In this document: positions 1 through 64,000 of the stretch, piece after piece
How the letters are laid out: each line of letters starts with the position of its first letter
How positions within the stretch are numbered: position 1 is the stretch's first letter
Source: an uncultured Methanomicrobiales archaeon
GTDB taxonomy: Archaea > Halobacteriota > Methanomicrobia > Methanomicrobiales > Methanospirillaceae
DNA: 64,000 nt
Direction: 5' to 3'
NCBI GenBank assembly: GCA_963697895.1
Contig: OY969100.1
Span: 832,001-896,000, forward strand
Made by a program: the position numbers and the translations under genes
Notes under the pieces: model-generated
Databases searched by the model: none
What the model saw: the letters and a program-made list of their open reading frames with translations, nothing else
Told to the model about the DNA's origin: nothing

Positions 1-1774
1 GAGGCCGGTCCCTACCCGTGGGAAGAAATCATCAACTGATCATCCACCGATTCACCCAACCGGCCCTGCCACGCGCGCCGGGCTTGGAGAAGATCGGTGG
101 CGGATATACGAACTGGTGCTCCGCAGGTTTCTGGCGACCTTGAGCCCTGATGCACTCTGGATGACCCAGAAAGTTAATTTCATTGCGGGATCAGAGCCCT
201 ATACGGTCACCGGTGGAAGGCTGATCGAGCCAGGCTGGCGGACTGTGTACCCCTTCAGCGAGGCGAAGGAGTACGTTCTCCCGCCCTTCATTGCCGGAGA
301 ACACCTCCCGATCTGTTCGGTGCATCTCGATGAGAAAGAAACGCAACCACCACCACGGTTTACGCAGAGCCGGTTGATCCAGCGGATGGAGGAACTCGGT
401 CTCGGAACGAAAAGTACCCGTCATGAAGTGATCCAGAAACTGATCGCGCGAAAATACGCGGAGGGAAATCCGCTCCGTCCCACCCTCGTGGGACGAGCGG
501 TCATTGAATCCCTGGAAAATCATGCGGACACTATCACCCGACCGGCGATGACCCAGACTCTCGAGTCCCACATGCAGCAGATCAAAGAACGGAAACGGAC
601 GAGCGAGGATGTGGTCACCGAGTCCCGGCAGATGCTGAACCAGGTATTCGATCAGATGGAACCCCATTCTGAAGAGATTGGAAGCGAGATCCGGGAGCAG
701 ACCGCAGAGGAGCTGACCCTCGGCCCGTGCCCTGCCTGTGGCACAGATATCCGGATACGGCATATGCGAAGTCAGGCTCAGTTCATCGGCTGTAACCGGT
801 ATCCGGATTGTTCTTTCAATATCAGCCTCCCCATGATGCTCTGGGGGTTTGCGGTGCGGACCGATGAAATCTGTCCCATCCACCGGCTCCATCATGTGCG
901 GCTGATAAAGAAAGGGGCGCGCCCGTGGGAGATAGGTTGTCCGCTCTGTCACCATATCAGCACGAACCGGGAGACGATGGTCCTGATTCCTTCCATGAAT
1001 CCCGCGATCCTGGACAGCCTGCACGTTCATCACATCTATTCAGTCTATGATCTTGCCAAAAGCAGCCCCGGGAACATCTCGAAGATAACTGGTCTTCCCG
1101 ATGAAAGTGCCGGTTTGCTGGTCCGGGAGGCCGAAGATGTGCTTACGCTTCTCCGAAAACGTTCAGACTGCCGCAAATTCGTCCGACGTCATCTTCCACC
1201 ACGGAGGGGGCGGAGCCATGCAGCGATTGTGAAAAAGTTATTGGATGCCGGGATCGACGACATCCCAACCCTTGGATCTGCGGAAATTAAAAAACTTATA
1301 TCTGCGGGCATTGGCGAAAAAGAAGCTTTATTGCTGCAGGGTGAAGCGAACAGGCTTTCGAGCGAGCGCCGTCTGCGTGAGATTGGGATCCCGCCGGTGA
1401 GTCTGAAGCGATATCAGGCGGCCGGGATTATCACGCCGGAAGAATTGATAAGCTTTCATCCCGCATATACCAGCCAGAAGACCGGGATAAGCCTTGAAAC
1501 TGTCTGTAGGCACGTAGAGCTCGTGGCACAGAAACTCGGGAAGCCGTTCCCTGGGCGATGCTCAAAGGCGCAACTCGAAAAGGGCAGGAAAGAGCTCCTT
1601 TCCATCCATGGACTGGGAGATTCAGCCCTGGAGAAACTGTACCGTGCCGGGATCATCAGCGGAGATGCACTGATCGCTGCAGACCCTGAAGCGGTGTCGG
1701 CAAAAACGGGAATACCAGCCGATAAGATCCGGGAATACCAGGCGCTTTATCGTTCAATCAGAAATAAAACGTGA
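1..1774 (+). CDS. topA: DNA topoisomerase IA, 5'-truncated by the window edge; C-terminal Zn ribbons plus HhH-like repeats
   Basis: Frame is open from position 2 (STDHPPIHPT..IYELVLRRFLA); PPPRFTQSRLI..MEELGLGTKSTR topo IA motif; CPACG/GCNRYPDC Zn ribbon. Confidence 0.95.
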   Translation, partial: RPVPTRGKKSSTDHPPIHPTGPATRAGLGEDRWRIYELVLRRFLATLSPDALWMTQKVNFIAGSEPYTVTGGRLIEPGWRTVYPFSEAKEYVLPPFIAGEHLPICSVHLDEKETQPPPRFTQSRLIQRMEELGLGTKSTRHEVIQKLIARKYAEGNPLRPTLVGRAVIESLENHADTITRPAMTQTLESHMQQIKERKRTSEDVVTESRQMLNQVFDQMEPHSEEIGSEIREQTAEELTLGPCPACGTDIRIRHMRSQAQFIGCNRYPDCSFNISLPMMLWGFAVRTDEICPIHRLHHVRLIKKGARPWEIGCPLCHHISTNRETMVLIPSMNPAILDSLHVHHIYSVYDLAKSSPGNISKITGLPDESAGLLVREAEDVLTLLRKRSDCRKFVRRHLPPRRGRSHAAIVKKLLDAGIDDIPTLGSAEIKKLISAGIGEKEALLLQGEANRLSSERRLREIGIPPVSLKRYQAAGIITPEELISFHPAYTSQKTGISLETVCRHVELVAQKLGKPFPGRCSKAQLEKGRKELLSIHGLGDSALEKLYRAGIISGDALIAADPEAVSAKTGIPADKIREYQALYRSIRNKT

Positions 1775-1807
1775 CATCAGGACCAATACACGGCAGGATT
1801 AACCATC

Positions 1808-2494
1808 ATGCACATGAAATGGAAGAACTGGGTCCATGTAACAAAACTCGATCCGGACAAACATCTGACACCCCAGGCAATTGGTGATATCGCAACGAGC
1901 GGAACAGACGCACTTATGCTCTCCGGGACCCTCAATGTAACCCGCGAGAATATAGGGGACCTCCTTGACCAGGTTGCGTCTTACGATCTCCCGGTGATCG
2001 TTGAGCCCTCCGGTCCGGAAGCGGTGATCTTCGAAGGGATTGATCTTCTGTATGTTCCGAGTGTTCTGAATACTTCAGATGTGCAGTGGATCGTCGGAAA
2101 GCACCGCGACTGGGTGCTGCATCAGGAGGTCGAATGGGAAAAGGTCGTCCCGGAGGCGTATATTGTTCTGAATCCCGACTCCTCCGTGGGGAAAGTCACC
2201 CGGGCAGTCTGCACTCTCTCCGGGGCTGATGTTGCTGCTTACACCCGGGTGGCGGATCATTACTTCCATTTTCCGATTGTCTATATCGAATACAGCGGGA
2301 TGTATGGCGACCCGGCGATTGTAAAGTCCGCATCTGAGGCGATCGACGATGCGATCCTCTACTATGGAGGGGGCATCAACTCTGCTGCGCGTGCGGCTGA
2401 GATGGCCCGGTATGCGGATACGATCGTTGTAGGGAACGCAATCTACGACAAGGGAGTCGCCGCTCTTAAGGAGACTGTACGGGCAGTGCAGTAG
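1808..2494 (+). CDS. pcrB: Geranylgeranylglyceryl phosphate synthase (PcrB/group I)
   Basis: HVTKLDPDK, EAYIVLNP, YIEYSG, YGGGI, IVVGN motifs. Confidence 0.92.
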   Translation: MHMKWKNWVHVTKLDPDKHLTPQAIGDIATSGTDALMLSGTLNVTRENIGDLLDQVASYDLPVIVEPSGPEAVIFEGIDLLYVPSVLNTSDVQWIVGKHRDWVLHQEVEWEKVVPEAYIVLNPDSSVGKVTRAVCTLSGADVAAYTRVADHYFHFPIVYIEYSGMYGDPAIVKSASEAIDDAILYYGGGINSAARAAEMARYADTIVVGNAIYDKGVAALKETVRAVQ

Positions 2495-2514
2495 CACCCG
2501 TACGAAAACGTATC

Positions 2515-3213
2515 ATGCCCCGGGTGGAAATTGTCCTTATCAACCCACTCTACGAAGGGAATGTGGGGTTCTCCGCCCGCGTGATGAAGAACTTCGGGTT
2601 TGAACATCTGGTCCTGGTCGATCCCTGTCCCCTGGGAGAGGAAGCGAAAGCCCGCGCTTCACATGCCCAGGATGTGCTCCGGAATGCATTTCATTCCTCG
2701 CTGGATGACGTTTTCAGGCGAAGTTCTCTCACCATCGCCACCACCGGGGAGGTCAGCAAATCTGTCTGTCATGCAATGCGTATGCCTTTTTATTCTCCGA
2801 GAGAAGTGAGAGAATTGATCTGCGATATCAACGGAACCGTCTCGATTCTTTTTGGGAGGGAGAACTGGGGGTTGAATAACGAAGAGATCAGGAGGAGCGA
2901 TCTGATATGCACGATTCCATCGAACCCCGGATATCCGATCCTCAACCTCTCTCATGCCGTTGGCATCCTCTGCTATGAACTCGCGCACCTTCCGCGGGGG
3001 AGCTATCTTCTCGCTTCCCCAGAGGAGATGGATCATCTCTACCGGCATATCGACCGGTTCCTTACCCGGATCGACCACCCACCCTTCAAGCGGGAGAATA
3101 CAATGCTTCTTATCCACCGGATCCTTGGCAGGGCACATCTGACGGTTCGGGAGGCGAGTACCCTCCACGGTCTCATGCGACGCACCGAATGGCAGATGGA
3201 TAATAAAAAGTAA
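2515..3213 (+). CDS. trmJ: TrmJ/LasT-family SPOUT tRNA methyltransferase
   Basis: [35 protein letters not shown]. Confidence 0.9.
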
Positions 3214-3241
3214 ACCATCAGACCGCCATATTATCTCGTAC

Positions 3242-3799
3242 ATGATCCTTGTCGACTGGCAGATCCTCGATCGCATCGGAAGAGGGTTTATCAAAATTGA
3301 ACCGTTTGACCCCGAACTCGTCCAGCCTAATTCACTCGATATCAGGCTTGGCAACCACTTCGTCTGGTATCAGGTAGGAGACGAGGTGATCGACCCCTAT
3401 CATAAGGACACGGTGAGCTCAGGGACCTCCGATCTCCATGCGGATTCGGTAGTGCTCGAACCTGGACAGTTTGTCCTTGCCGAGACTCTAGAAAGAATAG
3501 AGCTGCCGGACAATGTGGTCGCAAGCATTGAGGGGAAGAGCAGTATCGCCCGTCTGGGAATAGAGCTTCACCAGACCGGGGGGTGGATAGATGCGGGCTT
3601 TCGGGGAAGCATCACATTAGAGATGTGTAATGTAAACCAGCGCCCGGTCCGCATGTATGCGGGGATGCCTATCGGGCAGCTGGTCTTCTATACCACCGAA
3701 CGGGCAATGCGCCCTTATAATATGAAAAAAGATGCCAAATACATGGATCAACGCCAGGCAACCCTTTCCCGGTACCATGAAAACCGGAGAAGGAGCTGA
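3242..3799 (+). CDS. dcd: dCTP deaminase
   Basis: [39 protein letters not shown]. Confidence 0.93.
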
Positions 3800-3862
3800 A
3801 TGCTATATACCCCATGAAAACACAATTAATGAGGAATGATTCCATCAATCTGGAGATGAACA

Positions 3863-5689
3863 ATGCGGCTTCTTCTGATACATTCGGATTTTATTGAATA
3901 TGAGGCGAGGAAAAAGACTGCGATGGCCGAAGAAGGCGGAGTTCTGAAGGATTCAGAAAACGAGGCCCTCACTGTTTTTTGTGCTGTGGAATCGGTCGAT
4001 GAGGAAGATATAGGGAGCGTTGTTGAACAGGCGGTTGAAGAGGTGGCGGGAACCGCGACCCAGCTGGCGGTCGAGAATATCGTTATTTATCCCTATGCCC
4101 ATCTGAGCAGCGACCTTGCAAGACCGGATGTGGCCGTTGCCGCTCTCCGGGCACTCGAAGCCGGTCTGCTCGCTTCCGGATACCGGGTAAAGCGGGCCCC
4201 GTTCGGATGGTACAAGGCGTTCAGAATATCGTGCAAAGGTCACCCGCTCTCTGAACTATCAAAGACGATTGTTCCATCCGGGGATATCGCAAAAGAGGGA
4301 AGAACCATCGAACACGAGTTTTTTGTGATGACACCGGATGGCCGGCGTAATGAAGTGGAGGATTACCTGGATGACTCCCCATTCGGGTGCCTCGTTCGAA
4401 AAGAACTGGGCGAGGCAGTTCCCACCGGGGGAGAACCGCTACACGTTGAGCTCATGAGGGCGAAAGAACTGGTCGATTACGAACCGGTGAGCGATGTCGG
4501 TCATCTACGCTGGATGCCCCGCGGGAAACTCATCCGGGATCTGCTCGCCGATTACGTGTTGCAGCTCGTGCTCCCATACGGTGCAACACCAGTGGAGACG
4601 CCGGTTATGTACGACCTTGCCGACCGTGCGATCGCCGAGCATGCCGACAAATTCGGAGAACGTCAGTATCGGTTCAAAAGCGGGAACAGGAATATGATGC
4701 TCCGGTTTGCCGCATGTTTTGGGATGTTCTCGATCATGCGGAACATGCATATTTCACCCAATTATCTCCCGATGAAGATGTATGAACTCTCTACATACTC
4801 CTTCCGGCATGAGCAGAAAGGCGAGGTGATCGGGTTGAAGCGGCTCCGTGCGTTCACGATGCCGGATATGCATACCCTGTGTACCGATATGCCTGAAGCA
4901 CTCCGGTGCTTCGAGGAGCAACTGGCGATGGGCTGGAAGACCGGATCTGATTTCGGAACCAATCTGGTCGGGGTGTTCCGGTGCACGCGGGACTTTTTTG
5001 AGGAGTACCATGAGTGGGTGAAAGAGATGGTTGCCGAATCCGGGGTGCCGATGCTCATCGAGATCCTTTCAGACCGCGTGCACTACTGGATTGCCAAAGT
5101 AGACCTGGCAGCGATTGACGGGCAGGGCAGACCTATAGAGAACCCGACTGTCCAGATCGATGTCGAGAGCTCTGCCCGGTTTGACATAAAATATCACCAG
5201 GACGGGGAGGTTATCCACCCGCCTATCCTCCACTGCTCCCCTACCGGGAGTATAGAGCGGGTGATATGCGCGATTCTCGAGAGCACGGCGACCCAGGCGG
5301 TCCCGCGCCTGCCAACCTGGCTCTCCCCGACACAGGTCCGCGTGGTTCCGGTGGCCGAACGGCACATGGATGCAGCGGCAGAACTCTGCAAGCGGTTTAA
5401 TGCCGCCTGTATCAGGACGGATCTGGATGACCGCGATGAAAGCGTCGGGAAGAAAGTCAGGGAGGCCGGCATGGACTGGATCCCGTATGTCGTGGTGTTC
5501 GGGGACGCAGAACTCCAGTCGGGCCGGCTCACAGTAACGATACGGGAAAAATCAGCGCCGAATAAACCCTTTAAAGAGACGCTCACGACAGAAGAGTTGA
5601 TGAAGAGACTATCCAGAGATATTGCAGGAAAACCGTTCCGACCCCTTTATACCCCCCGGAAACTTTCAATAAAAGCGCGGTACATCTGA
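3863..5689 (+). CDS. thrS: Threonyl-tRNA synthetase (archaeal type with N-terminal editing domain)
   Basis: [48 protein letters not shown]. Confidence 0.97.
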
Positions 5690-5802
5690 ACTTCCGCTCT
5701 TATTTTTACCTACCCTGTATTCCCGCAGGGAAAAACCCTGGTGAATTATATCCATGCAATCAACCGGTATCCTTTTCTATCCTGACCCGATACCTCCCTT
5801 TT

Positions 5803-6609
5803 ATGAACCAGGATGATCGCTGGGCCCTTCCGGACCTCGCCTCCGCGCTGAACCGGGCCGGTGAGAGGAAACGTCAGCGCATCCGCTGTTCCCTGTCGTT
5901 CCTTGAGGAATACGTAAAAGGGCCGGACGAAGCATTCCGTTCGGCGACCGGGAACATCGCCTGTCTCCGGGGGATAGCGTCCCGTCAGCTCGATTCCGCA
6001 CTCTCGGTGAAGCTCACCGCTATTGGTGCGATATTTGACCGGGACCTGTGCATGGAACATCTTCGCATGATTGCAAAAGAAGCGGCAAAGCTTCATGTCC
6101 CACTTGAACTCGATATGGAAGGGCGGGGTCTCGTCGAGTTTACGATAGAAGCGGCCCGTGCGTGTCGGGAAATACACGACCAGGTCACCATCGCACTCCA
6201 GGCATACCTGGACCGGACCCGTTTGGATCTGAGAGCACTGGATACGCGGAGGATAGGTGTCCGGTTGGTAAAAGGAGCATATGTCGGGGATGTCACGGAT
6301 TTCTTTGAGATCCAGGCCCGTTTCAAAACGTTGGCAGAGGAGGCCCTCGATATCGGATCTCCATTCTCTGCCGGGACACATGATCCCGATCTTGTTGCCT
6401 GGCTGAAGGAACGGATGGCAGAACACAAGAACCTGATCGAGTTCGGGTTTCTGATGGGGCTTGCTAATCGGACAAAGACAGCCCTGGTGGCAGAGGGCTG
6501 GTCCGTCTCCGAATATGTCCCGTACGGACTGAATAATGCGGCTTATACAACGAGGCGGGAGCGGTACCTTGGGGAACTTGCTGAACTCGGCAGAGGGCCG
6601 CTTGTCTGA
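5803..6609 (+). CDS. Monofunctional proline dehydrogenase family flavoprotein
   Basis: SVKLT, LDME, LQAYL, RLVKGAY, GTHD, YVPYG, Y..RR. Confidence 0.85.
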   Translation: MNQDDRWALPDLASALNRAGERKRQRIRCSLSFLEEYVKGPDEAFRSATGNIACLRGIASRQLDSALSVKLTAIGAIFDRDLCMEHLRMIAKEAAKLHVPLELDMEGRGLVEFTIEAARACREIHDQVTIALQAYLDRTRLDLRALDTRRIGVRLVKGAYVGDVTDFFEIQARFKTLAEEALDIGSPFSAGTHDPDLVAWLKERMAEHKNLIEFGFLMGLANRTKTALVAEGWSVSEYVPYGLNNAAYTTRRERYLGELAELGRGPLV

Positions 6610-6693
6610 ACATTCATTCGGTCTGCGAATCGCTCATCAGGTGCCCATGACCACATAAATAATCCCTCAGGGGAAGAAAATAGCTGATCACGA

Positions 6694-7503
6694 ATGACCC
6701 GGATATACCCCTTTTTACTCTCCATTCCTCATGCAGGCACTGAGATACCCGAAGAACTGGAGGATTCTGTCCTTCTGGACGATATTGCCCTGCGCTATTA
6801 CAGCGATCCAGGCAGTCTATCCATATTTGATTTTAAAGATCGGGTTGCCGCATATCACGATGTACCAATCTCCCGTATTTTTGTAGACCTGAATCGACCG
6901 CCCTATCATTTACCTCCTCGTTATCCGGACGGTGTCGTGAAGATGCGGACCATCGACGGGAGGCGGGTATACCGGGAAGGGGTGTTCCCTGAAATGCCAC
7001 TTATCCAGCGGTTAATGATGCGCTATTACTTCCCATTTCATGAAGAACTGGATCGGTCGATCGACACCAGGGATGTTCAATTTGCAATCGATTGCCACTC
7101 CATGCTTCCGAAAGGGTTACCCGGCCAGAATGATGCCGGAAAGATCCGGCCGGATATCTGTCTGGGCAATCATGGCGGAAGAGAAGGATACCCAGAACCG
7201 GGAAGACTGACCACCTGCCCTGCAGGATGGATACAGGCGCTGGCAGCGTCATTCCGTGAGATCTTTCCCGACGATATTGCGGTGAGTATTAACGATCCGT
7301 ACGCAGGAGGTTTTATTTCCCTGTCGCATTACTGGCATCGGGGGGTTCCCTGGATTCAACTGGAGATCAACCGATCCTTATTTGAAAAGTCTGATTCAGG
7401 GCCGGATCGGGGAACGATTGTAAACAAAGAGCGCATCCGGGAACTGCACGAAGATGTGTGGATTGCATTAACCGGGTGGTGGGGGACCTTCTCGGATTCA
7501 TGA
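6694..7503 (+). CDS. N-formylglutamate amidohydrolase family protein
   Basis: SIPHAG, SR..VDLNR, YYFPFH, IDCHSM, PDICLG, N.PY.GG, QLEINR. Confidence 0.88.
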   Translation: MTRIYPFLLSIPHAGTEIPEELEDSVLLDDIALRYYSDPGSLSIFDFKDRVAAYHDVPISRIFVDLNRPPYHLPPRYPDGVVKMRTIDGRRVYREGVFPEMPLIQRLMMRYYFPFHEELDRSIDTRDVQFAIDCHSMLPKGLPGQNDAGKIRPDICLGNHGGREGYPEPGRLTTCPAGWIQALAASFREIFPDDIAVSINDPYAGGFISLSHYWHRGVPWIQLEINRSLFEKSDSGPDRGTIVNKERIRELHEDVWIALTGWWGTFSDS

Positions 7504-7559
7504 GGGGTAACCCGGTTACGGCAAACCGGGACCATCCGCTCAACGACCACCTGTTTTTC

Positions 7560-8789
7560 TTAAAGTATTCGCGCGACACCTGAAGACACTGCTGCCTTTT
7601 CGACCGCCCCCGCAATTGCCCGGGTAACGGATCGGTCCATGATATTGGGGAGGACCCGATCCCGGGTCGGTTTTTTAATATACTCAGCAAGGGCATGGGC
7701 GGCCGCCACCTTCATCTCATCGGTGATCCGGATGGCATGTGCATCCAGCGCACCCCGGAAGACCCCGGGATATGCAAAGGCGTTATTTACCTGGTTCGGG
7801 AAGTCGCTCCTCCCGGTACCGACCACCGTCGCCCCGGCATGCCGTGCCCGGTCCGGCATGATCTCCGGGACCGGATTGGCCATTGCAAAAACAATAGGGT
7901 CTGTATTCATAGACCTGACCATCTCCTCCGATATGATACCGGGTGCGGATACGCCGATCACCACATCCGCTCCTTCCATGGCATCTGAAAGGGTTCCGGT
8001 CCTCCGTTCGTGGTTGGTCTCGTCGGCAATGATAAATTTATACTTATTCTCGTACAGTCCGTCCCGCCCCCGATATATGATCCCCTGTGTATCACAGACG
8101 ATGATATCACGGACGCTCTGGCAGACGTCCGGGCTGTACCCGATGCACTTCAGCAGCCGGGCGATCGCATAGCCGGCCGCACCTGAACCCACGATGACAA
8201 TGTTCAACTCTTCGAACGATCTTCCGGTCACCCGGCAGGCATTGAGAAGCGCCGCCAGAACGACGATGGCTGTGCCGTGCTGATCATCGTGCATCACCGG
8301 AATCCCGATATCCTGCAGTGCTTCCTCGACCGCAAAACACTTTGGTGCCGCAATATCCTCGAGATTGATCCCCCCGAAAACGGGAGCGATGTTCCTCACT
8401 TCGTCCACGAAATCCGTATGATAATTCTCAAAACAGATCGGGAACGCATCGATCCCGGCGAACTTCTTGAAGAGCGCGGCCTTCCCCTCCATCACCGGTA
8501 TTGCTGCATAACCGCCGATGTTACCGAGTCCGAGCACCGCTGATCCATCGGTAACGATAGCGATTGTGTTTGCCTTGAGGGTGTATTTATACGCAAGTGT
8601 CTTGTCGCGTTGGATCGCCCTGCAGACCTCGGCGACACCGGGTGTATATGCCCTCGCAAGATCCCGTTTCGTTCTCAAAGGTACTTTGGAGCGTATTTCC
8701 AGTTTTCCGTGATACCGCTCGTGCAATGTGAGTGCTTCCGCATATATCTTCTCCTTATCCTCATCCTTTCCGGTCATGCGTATATTCAC
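7560..8789 (-). CDS. NAD(P)-dependent malic enzyme
   Basis: AYTPGVA, TDGSAVLGLG, VMEGKA, INLEDI, HDDQHGTA, GSGAAG, TGRSDFPNQVNN. Confidence 0.95.
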   Translation of the reverse strand: MNIRMTGKDEDKEKIYAEALTLHERYHGKLEIRSKVPLRTKRDLARAYTPGVAEVCRAIQRDKTLAYKYTLKANTIAIVTDGSAVLGLGNIGGYAAIPVMEGKAALFKKFAGIDAFPICFENYHTDFVDEVRNIAPVFGGINLEDIAAPKCFAVEEALQDIGIPVMHDDQHGTAIVVLAALLNACRVTGRSFEELNIVIVGSGAAGYAIARLLKCIGYSPDVCQSVRDIIVCDTQGIIYRGRDGLYENKYKFIIADETNHERRTGTLSDAMEGADVVIGVSAPGIISEEMVRSMNTDPIVFAMANPVPEIMPDRARHAGATVVGTGRSDFPNQVNNAFAYPGVFRGALDAHAIRITDEMKVAAAHALAEYIKKPTRDRVLPNIMDRSVTRAIAGAVEKAAVSSGVARIL

Positions 8790-8869
8790 TTACCCGTATT
8801 TCCGTGGATAACCGGAGGCAAAGAATTTATGGTCGGCCCTCTCTGTCAGGAATGGTGGGTGATTGAATT

Positions 8870-9391
8870 TTACCTCCTCCGGTATGTCCCCATCAGAAGG
8901 CCGGTCGCAAGTACATGCCCCTTCATTGCCCGCTCGAGGCTTTCCCTGTCTCCAGGAGCTGGAATAAGTTTTAACGAGAGTGCATACAGCCGGAAGTAAT
9001 AACGGTGCGGTTTACCGCGGGGCGGGCAGGGGCCTCCGTACCCTGGTCGCCGGAAGTCGTTCATCCCCTGCACGCCCCCGTCATCCAGCGTCCCCTGCGC
9101 CGGAACCCCATCGGGAAGGGTTGTCCGGTCCGGTGCCATGTTGCAGATGACCCAGTGGGTGAATGTCCCGGTCGGGTCGTCCGGGTCATCCATGATCAAT
9201 GCAAGGCTCTTCGTCCCCGACGGAACTCCCCTCCAGGATAATGCGGGAGAACGGTTTGCACCATCACAGGTGTGCGAGACCGGTATCTCTTCTCCCGGGC
9301 GGAACGCATCAGTTGTAATCATAAGATCTGTCAATTGCTCACCACCCCATCCGGTACCCTGTTCATGGACTGGATTCCTGTTCAGGTCCAC
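8870..9391 (-). CDS. YbhB/YbcL (PEBP/Raf kinase inhibitor-like) protein
   Basis: SP.L.W, DPD.P.G.FTHW, GYGGPCPP.G..HRY.F.LYAL; true start may lie slightly downstream. Confidence 0.9.
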   Translation of the reverse strand: MDLNRNPVHEQGTGWGGEQLTDLMITTDAFRPGEEIPVSHTCDGANRSPALSWRGVPSGTKSLALIMDDPDDPTGTFTHWVICNMAPDRTTLPDGVPAQGTLDDGGVQGMNDFRRPGYGGPCPPRGKPHRYYFRLYALSLKLIPAPGDRESLERAMKGHVLATGLLMGTYRRR

Positions 9392-11415
9392 AGAATTCCG
9401 GTAACGGTACAGGATAATTCCCTCTCATGCGATAAAAGTTCCCGGGTCGGTTGCCTCTTCCCGGGCAGTGCATCCCCGAACGCAAATAAGATCTCGGCCC
9501 ATGCTTTGTCGAGGAGTGCCCGGTAATAGGCCGGATCAAACCCTGTTGCGTTCCATTCCAGATCCACCTCCCAGCGTCGGGCGTCCCTGACCACGTACCC
9601 GATCTCCATACCCGGGGAGACCTGTATGCCTGCCGCAGCGCATGCCGTTACGGCAGATGCCTCCGCACACCGGTGCGCATAGGTGATCCGGCTGACCTGG
9701 CGATGAATGGCCAACTCACGTGCTTCGGCTTTCGGAAGACCGGCAACTGCTTCCCGGTAGATCGCCTTCACTGCGGATTCCCTGGCGATCAGCGAGTCCC
9801 TGTCCATCGTACCCCGCAACTTTTCCAGCATCGCATGCTGCATCTTCCCGATATAGTCCGGCGTGTCCCGCTTCCGTGCCATGATCCCCCGTACCTTGAT
9901 GGTGTCATCCGCCAGAAGACCGTAGTACCGGTTATATGCACCAAACCCGTCCGGCATCGGGAGAAAGACGATCCAGCGGTAATCTTCAAGCTCGGTGGGG
10001 AGCCCGGTCTCTGCCTCGACTCTTGCCTTCAGCTCCCGGGTGGGACCCCCGCGGACCCAGAGGCAGTCCACGATGCCGTGGATCACTTCAAAACCCATAT
10101 TCTCGGCGATTCCCTTGGTAGTGAGGAGAATGTCCCGTGATTTTCCGGTGATCTGTTCATGGACTTCGATCCTCCCGAATTTGGCATTTTTATACCCCGT
10201 ATACCCGAAACAGGTGACCAGCATCCACTTGAGTATCGAATCCACACCAGCATACTGCGGGTCTGACTTCTTCCGCTGCTTGGTCTCCAGCCGCAGACGG
10301 AGCAGGGGACCAAGCACCGAAGGGAGGAAGCCCTGCCTTCCCAGGCCGCCAAGGGTCTCCGGAGAGAGATTATAACGGACGATGACCGCAGGGTAGAGCG
10401 AGGTGAAGTCGATCTGGCAGACATCCTCATAGAGTCCGGGAACCGGCTGGAACATCATTCCCCCCCGATCTGCCCCCCGTAATTCCGCAAACTGCCGGAT
10501 ACACTCGGGGTCTGCCTTCCGGTACGGGATGGCGATGCCGCAGCGTATCGCCTCGTACACCTCATAGGTGGAGATCAGGGTGCCGGAGGTGAACCGTGCG
10601 GTGAGATTGGGGGAGAGCCCGGTAAGCCGGGACGCAAGGAGCACCCCGGCGAGCCCTCCCTCACGGTAGTTGAAACTCTGGCGGGTATCTATCAGCACCC
10701 GGCCGTCCGGGATCAGGGCTCCCGGGCGGAATTCAGTCCTCCCGTAACTCCAGAAGGAGTGTGCATCGAGCTTCCGGAACACCCCGGTCCGGCTGATGGT
10801 GGATTCGAGCCCGAATTCCTGTGCACGATTCAGGATCCGGGGCAACCAGGTATCAGCCAGCGGGAAGAGGATGATATCAGGGTCATATGAGTCCACGAGA
10901 CCGAAAAGATCAGAGAGAATTGCCTTTTCGGTCCCTTGCAACCGTTCTTTCCGCTCGTGCGTCACGTCGATGCACGAACATGCGGTGCCCGTGTGCGGGT
11001 TGTCGCGGACTGCAACCTCCATGCAGGTCAGGGGGACCTCGAATTGGACGGAAAATCGTGATTCTGATGGTTCGCCGCAGGGGAAAAGGTTCCGCTCGGC
11101 GAAATACCGCTGGTCGAGCCTGACGTCGACGTTGTACAACTGAGCGCGATACCCGGACTGCTTCTCAATCAGGTCAGCCTCCGGTCTTCCAGCCTCTATC
11201 CGGTACCCGTCATGCGTGCCGTATACCGTGCGGAACGTGCATTCCTCCACGCGATACCGTTCCGAAAGCGCTTCCACGAGCTGCCAGTGAGCGTGGGGAT
11301 CGGGAAGGTGCAGATAAAACGATGGCTCATAGGGAATGCGGTGCCGGCTCATCCCATCTGAGCGGTCCCAGTATTCAACGCTGCCCCGGCGGTAGCATGA
11401 ATCAAGGATCCACAC
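9382..11415 (-). CDS. polB2: Family B DNA polymerase, PolB2 subfamily
   Basis: Motif [12 protein letters not shown], motif [13 protein letters not shown], motif C HGIVDC (PolB2-type replacement of YGDTDS); exonuclease motifs degenerate. Confidence 0.9.
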
Positions 11416-11641
11416 GGAGTCGACGCTCCTGCTCCTTCAGCAGCTCAATGAGCACCGAGTAAAAGACCGCCTCGAGCGGGTCGTCAAAGGCAGAGAATGC
11501 CTCGCTCGAATGCCGCTTCGCCATGGAAACGAGGTCGCGGAGATAGAGTTCATCTTCCCGCTTCACGAAATGCGCCTCCCGGAGCCACCGTTCAGTAATT
11601 TCTTTCACTCCCATCCTGACGCTGATGAAGCTTCTTCCCAT
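11402..11641 (-). CDS. Small helical PolB2-associated protein (arCOG07300-like)
   Basis: 79 aa MGRSF.SVR..AKRHSSEAF.AFDDPLEA..YSVLIELLK; overlaps both neighbours; position matches the known iRadA-small protein-PolB2 operon. Confidence 0.8.
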   Translation of the reverse strand: MGRSFISVRMGVKEITERWLREAHFVKREDELYLRDLVSMAKRHSSEAFSAFDDPLEAVFYSVLIELLKEQERRLRVDP

Positions 11642-12162
11642 CAGAACCCCTCCAGAGTCGTCTGTTCCCGCGGTCGATCCGAGACGGACAGACGACGGGC
11701 AGGGTGGCGCATGCGCTGAAGGGGTACGGACGGCGGGGCGAAATAAAAGATCCGGTCTGCCCGCCGTGCCAGCGTACGGAAGGAATCGTCTTCATGGGGT
11801 GCATAGAGGATCACAAGGGTGTTCTCCCCTGCATCATGCAGCGCCTCTGCGACTGGATCAAGCACCTCTGTCGCACCTTCGTACAGGGAGGGATCGTGCT
11901 CCACAAAGACGACCGTATGGTGTGAATCCTGAAGGATACTGATGAGCTGATACGCCGTGAATGCCCGCTGAACCTCAAAATTCGTTGATCTGCGGTTGAT
12001 CGCCGGGAGCAGGTGCGAAAAGTTCCCGCAGACGTAGAGGAACAGGAACCGCTGGATCCCCGGGTTGTCGTTCAGACCCGCGGCCGCAAGTGCCTCCGGC
12101 GCGATCAGGGCATTGAACGTCCCGGTCTGCATGGCAATGGACGGGTACAGATCGAACTCCAT
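11641..12162 (-). CDS. Inactivated RadA/RecA-like protein (iRadA) of the PolB2 cassette
   Basis: LYVCGNFS, VQRAFTAYQLISIL, VFVEHDPSLY; no Walker A; start MEFDLYP at 12162 preferred (ORF extends to 12249). Confidence 0.75.
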   Translation of the reverse strand: MEFDLYPSIAMQTGTFNALIAPEALAAAGLNDNPGIQRFLFLYVCGNFSHLLPAINRRSTNFEVQRAFTAYQLISILQDSHHTVVFVEHDPSLYEGATEVLDPVAEALHDAGENTLVILYAPHEDDSFRTLARRADRIFYFAPPSVPLQRMRHPARRLSVSDRPREQTTLEGF

Positions 12163-12272
12163 GTATACCCGTCGCCCCCGGCCACCCATAATGGTCAGGA
12201 ACATGCGGGGTGAAAGTGCGTGCCAGGGACAGAGCGCCGGCACCTCCATTCATCTCGGTAAGCTGGAGATAT

Positions 12273-12309
12273 GTTCCAGGTGCCTTCTATACGGGTTCTG
12301 GGGCCGTTC
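12273..12309. promoter_or_regulatory. 11-bp-phased (G/C)TTC x4 array overlapping a TATA-like element of the PolB2 cassette
   Basis: GTTC 12273, CTTC 12284, GTTC 12295, GTTC 12306; minus-strand TATAGAA at about 12291-12285. Confidence 0.5.
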
Positions 12310-12456
12310 CTGTTGCGGCAGCTGTTCAGGTTCTTCCGGTGGAACTGGTTCCCCGCGCTCGCGTGCAGGGATTTAGCTGTTTACTCTGATAATTTTCTCC
12401 TTTTTGAGTCAGGCAGGCGTATAGATAGCAGTTCAGATTTGACCAGACATTGAATC

Positions 12457-13935
12457 CTAGGAATATTGCCTGCCATCCAACCACCGGCAACCGGTGATCA
12501 CGGCCAGGTCCTTTGTCAGGCAGACCACGTCGTCGGAGTCCAGGTCCGTTATTCTCTGTTTACCGACGATCCGTGTGAAACCTGCCATTTCTTCTGCCGA
12601 TAACCTGATAAAACGGGATAATCGTTCGGTCCCGTCTTCGATCTTCAATTGCTGCATGAGGACAGGATCCTGTGTGGTGATACCGGTCGGGCAGAGGCCC
12701 GTATGGCAGATCCGGTACTGCTCACAATTCATCGCGATAAGAGCTGCAGTTCCGATATAGACCGAGTCAGCCCCCAAAGCGATACATTTGGCGAAGTCGG
12801 CGGAGCTCCGGAGACCCCCGCCCGCAATGAGTGACACCCGGTCCCGTTCTCCGCTCTCACTCAGGAACCGGTGTGCCCGTGGGAGCGCAGCGATGAGAGG
12901 AAGTCCGACATTTTCTCTGATATAGGCATAGGTTGCGCCGGTACCGCCCCCGAACCCGTCTATTGCGATAAAATCAACTCCTGCCTCGACCAGGATACGG
13001 CAGTCATCTTCGATGCGGCCGCACCCGATCTTGGCACCGATCGGGACCCCCCCCGTGATTTCCCGGAGCCACTCAACCTTCTCCTGTATCTGGGCCGGTG
13101 ATACCATATCCGGGTGATGAGCCGGAGAGTTCGCATCTTCCCCGGGCTCAAGCCCCCGTATAGATGCGACCTCAGGAGTGATCTTTGCGGCAGGTAGGTA
13201 ACTTCCCTTTCCCGGATAAGCACCCTGGCCGAAACGAATTTCGACCGCCGCGGCCCGTTTCAGAATTTCTTCAGAAATACCAAACCTGCCGGTGGAATAC
13301 TGGCAGATGCACCAGGATGCAGCGGTATTGAGTACCTCCGGCAGTACCCCTCCCTCCCCGGTGTTGAATGCGATGCCAAGCATTGCAGCTACCCGGGAGA
13401 TAATCTGATGGACATTCCGGGATGTCGCACCGAAACTCATTCCTGATATCAGTATCGGGGAGGTCACCCGAAGCGGCCTTTTTGAGGAGGGGCCGATTAT
13501 CGCTGCATTATCAACTCCCTCTTCCCTGTTCAACGGTATCCGTTCGACCTGTGCCGGGATGAAATGCAGGTCATCGAACGAGAACGGGATCTTCTTGCAG
13601 GAACCCATCGCAACCACGGTACTCTCGCCCCGCAGCGCCTCCTCCTTCATTCTGACTATTGATCGATAGAATGATTCGTCTTCCCTGTTTTTTTGTTTTC
13701 TCATGACGATGCCGCCAGCTCCGCCAATCTCCATCTTATCGCAAAAATAGAGCTTTTCAAGCCTGTATTCACGATGTACCGGGCACGCAGTGCAGATACA
13801 TCCGCTCGCACTGATATCGCAATGGCTGTGACCGATGGCACAGAATGCAGTGGTGGTTTCGCATCCACGCGCATAGGTCGGGCATTTGGGGCATATGCAT
13901 CGTTCCCGGTTTTCGGGTGAATCATCGACCTTCAT
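12457..13935 (-). CDS. FMN-binding glutamate synthase family protein with N-terminal Cys-rich (DUF2769-like) domain
   Basis: GMSFGA, NTGEGG, GQGA.PG.G..LP..K, DG..GGTGA, C.Q.RICHT..CPTG; N-terminal CICPKCPTY..CICTACPV. Confidence 0.88.
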   Translation of the reverse strand: MKVDDSPENRERCICPKCPTYARGCETTTAFCAIGHSHCDISASGCICTACPVHREYRLEKLYFCDKMEIGGAGGIVMRKQKNREDESFYRSIVRMKEEALRGESTVVAMGSCKKIPFSFDDLHFIPAQVERIPLNREEGVDNAAIIGPSSKRPLRVTSPILISGMSFGATSRNVHQIISRVAAMLGIAFNTGEGGVLPEVLNTAASWCICQYSTGRFGISEEILKRAAAVEIRFGQGAYPGKGSYLPAAKITPEVASIRGLEPGEDANSPAHHPDMVSPAQIQEKVEWLREITGGVPIGAKIGCGRIEDDCRILVEAGVDFIAIDGFGGGTGATYAYIRENVGLPLIAALPRAHRFLSESGERDRVSLIAGGGLRSSADFAKCIALGADSVYIGTAALIAMNCEQYRICHTGLCPTGITTQDPVLMQQLKIEDGTERLSRFIRLSAEEMAGFTRIVGKQRITDLDSDDVVCLTKDLAVITGCRWLDGRQYS

Positions 13936-14179
13936 CGGGACCCCCCCTGTCTGGGGAAGCCGCGTAACTGCGGGTGTCCGGTTCCAAACCTGCGCTCGCT
14001 CCATATGCCACATGATATTCCATATCCGGTCTTTTAGCCCGCACTTCTATAAGAAAAAGTCGGTTCATGGTAGAATTCCCCGAAGCGATCAGGATACGAC
14101 GGTATGGGAAACAGTTATCTCTGGATTTGCGACTGAGAGCAGAATATCTGCCGATACAAGACAAGGGATAACAGGGCAT

Positions 14180-14725
14180 TCAAACCCGGGTGCATCTGAG
14201 TACGCAGAGCTCTTCCCGATCGAAGATCGGTGCCCGCCGGATGATCTCCGCCTCCCATCCGTGTTTGAGGAAGAGATGACATACCTCAGGAATTCCCGTC
14301 AGCGATGAGATGAGGATCAATACCCTGCCTCCTTTTGAGAGGACCCGGCCGGAATCCCGGGCGAATCGCTCGATAACTACCCGCCCTGTCTCCCCGCCGT
14401 CCAGCGCATATTCAAGCCAGTCGGGAATACGATCTTCTCTCCGCGTCGGCAAATAAGGGGGATTGAATAGGATGAGATCGAACGGACCGCGGATCCCATG
14501 AAGGAGGTCCGCCCTCGCCACCTCGAGGCCCAGGCCATGGGCAGAGCGAACGGCATGCGGATTGATATCTGTTGCCACCACCCGGGCGAACGGCGAGAGT
14601 GCAGCCGCTATGAAGCCGCTTCCGGTTCCTACATCCAGGACAGACTCTCCGGGGCACACCTCGTCCAATGCCGCTTCCCGGAGAAGGTGGGAATCAGCCT
14701 CGATTGGATAAACCTGAGATACCAT
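14180..14725 (-). CDS. HemK2/PrmC-like methyltransferase
   Basis: VY...DS.LL, LDVGTGSG, DINPHA, FNPPYLP, DGG..GR. Confidence 0.9.
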   Translation of the reverse strand: MVSQVYPIEADSHLLREAALDEVCPGESVLDVGTGSGFIAAALSPFARVVATDINPHAVRSAHGLGLEVARADLLHGIRGPFDLILFNPPYLPTRREDRIPDWLEYALDGGETGRVVIERFARDSGRVLSKGGRVLILISSLTGIPEVCHLFLKHGWEAEIIRRAPIFDREELCVLRCTRV

Positions 14726-15488
14726 ATACCTCTTCCGCAAGAGATGCAATATCTTCGAGCGATAGTTCCTCCGGCCTTGCCTGGAGTATCCGATCCGGAA
14801 GCCCGAGGATGAGCTGCCTGATCTGGTCTGCCTTCAGATCCCGGAGGCCGCTTTTCAGGCAATTCCGGACGGTCTTCCGCCGGTGACTGAAAAGAGTCCG
14901 TACCACATCGGCGTAGATGGCCCGGTCGCAAACCGGATAAATCGGTTCTCTCGGAATAATTTTTACCACACTTGACCGAACCTGCGGTTTCGGACGGAAA
15001 CACTGCGGGGGGAGGTCAAAGCACCGTTCGACAGTTGCATAGGTCTGGACCATGATAGAAAGCCGGCCGCAGTCGCTCGTCCCGGCGGGCGCTTCCATTC
15101 GCCGGGCGAATTCAGTCTGGTACATGAGAATTGCAAGATCGAAGCCGATCTCCAGGAGCCGGAAGGTGATCTTTGATGACGCAGAATAGGGCAGGTTGGA
15201 TACCACCACAGAAAATGGAGGCAGTGGGCATTTCACGGCATCACCGCGGGTGAGGGTAAGGCGGCCTGCAGAGATATCAGCATGAAAGAGATCGGAGAGT
15301 TCCTCACAGAGTTCATGGTCGATCTCCACCGCATGAACGGTGGCGCCACGTTCCAGAAGTGCTGCGGTCAGGGCCCCTTCTCCCGGACCGATCTCAAGCA
15401 CTTCGCGTCCGTTCAGATCAACGAGGTCTGCTATCCTTCCGATGGCATGCGCATCGATAAGAAAATGCTGGTCCCGTGGTGTTTTCAT
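14694..15488 (-). CDS. rsmA: 16S rRNA dimethyladenosine transferase
   Basis: DQHFL, LEIGPGEG.LT, SNLPY, Q.EFA.R, F.P.P.V.S; start MKTPR at 15488. Confidence 0.95.
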   Translation of the reverse strand: MKTPRDQHFLIDAHAIGRIADLVDLNGREVLEIGPGEGALTAALLERGATVHAVEIDHELCEELSDLFHADISAGRLTLTRGDAVKCPLPPFSVVVSNLPYSASSKITFRLLEIGFDLAILMYQTEFARRMEAPAGTSDCGRLSIMVQTYATVERCFDLPPQCFRPKPQVRSSVVKIIPREPIYPVCDRAIYADVVRTLFSHRRKTVRNCLKSGLRDLKADQIRQLILGLPDRILQARPEELSLEDIASLAEEVYGISGLSNRG

Positions 15489-16045
15489 TTTGACGTGAAA
15501 ATGTGATATTTTACGTTGGGGTCCTGAAGCTCCTCCATGATTCGAGCCGCGACCATCTTCTCCGGATGGGGAATTGATTTGATCCGCTGGCTGATCTCGG
15601 CAAAGCTTTCGAACGGTTTCTTCTCCCGTTCTTCCAGGATCTCCCACATGAGTTTCTTCCCGATCCCGGGAAGTAAATGAAGCATGTGCAGTTTCGGGCT
15701 GATTGAGATGGATTTATTAAAGAACTGGACAAACTCGGGCTCTTTTTCCTTCACCAGCGCATCAATTACGAACGGCAGTTCAAGACGTGCAGTCTGCGTA
15801 AGGTCTTCGTAACTGATTCTGCGTTTCACCCGCTCTATCTTGTCCCTTTCTCCATCCCCGATGTATACCCGTTCATGAATCTGGATCTCCACCTTCTTCG
15901 GTACCAGTTCCAGCAACTTGAACTGTGCAATACCGACTGCCTGTACAATCGGTTCCCGCTTGAACACCGGGCGGGGATCATCGGGATGCCCCTTCATGAG
16001 CACATCGAGGACTATCGCGTGGATCTCCTTTTTGTCAACCTTCAT
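15485..16045 (-). CDS. DUF655 putative RNA-binding protein
   Basis: VLD....GH, F.LLE, LH.LHLLPGIGKK; conserved position after rpoF. Confidence 0.88.
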   Translation of the reverse strand: MKVDKKEIHAIVLDVLMKGHPDDPRPVFKREPIVQAVGIAQFKLLELVPKKVEIQIHERVYIGDGERDKIERVKRRISYEDLTQTARLELPFVIDALVKEKEPEFVQFFNKSISISPKLHMLHLLPGIGKKLMWEILEEREKKPFESFAEISQRIKSIPHPEKMVAARIMEELQDPNVKYHIFTSK

Positions 16046-16054
16046 GATCCCTCC

Positions 16055-16405
16055 TCAGAAATGGGCCTTCACAAGGTCGATGATCTGATCGAGTTCTTCT
16101 CCTGTCAAAGAGAATTTTTCCTTCGCGTAGATTGCGCGAAGCTCATCCCGGGTTCTCGGCATGATATTGGCGATACGAAAGGCGATATCGGGCTTCATCT
16201 TCTCGAGTCCTGTCAATTCCGAGACGAGTGCCCGTGCCTGTTCGCCAGATGTCTTTGAGAGAAGATTGGCATGTTCGATACTTTTGCGAAGCTCATAAGA
16301 CATCTCCTTCCCTGCTTCGATCCGCGCAGCCTCCACTCCTGCAAGGACTTCGCGCATTTCCGGAAGAGTAATCCTCTCTTCGCTAACAATCCCCTTTACC
16401 TTCAT
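16055..16405 (-). CDS. rpo4: RNA polymerase subunit F (Rpo4)
   Basis: MSYE....EH, IA..MPRT.DELRAI; synteny with rpl21e. Confidence 0.92.
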   Translation of the reverse strand: MKVKGIVSEERITLPEMREVLAGVEAARIEAGKEMSYELRKSIEHANLLSKTSGEQARALVSELTGLEKMKPDIAFRIANIMPRTRDELRAIYAKEKFSLTGEELDQIIDLVKAHF

Positions 16406-16428
16406 GCCAGAACACCGTCGTGAGATTG

Positions 16429-16719
16429 TTACCTTTGTGCCTTTAGATGTTGTGGTCTTGCGATGACCACTTTGTCGGAATTGCCATCCCGAATCTCGAG
16501 CATCCATGCCCTGCCCCTCTGGCCGATGACCGTCCCGGTTTTCCCGTGAAATCTCCGGTGAGGCATTCCCTTCTGTACGCTGGGTTCACAGACAACATGC
16601 ACCTTCTGGCCTATCTCGAACTGCTGGATAAGTGCTGTTACTGGTGTGATCCCGCGTTTCCTGAGCGCTTTTTTGAATTTATATCGTGTTTTCTTTCTTG
16701 GTCCGTTGTGATGTGCCAT
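16429..16719 (-). CDS. rpl21e: 50S ribosomal protein L21e
   Basis: G.R.KTR, KGMPHRRFHGKTG.V.G.RG, P.HLK. Confidence 0.96.
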   Translation of the reverse strand: MAHHNGPRKKTRYKFKKALRKRGITPVTALIQQFEIGQKVHVVCEPSVQKGMPHRRFHGKTGTVIGQRGRAWMLEIRDGNSDKVVIARPQHLKAQR

Positions 16720-17995
16720 GTGAATCCTCCTCTGTTATATCCTCAACCTGCATGACATCGAGACTGGTAACGCGTGCAGATGATCCCAGGATCTCAGCAA
16801 GACTGGGTGTCGTGCGTCCGTTGTCGCCTGAAATGAGCTCTTTGATGTAGAGGCCGGCTTCACCCGTTACCTCGACAACAAACCGGTCCTCTTCGGTGCC
16901 GGCGAACTCAGCCATCAGGACACGACGTTCCCTGCATTTGTCTGATCTGCGATGAACAACTCTCTGCGGCGTGCGCTGGTATATTGTTGCCCCTTCCAGG
17001 GATTTCAGTGCAAACCTGAACTCATCTGCAGAGTATGAACCGTCGACCTCGACCAGGATCCTGTATTTTTTATGCGCTTTGTTCGATTTAATAATTTCTA
17101 CCGCATCTCTTCCGGTCCAGCGTTCCAGGGTGACCGAGACTCTTCCCTCCGCGTCGGAATTGATCCGCTCTTCGAGGTACCGGAGATCGAGAGTCCTTCT
17201 TCTGGGAGCGGTCATCTCCATAATGAATGGCCTGCCGGCTCCCATCATCCGTGCATCGATATCCTCCCGGCCGGCACCGTGCAGCACTGCACCTGCAGCA
17301 TTGAAGAGGCGGATCGCCTCCCGCCCGATGAGTTCCTCAACAGAATCCTGATACTGTTTTCCGGTGAAGTTACATCGTTCACATCCCGCCCCACGGCATG
17401 TTCGGCAGTCCCAGTGTGTCTGAGGGATTCCACGCTCCATTTTGCGGTATCTTCCGTAAAAAAAGACCGACTGAATCTGTACCTCGACCCGGCATTCCGC
17501 CAAGTCGAGTATTGCAATGATATCGGGGTGCCTGAAGTCGACATCTTTTCCTGTCAGGACGCCCACAGCCTTTCCCACCTCGCGGTTCAACTCGGCCTTG
17601 AGCGGCTCAGCATCGGTCAGATGAAGATCGCTCCATACCATCTCCTCATTCTCGGCAATCAGGGGAGGGACCCGGGTGCCGATAAGAAAGGTAGCGAATT
17701 CAATGCCGGTAAGCGATTCAACGACTCTTTCCGCCCAAGCGTCGATTCCGTCAAACAGGTTGCCACAGACCCAGCATCTCCCTTCTGACCTGCGGTACGG
17801 CTCGTTCCGGACCAGCCCCCGCACCACCCGGATCGCATATCCCCGGTCAGCATTTGAAAGTCCGAACGAACGCATGCCAAAGAACCGTCCGAGACAATGA
17901 TCGCAGATTTCTCCGTAGGCGAGTATCGATTCAGCCAGATCTGTCAATCCCGCGTCCCCGGCCGATATATGCTCACATAGATTGTCAGCAGGCAT
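16679..17995 (-). CDS. pus10: tRNA pseudouridine(54/55) synthase Pus10
   Basis: GRYRK..RGIPQT.W, HGAGREDIDARM.G.GRPF, GLYIKELISGD.GRT.PS. Confidence 0.95.
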   Translation of the reverse strand: MPADNLCEHISAGDAGLTDLAESILAYGEICDHCLGRFFGMRSFGLSNADRGYAIRVVRGLVRNEPYRRSEGRCWVCGNLFDGIDAWAERVVESLTGIEFATFLIGTRVPPLIAENEEMVWSDLHLTDAEPLKAELNREVGKAVGVLTGKDVDFRHPDIIAILDLAECRVEVQIQSVFFYGRYRKMERGIPQTHWDCRTCRGAGCERCNFTGKQYQDSVEELIGREAIRLFNAAGAVLHGAGREDIDARMMGAGRPFIMEMTAPRRRTLDLRYLEERINSDAEGRVSVTLERWTGRDAVEIIKSNKAHKKYRILVEVDGSYSADEFRFALKSLEGATIYQRTPQRVVHRRSDKCRERRVLMAEFAGTEEDRFVVEVTGEAGLYIKELISGDNGRTTPSLAEILGSSARVTSLDVMQVEDITEEDSHGTSQRTKKENTI

Positions 17996-18575
17996 ACTCT
18001 CTCCGGTCCCGTTCGTTCAGCAGCACGGTGATAGTATGGTCAGCGTGGAGTGAGCGTGGCCCGACCGAATAACGCGGACAGGCCCTGGTCAGGACGCGTT
18101 CCTCTTCGGACAGGTTATGATGATCAGAGAGAAGGAATGCGTTTGGGAGGGAGTTCTCCGTTCGGATATCCCCCCCACTCTCATCGAGTAGGGCGAACGC
18201 GTGATCCGCAAGGAGCTCCTGCAGTCCCCCGCGGCGCACGGATACCCCCGGCGATGATTCGCGAAACATCGTTCCACAGGGTATCGACAGGGCTTTTTTG
18301 ATCAGCGCCCCCGAGCTTCTTTCGTCTGGAGAGAGATATCTGACATCTTTCCCCGAAATGAGGACTGTCTTCGGCGGGCTGGGTTCACCGAGGAGCACCA
18401 GGTAACACTGCACATCCCTCCGGAGGTCATGAGAGAGAAAGAATGCGGAATTCACGCATCGGCAGAGCAGGTCCATGCGGCCTCCGCTTCCGGGCATGTC
18501 ATTGAGGCTGAAATTTCCATCCGTGACCGCGGTGTGTCCTATGGTAGCAAAACAGATCATCCGGTTAATTCCCAC
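17985..18575 (-). CDS. trmY: tRNA (pseudouridine54-N1)-methyltransferase
   Basis: [33 protein letters not shown]. Confidence 0.93.
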
Positions 18576-19884
18576 CGAATTTTTTCATCAGGCGCTGCAT
18601 GTTGAATTTTCCGCCCCCTCCCCTGACTCCCTTCAGGGCTCGCTTCATCATCTTATAGTATTTGAGAAGTTCCCTTACCTCGTCCGGTGTGGCACCTGCA
18701 CCCATCGCTACCCGCTGGATACGGGAGCTGCTGATCAGGGAGGGGTCGTCGAGCTCCTGCGCAGTCATTGAGTCCATGATTACGCGGTACCGGAGCATCT
18801 TGGTGCTGGTGACATCATACACCTCCCCGGAAAGCTCCATGTTTCCCATCGGCAGCATGCTCATGATCTGCTTGAGGGGTCCCATCTTATTGACCGCTTC
18901 CAGCTGTTTATACATGTCCCGGAGCGTAAAACGGCCGCGCATCATCGCATTGATGTCTACGTCCTCCGCTGCAATGGTCTCTTCGGCCCTTTCAACCAGT
19001 GCCCGCAGGTCACCCATGCCCAGAAGCCGGGAAATAAACCCATCCGGGTCAAAGCGCTCAAGATCATCAATCGTCTCGCCACTCCCAATGAACACGATCG
19101 CGCTTTTTGTTTCGGCGACTGCAGAGAGTGCACCACCACCCTTCGCCGTCCCATCCATCTTGGTGATAATTACCCCGTCGATGTCGATCGCGTCATGGAA
19201 CCGCCGTGCCTGTTCACTCGCCTGCTGCCCGAGGGCCGCATCGATAACGAGCCAGCGGTGCGTCGCCTGGGAGATAGCATTTATATCGATAATCTCCTGG
19301 ATCAGGTCTTCCTCCAGCCCGTGTCGCCCCTGAGTGTCGATGATCACCACCTCGGCACGTGAAAGAGCGGCGAGCCCGTCCCGAACCATCGCCCGTGCAT
19401 CGGTCGCTGCCGGATTCCCGAAGCAGGAAATATTCATCCGTGAGCAGAGGGTATTCAACTGGTCAAATGCGCCCGGTCTGAATGTGTCTGCACAGATTAC
19501 TCCTACATTCAACCCCTTTCGCTGGAAGTACCGCGCCAGTTTGGCTGTGGTAGTCGTCTTGCCGCTTCCCTGCAACCCGGCCATCAGGATACGCTGGGGT
19601 CCGAGTTTCACGGTTGACGTCTCCCCCATCAGCCGGACCAGTTCCTGGTAAACAATCCGGAGCACATGCTCCCGGACACTCATTCCCTTTAGGGGCTGCT
19701 CTTCGAGGGAGCGTGTCTTTATCGCCTGGGAGAGCTGCATCACGAGTTTGACGTTTACATCAGACTGGATCAGAGCACGCTGCAGATCACGGACCAGTTC
19801 TTCCACCGCGGCCCGGTCAACAACTGTTTTACCGGCAAGTTTTTTCAGGGCGTCCTTCAGGGAGGACCCGAGGCGGTCCAGCAT
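18565..19884 (-). CDS. srp54: Signal recognition particle protein SRP54
   Basis: [30 protein letters not shown] domain. Confidence 0.97.
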
Positions 19885-20915
19885 CAGGACCCCTCCCTCA
19901 GGAGTTCGGAGACGATCTGTTCCGGCACGAACGGTACAATATCCTCGTATCCCTGTCCGGTGCCGAGGAACATGATTGGTTTTCCGATGGTGTGGGCAAT
20001 GGAGATCGCTGCCCCGCCCCGGGCATCCATATCCGCTTTGGTAAGGATCACCGCATCCGCACCGACGGCCTTTTCAAATTCATGAGCCCGGATAATCGCA
20101 TCATTTCCGGCAACGGCTTCGTCCACATATACGATAAGATCCGGTTTCATCACCCGGCGAATCTTTTCCAGCTGGCTCATCAGGTTTGCGCGGTTATGGA
20201 ACCTCCCGGCCGTGTCGGCAAGCACCGCATCGATTCGATGGGCCTCTGCATATTGCACGGTATCAAAGAGAACCGCCGACGGATCCGCTCCCTGCTGGTG
20301 CTGGATGATCTTAATCCCGACCCGCTGCGCATGGACATCGATCTGTTCCAGCGCTCCGGCGCGGAAAGTGTCACCGGCCCCGATGACGACCGAGAAACCA
20401 TTTTTCTTGAGAAAGTATCCGACTTTTGCGACGGTCGTCGTCTTTCCGGTTCCATTCACGCCGGTAAAAAGGATCCTGACCGGGTGCTCATGATCCCGGA
20501 GATATTTAAGCAGATCAAATCCCTTGCCGAGCACATCGAGGAGCGCCCCGCGAAGCGCCTCGATGACGACACTATCGATCTTTTCCCCGATCTTGCGCCG
20601 ACTCCCGAGGAGGGTGGACCGGACATGCGCGATGATCGCTTCCGCAACGGGAAGGGCGACATCGTTCTCCAGCAGCACGATTTCAAGGTCAGCGAGCGCA
20701 TCACTGATATCTTTCTCGCCGATAACGAGTTCGCGTTCGGTGATGAGTACTTTTACGCGGCTGGCAAGGCCTGCCTGATTCCGCTCACTCGATAGTGCCT
20801 CTCCGCCTCCCGATGAAACGGTTCCGGACCTCTCCGGCGGTGCCGATGCTACTGCAATATCCTCTTCCAGCTTTTTGGATACTCCCTGCAACCGTTTGCG
20901 AAGCCCTTCAAACAT
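19884..20915 (-). CDS. ftsY: SRP receptor FtsY
   Basis: [37 protein letters not shown]. Confidence 0.96.
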
Positions 20916-20933
20916 AACCTAATTCAAGCCCTT

Positions 20934-21389
20934 CTATTCCGTTCTCATCTGTTCCGTCTGGGCACTCATCTGTGCCTGCTGGTACCCGATCTCAATCCTT
21001 CGTGCAATCTCGTTCATTTGCGAGCGGATCCGATCGAGGGTTTCGGCCACCCGTTTTCCTGAAGCCTCCATCTCGGTGATCCGATCACGGAGATACTCGA
21101 TCGCTTCAGTATTTGACCGCTCCACGATCACATCTGCCCCGATATTTACCAGCACGCGGTCCGGTTCGATGACGTTGGCCCGGACACTTGCCCCGCCACC
21201 GATCTGGAGGAGGACGGGCATATGTTCCCCTGCACTGAGTTCTTTCAGCGTTTCTATCGCTGCAGTCGCCTCCATTCGTCCGTCGTCAATCAGCTGGAGC
21301 TGTCGGGTAAATACCTCTGCCTGCTGGCTGTATTCGTTCAGATACTGCTGAAGAGACTGAAGCTCCCGGGCATCGACCTGTTCCGCCAT
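20934..21389 (-). CDS. pfdA: Prefoldin alpha subunit
   Basis: Coiled coils around IGGG..V.A....V.V.IG; synteny. Confidence 0.92.
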   Translation of the reverse strand: MAEQVDARELQSLQQYLNEYSQQAEVFTRQLQLIDDGRMEATAAIETLKELSAGEHMPVLLQIGGGASVRANVIEPDRVLVNIGADVIVERSNTEAIEYLRDRITEMEASGKRVAETLDRIRSQMNEIARRIEIGYQQAQMSAQTEQMRTE

Positions 21390-21391
21390 GG

Positions 21392-21580
21392 TTACCGTTC
21401 GCGTGCCACTACTGAGTTCACCGTGATGTACCGTCTTTTCAGGCGATGCTTGCTTCCTATTACGGTGAATGTTCTTTCTTTTGCCTGTTCCTCATTCGGG
21501 GCCTCAATGATCTTGGCGTAGGGCCGCCATTCATCACTTATTTTAAAGGTCCCTTTTACTTCAAATATTTGGTTCTTCAT
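21392..21580 (-). CDS. rpl18a: 50S ribosomal protein L18Ae (LX)
   Basis: F.V.G.F, A.E.....IGSKH.LKR..I. Confidence 0.92.
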
Positions 21581-22245
21581 GATCGTTCCAGAAATCCGAA
21601 TACGTCCTCTACGCGACCGAGTTCAAACCCGCTCGTCTGTACTCCGGCTGCGTACCCGCGGCTATTTGCCACGAGCCCGGCCCCGACAAGGCCACTTCCC
21701 AGGTTGATCGACCCAACACCGACCGGAAGACCGCTTATCTCTTCGATGCGGGCGAGTTCGGTCCGTGTCGTTCGTGGGTGGACCAGGATCCCGCGATTAG
21801 TTGCGACCCCCGCCATACCGACTGTTTTAATCCCGGCAAATGTCATTGAATGCACGTCGACACGGAGGTAGGATTTGATCTCATCTCTGATATACGAGGG
21901 CATCTCCGGGTGAACCGCGGCAAAATTGTCATTTGCGAGGATTACGTTCCCCGCCGCATTCATGGTGTCCGCGAGCAGCATCACCTCGCGGTACTCCTTC
22001 AGCCGCGCGACCTCCTCATCACTCGCCAGTCCGCTGACCACCAGGGCATGACTGTTGCCTGCAAGGAGGGATCCGATGATGTGGCTTCCCTGAATCGGAG
22101 TAACGAGGATCTCCACGCCAAGCAACTCCTTCAGTCGTTCACCGAATTCAGGGGTTGACGACGGGGGGATAACCGCGATGTCCTCGAATATACGGGAAAA
22201 GACCCCGATATTCGGGTCTCCTCCAAAAGAGATCGTCCTTTCCAT
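21577..22245 (-). CDS. eif6: Translation initiation factor 6 (aIF6)
   Basis: IGVF, AGN.IL.ND..A.VHP, GS.N.G...VG.G.VAN..G, T.G.E. Confidence 0.95.
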
Positions 22246-22247
22246 CT

Positions 22248-22511
22248 TTATTCCTCGGCGAGTTCCGCCTGGACCTGACCATCCTCGAGTTTCATCGCGC
22301 GAATGCGAATCCGGGACGGCGGTTTCTGACTCCCCCTCTCCCAGACCCGTTCATTAATACTCCGATCGAGTTTTACTTCATCACTCTTCATGTGCTTCTC
22401 GAGGTACCGTCTGATGTCCTTGATGGCGGTATTGGCCCGTTTCCATCGGGGGGTCCGCTTGACGTCCCGGAGGGGAATGACGTAGATATGCTCCTGCAAC
22501 TTCTCAACCAT
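22248..22511 (-). CDS. rpl31e: 50S ribosomal protein L31e
   Basis: Y.IPLR, R...A...I, IN..VW.RG..KPP..IR. Confidence 0.95.
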
Positions 22512-22514
22512 TGC

Positions 22515-22667
22515 TCACACCTTCAGGGTGCTTCGCCGCCAGTTCCGGCGCTTGGGGTGCGACACCACATGACGTTTCGTCCGAACCATCACCCACGAGG
22601 GTACTCTGCGGTTCTGCCCGCATGCCTTTGATAACCGGATTTTTCTCCCTTTCGATAATCTGCTCAT
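22515..22667 (-). CDS. rpl39e: 50S ribosomal protein L39e (below the ORF-track size cutoff)
   Basis: Hand translation [50 protein letters not shown]. Confidence 0.95.
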
Positions 22668-22687
22668 ATTCATTCACCATCATCATT

Positions 22688-23275
22688 CTAATGTAATCTT
22701 TCGACAACAAGCGATTGTTCGTGATGTTCCGGAAAATATCGTGAAAGATCCAGTCCTTTCGATCGCATCGCCGACCGGATCCCGCACTCATAATCTCCAT
22801 TATCGATGATCCCCGTTTCGCCGCAGCGGAACGTGAGATAGCGCCCGGCTAGCCGCTCGATCTCGGCTTTCCCAAATCCAAGGAGCGGTCTGATATACGA
22901 ACAGCCGTACGAATCAAAAAAACGCTGCACGTCATTACGGGAGAGCATCGGTACCCGGTCGTTCAAACGGGTCCCATCCGATATCACCGAATATTCGCCG
23001 CAGAGCGTCTGCAACGCATGCCGGTGTAGTTCTGTTATTGCCGTGTTGGGATAACCGCATTTGATGACCATATTAACCACTTCCTCCAGAATTCCCTCTT
23101 CGAATACCCGGATCTTCCAAGGGAACCCGAGTGTTTCTGCCGCTGCTTTAACACCGGTCAGGGTGCTGGAACGGTCGAAGACGAAGGTATTCAGTTCGAT
23201 ATCATAGTCGCGGGAGAGCATAATCGCCGCGAGCGAACTGTCCTTTCCCCCGCTGAACAGCACTCCTGTCTTCAT
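22688..23275 (-). CDS. Adenine nucleotide alpha-hydrolase (PP-loop) family protein
   Basis: LFSGGKDSSLAA, DGTR..D..P, DYE; conserved neighbour of rpl39e. Confidence 0.85.
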   Translation of the reverse strand: MKTGVLFSGGKDSSLAAIMLSRDYDIELNTFVFDRSSTLTGVKAAAETLGFPWKIRVFEEGILEEVVNMVIKCGYPNTAITELHRHALQTLCGEYSVISDGTRLNDRVPMLSRNDVQRFFDSYGCSYIRPLLGFGKAEIERLAGRYLTFRCGETGIIDNGDYECGIRSAMRSKGLDLSRYFPEHHEQSLVVERLH

Positions 23276-23613
23276 CCCTTCCGCGTGATCGTATAATCCC
23301 TTTTCGCGGGGATGAGCTGTTTCAACAGTTCTTTCAGCTGAGCGTCCGTAATCTTCTGTTTAAGTCGACCGGACTGCGCGAGGAGAACCAGCTGCTGTTC
23401 GACCGCACGGGCAAAATCGGGGCGGGTCAGTTTGATCGTATTCAGACGCTCCCTTGCATCCGGCTCGAGAATCTGCTTCAGGATCAACTGGATTTGCGCA
23501 TCAGCCTGCCTTTGACGTTCCATCTCCTCCTGGGTAACCTGCTGGTCGATGGACTGCTGCTGTAACTGTGCCATACGTTTCCGGCGTAATTCAGCCAGCT
23601 CATCATCTCCCAT
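23272..23613 (-). CDS. PDCD5-like DNA-binding protein
   Basis: DEL..LR..R...LQ, L..AR.RL..I....P..A..VE..L..L. Confidence 0.9.
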   Translation of the reverse strand: MGDDELAELRRKRMAQLQQQSIDQQVTQEEMERQRQADAQIQLILKQILEPDARERLNTIKLTRPDFARAVEQQLVLLAQSGRLKQKITDAQLKELLKQLIPAKRDYTITRKG

Positions 23614-23623
23614 CAAATCAACC

Positions 23624-24073
23624 TCAGTACTTTGCAAGTTCCGGTGCTTCCTCAGCCAGACCCTGCCTCAGGGAATATGCGATGCCATCGATGAACGAAG
23701 CCCCGGCAGGAGATATCCGTCTTCCGGTCCGGTCATGAAGAACAAAACCTGCAGATTCCAGTTGCTGGAGTGACTTCCGGAGAATGGAGCCGCTCCCTTT
23801 CCTGAACTGGCTCGGTTTGGACCCGCGATCTTTCTTTCCCCCGTAAAAACTTCTCATACGTTCTACCCCGATCGGTCCGTCCACGTAGACCCTCCTCAAT
23901 ACCGCTGCCACCCGGACAAACCACCAGTCAGGGTCCTCAGGCGGCATCTCCTTGTGAACCCCGGTCTTGGCAAATGCAGCCCAGTCCGGCGGTGTAAATT
24001 CGGGGCGCTTTTTCAGCTCCTCCGCCACCTTCCGGATAAGCATGCCAGCCGGAACATCATATGCCGTTGTCAT
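23624..24073 (-). CDS. rps19e: 30S ribosomal protein S19e
   Basis: W..F.KTG.HKE.PP..PDWW..R.A, GSGSI.R..LQQLE. Confidence 0.96.
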   Translation of the reverse strand: MTTAYDVPAGMLIRKVAEELKKRPEFTPPDWAAFAKTGVHKEMPPEDPDWWFVRVAAVLRRVYVDGPIGVERMRSFYGGKKDRGSKPSQFRKGSGSILRKSLQQLESAGFVLHDRTGRRISPAGASFIDGIAYSLRQGLAEEAPELAKY

Positions 24074-24182
24074 GTTAAAACCTCACTGTCACCAATCGAT
24101 ATAACAGTCTTAATTTATTTGTTCAATACGCTTTTATATATTTCGAGCAAACGCGCTGGTCTTCTCCGGGATCAGCAGATAG

Positions 24183-24452
24183 TTACCTTTTCCGCCGCTC
24201 TGTCAGAACCATCGTCCGGCCGCGCACACCGATGAGTTCTGCACCGGCACGATCTGCAAGTTCACTTGGGTCGATCTCGGTATTCTGCAGCCATTTTACC
24301 TTGATGATCTTCCGCTTCTCCAGTTGGGCGATCACTTCCCTGATGATCGTCTCCGTGCATCCCTGTTTACCTATCCAGATCGTCGGCCTCAGATCCTGCA
24401 TCGGGTCCGGCGGCCGATCACGCCGGGGAGTGTACTCATTCCTCCTGGTCAT
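24183..24452 (-). CDS. YhbY/CRM-domain RNA-binding protein
   Basis: PTIWIGKQG, IKVK, GVRGRT.VL. Confidence 0.88.
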   Translation of the reverse strand: MTRRNEYTPRRDRPPDPMQDLRPTIWIGKQGCTETIIREVIAQLEKRKIIKVKWLQNTEIDPSELADRAGAELIGVRGRTMVLTERRKR

Positions 24453-24763
24453 CCCTTCCCCCTGATAGGGTACCGCGTTCGTGAGCTGCAGTATTTGCAG
24501 GTGACCACCACGCGCCCCCGGTGAACCCTCACTCGGACATTTACCCCGGGAACCATGAACCGGTAGCACTGGTGGCAGAATCGCCTCCGGTGGTCCCGCT
24601 CCATCCGGATCCTCTGGCGCATAGCAATTCGCCTGGCCAGCGCCACATATCGGTGGGCCTGTTCGGGTTTCTCTGGAAATACCGCTTCTGCTTCTCTGAA
24701 GAGTATGTCGATTCGTTCCCGCGCCAATTTTTTCGCACCCGGATTGAGAGACTTTTGTGCCAT
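24449..24763 (-). CDS. rnp4: RNase P protein component 4 (Rpp21)
   Basis: A.ERI..L, RYV.LA..I, FC..C....PG, C..C...R. Confidence 0.93.
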   Translation of the reverse strand: MAQKSLNPGAKKLARERIDILFREAEAVFPEKPEQAHRYVALARRIAMRQRIRMERDHRRRFCHQCYRFMVPGVNVRVRVHRGRVVVTCKYCSSRTRYPIRGKG

Positions 24764-25071
24764 CGGACGACCTGTTACTCTGGAAGTATACGGAATGTGA
24801 TATGAGGTAATATAAAATGTCTGTTCATCCCGCTTTTATGAATTTTTTTCCCGCTTTATCGTGCAGAAATTTGGTTGGTTTTTCCTGTCATCAGAAGGGA
24901 GGATTTTTCAGTATGAATCCACAAAACCCGTTTTGGGGAGGTGCGAGAAGACGAAACAGGAATCATTTGGAGGCCCAGGTATTATCGGATCTCCGGGATT
25001 TCCGATCTCTGATACACCCTATCTACCCGCAGAAAGGGTTGGTTACACACGGAAGTATCGCCGATGGGGCA

Positions 25072-25674
25072 TTAAAGAACTCTCACTCTTCGCCCTTCGA
25101 TGATCAGCCTCTCCTCGCAGAATAACTGGATCGCACGGGCGAGAATCTCGTGTTCCCGTTCCAGAATCCGCTCGGCAAGCGAGTCCTCATCATCATCGTC
25201 GAATACCGGGACACACGCCTGAATAATGATCGGACCGGTGTCCATCCCTTCATCCACGAAGTGTACCGTGCAGCCCGAGGTCTTTACCCCGTAACAGATA
25301 GGCTGACGCTGTGCATGAAGCCCGGGGAAACAAGGGAGGAGCGCAGGATGAATATTTATCATCCTCCTGGGAAACGCCTTCACGATCGCATCTCCCAGGA
25401 TCCGCATGTACCCGGCTAGTACAAACAGATCTGCACCCGTTCCGGTCATCGCATCCAGGAGTCCCTGCTCATAAGCGGCTCTTTCCGGGTAAGCTGCATA
25501 ATCCAGAACTGAGACCGGTATTCCTGCATTTTGAGCACGGGAAATAACAAATGCGGAGGGATTATCGGTTATCAGTCCCACACAGACCCCGCAAATGGTT
25601 CCCCTGGCTATCGCATCAATGATCGCCTGAAAATTGGAACCCCGGCCCGACGCGATTACGGCGATACGTTTCAT
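25072..25674 (-). CDS. purN: Phosphoribosylglycinamide formyltransferase
   Basis: SGRGSNFQA, LAGYMRIL, NIHPALLP.FPG, HFVD.G.D.GPII. Confidence 0.96.
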   Translation of the reverse strand: MKRIAVIASGRGSNFQAIIDAIARGTICGVCVGLITDNPSAFVISRAQNAGIPVSVLDYAAYPERAAYEQGLLDAMTGTGADLFVLAGYMRILGDAIVKAFPRRMINIHPALLPCFPGLHAQRQPICYGVKTSGCTVHFVDEGMDTGPIIIQACVPVFDDDDEDSLAERILEREHEILARAIQLFCEERLIIEGRRVRVL

Positions 25675-25687
25675 TCGTTCACCCGTT

Positions 25688-26962
25688 TCAGCCGGTTTCC
25701 TGTTCCGCACCATCTTTCACGCTATGAAGGATAAGTTTCACCTTTACCACCCGACGCCCGAGCATCTGTGTCACGACCAGGCTGACATGGCTCTCATGGA
25801 CGAACACGCTCTCCCCGGGGTGGGGAATATGTCCCAGTCGCTCGATCAACAAACCCCCGATCGTTTCGTAGGATTCATGGACAGGGAGACTGAGATCGAG
25901 CTCATCGTTGAGATCCTCCACCCACATCTGTGCATCGACCAGGAAGACATCATCATGGATCTTCTGGATGTCCGGCTCTTCCCGGTCGAATTCATCCAGG
26001 ATATCCCCGACCAGCTCCTCAAGGATATCCTCGACCGTTACGATCCCGACAAAACTGCTGTACTCATCGAGGACGATCGCCATCTGGACTTTCCTGACCT
26101 GCAGTTCTTTCAGAAGCTCGTCGATTTTTTTCGTCTCCGGCACAAAGAAGGGATCGTACATGACATCCTTGATGGCAGTATCTTTTTTCCCCGAAAAGAG
26201 GACCGCAAAGATGTCCTTTACATTGAGAACACCGATGATGTTATCGAGATGCTCGTGGAAGACAGGTATCCGGGAGAATCCCGTCTCGTGAAACATACGC
26301 ACCGCATCATCAAGGGTTGCGGTATCCTCCATCACGGCCACGTCCACCCGGGGGGTCATAATCTCCCGGGCGGTGGTGTCTCCGAATTCGAGCACACTGT
26401 AAAGCATCTCCCGCTCTTCCTGCTCGATAGTCCCTTCTTCTTTTCCGACCTCAATCCATTCCTTGATCTCCTCTTCGGTCACGGTCGGCTCCGCCAATCC
26501 CCGTGGTGTCATGACCCGGTGGCTCACCCGATCGATCCCCAGGATTACCGGGGAAAGAATACGGGAGAGGAAGAGGATTACCGGTGCGGAACTGAGGGCG
26601 ATCGACTCGGTATGCCGGTTGGCATAAATCTTCGGGCCAATCTCCCCGAATACCAGGAACAGGATCACGACGACCACTGTCGCAATACCTACGCCGATAT
26701 CCCCGAATATATTGATTGCAAGCGCCGTCGCGATAGCGGTAGCGGCTATGTTGGCTATGGTATTCCCGATCAGGATGGTGACTATAAACCTGTTCGGAGA
26801 TTCTTTCAGTGTGGCGAGTGCCTGCGAACCCCTCATTCCGTCATTGATGAGAATCCTGACTTTGGCACGGGAAATGGATATCAGGGCGACTTCGGCACTG
26901 GAAAAAAATGCAGACAGCAGCAGGAAGATGATGAAGAGGAAGACCTGCAGATAGTCGATCAT
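25688..26962 (-). CDS. HlyC/CorC (CNNM-CBS) family transporter
   Basis: SAFFSSAE.A, GEI.PK, MTPR, SRIPV, VT.EDILEELVG.I.DE.D. Confidence 0.92.
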   Translation of the reverse strand: MIDYLQVFLFIIFLLLSAFFSSAEVALISISRAKVRILINDGMRGSQALATLKESPNRFIVTILIGNTIANIAATAIATALAINIFGDIGVGIATVVVVILFLVFGEIGPKIYANRHTESIALSSAPVILFLSRILSPVILGIDRVSHRVMTPRGLAEPTVTEEEIKEWIEVGKEEGTIEQEEREMLYSVLEFGDTTAREIMTPRVDVAVMEDTATLDDAVRMFHETGFSRIPVFHEHLDNIIGVLNVKDIFAVLFSGKKDTAIKDVMYDPFFVPETKKIDELLKELQVRKVQMAIVLDEYSSFVGIVTVEDILEELVGDILDEFDREEPDIQKIHDDVFLVDAQMWVEDLNDELDLSLPVHESYETIGGLLIERLGHIPHPGESVFVHESHVSLVVTQMLGRRVVKVKLILHSVKDGAEQETG

Positions 26963-27053
26963 CGGTTCAACGCCACTCCACGGCACGGTCGGTAGTATAC
27001 TCCATAGCGGTGAGACAATACAATATTGCAATCAGATTTTATAAAACCAGCGA

Positions 27054-27875
27054 TTATCCGAGGTATTCTCTCATGAACTCCAGTTCACGGGACAGGAGGA
27101 GGATCTTCTCCTCCGAGCAGAGGTCATGGGGAAAATTGCGATCTTCTATCTCCAGCGTGAGGGTTTCATCAAACCCGTAGTCTGAAAGAAGCCCAAGAAT
27201 CCGTGCCCCTTCCGGCGTTCGGTTCAGGGGAAGATGCATCTTCCCATCCGAAGCGCGGGATACATGTACATTGGCGAGGCGATCCTGGCAGAGATCGAGG
27301 TACCGGGACACCTCATCTAGAGAGAGAGCCATCGCGTGGGAGATATCGAGCGTGAACGCAAGCCATTGCTCACGATCGAGCAGTTCCCGCATTGCATCCG
27401 GAGTGCAGAGGAGAGAATTAACCTTATTCTCCATGTTTTCCATTGCAATTTTGACTTTTTTTCCGGAGGCAACCGACCTGACCCTCGCGATATATCGTTC
27501 AAACCGTTCATAGTCCGCCCCGCTTGGGGGTCTCTTTGCCGTCCTCCGGCCCGGGTGGAGGGTGATCACCCCCGCACCGATCTGCTCTGCCATCCCAATC
27601 GCAGAAACGGCATACCATACAGAGGCTTCGGCGACCTTGGGATTGATGGAACAGGGGTTCAGATCGAGGATAGGTGCATGAAAATTGACCTTGGACAGGT
27701 CGGGGTGATTCGTTATACAGTCGGCCAGTTCATTGACTGGCGTGTCCCGGAGCCAGAAATGGGGGGTCTCCTCCCAGAATTCGATTGCATCGAGACCGGA
27801 CTCGCTGACAAAATCAAAGACCTCTTCAACGGGATATTCATGAAAGAACATGCTCGAGACCGCAAAATGCACCAT
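27054..27875 (-). CDS. Sugar phosphate isomerase/epimerase (AP endonuclease 2 TIM barrel) family
   Basis: HAP..DLN..S, HPG, ENM, D..H, HLPL, LE. Confidence 0.85.
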   Translation of the reverse strand: MVHFAVSSMFFHEYPVEEVFDFVSESGLDAIEFWEETPHFWLRDTPVNELADCITNHPDLSKVNFHAPILDLNPCSINPKVAEASVWYAVSAIGMAEQIGAGVITLHPGRRTAKRPPSGADYERFERYIARVRSVASGKKVKIAMENMENKVNSLLCTPDAMRELLDREQWLAFTLDISHAMALSLDEVSRYLDLCQDRLANVHVSRASDGKMHLPLNRTPEGARILGLLSDYGFDETLTLEIEDRNFPHDLCSEEKILLLSRELEFMREYLG

Positions 27876-27915
27876 GATCGTATTTGATATGGCCTGTCTG
27901 CAATAATAGTTATTG

Positions 27916-29169
27916 ATGAGCTGGCCGGAACGCCCGATAGATGCGGAAATGACCTCACACGGCATCACAATTCTGAGGGTATCGGAAGTGTCCGAAGTAA
28001 TCCGTGAGGCACTCGACGATGCCCGGCTTCAGGAGATCTGGGTCCGGGGTGAGATCACAAACTATAAGCACCATACCCATGGACACCGGTATTTCTCGCT
28101 CTCCGAACAGGGCAGCAGGGGGATTGCAGTAATAAACTGTGTTATGTGGGAATCCTTCGCAAAATCCCTCCGCTTTTCGCCGGAAAATGGGATGGATGTG
28201 ATCGTCTTCGGGTATGTGGGGTTGTATGCGCCGCAGGGCAAATACCAGCTCTATGTGCAGGACATACGCCATGCGGGGGAAGGGGAAAAGCATCTGATGG
28301 TGGAGCGCTGGAAACAGGAACTCACCCGTGAGGGCCTGTTTTCCCCGGATCGGAAGAAACCGCTTCCTCCCTATCCCCAACGAGTGGGGGTGGTCACCTC
28401 AGAGACCGGCGCGGTGTTCCACGACATCGTAAACGTCATCAGCCGTCGTTATCCGGTGGAGATCGTCCTCTCTCCGACGGCAGTACAGGGAGAGACAGCC
28501 TCCACTGAGATCATCCGGGCGATTCAACGGGTCGACGGAAGGGTGGATGTTATAATCATCGGGCGTGGAGGGGGTTCATTTGAAGACCTGTTCCCGTTCA
28601 ATCACCCTGATGTTGTCCGGGCAATCGCAACCTGCAGCCTCCCTGTCGTTTCCGCAATCGGGCATGAGGTCGATGTTACCCTGAGCGATCTCGCGGCCGA
28701 TCTGAGGGCGCCGACACCCTCTGCCGCCGCGGAACTGGTCGTCCCCGACCGGATCCGGCTGATTGAACTCCTTGAAAAGCACCGCCAGCAGATGATAAAA
28801 AGCCTCGTGGCACGGCTCGAACGGGCCTACGAGGAACTGCGCCAGTATCGTGAGCGTCTCCACCCGAAACGGTTTGAGCGAAACATCGCTGATCGGAAGC
28901 AGGAACTAGCCGACATGACTGACCGGCTTGGGAGGTCGGTTGCGACACGGCTTGAACATGAATGCCTCCGAATGAACGGGTTCCGTGCGGAATTGGAAGG
29001 CAGGAACCCGCTCAGGCTCCTCTCCGGGGGATACTGCGTGGCGGAGAAAGATGGACACCTCCTCCGGTCCCTGGCGGGGATCCGTCCAGGAAACCGGATC
29101 AGACTGCGGTTTCTTGATGGGAATGCAGATGTGCAGGTGGAACAGGTGAATTATGGCAAAAAAATATGA
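27916..29169 (+). CDS. xseA: Exodeoxyribonuclease VII large subunit
   Basis: WV.GEI.N, GH.YF.L, GVVTS..GA...D, RGGGS.EDL..FN, SAIGHE.D, APTPSAAAE. Confidence 0.95.
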   Translation: MSWPERPIDAEMTSHGITILRVSEVSEVIREALDDARLQEIWVRGEITNYKHHTHGHRYFSLSEQGSRGIAVINCVMWESFAKSLRFSPENGMDVIVFGYVGLYAPQGKYQLYVQDIRHAGEGEKHLMVERWKQELTREGLFSPDRKKPLPPYPQRVGVVTSETGAVFHDIVNVISRRYPVEIVLSPTAVQGETASTEIIRAIQRVDGRVDVIIIGRGGGSFEDLFPFNHPDVVRAIATCSLPVVSAIGHEVDVTLSDLAADLRAPTPSAAAELVVPDRIRLIELLEKHRQQMIKSLVARLERAYEELRQYRERLHPKRFERNIADRKQELADMTDRLGRSVATRLEHECLRMNGFRAELEGRNPLRLLSGGYCVAEKDGHLLRSLAGIRPGNRIRLRFLDGNADVQVEQVNYGKKI

Positions 29170-29335
29170 AGATCTTATGGGTGAATTGAAGGACGTCCTG
29201 ATAAGGATAGAGAGCGGAGAAGCGGGCCTGGATGAGAGTATTCTGCTCTATGAACAGGGTTCACGCCTGATTAAACAATGCGAAGATCTCCTTGCTGAAG
29301 CGGAGCTCAAGATAACCCGGCTTTCTCCGGAATGA
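29153..29335 (+). CDS. xseB: Exodeoxyribonuclease VII small subunit
   Basis: YE....L......IE.G...L.ES..LYE.G..L...C...L..AE. Confidence 0.92.
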   Translation: MAKKYEDLMGELKDVLIRIESGEAGLDESILLYEQGSRLIKQCEDLLAEAELKITRLSPE

Positions 29336-29517
29336 CCCCCGTCTCTGATATCATAGATTCCACTGATCGAGGGCAATGCCGGATGAGAAATATCCGAGAT
29401 ACCCGTTAACCGGATCCGAGCGGGGGCCATATTTTTCTCTCCGATATACTTTCCATCTTGCCATCTTCATGAGGATGATCGGTTAGTCTGGCATACTATT
29501 TCGAATAGCCTTCATCC

Positions 29518-29952
29518 TCATTCTTCCTTACCATCGATAGCGGTGAGCTCGATAATCAGATCTGCTCCCCCGCGGAGATATCCGATGAAATCTGCGGGGA
29601 GGTCGCAAGCTGCATGATCAGCCGAAATTCCGATCGTTCTTCCGCAGGTGAAGGTGCTCCGGCGCCAGACCAGGTCTGCCGGGTGGTCGAAAGAGAGTCC
29701 GCCCGAACCATATGAACGCACGACGACGCACAGATCGTTGCACCGGAGCCGGGTGATAAGCTGCGACCCGGGGGAAGAGAGGATCTTCTTCAGGGAAGGC
29801 GAAAGATCTGCTGTACCTTTGTCCGCACCTACCCCTATGATACAGTTTCCTGCCGGAGTCAGTTCCCGGTCTCTGGTGATTGCAAACGTGCTTCGGTGCC
29901 GGCCGCTGACCGCCGGATGTCCATGGCACCGCACCACATCCTCTGCCTGCAT
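29518..29952 (-). CDS. DUF371 domain protein
   Basis: GHP.V...H..T..IT....LT..G.CIIGV.AD, RRS.F...RT..I.A..AA.DL. Confidence 0.85.
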   Translation of the reverse strand: MQAEDVVRCHGHPAVSGRHRSTFAITRDRELTPAGNCIIGVGADKGTADLSPSLKKILSSPGSQLITRLRCNDLCVVVRSYGSGGLSFDHPADLVWRRSTFTCGRTIGISADHAACDLPADFIGYLRGGADLIIELTAIDGKEE

Positions 29953-29986
29953 GTTTAAATGGTGTGGGTATCCATTCCTATTAACC

Positions 29987-30562
29987 ATGTATATCGAGGC
30001 GTACTGCCCTGAATGCAAAGAAATAGCAGAACATGAGGTGCTGCACGAATCCCATGATCTGCTTGTCCGCTGCGAGCAGTGCAACCAGGTACATCGTTCC
30101 CCCCGGAGAAATACACCCCCTCAGACCTCCATCAAAACGATTGTAAGCGCTGATCAGGTCTCACGGATCTGTCAGGTCGAGATGGGTGCGGATGAAGATT
30201 GCAGGATCGGTGATCATCTGGTTGCGGAATGTAAAGATGAATGCACTGCAGTGGAGGTGACCGGGATCGAAGCCGGGCCCCGGCGTCTGTCCCACGCGAA
30301 GGCAAGCGAAATATCGGCACTCTGGACACGGGTTATTGAGGCGGTGGTCGTCCGCATCTCGGTCCATGAAGGATGGGAGACAATTCCGCTGATGCTCCAG
30401 TGCCGCGGCGAGGATGTATTCATTGTAGGCGAAACGTACGTGGTCGGGAAGAAAAGGTTTCGAATAACGCATATAAAAATGAGGGATGGCGCGGTGCTCA
30501 GAAAAGAGGGGTGGAAGACCGTGGCACAAAAAATCAAACGAATATACGGGAAGAGTTTATAG
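29987..30562 (+). CDS. Archaeal Zn-finger protein (HVO_0476-like)
   Basis: CPEC....HEVL......VRC..C..VH, VEVT.IE, IKRIYG. Confidence 0.82.
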   Translation: MYIEAYCPECKEIAEHEVLHESHDLLVRCEQCNQVHRSPRRNTPPQTSIKTIVSADQVSRICQVEMGADEDCRIGDHLVAECKDECTAVEVTGIEAGPRRLSHAKASEISALWTRVIEAVVVRISVHEGWETIPLMLQCRGEDVFIVGETYVVGKKRFRITHIKMRDGAVLRKEGWKTVAQKIKRIYGKSL

Positions 30563-30817
30563 ATTCCGCTTTATTGCATCATCCAACTGTTCCGGATGCA
30601 CGACCCCTTCAAAGCGCTCCTTAACGCTCCCGTCCCTGATCACCAGGGTGGTCGGTGTCACTTTTAACTGGAATTCCTTGATATAATGGGGATTTTTAAC
30701 CGCATCGATCTCCTCGATTGTAATTCCAAGCTTCTTCTCCACCTCGCGGTTGATCGGTTCCTGTTCCGTGCACGCCATGCATCCTTCCTGGATAAAGCTG
30801 ATAACCCGAACTGGCAT
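30557..30817 (-). CDS. Thioredoxin family protein
   Basis: GCMAC, VTPT, F.GV. Confidence 0.85.
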   Translation of the reverse strand: MPVRVISFIQEGCMACTEQEPINREVEKKLGITIEEIDAVKNPHYIKEFQLKVTPTTLVIRDGSVKERFEGVVHPEQLDDAIKRNL

Positions 30818-30865
30818 ACGAAAAAAAAAGGTGGATGGCCTATAAATATTCTCTGGTTTTTTGTA

Positions 30866-31567
30866 TTATTTTGAATTAATCTGTTCGAGGATAATCTCGG
30901 CATTCGAATAACCGAAACTGAGATTTACGCCTTCCGGATCCTTTTCGGTAATAGTGGCGATTCGGGATATATAGAGATCCGGACTGGTGGTATTATCAAA
31001 GTTTACGACCGGATGCTCGACAAATGCAATGAGGAATGGATCCCCGACCTGATCCCGTGAAATATTACCGCCAATTCCCTCGAACTCCTGTACCGTCATG
31101 CGCCGTTCGTAGGATGCATCGGTTGTGAAAGGCACCGTTTTTGCCTCCCCTTTCTTCATGCCCACAAGGCCTGCACTGATCGACTCTAGTTCCGGTGAGA
31201 AGAGGCCGAACTGCACCTGACCCGTCTGGGGATTATATGCCAGTACCTTAACCACATCCTGTGCGGCCGTGCTGTTGACGCCGACACTCATCTGACCGGT
31301 CAGGAATACGACGTTGCCTTGCTGAACGGTATCGTTGAAGAGCTTCTGGCTGGTTGTGATTATTACATGTCCGTTACTGTCCCTGATGGTGTAATCGATA
31401 ACCGCAGTGTCTCCGGCCACCGCAGGCTTCATCCCGGTGATCCACGAGGTCCCCATCCCCGAGAGAATCATGAAGACCACCAGGACCAGGCCCGCCCCAA
31501 CGACGAGGAGTTTCTTCCATCCGAAGGTTCCGGTCTTCTTCGGTATAGATTTTTTCTGTGCTTTCAT
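30866..31567 (-). CDS. Membrane-anchored protein with FKBP-like fold
   Basis: N-terminal TM; GD...IDYT.RD..G....T, GL.GMK.GE.K. Confidence 0.65.
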   Translation of the reverse strand: MKAQKKSIPKKTGTFGWKKLLVVGAGLVLVVFMILSGMGTSWITGMKPAVAGDTAVIDYTIRDSNGHVIITTSQKLFNDTVQQGNVVFLTGQMSVGVNSTAAQDVVKVLAYNPQTGQVQFGLFSPELESISAGLVGMKKGEAKTVPFTTDASYERRMTVQEFEGIGGNISRDQVGDPFLIAFVEHPVVNFDNTTSPDLYISRIATITEKDPEGVNLSFGYSNAEIILEQINSK

Positions 31568-31929
31568 CTGTTAGTATCATCTCCGTTCAATTGAGATAAA
31601 CATTACAATGGTACATCATGCAGAGCCGGCCCCGGCGAGGTCCATCCTCTGCCGAAATGCAGAGATTGTTCTTAGCAGATATTCCAAATATCATTGCGTA
31701 TAGGATTCCGTGAGCCTGCAGTAATTAGGATATTTCTCTGGTTTAAAACCGGAGTCAGCGGTAAAAACCGGTATCGATTCATACAGGTATATCAAGTCGC
31801 CGGGAATTCGATTAACCCATATTTCTCGCAAAAACCCGACATTTACAGAGTCTGAGGTGTTCGGGCACGGTATGTCTTTCCTGATGCGCCGATGGCTTCA
31901 TCTGGTTTCCAATATAAGGTTCTTCTGCA

Positions 31930-32715
31930 ATGGACAAAAAAAAGGTCAGGGATTACATGACCTACGATGTCGTCACGGTCGATGTTCATGGGACGACCAG
32001 GGACGTCATCGAGAAGATCCAGAAAACGAACCATGACGGATTCCCGGTTGTCAACGAGGAAGAAGTTGTCGGTTATATTTCGGCCCGTGATCTTCTCTTT
32101 GTCCCACCGGGTACGCCGGTCGAAAACGTAATGTCCGATCATCTGATCGTCGCCGATCCGGATATGAGCATCAATGATGCAGCAAGGGTAATCTTCCGCT
32201 CGGGGATCCAGAAACTGCCGGTGGTGGATGAGAAAAACCATCTGCTCGGAATTATCTCCAACACCGATGTGATTCGTTCCCAGATAGAGCACGTCTCCCC
32301 GGAGAAGGTATTTAATTTCATGACGACACTGAAGAAACTCTATGGTGTCGAGCCTTCCCTGAAACGGGAGACCGTCTCGATCTCCGCCCTTCTCCCTACC
32401 CAGTCAAGAATTTATGAAGATGAGCTTGAAGGGAGAATGTATGAGATCAAAAAGGGGCTTGCAGAACCTCTGATCGTAGTCAGAAGACCTGGTAAGCTTA
32501 TCCTTGTGGATGGTCACCACCGGGCCATCGCCGCAAAAAAACTAGGCATACTCTCACTCGATGCATATGTGATCGAGATCGATGAGGAGATCGAACTCGG
32601 AATGGAACGGACCGCCCGCGCAATGAACCTCAAAACACTGGATGATATCCAGGTACTGGATTACGCACGGCATCCGCTCGTCGCCATCACTCACCGCCTG
32701 GTTCGCCGGGCCTAA
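31930..32715 (+). CDS. CBS-pair + ParB/Sulfiredoxin-like domain protein
   Basis: Two CBS motifs (YMT.DV.TV..FPVV; LPVVD..LGIIS..D) then PL.V....LVDGHHRA.AA. Confidence 0.88.
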   Translation: MDKKKVRDYMTYDVVTVDVHGTTRDVIEKIQKTNHDGFPVVNEEEVVGYISARDLLFVPPGTPVENVMSDHLIVADPDMSINDAARVIFRSGIQKLPVVDEKNHLLGIISNTDVIRSQIEHVSPEKVFNFMTTLKKLYGVEPSLKRETVSISALLPTQSRIYEDELEGRMYEIKKGLAEPLIVVRRPGKLILVDGHHRAIAAKKLGILSLDAYVIEIDEEIELGMERTARAMNLKTLDDIQVLDYARHPLVAITHRLVRRA

Positions 32716-33890
32716 GATCCTTCGCACCGGATATCGAACTTGTCGTTCAGAACGTGCTCTTTCACTACCGCCCGTTCCGGAACGACCACCTCGGGCCAGA
32801 TCCGGGTCTTCGAATGAACGACAACCCCGTCACGGAGAACAACACGGGGACCGATCACGGTATCGTTTTCTATGCTGCACCGGTCACCGATTATTGTATC
32901 ATTGTCAATGATACTCCCGCTTATCGTGGTATCCCGGCCGATAATCACCCGGTTGTAGATCGATGAGGAGAAGATCTTCGTGTGATTTTTTATCCGGCAA
33001 TTCTCACCGATGGTCGTATAGGGCCCGATGAGTACATTATCCCCGATACTCGTGCCCGCCCCTACCGCCACCGGACCGATCAATCGTGAATTCACGCCCA
33101 TAGAAACGGCATCTCCGAGCCAGACCGGCCCCTGGATGAGAGCCGCCTTGATGGTCAGGTCTCCGCTGATATGCGTGTACGGGAGATCCTGCAGTTTCCA
33201 GCGTTCTGCCTGGCGAAGGGAGGCGGGGCTTCCCACGTCCGTCCAGTTGCCCCGGGCAAGCCATCCCTTCAGGGTATACCCTTCGTTCATCAGGTGAGGA
33301 AAGAGGTCGCGGGCAAAATCGAACTTTTTCCCGGGGGGAATATGATCGAAGATCTCAGGACTACAGACATAAATGCCCGTGCTGGCGAGGTTCGAAAAGA
33401 TCTCTCCGGGCGCAGGCTTCTCCTTGAACCGCTTGATCTCGTAGTTTACGTCGATTTCCGCTATCCCGTATTCCTGCGGTTCGTCGATGCTGATCAACCC
33501 GATGGAGGTGATGGTCTGCCCCGACCGGTGTTCACGATAAAACTCGAGCAGATTCAGATCGGTCACATGGTCCCCACCGACGACGAGGAAGTCCTGTTCA
33601 TCAAGGTGTGACTGGGCGTTCTTGACGCTTCCTGCGGTACCCAGCTTTGTCTTTTCATGAACATAGGTGATCTCCACCCCGAACAGGGATCCGTCTCCCA
33701 GCGCATCCTCTATCGTTTCCGCCATGTAACCGAGGGTGACGATCACCTCGCGGAATCCGAGGTTGGAAAGATGTGATACCAGGTGCTGGATGGACGGCTG
33801 GTTGACGATCGGGATACAGGGTTTTGGGCGTTCGAAGGTAAGAGGCCGGAGCCTGGTCCCTTCACCCCCGCACATCACGCACACCTTCAT
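32712..33890 (-). CDS. NDP-sugar pyrophosphorylase with left-handed beta-helix
   Basis: GGEGTRLRPLT..PKP, LGTAG.V, EKP, W.DVG, hexapeptide repeats. Confidence 0.92.
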   Translation of the reverse strand: MKVCVMCGGEGTRLRPLTFERPKPCIPIVNQPSIQHLVSHLSNLGFREVIVTLGYMAETIEDALGDGSLFGVEITYVHEKTKLGTAGSVKNAQSHLDEQDFLVVGGDHVTDLNLLEFYREHRSGQTITSIGLISIDEPQEYGIAEIDVNYEIKRFKEKPAPGEIFSNLASTGIYVCSPEIFDHIPPGKKFDFARDLFPHLMNEGYTLKGWLARGNWTDVGSPASLRQAERWKLQDLPYTHISGDLTIKAALIQGPVWLGDAVSMGVNSRLIGPVAVGAGTSIGDNVLIGPYTTIGENCRIKNHTKIFSSSIYNRVIIGRDTTISGSIIDNDTIIGDRCSIENDTVIGPRVVLRDGVVVHSKTRIWPEVVVPERAVVKEHVLNDKFDIRCEGS

Positions 33891-34002
33891 GATGATGCAT
33901 ATGTACCGATCCCTTTTAACCGTAACGAGGTCCGGCATTCGCCATCCCCGGTGTCCGGAGGGGCAATGCTCATCTTCCCTGCTCTCTTATGTACTGTAAC
34001 CG

Positions 34003-34851
34003 ATGACCTCTTCCGATGGCACACCCCCGCCCAACAAACTCCATCTCTACCTTGCGATTTCTATTCCCGCGGTTTCTTTCGGCGGAATTTTGGTCGCCAT
34101 TGCACTCCAGCAGGGCGGCCAGATACCCGATGCCGGAAAGTTCGCTTGGGGATGTGTTGCAGGTTCCATCCTGCTCGCCTATCTTGCCTACATTAAACCC
34201 CGGAGAGATATCGTATCGCTCTGCGCTCCGCTGTATGCGCTCCTGATGTTTATTGCGCCTCTTGAGATCCAACCAAACCTGATTCTACAGGCGCTTTTTG
34301 CCGCAAGCCTTACCATTCTCGCAGTGCGGCTGCAATTGCGGTTTAGCACGCCTCCGCCTGATGAAGGAGATGAAGACCCCATGATACCGTTCCTCGATCA
34401 GTATATAGAACGAATCCGTCCCTTGTACCGGGACATGAAATCCGGGACCGCCCATGAGATCGCCACTGCCGTCCTCTCATTCAAGTTCGGCCTCCATAAC
34501 ATGGCAGCATCGGCAGCCGATACCGCTGCGCATGAGATGGGTGAAACGGAACCGGAACAGGTGCTCAAAAAAGCCCTTATGATCGTTCATGACAGGGCGA
34601 CAAACCTCGAGAATGCCGATGTGAGTACCCATACGAATATCTCTTTCGATCCATCGGAAGAGGCATATCTCGCGATCGTGCTCCCGCCCGAGAGGGTCGA
34701 GGACCCGGATACACTCAAGATCGAGAATGCGCTGTTGCTCCTCTATGCGGTCGCCTATACAACATCCCCCGAGGATGAACAGGCCCTTGACGAACATCAG
34801 AATTATGTCATCCAGATCATTCAGAATTATAAAGATGTCCTGAAATTATAA
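34003..34851 (+). CDS. Hypothetical membrane protein (about 4 TM plus soluble C-terminal domain)
   Basis: Long ORF filling the gap; hydrophobic N-terminal half. Confidence 0.75.
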   Translation: MTSSDGTPPPNKLHLYLAISIPAVSFGGILVAIALQQGGQIPDAGKFAWGCVAGSILLAYLAYIKPRRDIVSLCAPLYALLMFIAPLEIQPNLILQALFAASLTILAVRLQLRFSTPPPDEGDEDPMIPFLDQYIERIRPLYRDMKSGTAHEIATAVLSFKFGLHNMAASAADTAAHEMGETEPEQVLKKALMIVHDRATNLENADVSTHTNISFDPSEEAYLAIVLPPERVEDPDTLKIENALLLLYAVAYTTSPEDEQALDEHQNYVIQIIQNYKDVLKL

Positions 34852-34912
34852 CCCGGAAAGAACACTCTTTTTCTCCCAGATTTGACAAAAACGGGATGTA
34901 GCGGGGAGTTAT

Positions 34913-35233
34913 TTAGAGCGTGTCCAGACTCACACCGGTGAAGTCCTGCATGACTTCTCCGATCGTCTTTACGCCAAACGCCGTCTGAACCGTGTTCATA
35001 TCGAGCTGGATCGCCACATCACACATATAGTCGATGATATCGACGGAAAGTTCACGCTGTTGTTTGCTCTTCCTCAGCTGATCCACGAGAAAACTCTGCT
35101 TCTCAGGGGACTCCATCCGGAGTTTCGCGAGGCTGATCACACACATGTAGATGCGCGACAGGTTCCGGTCCGTTCCCGTGATGGTATCGAAGAAATTCCT
35201 GAGTACCTGGGCCTGAAAGACCTCTCCACTCAT
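34913..35233 (-). CDS. Hypothetical protein
   Basis: ATG start, upstream TTTAAATA (minus strand), protein-like composition. Confidence 0.72.
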   Translation of the reverse strand: MSGEVFQAQVLRNFFDTITGTDRNLSRIYMCVISLAKLRMESPEKQSFLVDQLRKSKQQRELSVDIIDYMCDVAIQLDMNTVQTAFGVKTIGEVMQDFTGVSLDTL

Positions 35234-35297
35234 ATTACTCAGCGTTATTAGTCTTGCTATTTAAATATTTCGCACTTTTCGGAATTTTAAACCCTGA

Positions 35298-36467
35298 TTA
35301 TTTGGCGGTACTGACAATCCTGATGATATCGCCGTCCTTAAGGGCATGGTTGTCCTTGACCCGCATCTTTGTGCGGGCATCAACGGCGTAGAGAAAACCC
35401 TTCCCGATATCCGTGTGTACCATAAACGCGAGGTCACGGGGTGTCGTACCCCTCTTCATCAGGAATGCATCCGGCAGGATCCTCCCCCGACTATCACTGA
35501 ACCGGTGCTCGTCCTCCACCGGATATACCACGATCTGATCCAGGAGGGTGAATACTGCGTGGTTGATCGCCTGTTGAACACCCGTTCCTCCATACCGGTG
35601 CATCAGATCCGCGATCTTCTGAAGACCAGCCCGCTGTGCATTGTTCAACACATCCTCCTTTTTAAGTGAAAATCCGGAATCCCCGGGTTCGTACGCGATC
35701 AGGCCTGTTTTGTCTGCATTCCGGAGGGCAAGTTCGCCCGCAGCACTGGCAAACAGGATTCCTCTTTGTTTCAGCTCTCCTGCCAGGGTTTCAGGGGCCT
35801 GGTCGATCTTGTTCCCGATGGTGATCATGGGTTTACTCATCGCGACGATCTGGGCAGAGAATTTTACCAGGTCTTCCGGTGACCCCCGAATAAGGTCGAT
35901 TCCACTCACGATCTCTGCATCCCTGACATCCTCCGGCGAGATCCCGAGTCCCGTAAAGGTCTCTGCCACCCCCTGATGTATGGAGTACGTTTTTGACTGC
36001 GCCTGTCGGAGGAGTTTCGCCCAGTGCTTTTCGAGGATTCCAAATATCCACATGGTCATCTCGAACGTGAGAAACGCAACGTCAACCATAGGGTCATGGG
36101 AACCGATCTCCACCGGATTTCCCTCGGTATCCGTGGATCCGCTCGCATCCACGATATGGAGGATGGCATCTGCCTGTCTTAAATGGTCGAGGAACTGGTT
36201 TCCGAGTCCTCTTCCCTTATGAGCGTCCGGGACAAGTCCCGCGACATCGATCATGTTCACCGGGACATAGCGGTTCCCATCCCGGCACTCGGTGCAGACC
36301 AGCCCGAGTTCCCGGCATGGACAGCGGCTGCGGACAAAGGCGACACCAAAGTTTGCATCGATCGTGGTGAACGGATAATTCGCTATCTCCGCATGGGCCA
36401 TCGTCGCCGCCCTGAAAAATGTCGATTTTCCGCAATTGGGTTTTCCTGCAAGGGCAAGCGTAATCAT
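35298..36467 (-). CDS. ychF: YchF/Obg-family ATPase/GTPase
   Basis: GKPNCGKST, YPFTTI, DVAGL...AH.G.GLGN.FL, NK.D, C-terminal TGS domain. Confidence 0.93.
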   Translation of the reverse strand: MITLALAGKPNCGKSTFFRAATMAHAEIANYPFTTIDANFGVAFVRSRCPCRELGLVCTECRDGNRYVPVNMIDVAGLVPDAHKGRGLGNQFLDHLRQADAILHIVDASGSTDTEGNPVEIGSHDPMVDVAFLTFEMTMWIFGILEKHWAKLLRQAQSKTYSIHQGVAETFTGLGISPEDVRDAEIVSGIDLIRGSPEDLVKFSAQIVAMSKPMITIGNKIDQAPETLAGELKQRGILFASAAGELALRNADKTGLIAYEPGDSGFSLKKEDVLNNAQRAGLQKIADLMHRYGGTGVQQAINHAVFTLLDQIVVYPVEDEHRFSDSRGRILPDAFLMKRGTTPRDLAFMVHTDIGKGFLYAVDARTKMRVKDNHALKDGDIIRIVSTAK

Positions 36468-36508
36468 AACAATTCCCTTAAATGATAGGACTCTATTAAA
36501 ATGTTATT

Positions 36509-37099
36509 ATGTCATTTGTCAAAAGAATTACCTACTATTTTGATACGCCGGGACCGGGAAATACCGAAGATGCTGCCCGGTTTGCAGTGGATCGCGCCCG
36601 GGAGCTCGGGATACAGACGATCGTCGTGGCCAGTACGTCGGGGGAAACAGCGCTGAAATTTCTTGACGCCATATCCGGGACCGGTCTTCATCTCGTGGTG
36701 GTAACTCATGTCGTGGGATTTTCGAAACCCGGTGTATGGGAATTTTCTCAGGCAACCGCAGGAACGCTCCGGAACGCCGGGGCGGTGATCGTTACCGGAA
36801 CGCATACGCTCTCCGGGCTGGAACGTGCCATGTCCCGGTCGCCAAGGATCGGCGGGGGCTCCCGCACCGAAGCCATCGCGGAAGCCCTTCGCCGTGTCGT
36901 TGCCGTCGGGCTGAAGGTCGCGATCGAATGCGTATTGATTGCGACGGACCAGGGAGTTCTCCCGATCGACAAGGAAGTTGTGGCTGCAGGCGGTACGGGA
37001 AGCGGTACAGATACTATATGCGTTATCCGCCCATCCTATACCGCGTCCTTCTTTGACCTCCAGGTCCGGGAGATCGTGGCGATGCCGCGGGAACGATAG
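36509..37099 (+). CDS. Pyruvate kinase C-terminal-like alpha/beta domain protein
   Basis: YF..PG..NT, VVAST.G.TA, G.KV..E....A.D.G, GG...G.DT. Confidence 0.85.
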   Translation: MSFVKRITYYFDTPGPGNTEDAARFAVDRARELGIQTIVVASTSGETALKFLDAISGTGLHLVVVTHVVGFSKPGVWEFSQATAGTLRNAGAVIVTGTHTLSGLERAMSRSPRIGGGSRTEAIAEALRRVVAVGLKVAIECVLIATDQGVLPIDKEVVAAGGTGSGTDTICVIRPSYTASFFDLQVREIVAMPRER

Positions 37100-37100
37100 G

Positions 37101-37941
37101 ATGCTCTTCGAAGCACTCCGTAACGCGCTCTCCGGCATGATCCGGATGCCAGTACTCTGGCTGGCCGGACTCTTCCTCGGGTTCTTCGTTATGGGCGATC
37201 TGATGCTGGAATATTACAGCGGGTTCTTCCTGGCAGGAAAACTCTGGATCATAGGAATCATCATTCTTCCCCTGTTCATCGCCGGAATGCTCCATTCTAT
37301 CAAATCGGGTGACCCGGGATTCGGGCCATTCTTCAGGGAAGGGATGAAGAGATACTTCCGTGTCCTTCTTCCCGGCCTTATCATCCTGTTTGTGGCTTTG
37401 GTCACTATAGGACTCATCATTCTCGGCCTTACCCTGATAGGAATAGGGCCCGGAAGCGGCGTGACGATCATCCCTATCGCCGGAGTGATCATACCATTCA
37501 TTTTCTTTACGATCTTTTACGATACTGTTGCCGTCTTTGAGGATAAACCGGCATTCGAGTCGATCAGAAGAAGCGTTGAGATCGTTCTCTCTCGTCCGGG
37601 GCCGGTTCTGGTCTTCTTTATCTCCATCCTGATCGTCGTATTCGGCGTCACTTTTTTACTCCTGATTATATGGAGACTCCCTTCTCTTCACGCGGCTCGA
37701 GCTGCTTACGACCTGGAACACAACCCAGATCGAAGCACTGACCCCCGATGCATTCATCGGTCTCCTCGGGACAGATGGGATATGGATCACCGCAATCCTG
37801 GTCGCAGTGGGGCTTATCCTGCTGGTCACCTTCTGTTATGTATTCAAAGCATACGTATACCGGGCAATAGCTCCCGCTACGGTCGTTCCGGAACAGGAAG
37901 CCGGAGAATATGACAGCAAAGGCCGCTGGTACAAATATTAA
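37101..37941 (+). CDS. Multi-pass membrane protein with an apparent +1 frameshift near 37675
   Basis: MLFEALRN.. TM helices; the shifted frame continues with a TM helix and ends GEYDSKGRWYKY* (TAA 37939-37941). Confidence 0.75.
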
Positions 37942-38073
37942 TATTTTTTCCCGGGACGGAATAAGGCGGGTTTTCGCACAGGTAAAAAAAGATGCGTTAG
38001 AGTATCGAGATTTTCGGATCCCGTTTTTTACGGTAATCATCACCCGAATAGGTGAATAACCAACCCGAATTTC

Positions 38074-39270
38074 TCAGAAGAACATAAAAATCGCCATCGC
38101 AAACAGACCCCCGCCAAGGGTCGCCAGCACATTTGTACCGGCATTCCCGATCCATCCCCTGTTTTCGATCACTGCCCCGATCAGGCTGTCGATGTTTGTC
38201 CCGACGAACCCGGCTGCGATACCTATACCAATCATGAACGGGCTGATTACCCCGAGATAGTAGGCCACGACCGTGACGATTATGGCACTGATCAGGGCAG
38301 ACATCTCTCCCAGCACGGTTATCCCACCATTGGTTCCTGCAGGAACCCGTTTCAGGGTTGTGATCATGTAGGGTGTTCCTCCCGTAACACCGATCTCGCT
38401 TGCTACCGTATCAGCGGTAGCAGTTGCGACACTTCCCATGAAAAGAGCGATGAAGAGTGGGGAAGCGGTCAGCCCATATAACACGGCGGCAGACGCGGAA
38501 ACGATCCCGTTTGCAAATACGTTCCGGTAACCACGGGCGCCCCCATGTGATTGTTCCACGCCCATATGCTCCTTTTCGAAAAAACGATATCTCGTGGCAG
38601 CTGATCCGAGGATGAAGAACGTAAGCATTACCAGGAACCACTGAACACTCGCAAACACGATCAGGATAATTCCAATCAATGCTGCGGAGAATAGCCCGGA
38701 GAGATCGGCTGTCCGCATTTTGTAAGAAAAATAGCCAAAGCCAAATGCGATGACAACGGCAACTGCGATCAGGATCAGTTCGGCCTGATAATTCAGTTCT
38801 TCGATCAGAAACATGATCATCGCCACCCCCAGCGCCTCGATCATCAGCGCGTCATCCCGTTCCCGAAGGATGGCTTTCAGCATGACCGCAACAACGATAC
38901 CGAGCAGGATTGCGAGGGGAGCCGGATGATTGAGATAAATCGTGATAAGGCCGCAACTCACCGCAGCGGCAGCGATGTATGCGATATAGGAGTATGGTTC
39001 CCCGCCGGTCATCCGGAAGGCAAGCTCGCCGAATATGATGATTGCCAGTGTGCAGGAGAATACGAGGAGCGGAAGAAATGCGAAGGCATAGAGAATAGCG
39101 ATGACGGCCATTGCATATGATATATACTTTGTTTTTTCGAACGAATAGAGGAGGATCGAGAAGACCAGGACCACGATCGAGAGGAACCAGGGAGGCTGGA
39201 TAAAGGGCGCAATTAATATAAACGCAAGTGCGAGGACTGCGGCAAGCCAGAGACCTGGTTGGGCCTTCAT
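38074..39270 (-). CDS. DUF92/TIGR00297 membrane protein
   Basis: R...NV.ANG, A.ADT.ASEIG, ITT...V..GT.GG.T..G, DS..GA..E. Confidence 0.9.
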   Translation of the reverse strand: MKAQPGLWLAAVLALAFILIAPFIQPPWFLSIVVLVFSILLYSFEKTKYISYAMAVIAILYAFAFLPLLVFSCTLAIIIFGELAFRMTGGEPYSYIAYIAAAAVSCGLITIYLNHPAPLAILLGIVVAVMLKAILRERDDALMIEALGVAMIMFLIEELNYQAELILIAVAVVIAFGFGYFSYKMRTADLSGLFSAALIGIILIVFASVQWFLVMLTFFILGSAATRYRFFEKEHMGVEQSHGGARGYRNVFANGIVSASAAVLYGLTASPLFIALFMGSVATATADTVASEIGVTGGTPYMITTLKRVPAGTNGGITVLGEMSALISAIIVTVVAYYLGVISPFMIGIGIAAGFVGTNIDSLIGAVIENRGWIGNAGTNVLATLGGGLFAMAIFMFF

Positions 39271-39407
39271 GTGGATCATCATCTGTTTTTTCTCTGGAAG
39301 AAGTTTCTTGTTTCATTTGTTCAGAAAGGAACCGGCCTGTTTCACGAATTTGAACCCTGTTACCGGACTCGAACAGTATATCTGATGAAAAAACAAACAG
39401 ATAATGA

Positions 39408-42002
39408 ATGTCATCATCACCGGAACTCCCGAAGACCTATGATTTTGCTGAGGTCGAGCGGCGGTGGCAGCACACATGGCGCGATCGGGATAATTATTTC
39501 GATCAGAATTCTTCCAGACCACGGTTCATCATTGATACCCCTCCACCGTACCCGACAGGGAACTTCCACATCGGCAACGCTCTCAATTGGTGTTATATCG
39601 ATTTTATTGCGCGATACAAACGGATGAACGGATATAATGTGATGTTTCCCCAGGGATGGGACTGTCACGGGCTCCCGACCGAGGTGAAAGTGGAGGAGAT
39701 CCACGGGATCACCAAGAATGATCTCCCGCGGGAACAGTTCCGACAGATGTGCCGGGATCTGACACTCGGGAACATCGAGAAGATGCGGAGGACGCTCCGG
39801 CAACTTGGGTTCTCGGTAGACTGGTCCAACGAATACATCACAATGATGCCGCAATATTACAAAAAGACCCAGCTCTCTTTTCTCCGTATGCTCGCCGACG
39901 GCTATATCTATCAGAGTGAACATCCGGTTAACTTCTGTACCCGGTGCGAGACTGCGATCGCCTTTGCGGAAGTCGCGTATGACGACCGGGAAACGAAACT
40001 GAATTATTTTGACTTTGACGGCCTTGAGATCGCAACCACCCGCCCCGAGCTCCTCGCCGCGTGTGTGGCGGTTGCGGTGCACCCGGAGGACCCGCGATAC
40101 CGGGATCTGAAGGGGAAGACTCTGCAGGTCCCTATCTTCCAACATCGGGTGCCGGTCATAACTGATACAGCCGTAGATCCGGCTTTCGGGTCAGGGGCGG
40201 TGATGATCTGCACGTTTGGGGATAAACAGGATGTCCACTGGTGGAAACAGCATAACCTCGAGCTCCGGAAAGCGGTCGACCGCGGTGGGAGGATGACATC
40301 AATCGCGGGCAGGTATACGGGGCTTCGTTCCGATGAGTGCCGTGCGGCCATCCTGGCAGATATGGAAATGGCAGGGACCCTGAAACGGCAGGAACCCCTC
40401 GGGCAACGGGTAGGCGCCTGCTGGCGATGCAGGACGCCGATCGAGATTATGAGCGAGCGGCAATGGTTTGTCAGGATAAAACCGCAGGAGATTCTGGATG
40501 CTGCGCAGGATATCCACTGGACGCCTGACCATATGCTCCTCCGGATGGAGAATTGGGTGGAGCAGATGGAATGGGACTGGTGCATCTCCCGGCAGCGGAT
40601 CTTTGCCACGCCCATCCCGGTCTGGTTCTGCAGCCGGTGCGGAGGGATGGTACTTCCCGCTGAGGAGGAACTGCCCGTCGATCCGACGGTCGACCGGCCA
40701 AAACGACCTTGTCCGGCATGCGGATCGGACCAGTTCACCGGGGAGGAGGATGTTTTGGATACATGGATGGACTCCTCCATCTCGGTCCTCAATGTGACCG
40801 GGTGGGACGGAAACGGGGTAACTCCTCTCCTCCCGGCCCAGCTCCGGCCGCAGGGTCACGACATAATCCGGACCTGGGCATTTTACACCATCCTCCGCTC
40901 GGTTGCGCTCACCGGGAAGAAACCCTGGGATGAGATCCTGGTCAACGGTATGGTCCTCGGGGAGGACGGGTACAAGATGAGCAAGAGCCGGGGAAACATC
41001 ATTGCTCCGGAGGAGATCGTGGTAAAATATGGTGCAGATGCGTTCCGACAGTGGGGAGCTTCCGGGGCCGCAACCGGTTCGGACATCATGTTCAACTGGA
41101 ACGATGTCATCTCCGCCTCCCGTTTTGAGACAAAGATGTGGAACATTGCACGGTTTGTCCTCCTTCAGCTGGAAAAGCGGGAGTTTTCCCCCGATGCACC
41201 GGTCACCGCCCTTGCCGACCGCTGGCTGAAGGAGCGACTCTCAACGACCATATCCGAGGTGACCACTGCAATGGAGAGCTACCAGTTTGACCGGTCCCTC
41301 AAGGCGATCCGGGAATTTGCATGGGATATATTCGCCGACAACTACATCGAGCTTGTTAAGGGAAGGCTCTATTCCGACGATGAAGGAAGGGATGGCGCAT
41401 GCCGTGTGCTCGCTGATGCATACGATGCGCTCTGCCGGATGCTTGCACCATTCACCCCGTATTTTGCCGAAGAATGTTATTCGTACCTGAACAAGGGGAG
41501 TGTCCATGCACAGTCCTGGCCGCAGCCAACCGGAAGGGATGAAACGGCGATGCGTGAAGGGGATATGCTCACTCAGGTGGTGGCGGAGGTGCGGCGGTAC
41601 AAACATGAACAGGGTCTTGCGCTCAATGCTCCGCTCGGCAGGGTAACGATCTTTGTGCCACACACGATCGATGACAAAGGGGATGCATCGAGAACACTGA
41701 ATGCAGAGGTACGCTGGCGTTCCGATACCGCACGCCTCGATCGGGTCGCGCGGGACATCTCGTTCGATATGTCGGTGATCGGGCCTTCCCTTCGAAACCG
41801 GGCGCAGGGTTTCATGGCCGCGGTCCGCGCCTTACCGCCGGAAGAGCTGGAGAATCCACCGGATACCGTGACCGTAGACGGCGAGAAGATTGGGGTGCCT
41901 CCCGGGGCATTCTACCCGGTCTTTTCCTATATGGAAGAAGGATCGCTGGTCGATCTGATTATGGTCGGTGACGTGATCGTGACGATTCAGAAAGTGTCCT
42001 GA
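39408..42002 (+). CDS. valS: Valyl-tRNA synthetase
   Basis: [36 protein letters not shown]. Confidence 0.97.
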
Positions 42003-42576
42003 TTGTGTCGGCAGTGAACCGGTGAATCTCTGCTTCTTCTTTTAACGCATCCACGATGATGAACCGGCCCGGTTCACGGGCAGCAAGGTTCAGATATGCA
42101 TCCTGTACCCGTTTGAGTATATCCGCCCGCTCAAAGTGCTCGAGCGGGGTGGGTTTGTGCAGCCGCGAGAGCGCCACCTCGATCGGGAGCACCAGAAGGA
42201 ATGTATGATCCGGGGGGATTGTCCATCCGTTATGGAGCGCCCGGAGCCATAAGAGGGGGTCGGGGAGTTGCCCTTCGAGCGTGACGGACTGGTATGCATA
42301 CCGGCTGTCGGAGTACCGGTCGGATATGATCAGGTCGCCACGGGCGATCCCGGGACGGATGATCGAAGCGACATGGGCTGCATGATCTGCGGTGAAAAGG
42401 AGCGCTTCGGTGATCGGGTCCATCTCCTGGGCAATAGCCCTCCGGACCTGGTCCCCGACCCATGTCGCTCCCGGTTCGCGGGTGATGACCGGGTGGAGAT
42501 CTGCAAGAAGCGGCCCGAGAGAACTGACAAGACTTGATTTGCCACTCCCGTCGATTCCCTCTATGGTGATCAGCAC
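41959..42576 (-). CDS. tmk: Thymidylate kinase
   Basis: [21 protein letters not shown]. Confidence 0.95.
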
Positions 42577-43241
42577 ACGAATCCTCTCCGTATGGCATCC
42601 AGCGGAATCGCGCCGGTATGGACACCAGTGGCGATGATCGCCCCGTCAAAGCCGGCATCTGCGAGGGCTTCGATATCGTGCATCGTAGCCACTCCCCCTC
42701 CGTAGAAAAGAGGTTTGCGGTATGCTCTCCTCAACTCCCCGAGCCGTTCTCCTCCAACACCGCTTCCGGTGCCGACGGCACTGATATTAAGGATTATACA
42801 GCCGTTGAATCCCATTTTTTCCACCAATTCAAGGGACCTGACTGGATCTTCCCCGGTGGGGATAATATGGCCGCCTTTCACATCGAGACTCAGGTATCCG
42901 CCGGTATAGGCCGAAAGGTCTGTTCCTCCGGTCTCTGTCCCGATGACATTGATTACCCGGTCGTTGGTAAGGAGATCAGAAGGAGATCTGCTCCCCCGGT
43001 CCACATAGCATTGTTCGACAAGCCGTGAGCATGCGATGATCTCCCGGATATTATCTCCTGTTCCTTCTATCCGGTCGAGGTCGGCGATATAGAGGAACCG
43101 GGGACGGATATGGTTGATAAATGCATCCGGAACCGCTGAAGGTGCCGCCCCCCAGACGAGGGGACGGTAGCCGGCCCGCTCACCACGGCTCCCATGCACA
43201 ACAGTCCCTGATTTCAAATCCATTGCAAGAATCAGCTGCAT
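42570..43241 (-). CDS. HisA/HisF-related TIM-barrel protein
   Basis: A.DL..G.VVHG..G.R..Y.P, YIADLD.I.G, GTET, VG.G.G, GGG. Confidence 0.85.
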   Translation of the reverse strand: MQLILAMDLKSGTVVHGSRGERAGYRPLVWGAAPSAVPDAFINHIRPRFLYIADLDRIEGTGDNIREIIACSRLVEQCYVDRGSRSPSDLLTNDRVINVIGTETGGTDLSAYTGGYLSLDVKGGHIIPTGEDPVRSLELVEKMGFNGCIILNISAVGTGSGVGGERLGELRRAYRKPLFYGGGVATMHDIEALADAGFDGAIIATGVHTGAIPLDAIRRGFVC

Positions 43242-43285
43242 CTCTCTAACGTAATCACTATTAGGATAAAAGATCATTAAGTTTT

Positions 43286-43972
43286 ATGCAGTTATTGGTC
43301 AGCCCGCAGAGTATCGAGGAGGCGAGGAATGCTCTGGCAGCTGATATCATCGATGTAAAAAAACCGTCCGAAGGGTCACTCGGTGCCAATTTTCCGTGGG
43401 TGGTCCGGGCAATCAGTGAAATTTCTCCAAAACCGGTGAGCGCCGCTATCGGTGACTTCGATTTCAAACCCGGAGGAGCAGCAATGGCCGCGTACGGGGC
43501 TGCCTGTGCCGGTGCACAATATATCAAGGTCGGACTGATGTTTGATGGAGCGGACCGTGCCCGCGAACTGATTGACGCAGTGGTAAAGGCAGTGAAGGAC
43601 GAATTTCCCGGGAAACAGGTGGTTATCGCCGCATATGGGGATCATAAACGACTGGGGACCATCTCCCCGTTTGCGATGGCGCCGCTTGCCGCCCGTGCCG
43701 GTGCCGATATCGCGATGATCGATACTGGAATAAAAGACGGGAAAAGTCTCTTCTCATTCATGGACGAGACGATGCTATCCTCATTTACCCGGACAAACAT
43801 GGCGCTCGGGATCGGGACGGCCCTCGCCGGTTCCCTAACCTTCGATGACATCCAGCCACTTCGTCGGATTGCTCCCGATATCATCGGGGTTCGGGGAATG
43901 GTCTGTGGTGGAGACAGGAATGCCATGATACAGGAAGATCTGGTTACTGCGGCGATCAGGATGGTCAGGTGA
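43286..43972 (+). CDS. mfnB: (5-formylfuran-3-yl)methyl phosphate synthase (methanofuran biosynthesis)
   Basis: LLVSP...EEA, IIDVK.P.EGSLGA, SA.IGD, DT..KDG, LAGS, GVRG..C. Confidence 0.93.
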   Translation: MQLLVSPQSIEEARNALAADIIDVKKPSEGSLGANFPWVVRAISEISPKPVSAAIGDFDFKPGGAAMAAYGAACAGAQYIKVGLMFDGADRARELIDAVVKAVKDEFPGKQVVIAAYGDHKRLGTISPFAMAPLAARAGADIAMIDTGIKDGKSLFSFMDETMLSSFTRTNMALGIGTALAGSLTFDDIQPLRRIAPDIIGVRGMVCGGDRNAMIQEDLVTAAIRMVR

Positions 43973-43976
43973 CAAG

Positions 43977-45443
43977 ATGTTTGTTGAAAAATTTGATGTA
44001 CCGTTATCGCTCACCTTCGATGACGTACTGCTCGAACCTGCGGAATCAGTAATCGAGCCGGATGAAGCAGACACGAGGTCGCGGTTCTCCCGGAACATTC
44101 CCCTGAATATCCCCCTGGTCAGCTCTGCGATGGATACGGTTACCGAGGCCCCAATGGCCATCGCCCTCGCGCGGGAAGGAGGGATTGGGGTCATTCACCG
44201 GAATCTCTCTCCGGAACAGGAGATAGACGAGGTCAGGGCCGTGAGGCGTGCAGAGGAACTGATCGAACGAAAAGTTGTCTCGGTCGGACCGGATGCAACC
44301 GTCTCTGATGTTGAGCGGCTGATGATCGAGCATGGCATCGGGGGTGTCCCGGTCGTCCAGGAAGGGAAGATCGTAGGGATTGTCAGCCGCCGGGATGTCC
44401 GGGCGATCGTCTCCCGCAGGGGCGGAGAGAATATCCAGACCATAATGACAAGGCGGCCGATCACCGCGGAAGAGAACATCACGATGGACCGGGCGCTTGA
44501 GGTGATGTATACGAACAAGGTAGAGCGGCTCCCGGTTGTGAATGCCGAAGGGAAGCTGCTCGGCATCATCACCATGCAGGATCTCCTCGAAAAGCGCCAA
44601 TATCCGCAGGCAACCCGGGACAGCACCGGGAACCTCCGGGTCGCGGCCGCTGTCGGTCCGTTTGATTTTGAACGTGCGATGAACCTCGATGCTGCCGGTG
44701 TCGATGCAATTGTCGTCGACTGTGCCCACGGGCATAATATGAAGGTGGTCAGATCGGTCGGGGAGATCAAGGGAAGCGTAAAGGCAGATGTGATCGCGGG
44801 AAATATCGCGACCGGGAAGGCGGCAAAGGAATATATAGACATCGTCGATGGTATCAAGGTCGGGATCGGACCCGGATCGATCTGCACGACCCGGATCGTG
44901 GCAGGTGTCGGAGTCCCGCAGATCACGGCGATCGCCCAGGTTGCGGAGGTTGTGTCCCCGGCAGGAATCCCCCTGATAGCCGACGGGGGTATTCGTTTCA
45001 GCGGCGATGTTGCCAAGGCGCTTGCGGCAGGTGCAGACTCCGTGATGATCGGGAGCCTCTTTGCAGGGACCGATGAATCTCCCGGCCGTGTCATAACGAT
45101 GAAAGGCAGGCGGTACAAACAATACCGGGGCATGGGATCCCTGGGGGTCATGAGTGGGGGGATCTCGAGTGACCGGTACTTCCAGAAGAAGGATATCGGG
45201 AAGACAAAATTCGTCCCTGAGGGGGTAGAGGGGGTAACCCCCTATGTCGGCAGGGTCTCGGACGTGATATACCAGCTCATCGGTGGCCTGAAGTCCTCGA
45301 TGGGATACACGGGTTCGCGAACGGTGGAAGACATGCGGATGAAGACACGATTTGTCCGGATCACCCATTCCGGGTATATCGAGAGCCACCCCCACAATAT
45401 CCTGATAACTGACGAGGCCCCGAATTACCGGTTACCTGAGTAA
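43977..45443 (+). CDS. guaB: IMP dehydrogenase
   Basis: TFDDVLL, MDTVTE, CBS pair, GIGPGSICTTR, YRGMGS, PEGVEG. Confidence 0.97.
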   Translation: MFVEKFDVPLSLTFDDVLLEPAESVIEPDEADTRSRFSRNIPLNIPLVSSAMDTVTEAPMAIALAREGGIGVIHRNLSPEQEIDEVRAVRRAEELIERKVVSVGPDATVSDVERLMIEHGIGGVPVVQEGKIVGIVSRRDVRAIVSRRGGENIQTIMTRRPITAEENITMDRALEVMYTNKVERLPVVNAEGKLLGIITMQDLLEKRQYPQATRDSTGNLRVAAAVGPFDFERAMNLDAAGVDAIVVDCAHGHNMKVVRSVGEIKGSVKADVIAGNIATGKAAKEYIDIVDGIKVGIGPGSICTTRIVAGVGVPQITAIAQVAEVVSPAGIPLIADGGIRFSGDVAKALAAGADSVMIGSLFAGTDESPGRVITMKGRRYKQYRGMGSLGVMSGGISSDRYFQKKDIGKTKFVPEGVEGVTPYVGRVSDVIYQLIGGLKSSMGYTGSRTVEDMRMKTRFVRITHSGYIESHPHNILITDEAPNYRLPE

Positions 45444-45551
45444 GAAGCAGAGACTCCTCCCCCAGCATCAATTTTACCGGTCACGATCTGTCTCGGGAAA
45501 ACTGAACCGATATCCTTTTAAATCTCTGTTCTGCTAAATGATATTTATCGT

Positions 45552-46526
45552 ATGAAAAGCGTCATTATCTCCTCTAAAAAAGAGGAGACGCCGAATATTA
45601 CCCAGTTTCTGAGGACAATTCCTTTCATACAGGAAGATTTTCCGACCATCACCCGGATCACCATCTCCATCCCGGACGAGGAGCTGGATGCCCTCCTGTC
45701 GAATATCCAGGAAGCACTCCGGTTCATGGATAAATCGACCCTAGTAGAGGTATATTCCCCGGAATTTGTAATATCACGCCAGATCGATGAGTGGAAAGAG
45801 GCAAAGACAGAAAAGAAAAAAGGGGCAAGGACAGCGGTTGAAAAGCTCCTCGATTCGGCCGAATCACAGGCGAGACCCAACTGGGATACCCTCATGTTTG
45901 CGATCATCGGAACCGAGGTTGCACTCATGGGGTTGTTTATCAACAGCATCGGGGTGATCATCGGGACGATGCTCATTTCTCCGCTCCTTGGACCCATCTC
46001 CGCGTTCGCGGTTACCACCTCGGCCGGATACACCCGGCTGGTGATATCGAGCGTCCGGACGCTGATGATCTACATCTTTGCCATCATCATCATCGCGTTC
46101 GTCACCACCTTCATCCTGTCGCTCTTTATGGAACTCCCAATCACCCCCGAGATACTGAGCCGGACCACTTCCAGTCCCATTTATATCGCGATGGCGATCA
46201 TGCTCGGAATAGCAGCGATAATCGCCCTCTCAAAAGAGATCCCGGACGCGATAACGGGGGTGGCAATCGGGGCGGCCCTGCTCCCCCCCGCAGTCGGTAC
46301 TGGGAATCACCGGGGCGATCTATCCCGAAGGAGTGGTCGGTGCATTTCTCCTCACCTTCGAGAACATTGTCGGTCTGATGATCGGGAGTGTCTCGGAGCC
46401 CTCATTCTTCGGATCGTTCCCCGTGGGTACCGGGAACAGATCGCCGCGAGAAAGATCATCGGGCGCACGCTCATTGTCCTTGTGATCCTCATACTGGCAC
46501 TGCTGGCACTGGTGCTGCTGACATGA
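45552..46526 (+). CDS. TIGR00341/DUF389 membrane protein with compensating frameshifts at about 46300-46395
   Basis: VIIG.MLI.PL.GP, EIL.RT, GVAI..ALLPP; alternative frame gives hydrophobic GITGAIYPEGVVGAFLLTFENIVGLMIGSV. Confidence 0.85.
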   Translation: MKSVIISSKKEETPNITQFLRTIPFIQEDFPTITRITISIPDEELDALLSNIQEALRFMDKSTLVEVYSPEFVISRQIDEWKEAKTEKKKGARTAVEKLLDSAESQARPNWDTLMFAIIGTEVALMGLFINSIGVIIGTMLISPLLGPISAFAVTTSAGYTRLVISSVRTLMIYIFAIIIIAFVTTFILSLFMELPITPEILSRTTSSPIYIAMAIMLGIAAIIALSKEIPDAITGVAIGAALLPPAVGTGNHRGDLSRRSGRCISPHLREHCRSDDRECLGALILRIVPRGYREQIAARKIIGRTLIVLVILILALLALVLLT

Positions 46527-46635
46527 AAGGAAAATACGATCCCCGTGTATGCGGATAGAATTTTCAGGTTTTTGATAATTTATTTCGATTCTCAGATATT
46601 GAGACCCCAAAACAATACTATAAATGTCACCCAAC

Positions 46636-46650
46636 CTAACATTATGTAAA
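46636..46650 (+). promoter_or_regulatory. HSR1-like operator CTAAC-N5-GTAAA between the TATA box and the start codon
   Basis: CTAAC ATTAT GTAAA; TATAAA at about 46619-46624; resembles CTAAC-N5-GTTAG. Confidence 0.5.
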
Positions 46651-46653
46651 TAT

Positions 46654-47271
46654 ATGTTGGATCCTGTAGAGGTTTCACGTCTGCTCGATATCCTTGGCAA
46701 CCGGAACCGCAGACGTATCATCGAACTATTGCGACAGAAACCCTGTTTTGTTACCGAGATCTCTGACCGGCTGACGCTCTCCCCGAAGGCGGTCATCGAA
46801 CATCTCCAGATGATGGAGCGGGAAGAGATACTCTCGTTCCGTCTCGATGAACGGCGGCGGAAATATTACTATCTGGCAAACGATATCAGCATCATGTTAA
46901 GCCTCGAGAGGCAGGAGAACATCAAGATTATCCCGGTCACGGACCAGATGACCCGTTTCCGGACCTCCCTGCATATGCTCAACAGGATGGTTGCTGTCCG
47001 CGAGGACATAGCCTCCAGCCTGAAGTACCTTGATGCAGATATCGACCGCAAGATCCGGGAGATCATCGAGAGTGGGAACGAGATCCTCGGCAGCGAGAAG
47101 GAGACGGACCTTATCATAGCGCTTTCTCATTATCGCCTCGGGATAGATGACCTTCACGAATTAACCGGAATTCCGGTTGACGAGGTGCAGAAAGAACTTA
47201 AACTCCTGGTAGAGAAGAATATCGTCGAAAAAGACGGACCCGTGTTCAAATTACGAGGCATCCATGCCTGA
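46654..47271 (+). CDS. ArsR-type wHTH regulator (heat-shock regulator HSR1/Phr-like)
   Basis: LLDILGN.NRRRI..LL..KP.FV.EIS..L..SPKAV.EHL, R.RKYY; coupled to hsp20. Confidence 0.85.
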   Translation: MLDPVEVSRLLDILGNRNRRRIIELLRQKPCFVTEISDRLTLSPKAVIEHLQMMEREEILSFRLDERRRKYYYLANDISIMLSLERQENIKIIPVTDQMTRFRTSLHMLNRMVAVREDIASSLKYLDADIDRKIREIIESGNEILGSEKETDLIIALSHYRLGIDDLHELTGIPVDEVQKELKLLVEKNIVEKDGPVFKLRGIHA

Positions 47272-47695
47272 TAAAACCGATGAAAACCCCTATGAAGAGT
47301 TGATGAGACAGATCGCCCGGATTGTGGAAGATATCGTGAAAAGTCTCCCAGACCAGAAGAACGCCCGGTTCATCGGGTGTACCATCATATCGGGCACGAA
47401 CTCCGATGCGCCGAAGGTCTTTCATGTCAGAAGTGAGAAGCCGCCGGAGATCTCGTATGAAGTGATCGAAGCGGAAGACCGGATCTTCATCACCGCCCTG
47501 ATACCACCCGAGGTGCCCGCCCTTGCTTATGCCGATATAAGGCCGGATGCGGTCCATATCCGGGCAGGCAACCTGCAGGCCAGCATCACGCTCCAGAAAC
47601 CGATAGATGTCATCCACAGCTTCTACCGGGTGCGGCATGGAGTCATGGATATCGTCCTCTCAAAACCGAGGGTACGTGTCTCGGATGCCCGTTAA
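47264..47695 (+). CDS. Hsp20/alpha-crystallin-like protein
   Basis: YEV.E....I.ITA.IP, GV.DI.L; overlaps the regulator stop. Confidence 0.75.
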   Translation: MPDKTDENPYEELMRQIARIVEDIVKSLPDQKNARFIGCTIISGTNSDAPKVFHVRSEKPPEISYEVIEAEDRIFITALIPPEVPALAYADIRPDAVHIRAGNLQASITLQKPIDVIHSFYRVRHGVMDIVLSKPRVRVSDAR

Positions 47696-47934
47696 ACGGA
47701 AAGAAAAGATACCAGATAATTCCCCCCCTTGAAAATGGAATTAAGTCTTTTCCTCAAATGAGAGGAGTACATCTCTCCAGTTTGGCATGCGATTTAGTCC
47801 ATAAGATGATGTAATAACCCTCCCATTCTTTTTATGTCCAGGGAAACACCAGCATCAAGGAAGTCCCTGACACACTGTGGTTTTGTGGGATCTGAAAAGT
47901 AAGGAAAAAGAATTTAATCTTTATATCGGGCCCG

Positions 47935-48414
47935 TCATGGCCCGGTAACATTGCACCACAGGACGTACGTCGTCTCGTTCCCGGTCACATTCTCGAAAGG
48001 CCGCCGGTAGATTCCGGAGAACTCCTGCAAGCCATTCTTTACGGTGAGGACTTCCCATGTATGAATTCCCCCGGCGCCGATAAGCCCTGATGTGGGTGGT
48101 ATGAAGGTGTCATTTGTAATCTGCAGCCCGTCGGTTACCGTAATGTTCCATGAATAGCCGGTTGTCGGGTTTTCCTGGAGCCATACGGTGAAGGTACTCC
48201 CGAGGGGAACTGCCACGGTCGTCCCGTTGGCGGATTCGTTGTACACATACATGATGGGCGTTGTAGTCGGCATCGGGGTCATGGTTGCAATCGTCGTCGC
48301 CGTAGTTGTCGGAGTCGGAGTTACCGGCGGGGTCACCGGCTGGGTACATCCCGCAACGAGGATGGCAGCAAGACAAAGAATTGCAACAGCGCCAAAAATC
48401 TTTAATTTTTGCAT
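47935..48414 (-). CDS. Lipoprotein with chagasin/I42 cysteine protease inhibitor domain
   Basis: Lipobox LVAGC, Thr/Pro linker, ENPTTGYSW, GAGG...W, YRRP. Confidence 0.9.
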   Translation of the reverse strand: MQKLKIFGAVAILCLAAILVAGCTQPVTPPVTPTPTTTATTIATMTPMPTTTPIMYVYNESANGTTVAVPLGSTFTVWLQENPTTGYSWNITVTDGLQITNDTFIPPTSGLIGAGGIHTWEVLTVKNGLQEFSGIYRRPFENVTGNETTYVLWCNVTGP

Positions 48415-48756
48415 TTTCTACCTCAGGGAAATTTGGGCGGGATGAGGAAATATACGTTTCGAGATGCGATCTAAAAGAAATTTTGGAGGATACCTGTCCG
48501 GACACTAACTTGGAACTGCCAAACGCGATATGATGATGAATGGGTGAACGATCAGCTATGTACAGATGGCATCATCGATCCGATCCCGAAGGGATTTTTA
48601 AGCGCCAAAAGTTCTGGGAGAGTAGATTCAGGAAGAAAAGAGCCCGTTAGAATCCCTCCCTTCTGTTCAGGAATGTCCCGATACCCCCCTTCAGACGGAA
48701 TTTTTTTGAACCAGTTATTTTATCGTAACCAGATTTTTTTTCTGAAAAAAACCAGA

Positions 48757-50943
48757 TTACCCTGGTACATGTGTTTCCGGGGCAATCCACTCTGATATCT
48801 GTCGCTTTGCCGGTTTGTATTCACTGAACTGACGGAGGGGAACTGTCAGGTCTCGGGTGAATGCAAAATACCCAATCTGTGTATTTTTACAGAGTCTGCA
48901 TTGCCATATCCATCAGCCCCCGCGGGTCGGGACGGGATTCACCGAGCCAGATATGGAATATGTTACCACCATCGACAATCGGGAAAAAGACGTGTTCTAT
49001 GGCCATCCGCCTCGCAAGCGGGATGTTGGCGGAAGGGGCGACATGCGTGCCATTCGTATAGTAGACCGGGAGGTCCCTCGTAGTCCCGAGCTTCTCAAGC
49101 CCACACCTGAGATCTCCTTTGATAACCTTCCGCGCCGGATCCCGGAACTCCTTGTTCAGCAGGTCAGAGACCGCAAACCGCTGTCCGGTCGTCTCAGCGG
49201 GTGTCCGGGCAAGGGCAATCGTCATATGGTGACGCTTGGAGAGCTCCCGGGCATAGAACTCCATCTCGGTCATTGCCCGAACAGCGAGCCTGAATGCCTC
49301 CGGGGACTCGTGGAGCTGCATGCCGGTATGTGTCTGGACCATTTCGTTTACCCCGACAATCCCGATCGTGTAGACCAGGCTGTCGAGATCAACCCCTACA
49401 GCACCTCGTTCTCCGGTTATCGGATCTTTCGGGCGCTGCATAGCAAATGGCATCCGACCATGCGCCCGGATCAGATCCATCCAGCGGCGCTTGATCCGGA
49501 AGACTTCCACGCAGACATCCATGAGCGACTTCGAGCTCGGAAAAGAGACGTTCTGATCATCACCGTTCGCCCGGTATGCGGCTCGGGGGCAGTTAAGGGA
49601 GACCACCTGCCAGGAACCCATGCTGAAGTGCATCCCGTCTTTGAACCGGAGTTTCTCCTCGAATCCTTCATCCTCCTCCGCGACGGCAGAGAACTGGTAG
49701 GCACAACACTGGTAGCAGGAGATCCCTTTCCCCGCTCCCCGATATTCCGGCATCTGGTTGTCATAATACGGGGTTCCGAACTTGGATGCCAGCTCGAATG
49801 TCATGAGATAGAGATCACGGTACGTGGGAAGATCGGGGTGCTCCTGGTTGAACGCTTCATCCTCCTGCATGAAATCCGGCTCGATGCTGATCTCAGGCTT
49901 CGGGAAACTGAACGGCTTTCCCCAGTAGTCTCCCTCGAGCATCACCTCCATCAGCGCCTTGAAGAGGAGCCGCACCTCGCTTTCGAACTCTTTGTAGGTG
50001 CGGAGCGGTGCCGCTTCCCCGTCCCAGATCTTCCCCTTATATATGCAGGGTTTGTCTTTCCAGAGCGCCGGCACCCCGGGGCTGAGCTGTACAGATGAAA
50101 AGACGAGCTGGCCGCCACGGGCGACCATCATCTGGGTCATCTCGTAGACAAACATCTGCATCAGCTGCCGGATCTCATCATATGCCATTCCCTCGAAGAA
50201 CGGGGCGATGAAGGTGAGGAAATTATAATACCCCTGACCGCCGGCAAAATTTGTCTGTGCACTCCCGAGCGCCTTCACCGCGTGGAGAACCGCGACTTCA
50301 GCCCGCTTTGCCGGGCCGGCGACCGATGCCTTGGTGCCGTTTCCATCCGGCATCAGCCCGTAGTAAAAGAAATACCTGAGATCCCAGTCCTGGCAGAAGG
50401 GCCGGGTGCCAAAGTATTCGAGATCGTGGATATGGATATCCCCGGAGAGATGCCGGTCCGCAAGCGGCGGCGGGAGCTGGAGCAGGTACTGTTCCTTGCT
50501 GATCTTGTCTGCCTTTTTTTTATGCGAGGTCTCGGCATTTTCCTGGAGATTTGCATTATCCTTTGCCTCAAAGCCCCTCCCGACGTCGATCAGGTGTGCA
50601 TCATAGACCGGTGTTCCGACCCGGGTGCAGACGTTCCGGTACTGGACCATAGACTGTTCCAGGAGGGTGATATTGACGATCTCCCTTATGAGGGGACCAG
50701 AAAGGGAATGGAGGCCCATACGGAGGATCCGCTGTTCAACCAGCCGCGCGATCTCCTGGGCCGTCGCCTCATCTGCCCCGTCATGCCCATAGAAGATCCC
50801 GACGAGCTGGGTCTCCTCCAAAATCTGGCGTACTATCTGCTGGCGGTCCCATTCAACGATATGACCGTCCGTCGTCCGTACCGGGGGGACTGCGGGATGA
50901 ATAAACCATCAAGCGTTGTCTGTTTTGCCGAGCGGACCACCAT
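48757..50943 (-). CDS. nrdD: Anaerobic (class III) ribonucleotide reductase NrdD; frameshifted in this assembly; no C-terminal glycyl-radical domain
   Basis: ATP cone (VRTTDG...WDR..I; LSGPLIRE.VN), H..G.IHIHDL, RPFC, FSFPKP, YQCCAY, TPAETT, YYTNGTH, GGNIFHIWLGE; indels near 50885, 49530-49555 and 48898. Confidence 0.9.
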
Positions 50944-51215
50944 CAAACACCCTTCATCAGCTGGTTCATCCGATCTTCCCGGACCTGCCCTCCCGAAAAA
51001 AGATCATTCGATATCAGAAATACAGACCGGTTCTGCAGGACCGGGGCTTCCTGTACGAAAACCCCGTTGATCCGGAGTTCGGTGAGGGATTCAGGGGTCG
51101 CCATATCCCGTTCAGAATAGGAAATGCCGTGTTCCGTCAGGAATCTTTTTAACAATTCGCAATTCGGGCAATCCTCAAGCGTGTATACGATCAGCTGCGG
51201 TGTATTATCTGTCAT
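50943..51215 (-). CDS. nrdH: Glutaredoxin-like NrdH
   Basis: VYT...CPNC..LK.FL, APVL; stop overlaps the nrdD start. Confidence 0.88.
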   Translation of the reverse strand: MTDNTPQLIVYTLEDCPNCELLKRFLTEHGISYSERDMATPESLTELRINGVFVQEAPVLQNRSVFLISNDLFSGGQVREDRMNQLMKGV

Positions 51216-51408
51216 GGTGTATCCCCCCGGATGTATGGTTATCTGTTCGTTCTGCTCCTCAAAAAAAATTTCTTCTTTTGATTCGGTCTGCACAGTGATA
51301 CAGGAATCTATCATTGCAGATCTCATCTGTCCGGTGGATATGATCATTGAGGATATTATAATCTCTGATAGCCTCCTGATCTGAAGAGAGAGAAGGAGAC
51401 GATATTCT

Positions 51409-51948
51409 GTGGTAAGGACATTCATTGCAATCGATCTGGCTCCCGAGGTCCGTGAACGGCTTTCGGAATCACAGGATACCCTGAAACAGTGCAGCGCCCG
51501 GCTTACCCTCGTCGATCCGGAAAACATCCATCTCACGCTCAAATTTCTCGGGGAGGTCTCCCCGGCCCAGATTGAACAAATAACGGGGGTGCTGCGGGAG
51601 ATAGCGGGGACTCCTTTCGATATCTCACTCGATTGCATTGTCGGGAATACCTCGTCGCGTCCCCGTGTCATCTGGTGTACCATTTCAGACGAGGGAGCGT
51701 GCACCTCCCTTGCGGGCCGGATCGAAGAGGCCCTCGCCCCCCTCGGGTTCAGGCGTGAAGATCGTCCCTTTACTCCGCACGTGACGGTGGCACGGGTCAG
51801 GAATTACGATCCCTCACTATCGCGGGCCCTGAAAGAAGTGGGAGCCCGGCGGCACGGTACCTGCAGGATAACCGGATTTTCCCTGAAAAAGAGCACCCTG
51901 ACCCCCCAGGGACCGATATATGAGGATATCGAGAAGGTGACCTGGTGA
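51409..51948 (+). CDS. thpR: RNA 2',3'-cyclic phosphodiesterase (2H family)
   Basis: R.FIA, HLTLKFLGE, PHVT.AR, S.L...GP.Y. Confidence 0.93.
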   Translation: MVRTFIAIDLAPEVRERLSESQDTLKQCSARLTLVDPENIHLTLKFLGEVSPAQIEQITGVLREIAGTPFDISLDCIVGNTSSRPRVIWCTISDEGACTSLAGRIEEALAPLGFRREDRPFTPHVTVARVRNYDPSLSRALKEVGARRHGTCRITGFSLKKSTLTPQGPIYEDIEKVTW

Positions 51949-53342
51949 ACCGGTCTCCGCTTGAGCAGCAGGTGCTCGAAAGGATACGACCTTCACCTGC
52001 GGAGAGAAAACACGTCGAGGTGATTGCCGGCCGGATCATCCAGATAATTGAGGGGCGGGGTGTTCCGGCGATGGTCGTCGGTTCCGTCGCGCGGCATACC
52101 TGGGTCTCCGGTGACAGAGATCTGGATATTTTTATGCTGTTTGATCCCGGACTCCCGCGGGAAGAGCTGGAGAGACAGGGGCTCTCACTCGCCCGTGAAG
52201 TCACTACACTATTCGGAGCTGTCTACCGAGAGAAATATGCCGAACACCCTTATATCAACGCATGTATCGAAGAGATCGATGTAGACCTGGTACCTTGTTA
52301 CCTGCTGGAAAATGCCCGGACGATCCAGTCGGCAGTAGATCGCACGCCATTTCATACCCGGTATATCCAGGAGCGAATTGAACCGTATATCGATGATGTG
52401 CTGCTCCTAAAGCAGTTCTCGAAAGCGGGAGGCGTCTACGGATCGGATCAGATGACAGAGGGGTTTTCCGGGTATCTCACTGAACTTCTGATCCTCATGT
52501 ACGGGGGGTTTATCCCGGTTCTTGAAGCCGCCTCACAATGGCGACCCGGCACGATCATCGATCCTGAGAAACACCGCGCAAAGGAGTTCGGTGAACCGCT
52601 CGTGGTGGTGGACCCGGTCGATCCGGAGCGGAACGTATCGGCATCGGTTTCGCTGACACGGATGTACGAATTCGTGGAGCTGGCACGGGGATACCTCTCT
52701 TCACCGTCGCGGTCATTTTTCTTCCCACCGGACCAGGCACCCGGCGACTACGGCGAATTCAGGGCTGAACGAGCCCGGCGGGGCACCCCGCTCTATGCTC
52801 TTCGGTTTGCTACGCCACCCTATATCGAGGATATCGTAGTGCCGCAGCTCAGGAAGAGTACCGAGGCGGTCTGTGATCTCCTGGGACGTCACGGGTTCAG
52901 CGTCAATCGGGCCGACTATTGCATGGGATCTGATGAGTGTATGCTCATCTTCGAGCTTCTGGTCGACCGGCTTCCCACCGTAAAGAGGCATGCAGGGCCT
53001 CCCCTCTGGAACCGGGGCAATGCTGAAAAATTTGCGGCTAAATATCAGGATAACCGGATCCCTTCCCAATATTCAGGTCCATACATCGAAGATGGGTGTT
53101 ACATGGTCGAGATCTCCCGACGATTCATTTGTGCAGGCGATCTCCTTCGTTCCCATGAGGTGCTGGATGTGGGACTCGGGAAACACGTGAAACAGAGTAT
53201 GAGAGAACGATGGGATCTGGACGAGGGCGATGGATGCTGGCATGAGCAGTACCGTACGTTTTTGAGCGAATTCTTCGTGAAATCTTCACCCCTCGTTCGC
53301 ATACGCAGATTGGATCGGATTGATACAGGAGATCCCATCTGA
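51945..53342 (+). CDS. cca: Class I CCA-adding enzyme
   Basis: GS.AR.TW..GD.DLD.F, YAEHPY, D.VPC, SAVDRTPFH, GFSGYL.E. Confidence 0.95.
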   Translation: MNRSPLEQQVLERIRPSPAERKHVEVIAGRIIQIIEGRGVPAMVVGSVARHTWVSGDRDLDIFMLFDPGLPREELERQGLSLAREVTTLFGAVYREKYAEHPYINACIEEIDVDLVPCYLLENARTIQSAVDRTPFHTRYIQERIEPYIDDVLLLKQFSKAGGVYGSDQMTEGFSGYLTELLILMYGGFIPVLEAASQWRPGTIIDPEKHRAKEFGEPLVVVDPVDPERNVSASVSLTRMYEFVELARGYLSSPSRSFFFPPDQAPGDYGEFRAERARRGTPLYALRFATPPYIEDIVVPQLRKSTEAVCDLLGRHGFSVNRADYCMGSDECMLIFELLVDRLPTVKRHAGPPLWNRGNAEKFAAKYQDNRIPSQYSGPYIEDGCYMVEISRRFICAGDLLRSHEVLDVGLGKHVKQSMRERWDLDEGDGCWHEQYRTFLSEFFVKSSPLVRIRRLDRIDTGDPI

Positions 53343-53496
53343 TCTGAATTTCCGGCTATCTTTTCATGTGGTGGAGAATAACACGATAGGATACGCTATC
53401 TTCATAAGTTTGCACAGAAAAGACACAGTATAACAGGATTTATACCAATATCACTCCTGGTATCACCTGATTGAATAGTTCAGGGAAGAATGAAAG

Positions 53497-53895
53497 ATGG
53501 ATCGGGATGCTGCGTTATCGAAACATATTCTGCTGATCGTCATTGTAGCAATGGTCGTTATCGGAATTATTACTATATTTATATTTTTAATTCAGCCTGC
53601 GCAGGAGACGAACCCTCGTTTCAATGCTACGATTGAATCATCGGGAAAGACTGTGTACCTCTATCATGACGGAGGCGATCCGGTCAGTAAAGGCACGATC
53701 GCCATCCGGATAAACGGGGAAGAAGTCCCGCAATCGGCAATCAGCTTCCTGCACTCCCAGGATTGGCCATGGTCGGTCGGAAAAACCCTCAAAGTGGATT
53801 ATTCCGGAAGTGATCTTCCCCGGGATGTACAGATTATCGTAGTGAATGGACAGTCGAGGACGGTAATCTCCCGATCACTCTCGAATAGCCGGTGA
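53497..53895 (+). CDS. Archaeal type IV pilin-like (DUF1628-like) protein, probably truncated or frameshifted
   Basis: Class III-like signal peptide, H.GGD, W.VG; coding-like fragments continue in other frames to about 54240. Confidence 0.7.
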   Translation: MDRDAALSKHILLIVIVAMVVIGIITIFIFLIQPAQETNPRFNATIESSGKTVYLYHDGGDPVSKGTIAIRINGEEVPQSAISFLHSQDWPWSVGKTLKVDYSGSDLPRDVQIIVVNGQSRTVISRSLSNSR

Positions 53896-54350
53896 CCCTG
53901 TTACCCATTCTGAGATATCGGAGGCATTCATTGGAATCGATAATTATCCCGCTATCGCTCATGTACTATATCCCAGACGAAACGTGACTACAGTTATGAC
54001 GCCGATAACGAAGGGGGTGACCGGAAATCAACAGAACCGAAACCTCCGGTCGCCAAAGGGAACCAGAGTTTCACCGCGTTCAACTTAAAACCCGATTCAT
54101 CGGGAAAATGTATCTATTCCCCGTATTTGAAAGTCTCAATTATGATGGAGGAGCAGACGGGTACATATCCCAGTAATGTCCAATTTCTCATTTTAATCAA
54201 GGATTCCTTCTTTCCGCAATTCATTGCAAGAGAAATAACGGGAGGATTTCTTGAACACGTGTTCATTTCTTACCCGATATCTCTAAAACCGGATATCGCA
54301 AACTATTTTATGAAAGGGAGCGAATACGAGCGGTTAAGGATTGAGATCTT

Positions 54351-54929
54351 ATGGAAGACATGCACGCCCCCTGGTACGGATATATCGGAATAACGGTGTT
54401 CCTCGTTATCATCATTGCATTGCTCTCCGCCTTTGCAATCATCCCCGCTCCCACTCTGCCGGGGGTCTCCGCGCTCTATATTGCGGTCGGTTTCATGATC
54501 GCGTTCACGCTCTGGTTCGGGGACTGGGGTGCAATCGCCACCTATGCCGGCGGTCTGATCGGAACGGCAATGACTTCGGGAATTCCCCTGTTCATCCTCT
54601 TTTATGTCCTCCTGGCCAACCTCTGGCAGGTCATGATCCCCCTGACGGCGTTTCGGTATTTTAATGCAGATCCCGGACTCGTTACCCGGTATGACTGGAA
54701 GATATACCTGATCTTCGGCCTGCTCCTCAATAATCTGGTCGGGGCGATATGGGGCGCAGGGACCCTGCTCCTGGGCGGGATTATCAGCACAGATCAGGTA
54801 TGGTTAACATTCTCCGTCTGGTTTGGAGGAAATCTTCTGGTCACCCTGGTGATCACGACGCTGTTGCTCCTGTTTGTCACTCCGCGGTTGAGGCATTCCC
54901 CCTATCTGGTTAAAAAGTGGTGGTGCTGA
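54351..54929 (+). CDS. Small multi-pass membrane protein (MASE1-like)
   Basis: About 5-6 TM segments; LWFG.WG, WF.GN. Confidence 0.75.
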   Translation: MEDMHAPWYGYIGITVFLVIIIALLSAFAIIPAPTLPGVSALYIAVGFMIAFTLWFGDWGAIATYAGGLIGTAMTSGIPLFILFYVLLANLWQVMIPLTAFRYFNADPGLVTRYDWKIYLIFGLLLNNLVGAIWGAGTLLLGGIISTDQVWLTFSVWFGGNLLVTLVITTLLLLFVTPRLRHSPYLVKKWWC

Positions 54930-55099
54930 AAGAAGATTTATTTAGAAAAATAGGATTTATTTTTTGGAATCAAACCCTTTCATGTTCCATCCATTTATAT
55001 TACATCGATTCAAATCATCATGGATTTGCAGTGTACTGCATCAGGAAGGCAAAAAATTGATGGTGAAGACCGGTGATATATGAGGATTTATCCCCTTTG

Positions 55100-56215
55100 T
55101 CAGCCATTCTTCCGTGCGATGAAAACGACTGCTGCCAGTGCCGCTATGGCAATGAATCCCGGGAGACCGGTGGTGGTCGGGGGAGAAGAGGGAGGGTGTG
55201 TTGGGGAAGCGGTCACTGGCACGAGAGCGAATGGGGACATAGTCACCTGGCCTGCCTGGACCTGCACGGTCGTTGTGAAATCCTGATACCCCGGAAGTTT
55301 CAGGGCGAGGGTATGCGATCCGGCGGATACGTCAGGGATGGTGATCGGTGCGATGCCCTGGAACCGGTCATCGAGGTAGACCTGCGCCCCGGCAGGGTCG
55401 GATGTGACCAGTATCGTCCCGCTTAGTGGTGGTTGCGGAAGCGGGACAAGGATCGGTGAACTGAACGTACTCTCACCTACATTCACCTGTACCGTAGTCT
55501 GATAATCCTCAAACCCGTTTAACCTGAATTCAAGGACATGGCTACCGGAAGGTACGCCAATAATGTCGATGATGCTATTCTGGACGGTGAATCCCTCGTA
55601 TGCCCCGTCCAGATAGATCGAGGCCCCGGGTGGCTGGGTGGAGACTCCGATCGTTCCCATTCCCCGGGAAGGACCCTGCACGAGCGTCGCGGAGAGGGTG
55701 GTCGTCTGCCCGGCCTGGACAGAGACCATACTCGAATACGGTTCATACCCGATGAAAAAGAGATTAACCTGATGGGTTCCCGGTGCAAGACCCCCCACGG
55801 TGACCGGTGCGTCCCCTTCGAAATTTCCGTCCACGTATACATCAGCGCCTCTCGGGCTCGAATCGACATATATGAGGCCCGGGTTGGGGATGGGGGCCAG
55901 TTCTGCGACGACTGGAATCGTGCTGCCGGAGGTCACATTGACCAATGTCACAAAGACCTGGTACCCGGGATAAGAGACTTCTATCTGGTGTGATCCGACC
56001 GGCACACCCGCGTATGTCCAGGGCGTGGTCCGGGCACCATTCCCGTCCAGGCTGACATATGCGACGGGCAGATTGGATGTCACGGTTATCGAACCGGTCA
56101 TTCCTCCCGTTTCGATGGTCGCTGTTATCGGAGACGGGACGGCAAGAGTATAACATTGAATACATAATATCGCAAATGCCAAGGCAATGGCTGTGGTCAT
56201 GCTAGAAGATCTCAT
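55100..56215 (-). CDS. Secreted protein with four PEGA domains and a PGF-CTERM sorting signal
   Basis: Repeats of S.P.GA.VY.DG...G..P......G.H......GY; C-terminus LPGFIAIAALAAVVFIARK. Confidence 0.92.
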   Translation of the reverse strand: MRSSSMTTAIALAFAILCIQCYTLAVPSPITATIETGGMTGSITVTSNLPVAYVSLDGNGARTTPWTYAGVPVGSHQIEVSYPGYQVFVTLVNVTSGSTIPVVAELAPIPNPGLIYVDSSPRGADVYVDGNFEGDAPVTVGGLAPGTHQVNLFFIGYEPYSSMVSVQAGQTTTLSATLVQGPSRGMGTIGVSTQPPGASIYLDGAYEGFTVQNSIIDIIGVPSGSHVLEFRLNGFEDYQTTVQVNVGESTFSSPILVPLPQPPLSGTILVTSDPAGAQVYLDDRFQGIAPITIPDVSAGSHTLALKLPGYQDFTTTVQVQAGQVTMSPFALVPVTASPTHPPSSPPTTTGLPGFIAIAALAAVVFIARKNG

Positions 56216-56371
56216 TCTGAAACTCACCTTCTCGAATGGTACCAATCCGTCTATAATCACTTAACCATTTCCCGCCCCGGGTTACGTAAAGGGCGCGGAT
56301 AGGAGCCCATTCGATCGACAATGGGAACGATTAACACATGAATTTTTTTTAATGAAACCGGGTACGGTTTG

Positions 56372-56851
56372 CTACTTTCGGACGATATAGCCAGCATTCA
56401 TCAGAAGACGGGCTGTCTCGTCGATCCACTTCAGCTCATCCAGCTCCCGCAGATTCGTTACCTGTGCGTTCCAGAGTTTGCGCAACCAGGTATCTTCAGT
56501 ACAGAGGTGTCTGCTCCCCATAACCCGTCCCAACTTTTTCCCACCGGCAAAGATATGAATCCGGCTGCAATAAAACTCGGAACAGACTTCCGGGCGGGTC
56601 AGGTAAATGATACAGCACGTCTTCCCGGACCCATGGTCGAACCGGAGAAACGGGCACTGCTCCAATGATCGAGGTGCTCCATCAGCTTCGAAGAGATGGA
56701 TCTTGTCGGGATCGACGGTTACCGTAGATGTTTCACCCGTATACCGGTTCGTTAGTGAAAATTCGTAGGGAGAACCCTTGCGTCGGATCTGATAAACAAG
56801 CCCCATCTGACTGCAACATTCACCGCACTGATCACACCACATGAAAGGCAA
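56372..56851 (-). CDS. YkgJ-family cysteine-cluster protein
   Basis: C.QCG.CC, CPFL, C.IY..RP..C..F.C. Confidence 0.88.
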   Translation of the reverse strand: MPFMWCDQCGECCSQMGLVYQIRRKGSPYEFSLTNRYTGETSTVTVDPDKIHLFEADGAPRSLEQCPFLRFDHGSGKTCCIIYLTRPEVCSEFYCSRIHIFAGGKKLGRVMGSRHLCTEDTWLRKLWNAQVTNLRELDELKWIDETARLLMNAGYIVRK

Positions 56852-56863
56852 GCGATAGTATCT

Positions 56864-57511
56864 TCACTTCCTCCGGATGCAGAAAACAATGACAGAAAAC
56901 AATGCAGCAATCACGACCATCCCTCCCAGTGAGGTTGTTGTCGGAGGCGGAGTGGTCGGGCTCGTGGACGGAATGGTGGTCGGAGCAGAAGTCGGAACCG
57001 AGGTCGCCGGTACAGTCGTCATCGTGGGGGTAGCCGCAACGACGCTGAAATTCGTGGAGCTGGTAACGGATACCGTTATCCCCGTGACCAGGACGACATA
57101 GTCATCCGGGATCCAGCCGGTGGTATCCACCGGGAACTGCCAGGTATTCACGCTTCCGGTGCCTTCCTTCACGATGACGACTCCGGATACGCCGGAGAAT
57201 CCACCGCCTTCCCCTTTCGGGGTCGGCCCGAACGAGGAAGATGTTATCTCCACCTGTAACTGGTCCCCGGGCGCGAGGTTCGTCGTCCCGGAGAGGATAA
57301 ACGATTGCCCGACGGTTATCGTCCCGATCGGGGCGATCATCAGCTGAGGGTCTCCAGCAGCTTCGGTGGCCGCAATGACGGGAGCGATCAGGAAACAAAG
57401 TGCCAACGCGATCGCATAGTGAGCGAGTCTTCTCTTGTTTAGACGGGTTATTCCGCCGCGATAGGGGGTATTATTTCTTAAATGTGCGTAGGTTTTGAAC
57501 ATCGTGTACAC
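56864..57511 (-). CDS. Secreted Ig-like protein with Thr-rich linker and C-terminal anchor
   Basis: Signal peptide, SGTTNL.PG..L, W...VDT....D.Y, TM+RRK tail; start uncertain. Confidence 0.8.
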   Translation of the reverse strand: MYTMFKTYAHLRNNTPYRGGITRLNKRRLAHYAIALALCFLIAPVIAATEAAGDPQLMIAPIGTITVGQSFILSGTTNLAPGDQLQVEITSSSFGPTPKGEGGGFSGVSGVVIVKEGTGSVNTWQFPVDTTGWIPDDYVVLVTGITVSVTSSTNFSVVAATPTMTTVPATSVPTSAPTTIPSTSPTTPPPTTTSLGGMVVIAALFSVIVFCIRRK

Positions 57512-57658
57512 CCCACGGAGTTGATCAGGATCTTACCTCAACGTTTGTTGGATGATTGAGACAATGGTATATGAGGTTGTCTATTAAAATATTCTCAAAA
57601 ACCAGGAGATCACCGTGGGAGACTTTTTCGGTAATGTTTCACCCGGGGTCGTGTTCGG

Positions 57659-58471
57659 TTATTGTTCGATTAATTGAGATCGATCCCTATAATAGTTGAA
57701 AAGACCCTCCCCCCATTCTATCGCTTTTTTCTCTCCTGAGAAAAGATCTGAGGAACTATCGTACAATTTCCCATCGATCTTGAAGAGTCCCAGGGAGAGA
57801 TATTTATCGGTAACGGTGAGGCCTACTTTCAAAGGTCCCTTCGTTACCCATATCTTGAAGTTAGGGTAAGGAGCAACGATCTTCGAAAATTCCCTGTACG
57901 GCTCCTGGTTCAGGTAGGGAATCACATCCTCACTCACCACCAACTCGACAGGTGTTCCGGCAATAATCCTTTCAGTAAGTACTTCTACCAGCCCCGGGCT
58001 CATCACTGATGAAATGCCGTGAATATATGCAGCTTCTTTGACGATCTTCAGATAATGCGAAAAAACGAGGTGGATATCCACTTGGGTATCCAGTTTTATT
58101 TCAGCCTCCTGAAGGTCTCCAATACATGCAAGGAATTCCTCTGGCAGGCCGGTGAGATCATGCGAACTCCAGAACTCCCGGTGTCGTTCGATTCCCCCCA
58201 TGATCATGACAAAACCCGAAACCCTGGTCGCCACTATCTTTCCGAGTGGTGTCAGGGAGTATTCATAATTCCGGGCCTCGATCAGCATCTGCGATTCAAG
58301 ATTCCGAATCTTCGGGATGAGCGCCTGCGAAGTGCTGCCGGTCACTTCCCTCAGTTTCGATAAGGAAGTATTACCCGAGAGGAGAGAGAGGAGGATCTGA
58401 ATTTTTAGCCGCGAGCTATAGATAGAGTGAATGAATTTGTGATGCTGGTCATAGCTGTCAAGCGGCGTCAT
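57659..58471 (-). CDS. wHTH transcriptional regulator with DUF1724/FilR1-like domain
   Basis: S.L...ILL.L, L..LRE.TG, Y.LT..G, FW..HD...P, WG..LF.YY. Confidence 0.85.
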   Translation of the reverse strand: MTPLDSYDQHHKFIHSIYSSRLKIQILLSLLSGNTSLSKLREVTGSTSQALIPKIRNLESQMLIEARNYEYSLTPLGKIVATRVSGFVMIMGGIERHREFWSSHDLTGLPEEFLACIGDLQEAEIKLDTQVDIHLVFSHYLKIVKEAAYIHGISSVMSPGLVEVLTERIIAGTPVELVVSEDVIPYLNQEPYREFSKIVAPYPNFKIWVTKGPLKVGLTVTDKYLSLGLFKIDGKLYDSSSDLFSGEKKAIEWGEGLFNYYRDRSQLIEQ

Positions 58472-58602
58472 GGCTTATTCAGGCACTAACAATAATCTTG
58501 CAAATGAATGAATATATTTCATTCGGTTCTTTTTTTTAAGCCGAAAAAAAAGGTTTTCCGGAATTTTGTGAAGAGGAATAATTATTGTAAAAAGTATATG
58601 TA

Positions 58603-59544
58603 TTAGAGAATTCCACCGATTGCAGAAATGATGGCAATACCACCGCCGAAAAGGATGAACTGGCCGTCTGACATAAAATCACAAATGACATTCGTTGGTA
58701 TCAGGCGTCCCATCGACCAGATACAAAATTGGGTGTATAGGACTGCAGTAAGGAGGAGGGTTGTAACTGCTACCGGAAGAGTACGGATACCGAAGAAAAC
58801 GACCAGACACCCAAAGACAACGTTAACTCCGATGAGCAGTACTTTTGTTAATTTTACCCCTATCGTAACGGGAATAGTTCGTACGCCGGTAATGGCATCG
58901 CCTTCGCGGTCGCGAATATCGGGAAGGATAGAGGCGATGAATACATAGCTTCCAAAGAAAAGCAATGCAATACCCGTGCTGAATCCTATGGAAGCTCCGG
59001 TCATATATACAGGAAGAAGGGAAAGCGGCAAAGACCATGCAAGGGCGACAACAAGATTTTTTACCACGGGAATTTCCTTCAATCTTCGATACCCCCACTG
59101 TGCCGGCAGAAGAGGGACGCTATAGAGGATTCCACTGATCAGTGGGATAGTTATGATAATGAGGGATGGTAATCCGTAAAATGCACCAATTATCAGCGCA
59201 AATCCATATGCGGCCAGTGCCGAATAGAAAAGGGGTTTTTCAAATTTTTTTGTAAAGACAAACCGCTCCTGATGATTAATCTCATCCTCCTGCTCGTCCG
59301 TTTTTCGATTCATGTTGTAGACAGAGAATGATACAAGTGCCATTACCATCAGGATGGGAACATTCCAGTCGATTCCCTGGATGAAACACGACGTGTATAC
59401 CATTCCAGCCGCGGCAATAGCAACATAGATCGAACTGAACATGATGAAATCGAGGATCAACCGTAGTCGCCGGACAATACTATCCCTGAGATCATTCCCG
59501 TACCAGGGAAAGATAATTGACTTCTCCTCGAATGAATACGCCAT
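58603..59544 (-). CDS. UbiA-family prenyltransferase
   Basis: Y..N..TD..ED..N..R, YS.P, LK..P..KN, D.RD.EGD...G..T.P. Confidence 0.9.
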   Translation of the reverse strand: MAYSFEEKSIIFPWYGNDLRDSIVRRLRLILDFIMFSSIYVAIAAAGMVYTSCFIQGIDWNVPILMVMALVSFSVYNMNRKTDEQEDEINHQERFVFTKKFEKPLFYSALAAYGFALIIGAFYGLPSLIIITIPLISGILYSVPLLPAQWGYRRLKEIPVVKNLVVALAWSLPLSLLPVYMTGASIGFSTGIALLFFGSYVFIASILPDIRDREGDAITGVRTIPVTIGVKLTKVLLIGVNVVFGCLVVFFGIRTLPVAVTTLLLTAVLYTQFCIWSMGRLIPTNVICDFMSDGQFILFGGGIAIISAIGGIL

Positions 59545-59805
59545 GGTGAAAATAGTACCGTCAAACATTAACATTCATTATGCTGATGAAGAGTGCTCAG
59601 GCTGATGAATGTTAATCGCAGCGATGAATCTACAACGTCGTGATAAATAAATCAATACAGGGATAAGGTTAATCTCGGTGGCAAAAGGTGTTGAAAGGAA
59701 AGAATGTTTCCCACCATTTACCTGGGTTTAAGGGGAATTATACCTTCATAGCGATAAACCTTTCTCCGGACCTTTTGCCGCCAGAAGATGGGTGGGGAAT
59801 GACAA

Positions 59806-60243
59806 ATGGAGTATGAGCGGGCATCACGCGTCGGCGAACTGTTTCTGGAGTTGCTCCTCGCAACGCAGGTATTGGCGCCAGGAGAGGCGGAATCAGAAGA
59901 AGTCTTCATGATGAACAAACATCTGCTGAAACAATACGGTATTGTGGTGAATGACCTCTCGACCACGATCCTTGAGTGCAGCAAGATTGGATCGAACATC
60001 ATTCTCATCGGGAAATTCTCCTTTGATATCGAAAAAATGCTGGATGGGCGACTGGAGCGGATGAAATCAGAGGGCATTATTACCGGAAAGATCAATGATA
60101 TCGGCGAAGTTTATATAAAATTTATGGGAAACCACTTTAAATTTGATATAAAAATCGCCAGTATCAAAGAGATCCCGGGGGCGATCCCGATCTACAATGC
60201 CAAAATGGAGAGAAATATCTCCGGGATCGGCGAGGTGTTTTGA
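59806..60243 (+). CDS. Hypothetical protein
   Basis: 145-aa ATG ORF in a gap; no recognised motif. Confidence 0.65.
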   Translation: MEYERASRVGELFLELLLATQVLAPGEAESEEVFMMNKHLLKQYGIVVNDLSTTILECSKIGSNIILIGKFSFDIEKMLDGRLERMKSEGIITGKINDIGEVYIKFMGNHFKFDIKIASIKEIPGAIPIYNAKMERNISGIGEVF

Positions 60244-60570
60244 AAGTCACGTCAGGTCAGGTACGAAGATAACTCTGTTCTTCTTTCAGTTATCAGCATT
60301 GTGGTCCCGCACCATGATGCGCCCCATAACATCTTCTTTTCTCAAAAGGGGGTCCTGATTACAAACCAGAAGTTTTTCCGGATTCATTTGTTCAGCATGT
60401 AATCTCCAGCTCATCTGAATGTCCTTGAGGAAATAGTTATAGGCGCCCGGATACCATTTCTGTCATACGCGGGTCTGAGGAAAACCGATCGGGTTCTTTT
60501 TTGCAGTATGGTTCGCCCGCTGCAATTATCGATCAGCCCTGACCCGTTAACGCAGGAGGAGAAACAAGTG

Positions 60571-61467
60571 ATGCACCGGAGGATTATGCTGGCAGGGATC
60601 CTGATCTGTATGTGTTTTATCATCCCGATCCAGGCCGAATTATCCGAGAAAATAAGCATATACCAGACGGACTTTTCCACGAATCCCAATTGGACGACGA
60701 ATAATCCTACCCGTTACTACTGGAACAGCACGAACGAAATGTATCATTATTTTGTCGAGGGAGGTACGGGGGGATACACAAATGTTCCGGTACCGCATGA
60801 TGAAAACTTCTCTTTGCTCGTCCTCGAATATGACATCATCCCCATCAGAACCGACATCGATAGTGCATTCCGGCTCGATCTCACCGGGACCGACATGAAT
60901 ATCAACAAAGGGCCATCGATAATTTCTGAGTTCTCGAACAAAAGGGATCTCCATACAATGTGGCTTCGTGTAATCACGCAGAACAGCAATTTAAAGGAGG
61001 TTGGAAGCCTTACATCGGCATATCCGGGAGAGACGAAGACATTTGAGGATAATACGACCTACCATGTAACCGTCCGATATAACAAGGATTCCGGTTCTGC
61101 AGATATAAAGATAGAGAGTAACAATACTCCTGTATGGGGGTATTTCCTTAGTACCGATCAGGAACTGCTCTTCCTGGATGTGCTCGCGATCACTTCCGTC
61201 GGTGATTACGGCAACATCGGCCATTCCGCGGAGGGATATATAGATAACGTGGATCTCTATATGTATCAGCAGGTAGAACCGACACCGGCAGAAACCACGA
61301 TTTCATCGACACCAATCCCTTCTCTGACAATAGTCACAACGAGTGTTCCCCAGACGGCGATCCCAACCACTACCCAGGCAGCCTCCGGTCTCTGGATTCC
61401 GGTTACGGCAGGGTTGATCATCGGTCTGCTCTCGGTATTATGGAGAACCGGTGGAAAGAACCATTAA
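60571..61467 (+). CDS. Secreted beta-sandwich protein with Thr-rich linker and C-terminal membrane anchor
   Basis: Signal peptide MHRRIML.., DFS..P.W..NN, G.IDN, TTTQAASG+TM. Confidence 0.8.
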   Translation: MHRRIMLAGILICMCFIIPIQAELSEKISIYQTDFSTNPNWTTNNPTRYYWNSTNEMYHYFVEGGTGGYTNVPVPHDENFSLLVLEYDIIPIRTDIDSAFRLDLTGTDMNINKGPSIISEFSNKRDLHTMWLRVITQNSNLKEVGSLTSAYPGETKTFEDNTTYHVTVRYNKDSGSADIKIESNNTPVWGYFLSTDQELLFLDVLAITSVGDYGNIGHSAEGYIDNVDLYMYQQVEPTPAETTISSTPIPSLTIVTTSVPQTAIPTTTQAASGLWIPVTAGLIIGLLSVLWRTGGKNH

Positions 61468-61614
61468 CCGATTCGGTATCACAATGGCTTTGTCGGGGGA
61501 TAACTGGATTTTTCGGGGAAATAGCGGGAAGAGGATCCTGAACCGCTCTGACGATCGGGTTATTCCGTCGTCTGTCCGGCGTGAAAATTAAGAAAAATAA
61601 CACAATCTCCGAGA

Positions 61615-61699
61615 TGCGAGGGATGGGATTTGAACCCAAGAACTCCTTCGAGACAAGGCCCTCAACCTTGCGCCTTTGACCTGGCTCGGCAACCCTCGC
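61615..61699 (-). tRNA. tRNA-Leu(GAG), CCA not encoded
   Basis: GCGAGGG acceptor stem, anticodon arm CAAGG-TTGAGGG-CCTTG, long variable arm, GGTTCAAATCC T arm. Confidence 0.96.
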
Positions 61700-61863
61700 A
61701 CACGCCATATGAATGAGGATGTCTATCTAAAATAAGGTATCTCTTCTTTCCCCCACCAGATCGGGGGGTCCGGGAAGGCAGTTGCAATTTAATAGATTTC
61801 GTCCATCAGCGGGTAAAATGCATCATCGATGTCTATAAATATACATCTTCCCACTTCTCTGTC

Positions 61864-62364
61864 ATGTGGTCAGAGATCATGCGGGAGTTTAATGATTCAC
61901 CCACGCAGGCCCGGGTCGTCCGGTTTCTCCTTGATAACGGGTTCGGCGTCAATGAGGAAGGACGTATAATGTGTAACGGGATAGAAATTCCGGCCACCCA
62001 GCTCGCCCGGGCCATTGGCTCGGACCGGCGGGTTATCGATGCCACTGCACGCCATATCCTTTCATCCCCTTCACTTCGGGATATCTTCATGCAGATGCGG
62101 GTAACACCAGACCTCTCCCGGGTTGCGTTATCCCTTGGACTCTCTGTGATTACCATTCTGCCGAAAAATGCGCAGGAGAAGGGAATCGTCGGATCAGCAG
62201 TCCGTCTTCTGACCGATCATGACCTCTCCATCCGGCAGATATTTGTGACAGACCCCTATTTCAGCGAGGAGCCGAAACTCGTCATCATCGTCGACGGACC
62301 CCTTCCAGCCGGTGTCGTCGAGAGGATCCGGGCATTGTCCCAGGTAAAACAGGTTATCCTTTAG
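61864..62364 (+). CDS. ACT-domain regulator of amino acid metabolism
   Basis: P....V.R.LL..G..V, DRRV...T, GI...V......SIRQ....DP. Confidence 0.88.
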   Translation: MWSEIMREFNDSPTQARVVRFLLDNGFGVNEEGRIMCNGIEIPATQLARAIGSDRRVIDATARHILSSPSLRDIFMQMRVTPDLSRVALSLGLSVITILPKNAQEKGIVGSAVRLLTDHDLSIRQIFVTDPYFSEEPKLVIIVDGPLPAGVVERIRALSQVKQVIL

Positions 62365-62376
62365 GACATTCCCTCT

Positions 62377-62871
62377 TTACCCGGGAAACTGTTCCATCTC
62401 GATCCAGAGTCGATACATCCGGCCCCGGTTCCGGGAAGGGAGGTTTGCCGAGATCAACAGGCGCTCGTAAATAGAGATGATACGGTCTCCACGCACCAGA
62501 TTGTCGGCATTCGCCACCAGACGCTCCTCGAGTGATATGGGTATACAATCCCGCGGCTTAAGGCCGAGAAGCGTGCATTCATCCGCTGTCAGGCCTGCTC
62601 CGAGATGCCGCTCCACAATACGTGCGACCGGCTCCGGGACACCCTTTGTGCGGCAGATATCTGCACCTTCCTGAGCGTGCCGCACCGAGTGCGTCCGCGA
62701 CCTCCCGATGTCATGGAGAAGGGCACCGGCAATGACACATGCCCGGTCTACATAATCAATACCTGCTGCATACGAGTTTGCAACCCGGCAGACCGTCTCG
62801 CTGTGCCGGAGAACCTCGTCGCTGCACCCTGCCTCCACTAGCAGCGCACGGGCTTCCCGGGCAGTGATCAT
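62377..62871 (-). CDS. HD-domain metal-dependent phosphohydrolase
   Basis: H...V, LLHDIGR, H...G, ERH.GAG, ADN. Confidence 0.9.
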   Translation of the reverse strand: MITAREARALLVEAGCSDEVLRHSETVCRVANSYAAGIDYVDRACVIAGALLHDIGRSRTHSVRHAQEGADICRTKGVPEPVARIVERHLGAGLTADECTLLGLKPRDCIPISLEERLVANADNLVRGDRIISIYERLLISANLPSRNRGRMYRLWIEMEQFPG

Positions 62872-63392
62872 GCCAAGCCGAGAGAGTCCCGGATCCCGTG
62901 GATTCGCCGCTTCAGTGCCTTCAGGAGAATTTCATTATCAAAATGCTCCATCTGCTCATCACATTGTGGGCATGCAAACCCGCGGTCCACCGCCTGGTTG
63001 AACGTGAATATAATCCCGCATTTCTTGCAGATGTAAAAATCATTCTCTTCTTCAAATTTCTCACGAACTTCCAGTTTCTCCAGTATCTGCACCAGATCCT
63101 CCTTGATCACATCATAGATCTGATCCATGCGGAGTCTCCAGAGATATGTGAGCCATCCGGTCTCGTTATTCTTTATCCTGCGGTATTCCGCCAGTCTCTT
63201 CTCATAGAGAGTATACAGGGTATGCCTGACGGTGTTGAGATTTATTCCCGTCTGGGCAGCGAGGTCTTCATCGCTGAATTCTCCTTCTTCGGGGAATTTT
63301 TCAAGGAGCGAGATCCCATCTTCTCCGATCAGCCGGATCAGGTATGCCCGGATCGCGGGGTTGGTCATCTGTTCTTCCATGGCGGCCATCAC
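62868..63392 (-). CDS. tfe: Transcription factor E
   Basis: DE.LA..TG..LN.VR..LY.L, GW..Y.W, C..C...F..A....F.CP.C. Confidence 0.95.
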   Translation of the reverse strand: MMAAMEEQMTNPAIRAYLIRLIGEDGISLLEKFPEEGEFSDEDLAAQTGINLNTVRHTLYTLYEKRLAEYRRIKNNETGWLTYLWRLRMDQIYDVIKEDLVQILEKLEVREKFEEENDFYICKKCGIIFTFNQAVDRGFACPQCDEQMEHFDNEILLKALKRRIHGIRDSLGLA

Positions 63393-64000
63393 CCCATATA
63401 TTGTCGTACCGTGCTTATATTCTTCTCCAGCATACCGATCGCCCCCGCCCGGCTCATTCCCTCGCCGTATACACTTACAATCGCCATTCCCTCCTCGAAA
63501 TACGTCCCCGGCCAGGGGATATCCGCGACGATGGGGGTGAGATGGGAGAGGTCTGCCGGGATATAGCGGTCACGGTCCGCAAAGAGGATCCCCCGGGCTG
63601 CGAACCGTTTTAGTGGTGCAGCGGTATCCGGCAGTATGCCCCTGCAGGCAGCGGCATGACGGGAAAACAGGTTCCAGCCCGTTGCCATCTCGACCGTATC
63701 GACGGTTGCCTGGAACCGCGGGTTGATCTCGATCACGGAAGTCCGGTCCCCCACCACGAAATCCACACCGATCGTGCCTTTGCACCCGCTCGCCGCACAA
63801 GCCCGTTCGGCCATGCGGATCATCTCCACTTTTTCCGGAGGCTCAAAGGGGGTGATCGAACCTGAGAACCCGTAGGGTGCATCCGGGGTACCCCGGAGGA
63901 GCTGTTCATTAACCGCGATCGCGCGTGCCCGGGTACCGTCGGCAACACAGCATACCGAAGCAGGAATCCCCTCGGCCAGCTCCTGTGCGATATAAGGGAT
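63389..64000 (-). CDS. ATP-grasp domain protein, 5'-truncated by the window edge
   Basis: Frame is open from 64000: QE..EG.PASV, NEQ, GSITP, GVDF, EINPRFQ. Confidence 0.88.
   Translation of the reverse strand: MPYIAQELAEGIPASVCCVADGTRARAIAVNEQLLRGTPDAPYGFSGSITPFEPPEKVEMIRMAERACAASGCKGTIGVDFVVGDRTSVIEINPRFQATVDTVEMATGWNLFSRHAAACRGILPDTAAPLKRFAARGILFADRDRYIPADLSHLTPIVADIPWPGTYFEEGMAIVSVYGEGMSRAGAIGMLEKNISTVRQYMG

Follow-up and report, generated by a model that had tools for sequence, protein, structure and literature searches.

Where does a class III ribonucleotide reductase (RNR) keep its radical when the gene for its catalytic protein stops short of the glycyl-radical domain? The question is raised by an nrdD gene in a 64,000-nucleotide stretch of a Methanomicrobiales contig (C1:832001-896000), the whole of which we call the window. 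In the accessible parts of the literature that we searched, glycyl-radical enzymes carry the radical glycine and the catalytic core on one chain, with GrcA/YfiD as the one exception that acts in trans. That literature presents GrcA/YfiD and phage T4 Y06I as stand-alone glycyl-radical proteins that serve pyruvate formate-lyase (PFL) as “spare parts” (PMC13450708). A first reading of the window (the original prediction) had proposed a two-component NrdD with a separately encoded radical subunit. This proposal is supported by a small open reading frame (ORF) and an nrdG gene elsewhere in the genome and by the shared ends of orthologous genes, and we estimate the probability at roughly 0.8 that the window gene encodes the large subunit of a heteromeric two-gene class III RNR whose radical domain would be supplied in trans. 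The features of the locus, from the 5′ side of the coding strand to the 3′ side, are as follows.

50943..51215, minus strand: nrdH-like glutaredoxin gene, 90 aa, with a CPNC motif (Pfam Glutaredoxin, 26.1 bits; cut-off, 22.9)
50883..50943, minus strand: 5′ piece of nrdD in a frame of its own, MVVRSAKQTTLDGLFIPQSP (three-frame translation)
48896..50882, minus strand: main body of nrdD, class III RNR large subunit, PVRTTDGHIVEWDR ... MDMAMQ (TIGR02487 and Pfam NRDD matches)
50393..50395, minus strand: cysteine codon of RPFCQDW, invariant in alignment A1 (C186 of the G004 protein)
49703..49708, minus strand: two adjacent cysteine codons within GISCYQCCAYQF (all A1 sequences share C412, C415, and C416, G004 numbering)
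48895, minus strand: extra base “a” (coding strand, within cag-a-ctc), shifting the frame to a premature TAA at 48889-48887
48757..48894, minus strand: 3′ piece of nrdD, LCKNTQIGYFAFTRDLTVPL, followed by a poorly conserved tail and the stop codon TAA 48759-48757
48744..48766, minus strand: hairpin ACCAGGGTAATCTGGT over the stop codon, then T7, a terminator-like gene end from a consensus scan (a pattern match only; the region has 6 such sites versus 2.6 expected)

The nrdD gene ends before the zinc site and the glycyl-radical loop

The ORF listed at 50821..48887 (minus strand) ends in ...RGLMDMAMQTL* at TAA 48889-48887. With 443.6 bits against TIGR02487, it scores above the curated cut-off (326.35) of the class III RNR catalytic-subunit family and covers profile positions 1-512 of 581; its match to Pfam NRDD (E 1.5e-123) covers positions 1-491 of 562. 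Removal of base 48895 brings MDMAMQLCKNTQIGYF into one frame, and relatives' nrdD genes have MDMAM[KN]LC[RK].TQIGYF in a single frame. The second frame, LCKNTQIGYFAFTRDLTVPLRQFSEYKPAKRQISEWIAPETHVPG*, terminates at TAA 48759-48757, and its translation contains neither a CxxC motif nor a glycine loop. The claim that nrdD, once an indel is corrected, ends at this codon without a Zn site or glycyl-radical loop is confirmed by this frame and by the profile coverage. The absence of such a motif downstream, also claimed, was borne out when all six frames of the window were scanned for R[VIT][TSC]G[YF]: none of the six matches has an upstream CxxC or a downstream WN..K..E..DR. Neither the window gene nor any of the 28 complete orthologues encodes one chain that spans the whole NrdD profile, including the Zn site and the glycine loop.

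The main body of the protein probably comprises a degenerate ATP-cone and the catalytic core. The window gene contains two candidate catalytic sites, RPFCQDW and GISCYQCCAYQF, both invariant in the 25 sequences of alignment A1. In keeping with known NrdD structures, we take the cysteine of the former to be the barrel (beta-A) active-site cysteine and the Cys-Cys pair of the latter to be the finger-loop thiyl site. The tail that follows ..LRQF.E has a mean column identity of 0.51, versus 0.88 for the body, and we identified no docking element on this weakly conserved tail. An AlphaFold2 model of the large subunit, built from the shallow alignment A1, was poor (mean pLDDT 55.5); the assignment of the core fold therefore comes from sequence profiles only. 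Rfam gave no match at E <= 0.1 between 47500 and 52500, and no RNA run was listed as containing the nrdD locus.

A 120-residue protein encoded elsewhere in the genome carries the C-terminal domain

A search of the genome with the NrdD profile gave two matches, one to positions 1-518 in the window gene and the other, in an open frame of 128 aa, to positions 541-581 (E 1.9e-13). The original prediction had called for a small CxxC-rich ORF ending in a glycyl-radical motif, and we found one: a Cys-rich ORF of 120 aa at C1:1859380-1859742, ~977 kb from nrdD, that ends R-V-T-G-Y...WN..K..E..DR. In this genome, the glycyl-radical motif R(V/I)xGY with a downstream WN..K..E..DR is present only in trans, on this ORF. 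The Pfam NRDD profile is likewise divided between an intact large subunit (positions 1-510 of 562 in G004) and the small protein (positions 506-562 in G000).

The last 42 residues of the small protein are the usual NrdD C-terminus, and the first 78 are a family-specific Cys/His-rich extension. Residues 77-116 match the stretch 697-737 of the Prevotella copri NrdD structure, PDB 8p23 (E 1.2e-7). In an alignment of relatives, ten cysteines (C29, C32, C41, C44, C53, C60, C71, C74, C79, and C82), two histidines (H62 and H85), and RVTGY are invariant; C71, C74, C79, C82, and H85, and likewise the other invariant cysteines and H62, are candidate ligands of one or more metals. A median dN/dS of 0.09 was obtained for the small gene; its N-terminal extension alone gave 0.12 and its last 42 codons 0.04, all of which are rough values at a dS of about 1.6. 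Modeled alone with AlphaFold2 and without metal, the protein reached a mean pLDDT of 70.4, with the glycine loop below 50; a Foldseek search of this model against the PDB returned generic zinc-ribbon fragments only, none below E = 2. The gene is flanked by pyrF and a CbiZ/CbiS-like gene.

The small-protein family was also found in 102 metagenomic clusters at E <= 1e-10, and stand-alone small ORFs of the same family occur beside full-length NrdD in 5/5 other methanogen genomes examined (G452, G268, G444, G411, and G399). A search with the single protein P0258 hit 13 loci in bacterial records and, among them, no relative of the whole small protein: the matches are to its C-terminal part only (within residues 75-146), and we take these loci to be NrdD C-termini. 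Two longer homologues came to light: an unsplit enzyme, P0122, and P0121, a helicase-like protein with an NrdD loop at its end that is possibly chimeric. In databases, the 729-aa and the 120-aa proteins share the name “anaerobic ribonucleoside-triphosphate reductase”; the small protein sometimes appears as “RPABC4/Spt4”, “oxidoreductase”, or “hypothetical”.

The genome encodes an activase, a redoxin, and a second RNR

The original prediction noted no nrdG in the window and proposed looking for one in the rest of the genome. Both points hold: the only above-cut-off NrdG2 match of the genome lies outside the window, at C1:189054-189578, ~692 kb from nrdD (TIGR02495, 135.2-135.9 bits; cut-off, 131.15). 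Its product has Radical_SAM and Fer4_12 Pfam domains. Directly upstream of nrdD, the stop codon of the nrdH-like gene (TGA 50945-50943) shares one base with the nrdD start codon (ATG 50943-50941); the nrdH-like product also has weak matches to the NrdH and YruB NCBIfam models, below their cut-offs. No PFL-like or Gly_radical (PF01228) Pfam match was found in the genome, which leaves no other partner for the small protein. nrdD, the small gene, and nrdG are unlinked, so gene context lends no support to a joint function. A class I/II-type large-subunit gene (Pfam Ribonuc_red_lgC) is also present; class III reduction therefore need not be essential, and conservation is the sole argument for function.

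Frame breaks in the assembled gene are most likely assembly indels

The assembled nrdD is broken twice relative to its orthologues. Besides the extra base at 48895, a second break near the 5′ end falls within six consecutive C at 50888-50883; the orthologues read M..R.T.Q.TLDG.F.P..PPVRT.DGHI uninterrupted in one frame. Only one indel had been postulated beforehand. The extra base at 48895 is peculiar to this assembly, being missing from the contigs of 4/4 related metagenome runs (3 studies, 95-99% alike). The Ribonuc_red_lgC gene of the same assembly also looks frame-broken, as does a gene in locus L003 that, judging by its sequence, is putatively thiC. Because base 48895 is absent from all four runs, the other break lies in a C6 run, and further genes are frame-broken, the two breaks are probably not biological, and assembly indels are their most likely origin.

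We considered whether the window copy is nevertheless a true pseudogene, with both breaks real mutations in a lineage whose system is otherwise functional. Both breaks do stand in the assembled sequence, the one at 48895 lies outside any homopolymer, and the class I/II-type gene could meet the need for deoxynucleotides. However, this explanation has to contend with the four runs that lack the extra base, with the homopolymer at the second break, and with frame breaks in other housekeeping genes of this one-contig genome, whose completeness is just 93.85% for a single contig; moreover, the small gene and nrdG are intact in the same genome. We consider a true pseudogene unlikely.

The split is conserved among relatives, and its genes were lost together in one genus

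All 28 complete large genes of relatives stop at the same place, without CxxC or RVTGY, as the original prediction would have it for orthologues. In a sample of the class, the NrdD profile match ends at positions 529-543 of 581 in the large genes among the matches listed. The large subunit is 77-85% identical to the genes of 40/41 relatives, and C186, C412, C415, and C416 (G004 numbering) are invariant in alignment A1. The small gene is found in 40/41 relatives and, in the class sample, in 186/201 genomes, with open frames that span 121-290 aa among the matches listed; these genomes are kin, and the counts are not independent.

Large gene, small gene, and nrdG were lost together in the genus g30. 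There, the NrdD profile matches in 1/16 genomes, the small gene in 2/16 (both weak, ~E 5e-6), and NrdG2 above its cut-off in 0/32. In the sister genus g24, the corresponding numbers are 8/8, 7/8, and 8/9 genomes. The joint loss probably represents a single event.

These patterns bear on a reading in which the shortened large protein has given up nucleotide reduction, being a relic or having taken on a new role, while the small protein acts alone or with another partner. The lack of linkage among nrdD, the small gene, and nrdG would fit it, as would the second RNR gene. On the other side are the 77-85% identity with invariant active-site cysteines, a score against the NrdD equivalog model that is far above its cut-off, the joint loss of the three genes in one genus, the absence of any other glycyl-radical enzyme core in the genome, and the nrdH-like gene that overlaps the start of nrdD. 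The original prediction had itself named a relic as a possible undoing, and in the face of this conservation we regard it as very unlikely.

The split probably arose once from an unsplit methanogen enzyme

The 753-aa unsplit protein P0122 is tiled by the two split proteins. Its residues 5-696 are 67% identical to the large subunit, and its residues 709-750 are 76% identical to residues 79-120 of the small protein, with a 12-residue linker alone left unmatched. In a phylogenetic tree, the split large subunits (16, drawn from 6 families) group as a single clade with 100/100 support, nested among unsplit sequences. On this basis, the best explanation is that the split arose once, on the stem of the Methanomicrobiales, from an enzyme type that sister lineages kept unsplit. 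Two further observations were discounted as evidence. A correlation between pairwise identities of large and small genes (r = 0.74; 136 pairs from 17 genomes) reflects shared descent rather than interaction. Three genomes of family f2 pair a retained cysteine in the large-subunit tail with a CPSCG motif of the small protein; the three are closely related, and the pairing probably goes back to one event.

Inteins occur in relatives' large genes at both catalytic sites. At one, the RPFCQDW cysteine is the +1 residue; at the other, the intein lies directly before the Cys-Cys pair. Insertion at both catalytic cysteine sites argues that the large protein is made and used. That inteins are common in relatives' nrdD might also suggest that the two products are joined into a single-chain NrdD, by protein trans-splicing or at the RNA level. 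However, Pfam detects no intein or Hint domain in the large-subunit tail or the N-terminus of the small protein, where only NRDD, ATP-cone, and zinc ribbons are matched; the tail, at ~26 residues, is poorly conserved and falls short of the usual size of a split intein's N-terminal half; and the genes lie ~977 kb apart. We give such joining next to no credence.

An artefact of sequencing or assembly as the sole reason for the missing domain, for which one could point to the indels within this very gene, is refuted: the corrected frame runs to 48759-48757 without restoring the domain, the 28 complete orthologues that share the ending come from independent assemblies, and contigs of other runs span the stop region without a longer frame.

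Comparison with known radical enzymes

The proposed two-subunit enzyme resembles single-chain NrdD (phage T4, E. coli, Thermotoga maritima, and Prevotella copri; PDB 8p23, 4coi, and 4u3e) in its TIGR02487 and PF13597 matches, its active-site cysteines, its CxxC...R(V/I)TGY...WN..K..E..DR motif, and the presence of NrdG in the genome. It differs in that its putative Zn site and its loop reside on a second polypeptide of 120 aa, encoded ~977 kb away, and in that the 78-residue Cys/His-rich N-terminal extension of this polypeptide is without counterpart in unsplit enzymes.

The proposed enzyme also resembles the unsplit methanogen-type NrdD, represented by P0122 and by genes of 777-804 aa in L064-L068; the identities to this type (67% for the large subunit and 76% for the glycine loop) were measured with P0122. 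In these unsplit forms, too, an NrdH-like gene adjoins nrdD, and it is among their sequences that the split clade nests. We presume that they correspond to the “NrdD3” type, of which the Methanosarcina barkeri enzyme reportedly relies on an NrdH-like redoxin together with a ferredoxin:disulfide reductase. Whereas the unsplit type carries ..T[LV]C..(12)..C.NCGS...SR[VI]TGY in one chain, the first cysteine of this motif is lost in 25/28 split large subunits, and the split small proteins have a doubled CPxCG...CPxCG.H motif instead.

Like GrcA/YfiD and Y06I, the small protein (120 aa, RVTGY) is free-standing, carries a glycyl-radical motif, and would serve a large core in trans. GrcA, however, is a back-up: the PFL that it serves is encoded at full length and has lost its own domain to cleavage by O2. 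The large subunit described here is encoded without such a domain, and the small protein, unlike GrcA, would therefore be obligatory; a full-length enzyme with its own radical domain does not coexist with it in this genome or order. The small protein also belongs to the NRDD family (positions 506-562) rather than to Pfam Gly_radical (PF01228), and it is rich in zinc ribbons. The situation in the five other methanogen genomes, with small ORFs alongside a full-length NrdD, is closer to that of GrcA/YfiD. Class I RNR alpha/beta offers a further likeness, by analogy only: catalytic and radical-storing subunits are separate polypeptides there as well, but a ferritin-like beta with a metal/tyrosyl site shares no homology with a glycyl-radical loop served by a radical-SAM activase.

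A model for a two-chain class III RNR

The gene architecture, its conservation, the joint loss of the genes, and the tiling of an unsplit homologue are observed; from these we infer that the two subunits bind each other, that NrdG activates the free small protein, and that the complex is an active enzyme. In the model that we propose, the large subunit (~690-730 aa) has kept a cone-like N-terminus, the core for catalysis, and its active-site cysteines but stops just past the last core strand (..IGYFAFTRDLTV), and the glycyl-radical loop and putative Zn site that it lacks are on the separate 120-aa protein. The NrdG2-type radical-SAM activase would put the radical on the RVTGY glycine of the small protein; the small protein would then dock onto the large subunit so that this glycine reaches the finger-loop cysteine pair, and the NrdH-like glutaredoxin would deliver the electrons for turnover.

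More tentatively, and at somewhat less than even odds, the 120-aa protein may be an exchangeable “radical cartridge” that is activated by NrdG off the enzyme, plugs in, and is alone replaced, at a cost of 14 kDa, after cleavage by O2. The original prediction had likewise suggested a replaceable radical subunit that might limit O2 damage. The same-family ORFs beside full-length NrdD in other methanogens and the 102 metagenomic clusters would be in keeping with such a cartridge. The Methanomicrobiales would then have made the small protein obligatory by discarding the built-in domain.

Significance of a split NrdD

We found no description of a split NrdD in the available parts of PMC4390871, PMC13450708, PMC11528403, PMC9669993, and bioRxiv 10.1101/2022.04.23.489257. 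Two papers that mention both NrdD and Methanomicrobiales (PMC9694453 and PMC11308548) have titles and abstract openings on other subjects. The present database names obscure the two-gene architecture. A 2026 review limits the known spare-part proteins to those of formate lyases and considers it “yet to be determined” whether other glycyl-radical enzymes have them (PMC13450708). If our main reading is correct, an obligate two-chain class III RNR across an order of methanogens would answer this question for RNR; if the cartridge reading is also correct, the small-protein family would represent the first such system known in RNRs. A two-chain enzyme would be a convergent mirror of the class I layout of catalytic subunit and radical subunit, and it would provide a natural construct with a free glycine domain, which bears on how the activase gains access to a buried glycine. 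For the organisms themselves, strict anaerobes of peat, wetland, and sediment, it would suggest a cheap means of repairing O2 damage.

The NrdD gene ends short of its glycyl-radical domain

The window carries a class III ribonucleotide reductase (RNR) gene, nrdD, with the following features (plain positions are those of the window; positions prefixed C1 are those of the contig):

51215..50943, minus strand: NrdH-like glutaredoxin gene, 90 aa, overlapping the nrdD start by one base
50943-50941, minus strand: start ATG of the class III RNR gene, which is read in three frames
up to the six-C run 50888-50883, minus strand: nrdD frame 1, MVVRSAKQTTLDGLFIPQSP
up to the premature TAA 48889-48887, minus strand: nrdD frame 2, the main body, PVRTTDGHIVEWDR to MDMAMQ
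up to the stop TAA 48759-48757, minus strand: nrdD frame 3, LCKNTQIGYFAFTRDLTVPLRQFSEYKPAKRQISEWIAPETHVPG
3' end of nrdD, minus strand: hairpin over TAA 48759-48757, then a T7 run

The original prediction held that this gene ends without the Zn site and glycyl-radical loop of NrdD, and that the window has no nrdG. At 644 aa, the listed open reading frame (ORF) exceeds the TIGR02487 cut-off (443.6 against 326.35 bits) but covers only positions 1-512 of 581, and it covers positions 1-491 of 562 in Pfam NRDD. A six-frame motif scan of the entire 64-kb window found no glycine-loop context, and no NrdG2 match over the cut-off lies inside the window, the sole such match in the genome being outside it. 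Profile coverage, the empty motif scan, and the location of NrdG2 therefore confirm both observations.

The gene order LigT-like, nrdH-like, nrdD, Hsp20-like, ArsR-type regulator is common to this genome (G000) and to G004, a relative whose large subunit is intact (window 46624-53342 compared with locus L047; neighbors judged by sequence only). Just 3' of nrdD is a 159-aa lipoprotein-like ORF (47935-48414, minus strand) containing a peptidase inhibitor domain of the chagasin family (I42; Pfam E 1.6e-24).

Frame breaks are very likely assembly indels

One base at 48895 is absent from the contigs of four out of four public runs with near-identical sequence (95-99% alike, from three studies), and without it nrdD reads MDMAMQLCKNTQIGYF in a single frame. 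The same single-frame reading, MDMAM[KN]LC[RK].TQIGYF, is found in all relatives. The 5' break is the six-C run, where one more base is needed for the QSPPVRT reading of the orthologues. The G000 assembly is one contig, 93.85% complete. It also holds a Ribonuc_red_lgC (class I/II-type RNR) gene in two frames (G000:C1:1422452-1423829; loci L061-L063), a gene that we take to be thiC in two overlapping frames (locus L003, 1..1261), and a membrane-protein ORF (window 45552-46526) whose C-terminal part resembles out-of-frame text. These frame-broken genes fit an indel-prone, probably long-read assembly, and the nrdD breaks are very likely assembly indels rather than decay. Correcting both does not restore the C-terminal domain; as predicted, the protein ending at 48759-48757 still lacks it.

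A small glycine-loop protein and an activase are encoded elsewhere in the genome

The original prediction called for a separately encoded, small, Cys-rich ORF with a glycine loop and for nrdG elsewhere in the genome. G000 has both, and the small ORF matches the predicted one nearly letter for letter:

C1:1859392-1859514: second NrdD profile match (positions 541-581, E 1.9e-13), within a 128-aa open frame about 977 kb from nrdD
C1:189039-189839: NrdG2-type activase, 266 aa, 135.2 bits on TIGR02495 (cut-off, 131.15 bits), with Radical_SAM and Fer4_12 domains

Homologues of the 128-aa frame begin at its second Met, giving 120 aa for the small protein. Its residues 66-117 fall on positions 506-562 of Pfam NRDD, of which the intact G004 large subunit takes up 1-510, and its residues 77-116 align to residues 697-737 in the Prevotella copri NrdD structure (E 1.2e-7). 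Pfam searches of the G000 genome gave no PFL-like or Gly_radical match, so the truncated NrdD is the only glycyl-radical core for the small protein to serve that turned up in these searches. The small gene has identical neighbors in G000 and G004, with pyrF upstream and an overlapping CbiZ/CbiS-like gene downstream.

Both genes are conserved, and are lost together

The large gene is present in 40 of 41 genomes (G000 and 40 relatives), as is the small gene, the sole miss for both being one 62%-complete genome. We read 30 large-gene loci, or 28 after setting aside G000 itself and one cut by a contig end. The predicted common stopping point was borne out in all 28 of these complete relatives' genes, which end in ..GYFA[FY]T[RK]D[LM]TV.L.. 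followed by about 25-35 variable residues. In a class sample of 201 genomes, whose rows are all labelled as the same family or the same order, the small gene and the NrdD profile were each found in 186; among the 150 matches listed of about 450, those to the large gene stop at profile position 529-543, none extending to 581. Judging by the names given to homologues in the sources (Methanoregula, Methanofollis, Methanolacinia, Methanospirillum, and others), the family belongs to Methanomicrobiales. In alignments, C186, C412, C415, and C416 of the large subunit are invariant, as are ten Cys, two His, RVTGY, and the motif G..N..K..ELKDR of the small protein. Across 14 small genes dN/dS has a median of 0.09, from 72 usable pairs out of 91, with dS close to saturation at about 1.6.

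Genomes with each component in genus g30 and its sister genus g24
NrdD profile: g30, 1/16; g24, 8/8
Small gene: g30, 2/16 (both weak, about E 5e-6); g24, 7/8
NrdG2 over cut-off: g30, 0/32; g24, 8/9

The loss of NrdD, the small gene, and NrdG2 in g30 is probably a single event; components of one machine would nonetheless be expected to disappear together in this way.

Two further features of the large gene were observed. Genome G048 has two copies of the truncated gene 14 kb apart (C1:285076-286791 and 300796-302511), which score identically on the profile; the open frame of one is shorter (673 versus 747 aa). Some relatives' large genes carry one or two inteins exactly at the two catalytic cysteine sites, ...EYFGTRPF|CIDGST...LLIHN|CQDWDL for the first and ...GISCYQ|CLAGDE...IVTGN|CCAYQF for the second; examples are locus L089 (G028:C1:371300-376900, ORF 188..5224) and rows whose open frames span 1170-1727 aa. 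The intein-bearing genes still end without the glycine domain.

Two chains tile an unsplit NrdD

In P0122, an unsplit metagenomic NrdD of 753 aa, residues 5-696 align at 67% identity to large-subunit residues 10-704 of G004, and residues 709-750 at 76% identity to small-protein residues 79-120 of the same genome, leaving only a 12-residue linker, DGYNMAGGLRDK, without a counterpart in either chain. The large subunit's own 26-residue tail is poorly conserved (mean column identity, 0.51 versus 0.88 for the body). The small protein's own 78-residue N-terminal extension is conserved (mean column identity, 0.80; dN/dS 0.12). Unsplit forms close their last core strand with a Cys (T[LV]C). Of 28 split large subunits, 25 have another residue there, and the three that retain the Cys all belong to family f2. 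Small proteins carry a doubled CPxCG...CPxCG.H motif, whereas unsplit NrdD C-termini have no such motif.

The presence of the small ORF and NrdG in the genome, the shared ending, the joint loss, and the tiling of P0122 support the originally proposed two-component NrdD. We put at about 80% the probability that this is a two-chain class III RNR, a putative complex whose glycine domain is supplied in trans. NrdG would take hydrogen from the RVTGY glycine of the small protein, whose C-terminal 42 residues would sit as in single-chain NrdD, beside the Cys-Cys loop. The Zn-ribbon-rich extension would stabilize the glycine domain and might tether it to the large subunit or to NrdG. The NrdH-like redoxin, the reductant type of methanogen NrdD, would re-reduce the active-site disulfide.

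The individual parts are ordinary NrdD parts; the two-gene architecture is not. GrcA/YfiD of pyruvate formate-lyase is the closest functional precedent for the small protein; it backs up a full-length enzyme and is a member of a different family. A 2026 review describes spare-part proteins as known only for formate lyases (PMC13450708). We found no description of a split NrdD in the portions of the literature searched, which left out key work on methanogen NrdD and NrdD subtypes. Both proteins are already in databases under the same enzyme name; thus, the sequences are not new, and the reading of them is.

Origin of the split

In a maximum-likelihood tree of 16 split and 12 unsplit NrdDs selected by the author, in which long-branch metagenomic rows are unstable, all 16 split large subunits (six families) lie beyond one 100/100 branch, nested among unsplit methanogen enzymes, with two distant NrdDs on the far side. 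Searching 1.84 billion cluster representatives with HMMER gave 295 relatives of the small family at E <= 0.001, of which 102 reach E <= 1e-10; in the 150 matches listed, the best full-length NrdD has about E 1e-8, and all stronger rows are 39-208 aa.

Two isolated matches concern other contexts. P0121, a 612-aa protein from a single JGI contig of 3306 bases, is helicase-like (PF17764, PF00270, PF18319, PF04851) and terminates in the C-terminal sequence of the small protein, perhaps because the contig is chimeric or the gene call fused two genes. In the ESM Atlas, a cluster of 95-aa proteins (57 members; score 0.88) combines the Pfam families Gly_radical and NRDD and is 75% viral among 4 members with known phylum; it is no more than a lead, perhaps to a stand-alone glycyl-radical protein carried by phages.

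Beyond Methanomicrobiales, most matches of the small-protein profile fall on the C-terminus of 760-830-aa NrdDs. Stand-alone homologous ORFs of 118-130 aa with the NrdD glycine loop occur alongside full-length NrdD genes (777-804 aa, complete) in five of five further genomes (G411, G399, G444, G452, and G268; loci L071-L075), and no RNR genes adjoin the stand-alone ORF of G452. Such ORFs could encode a true RNR spare-part protein. In a 50-column glycine-domain tree, weak because of its few columns, one branch (83/99) sets apart 37 of 37 stand-alone proteins, and with them a single full-length row on a long branch. In a plausible history, a free copy of the glycine domain would have come first, as a spare part, and the built-in domain would then have been lost in the Methanomicrobiales ancestor.
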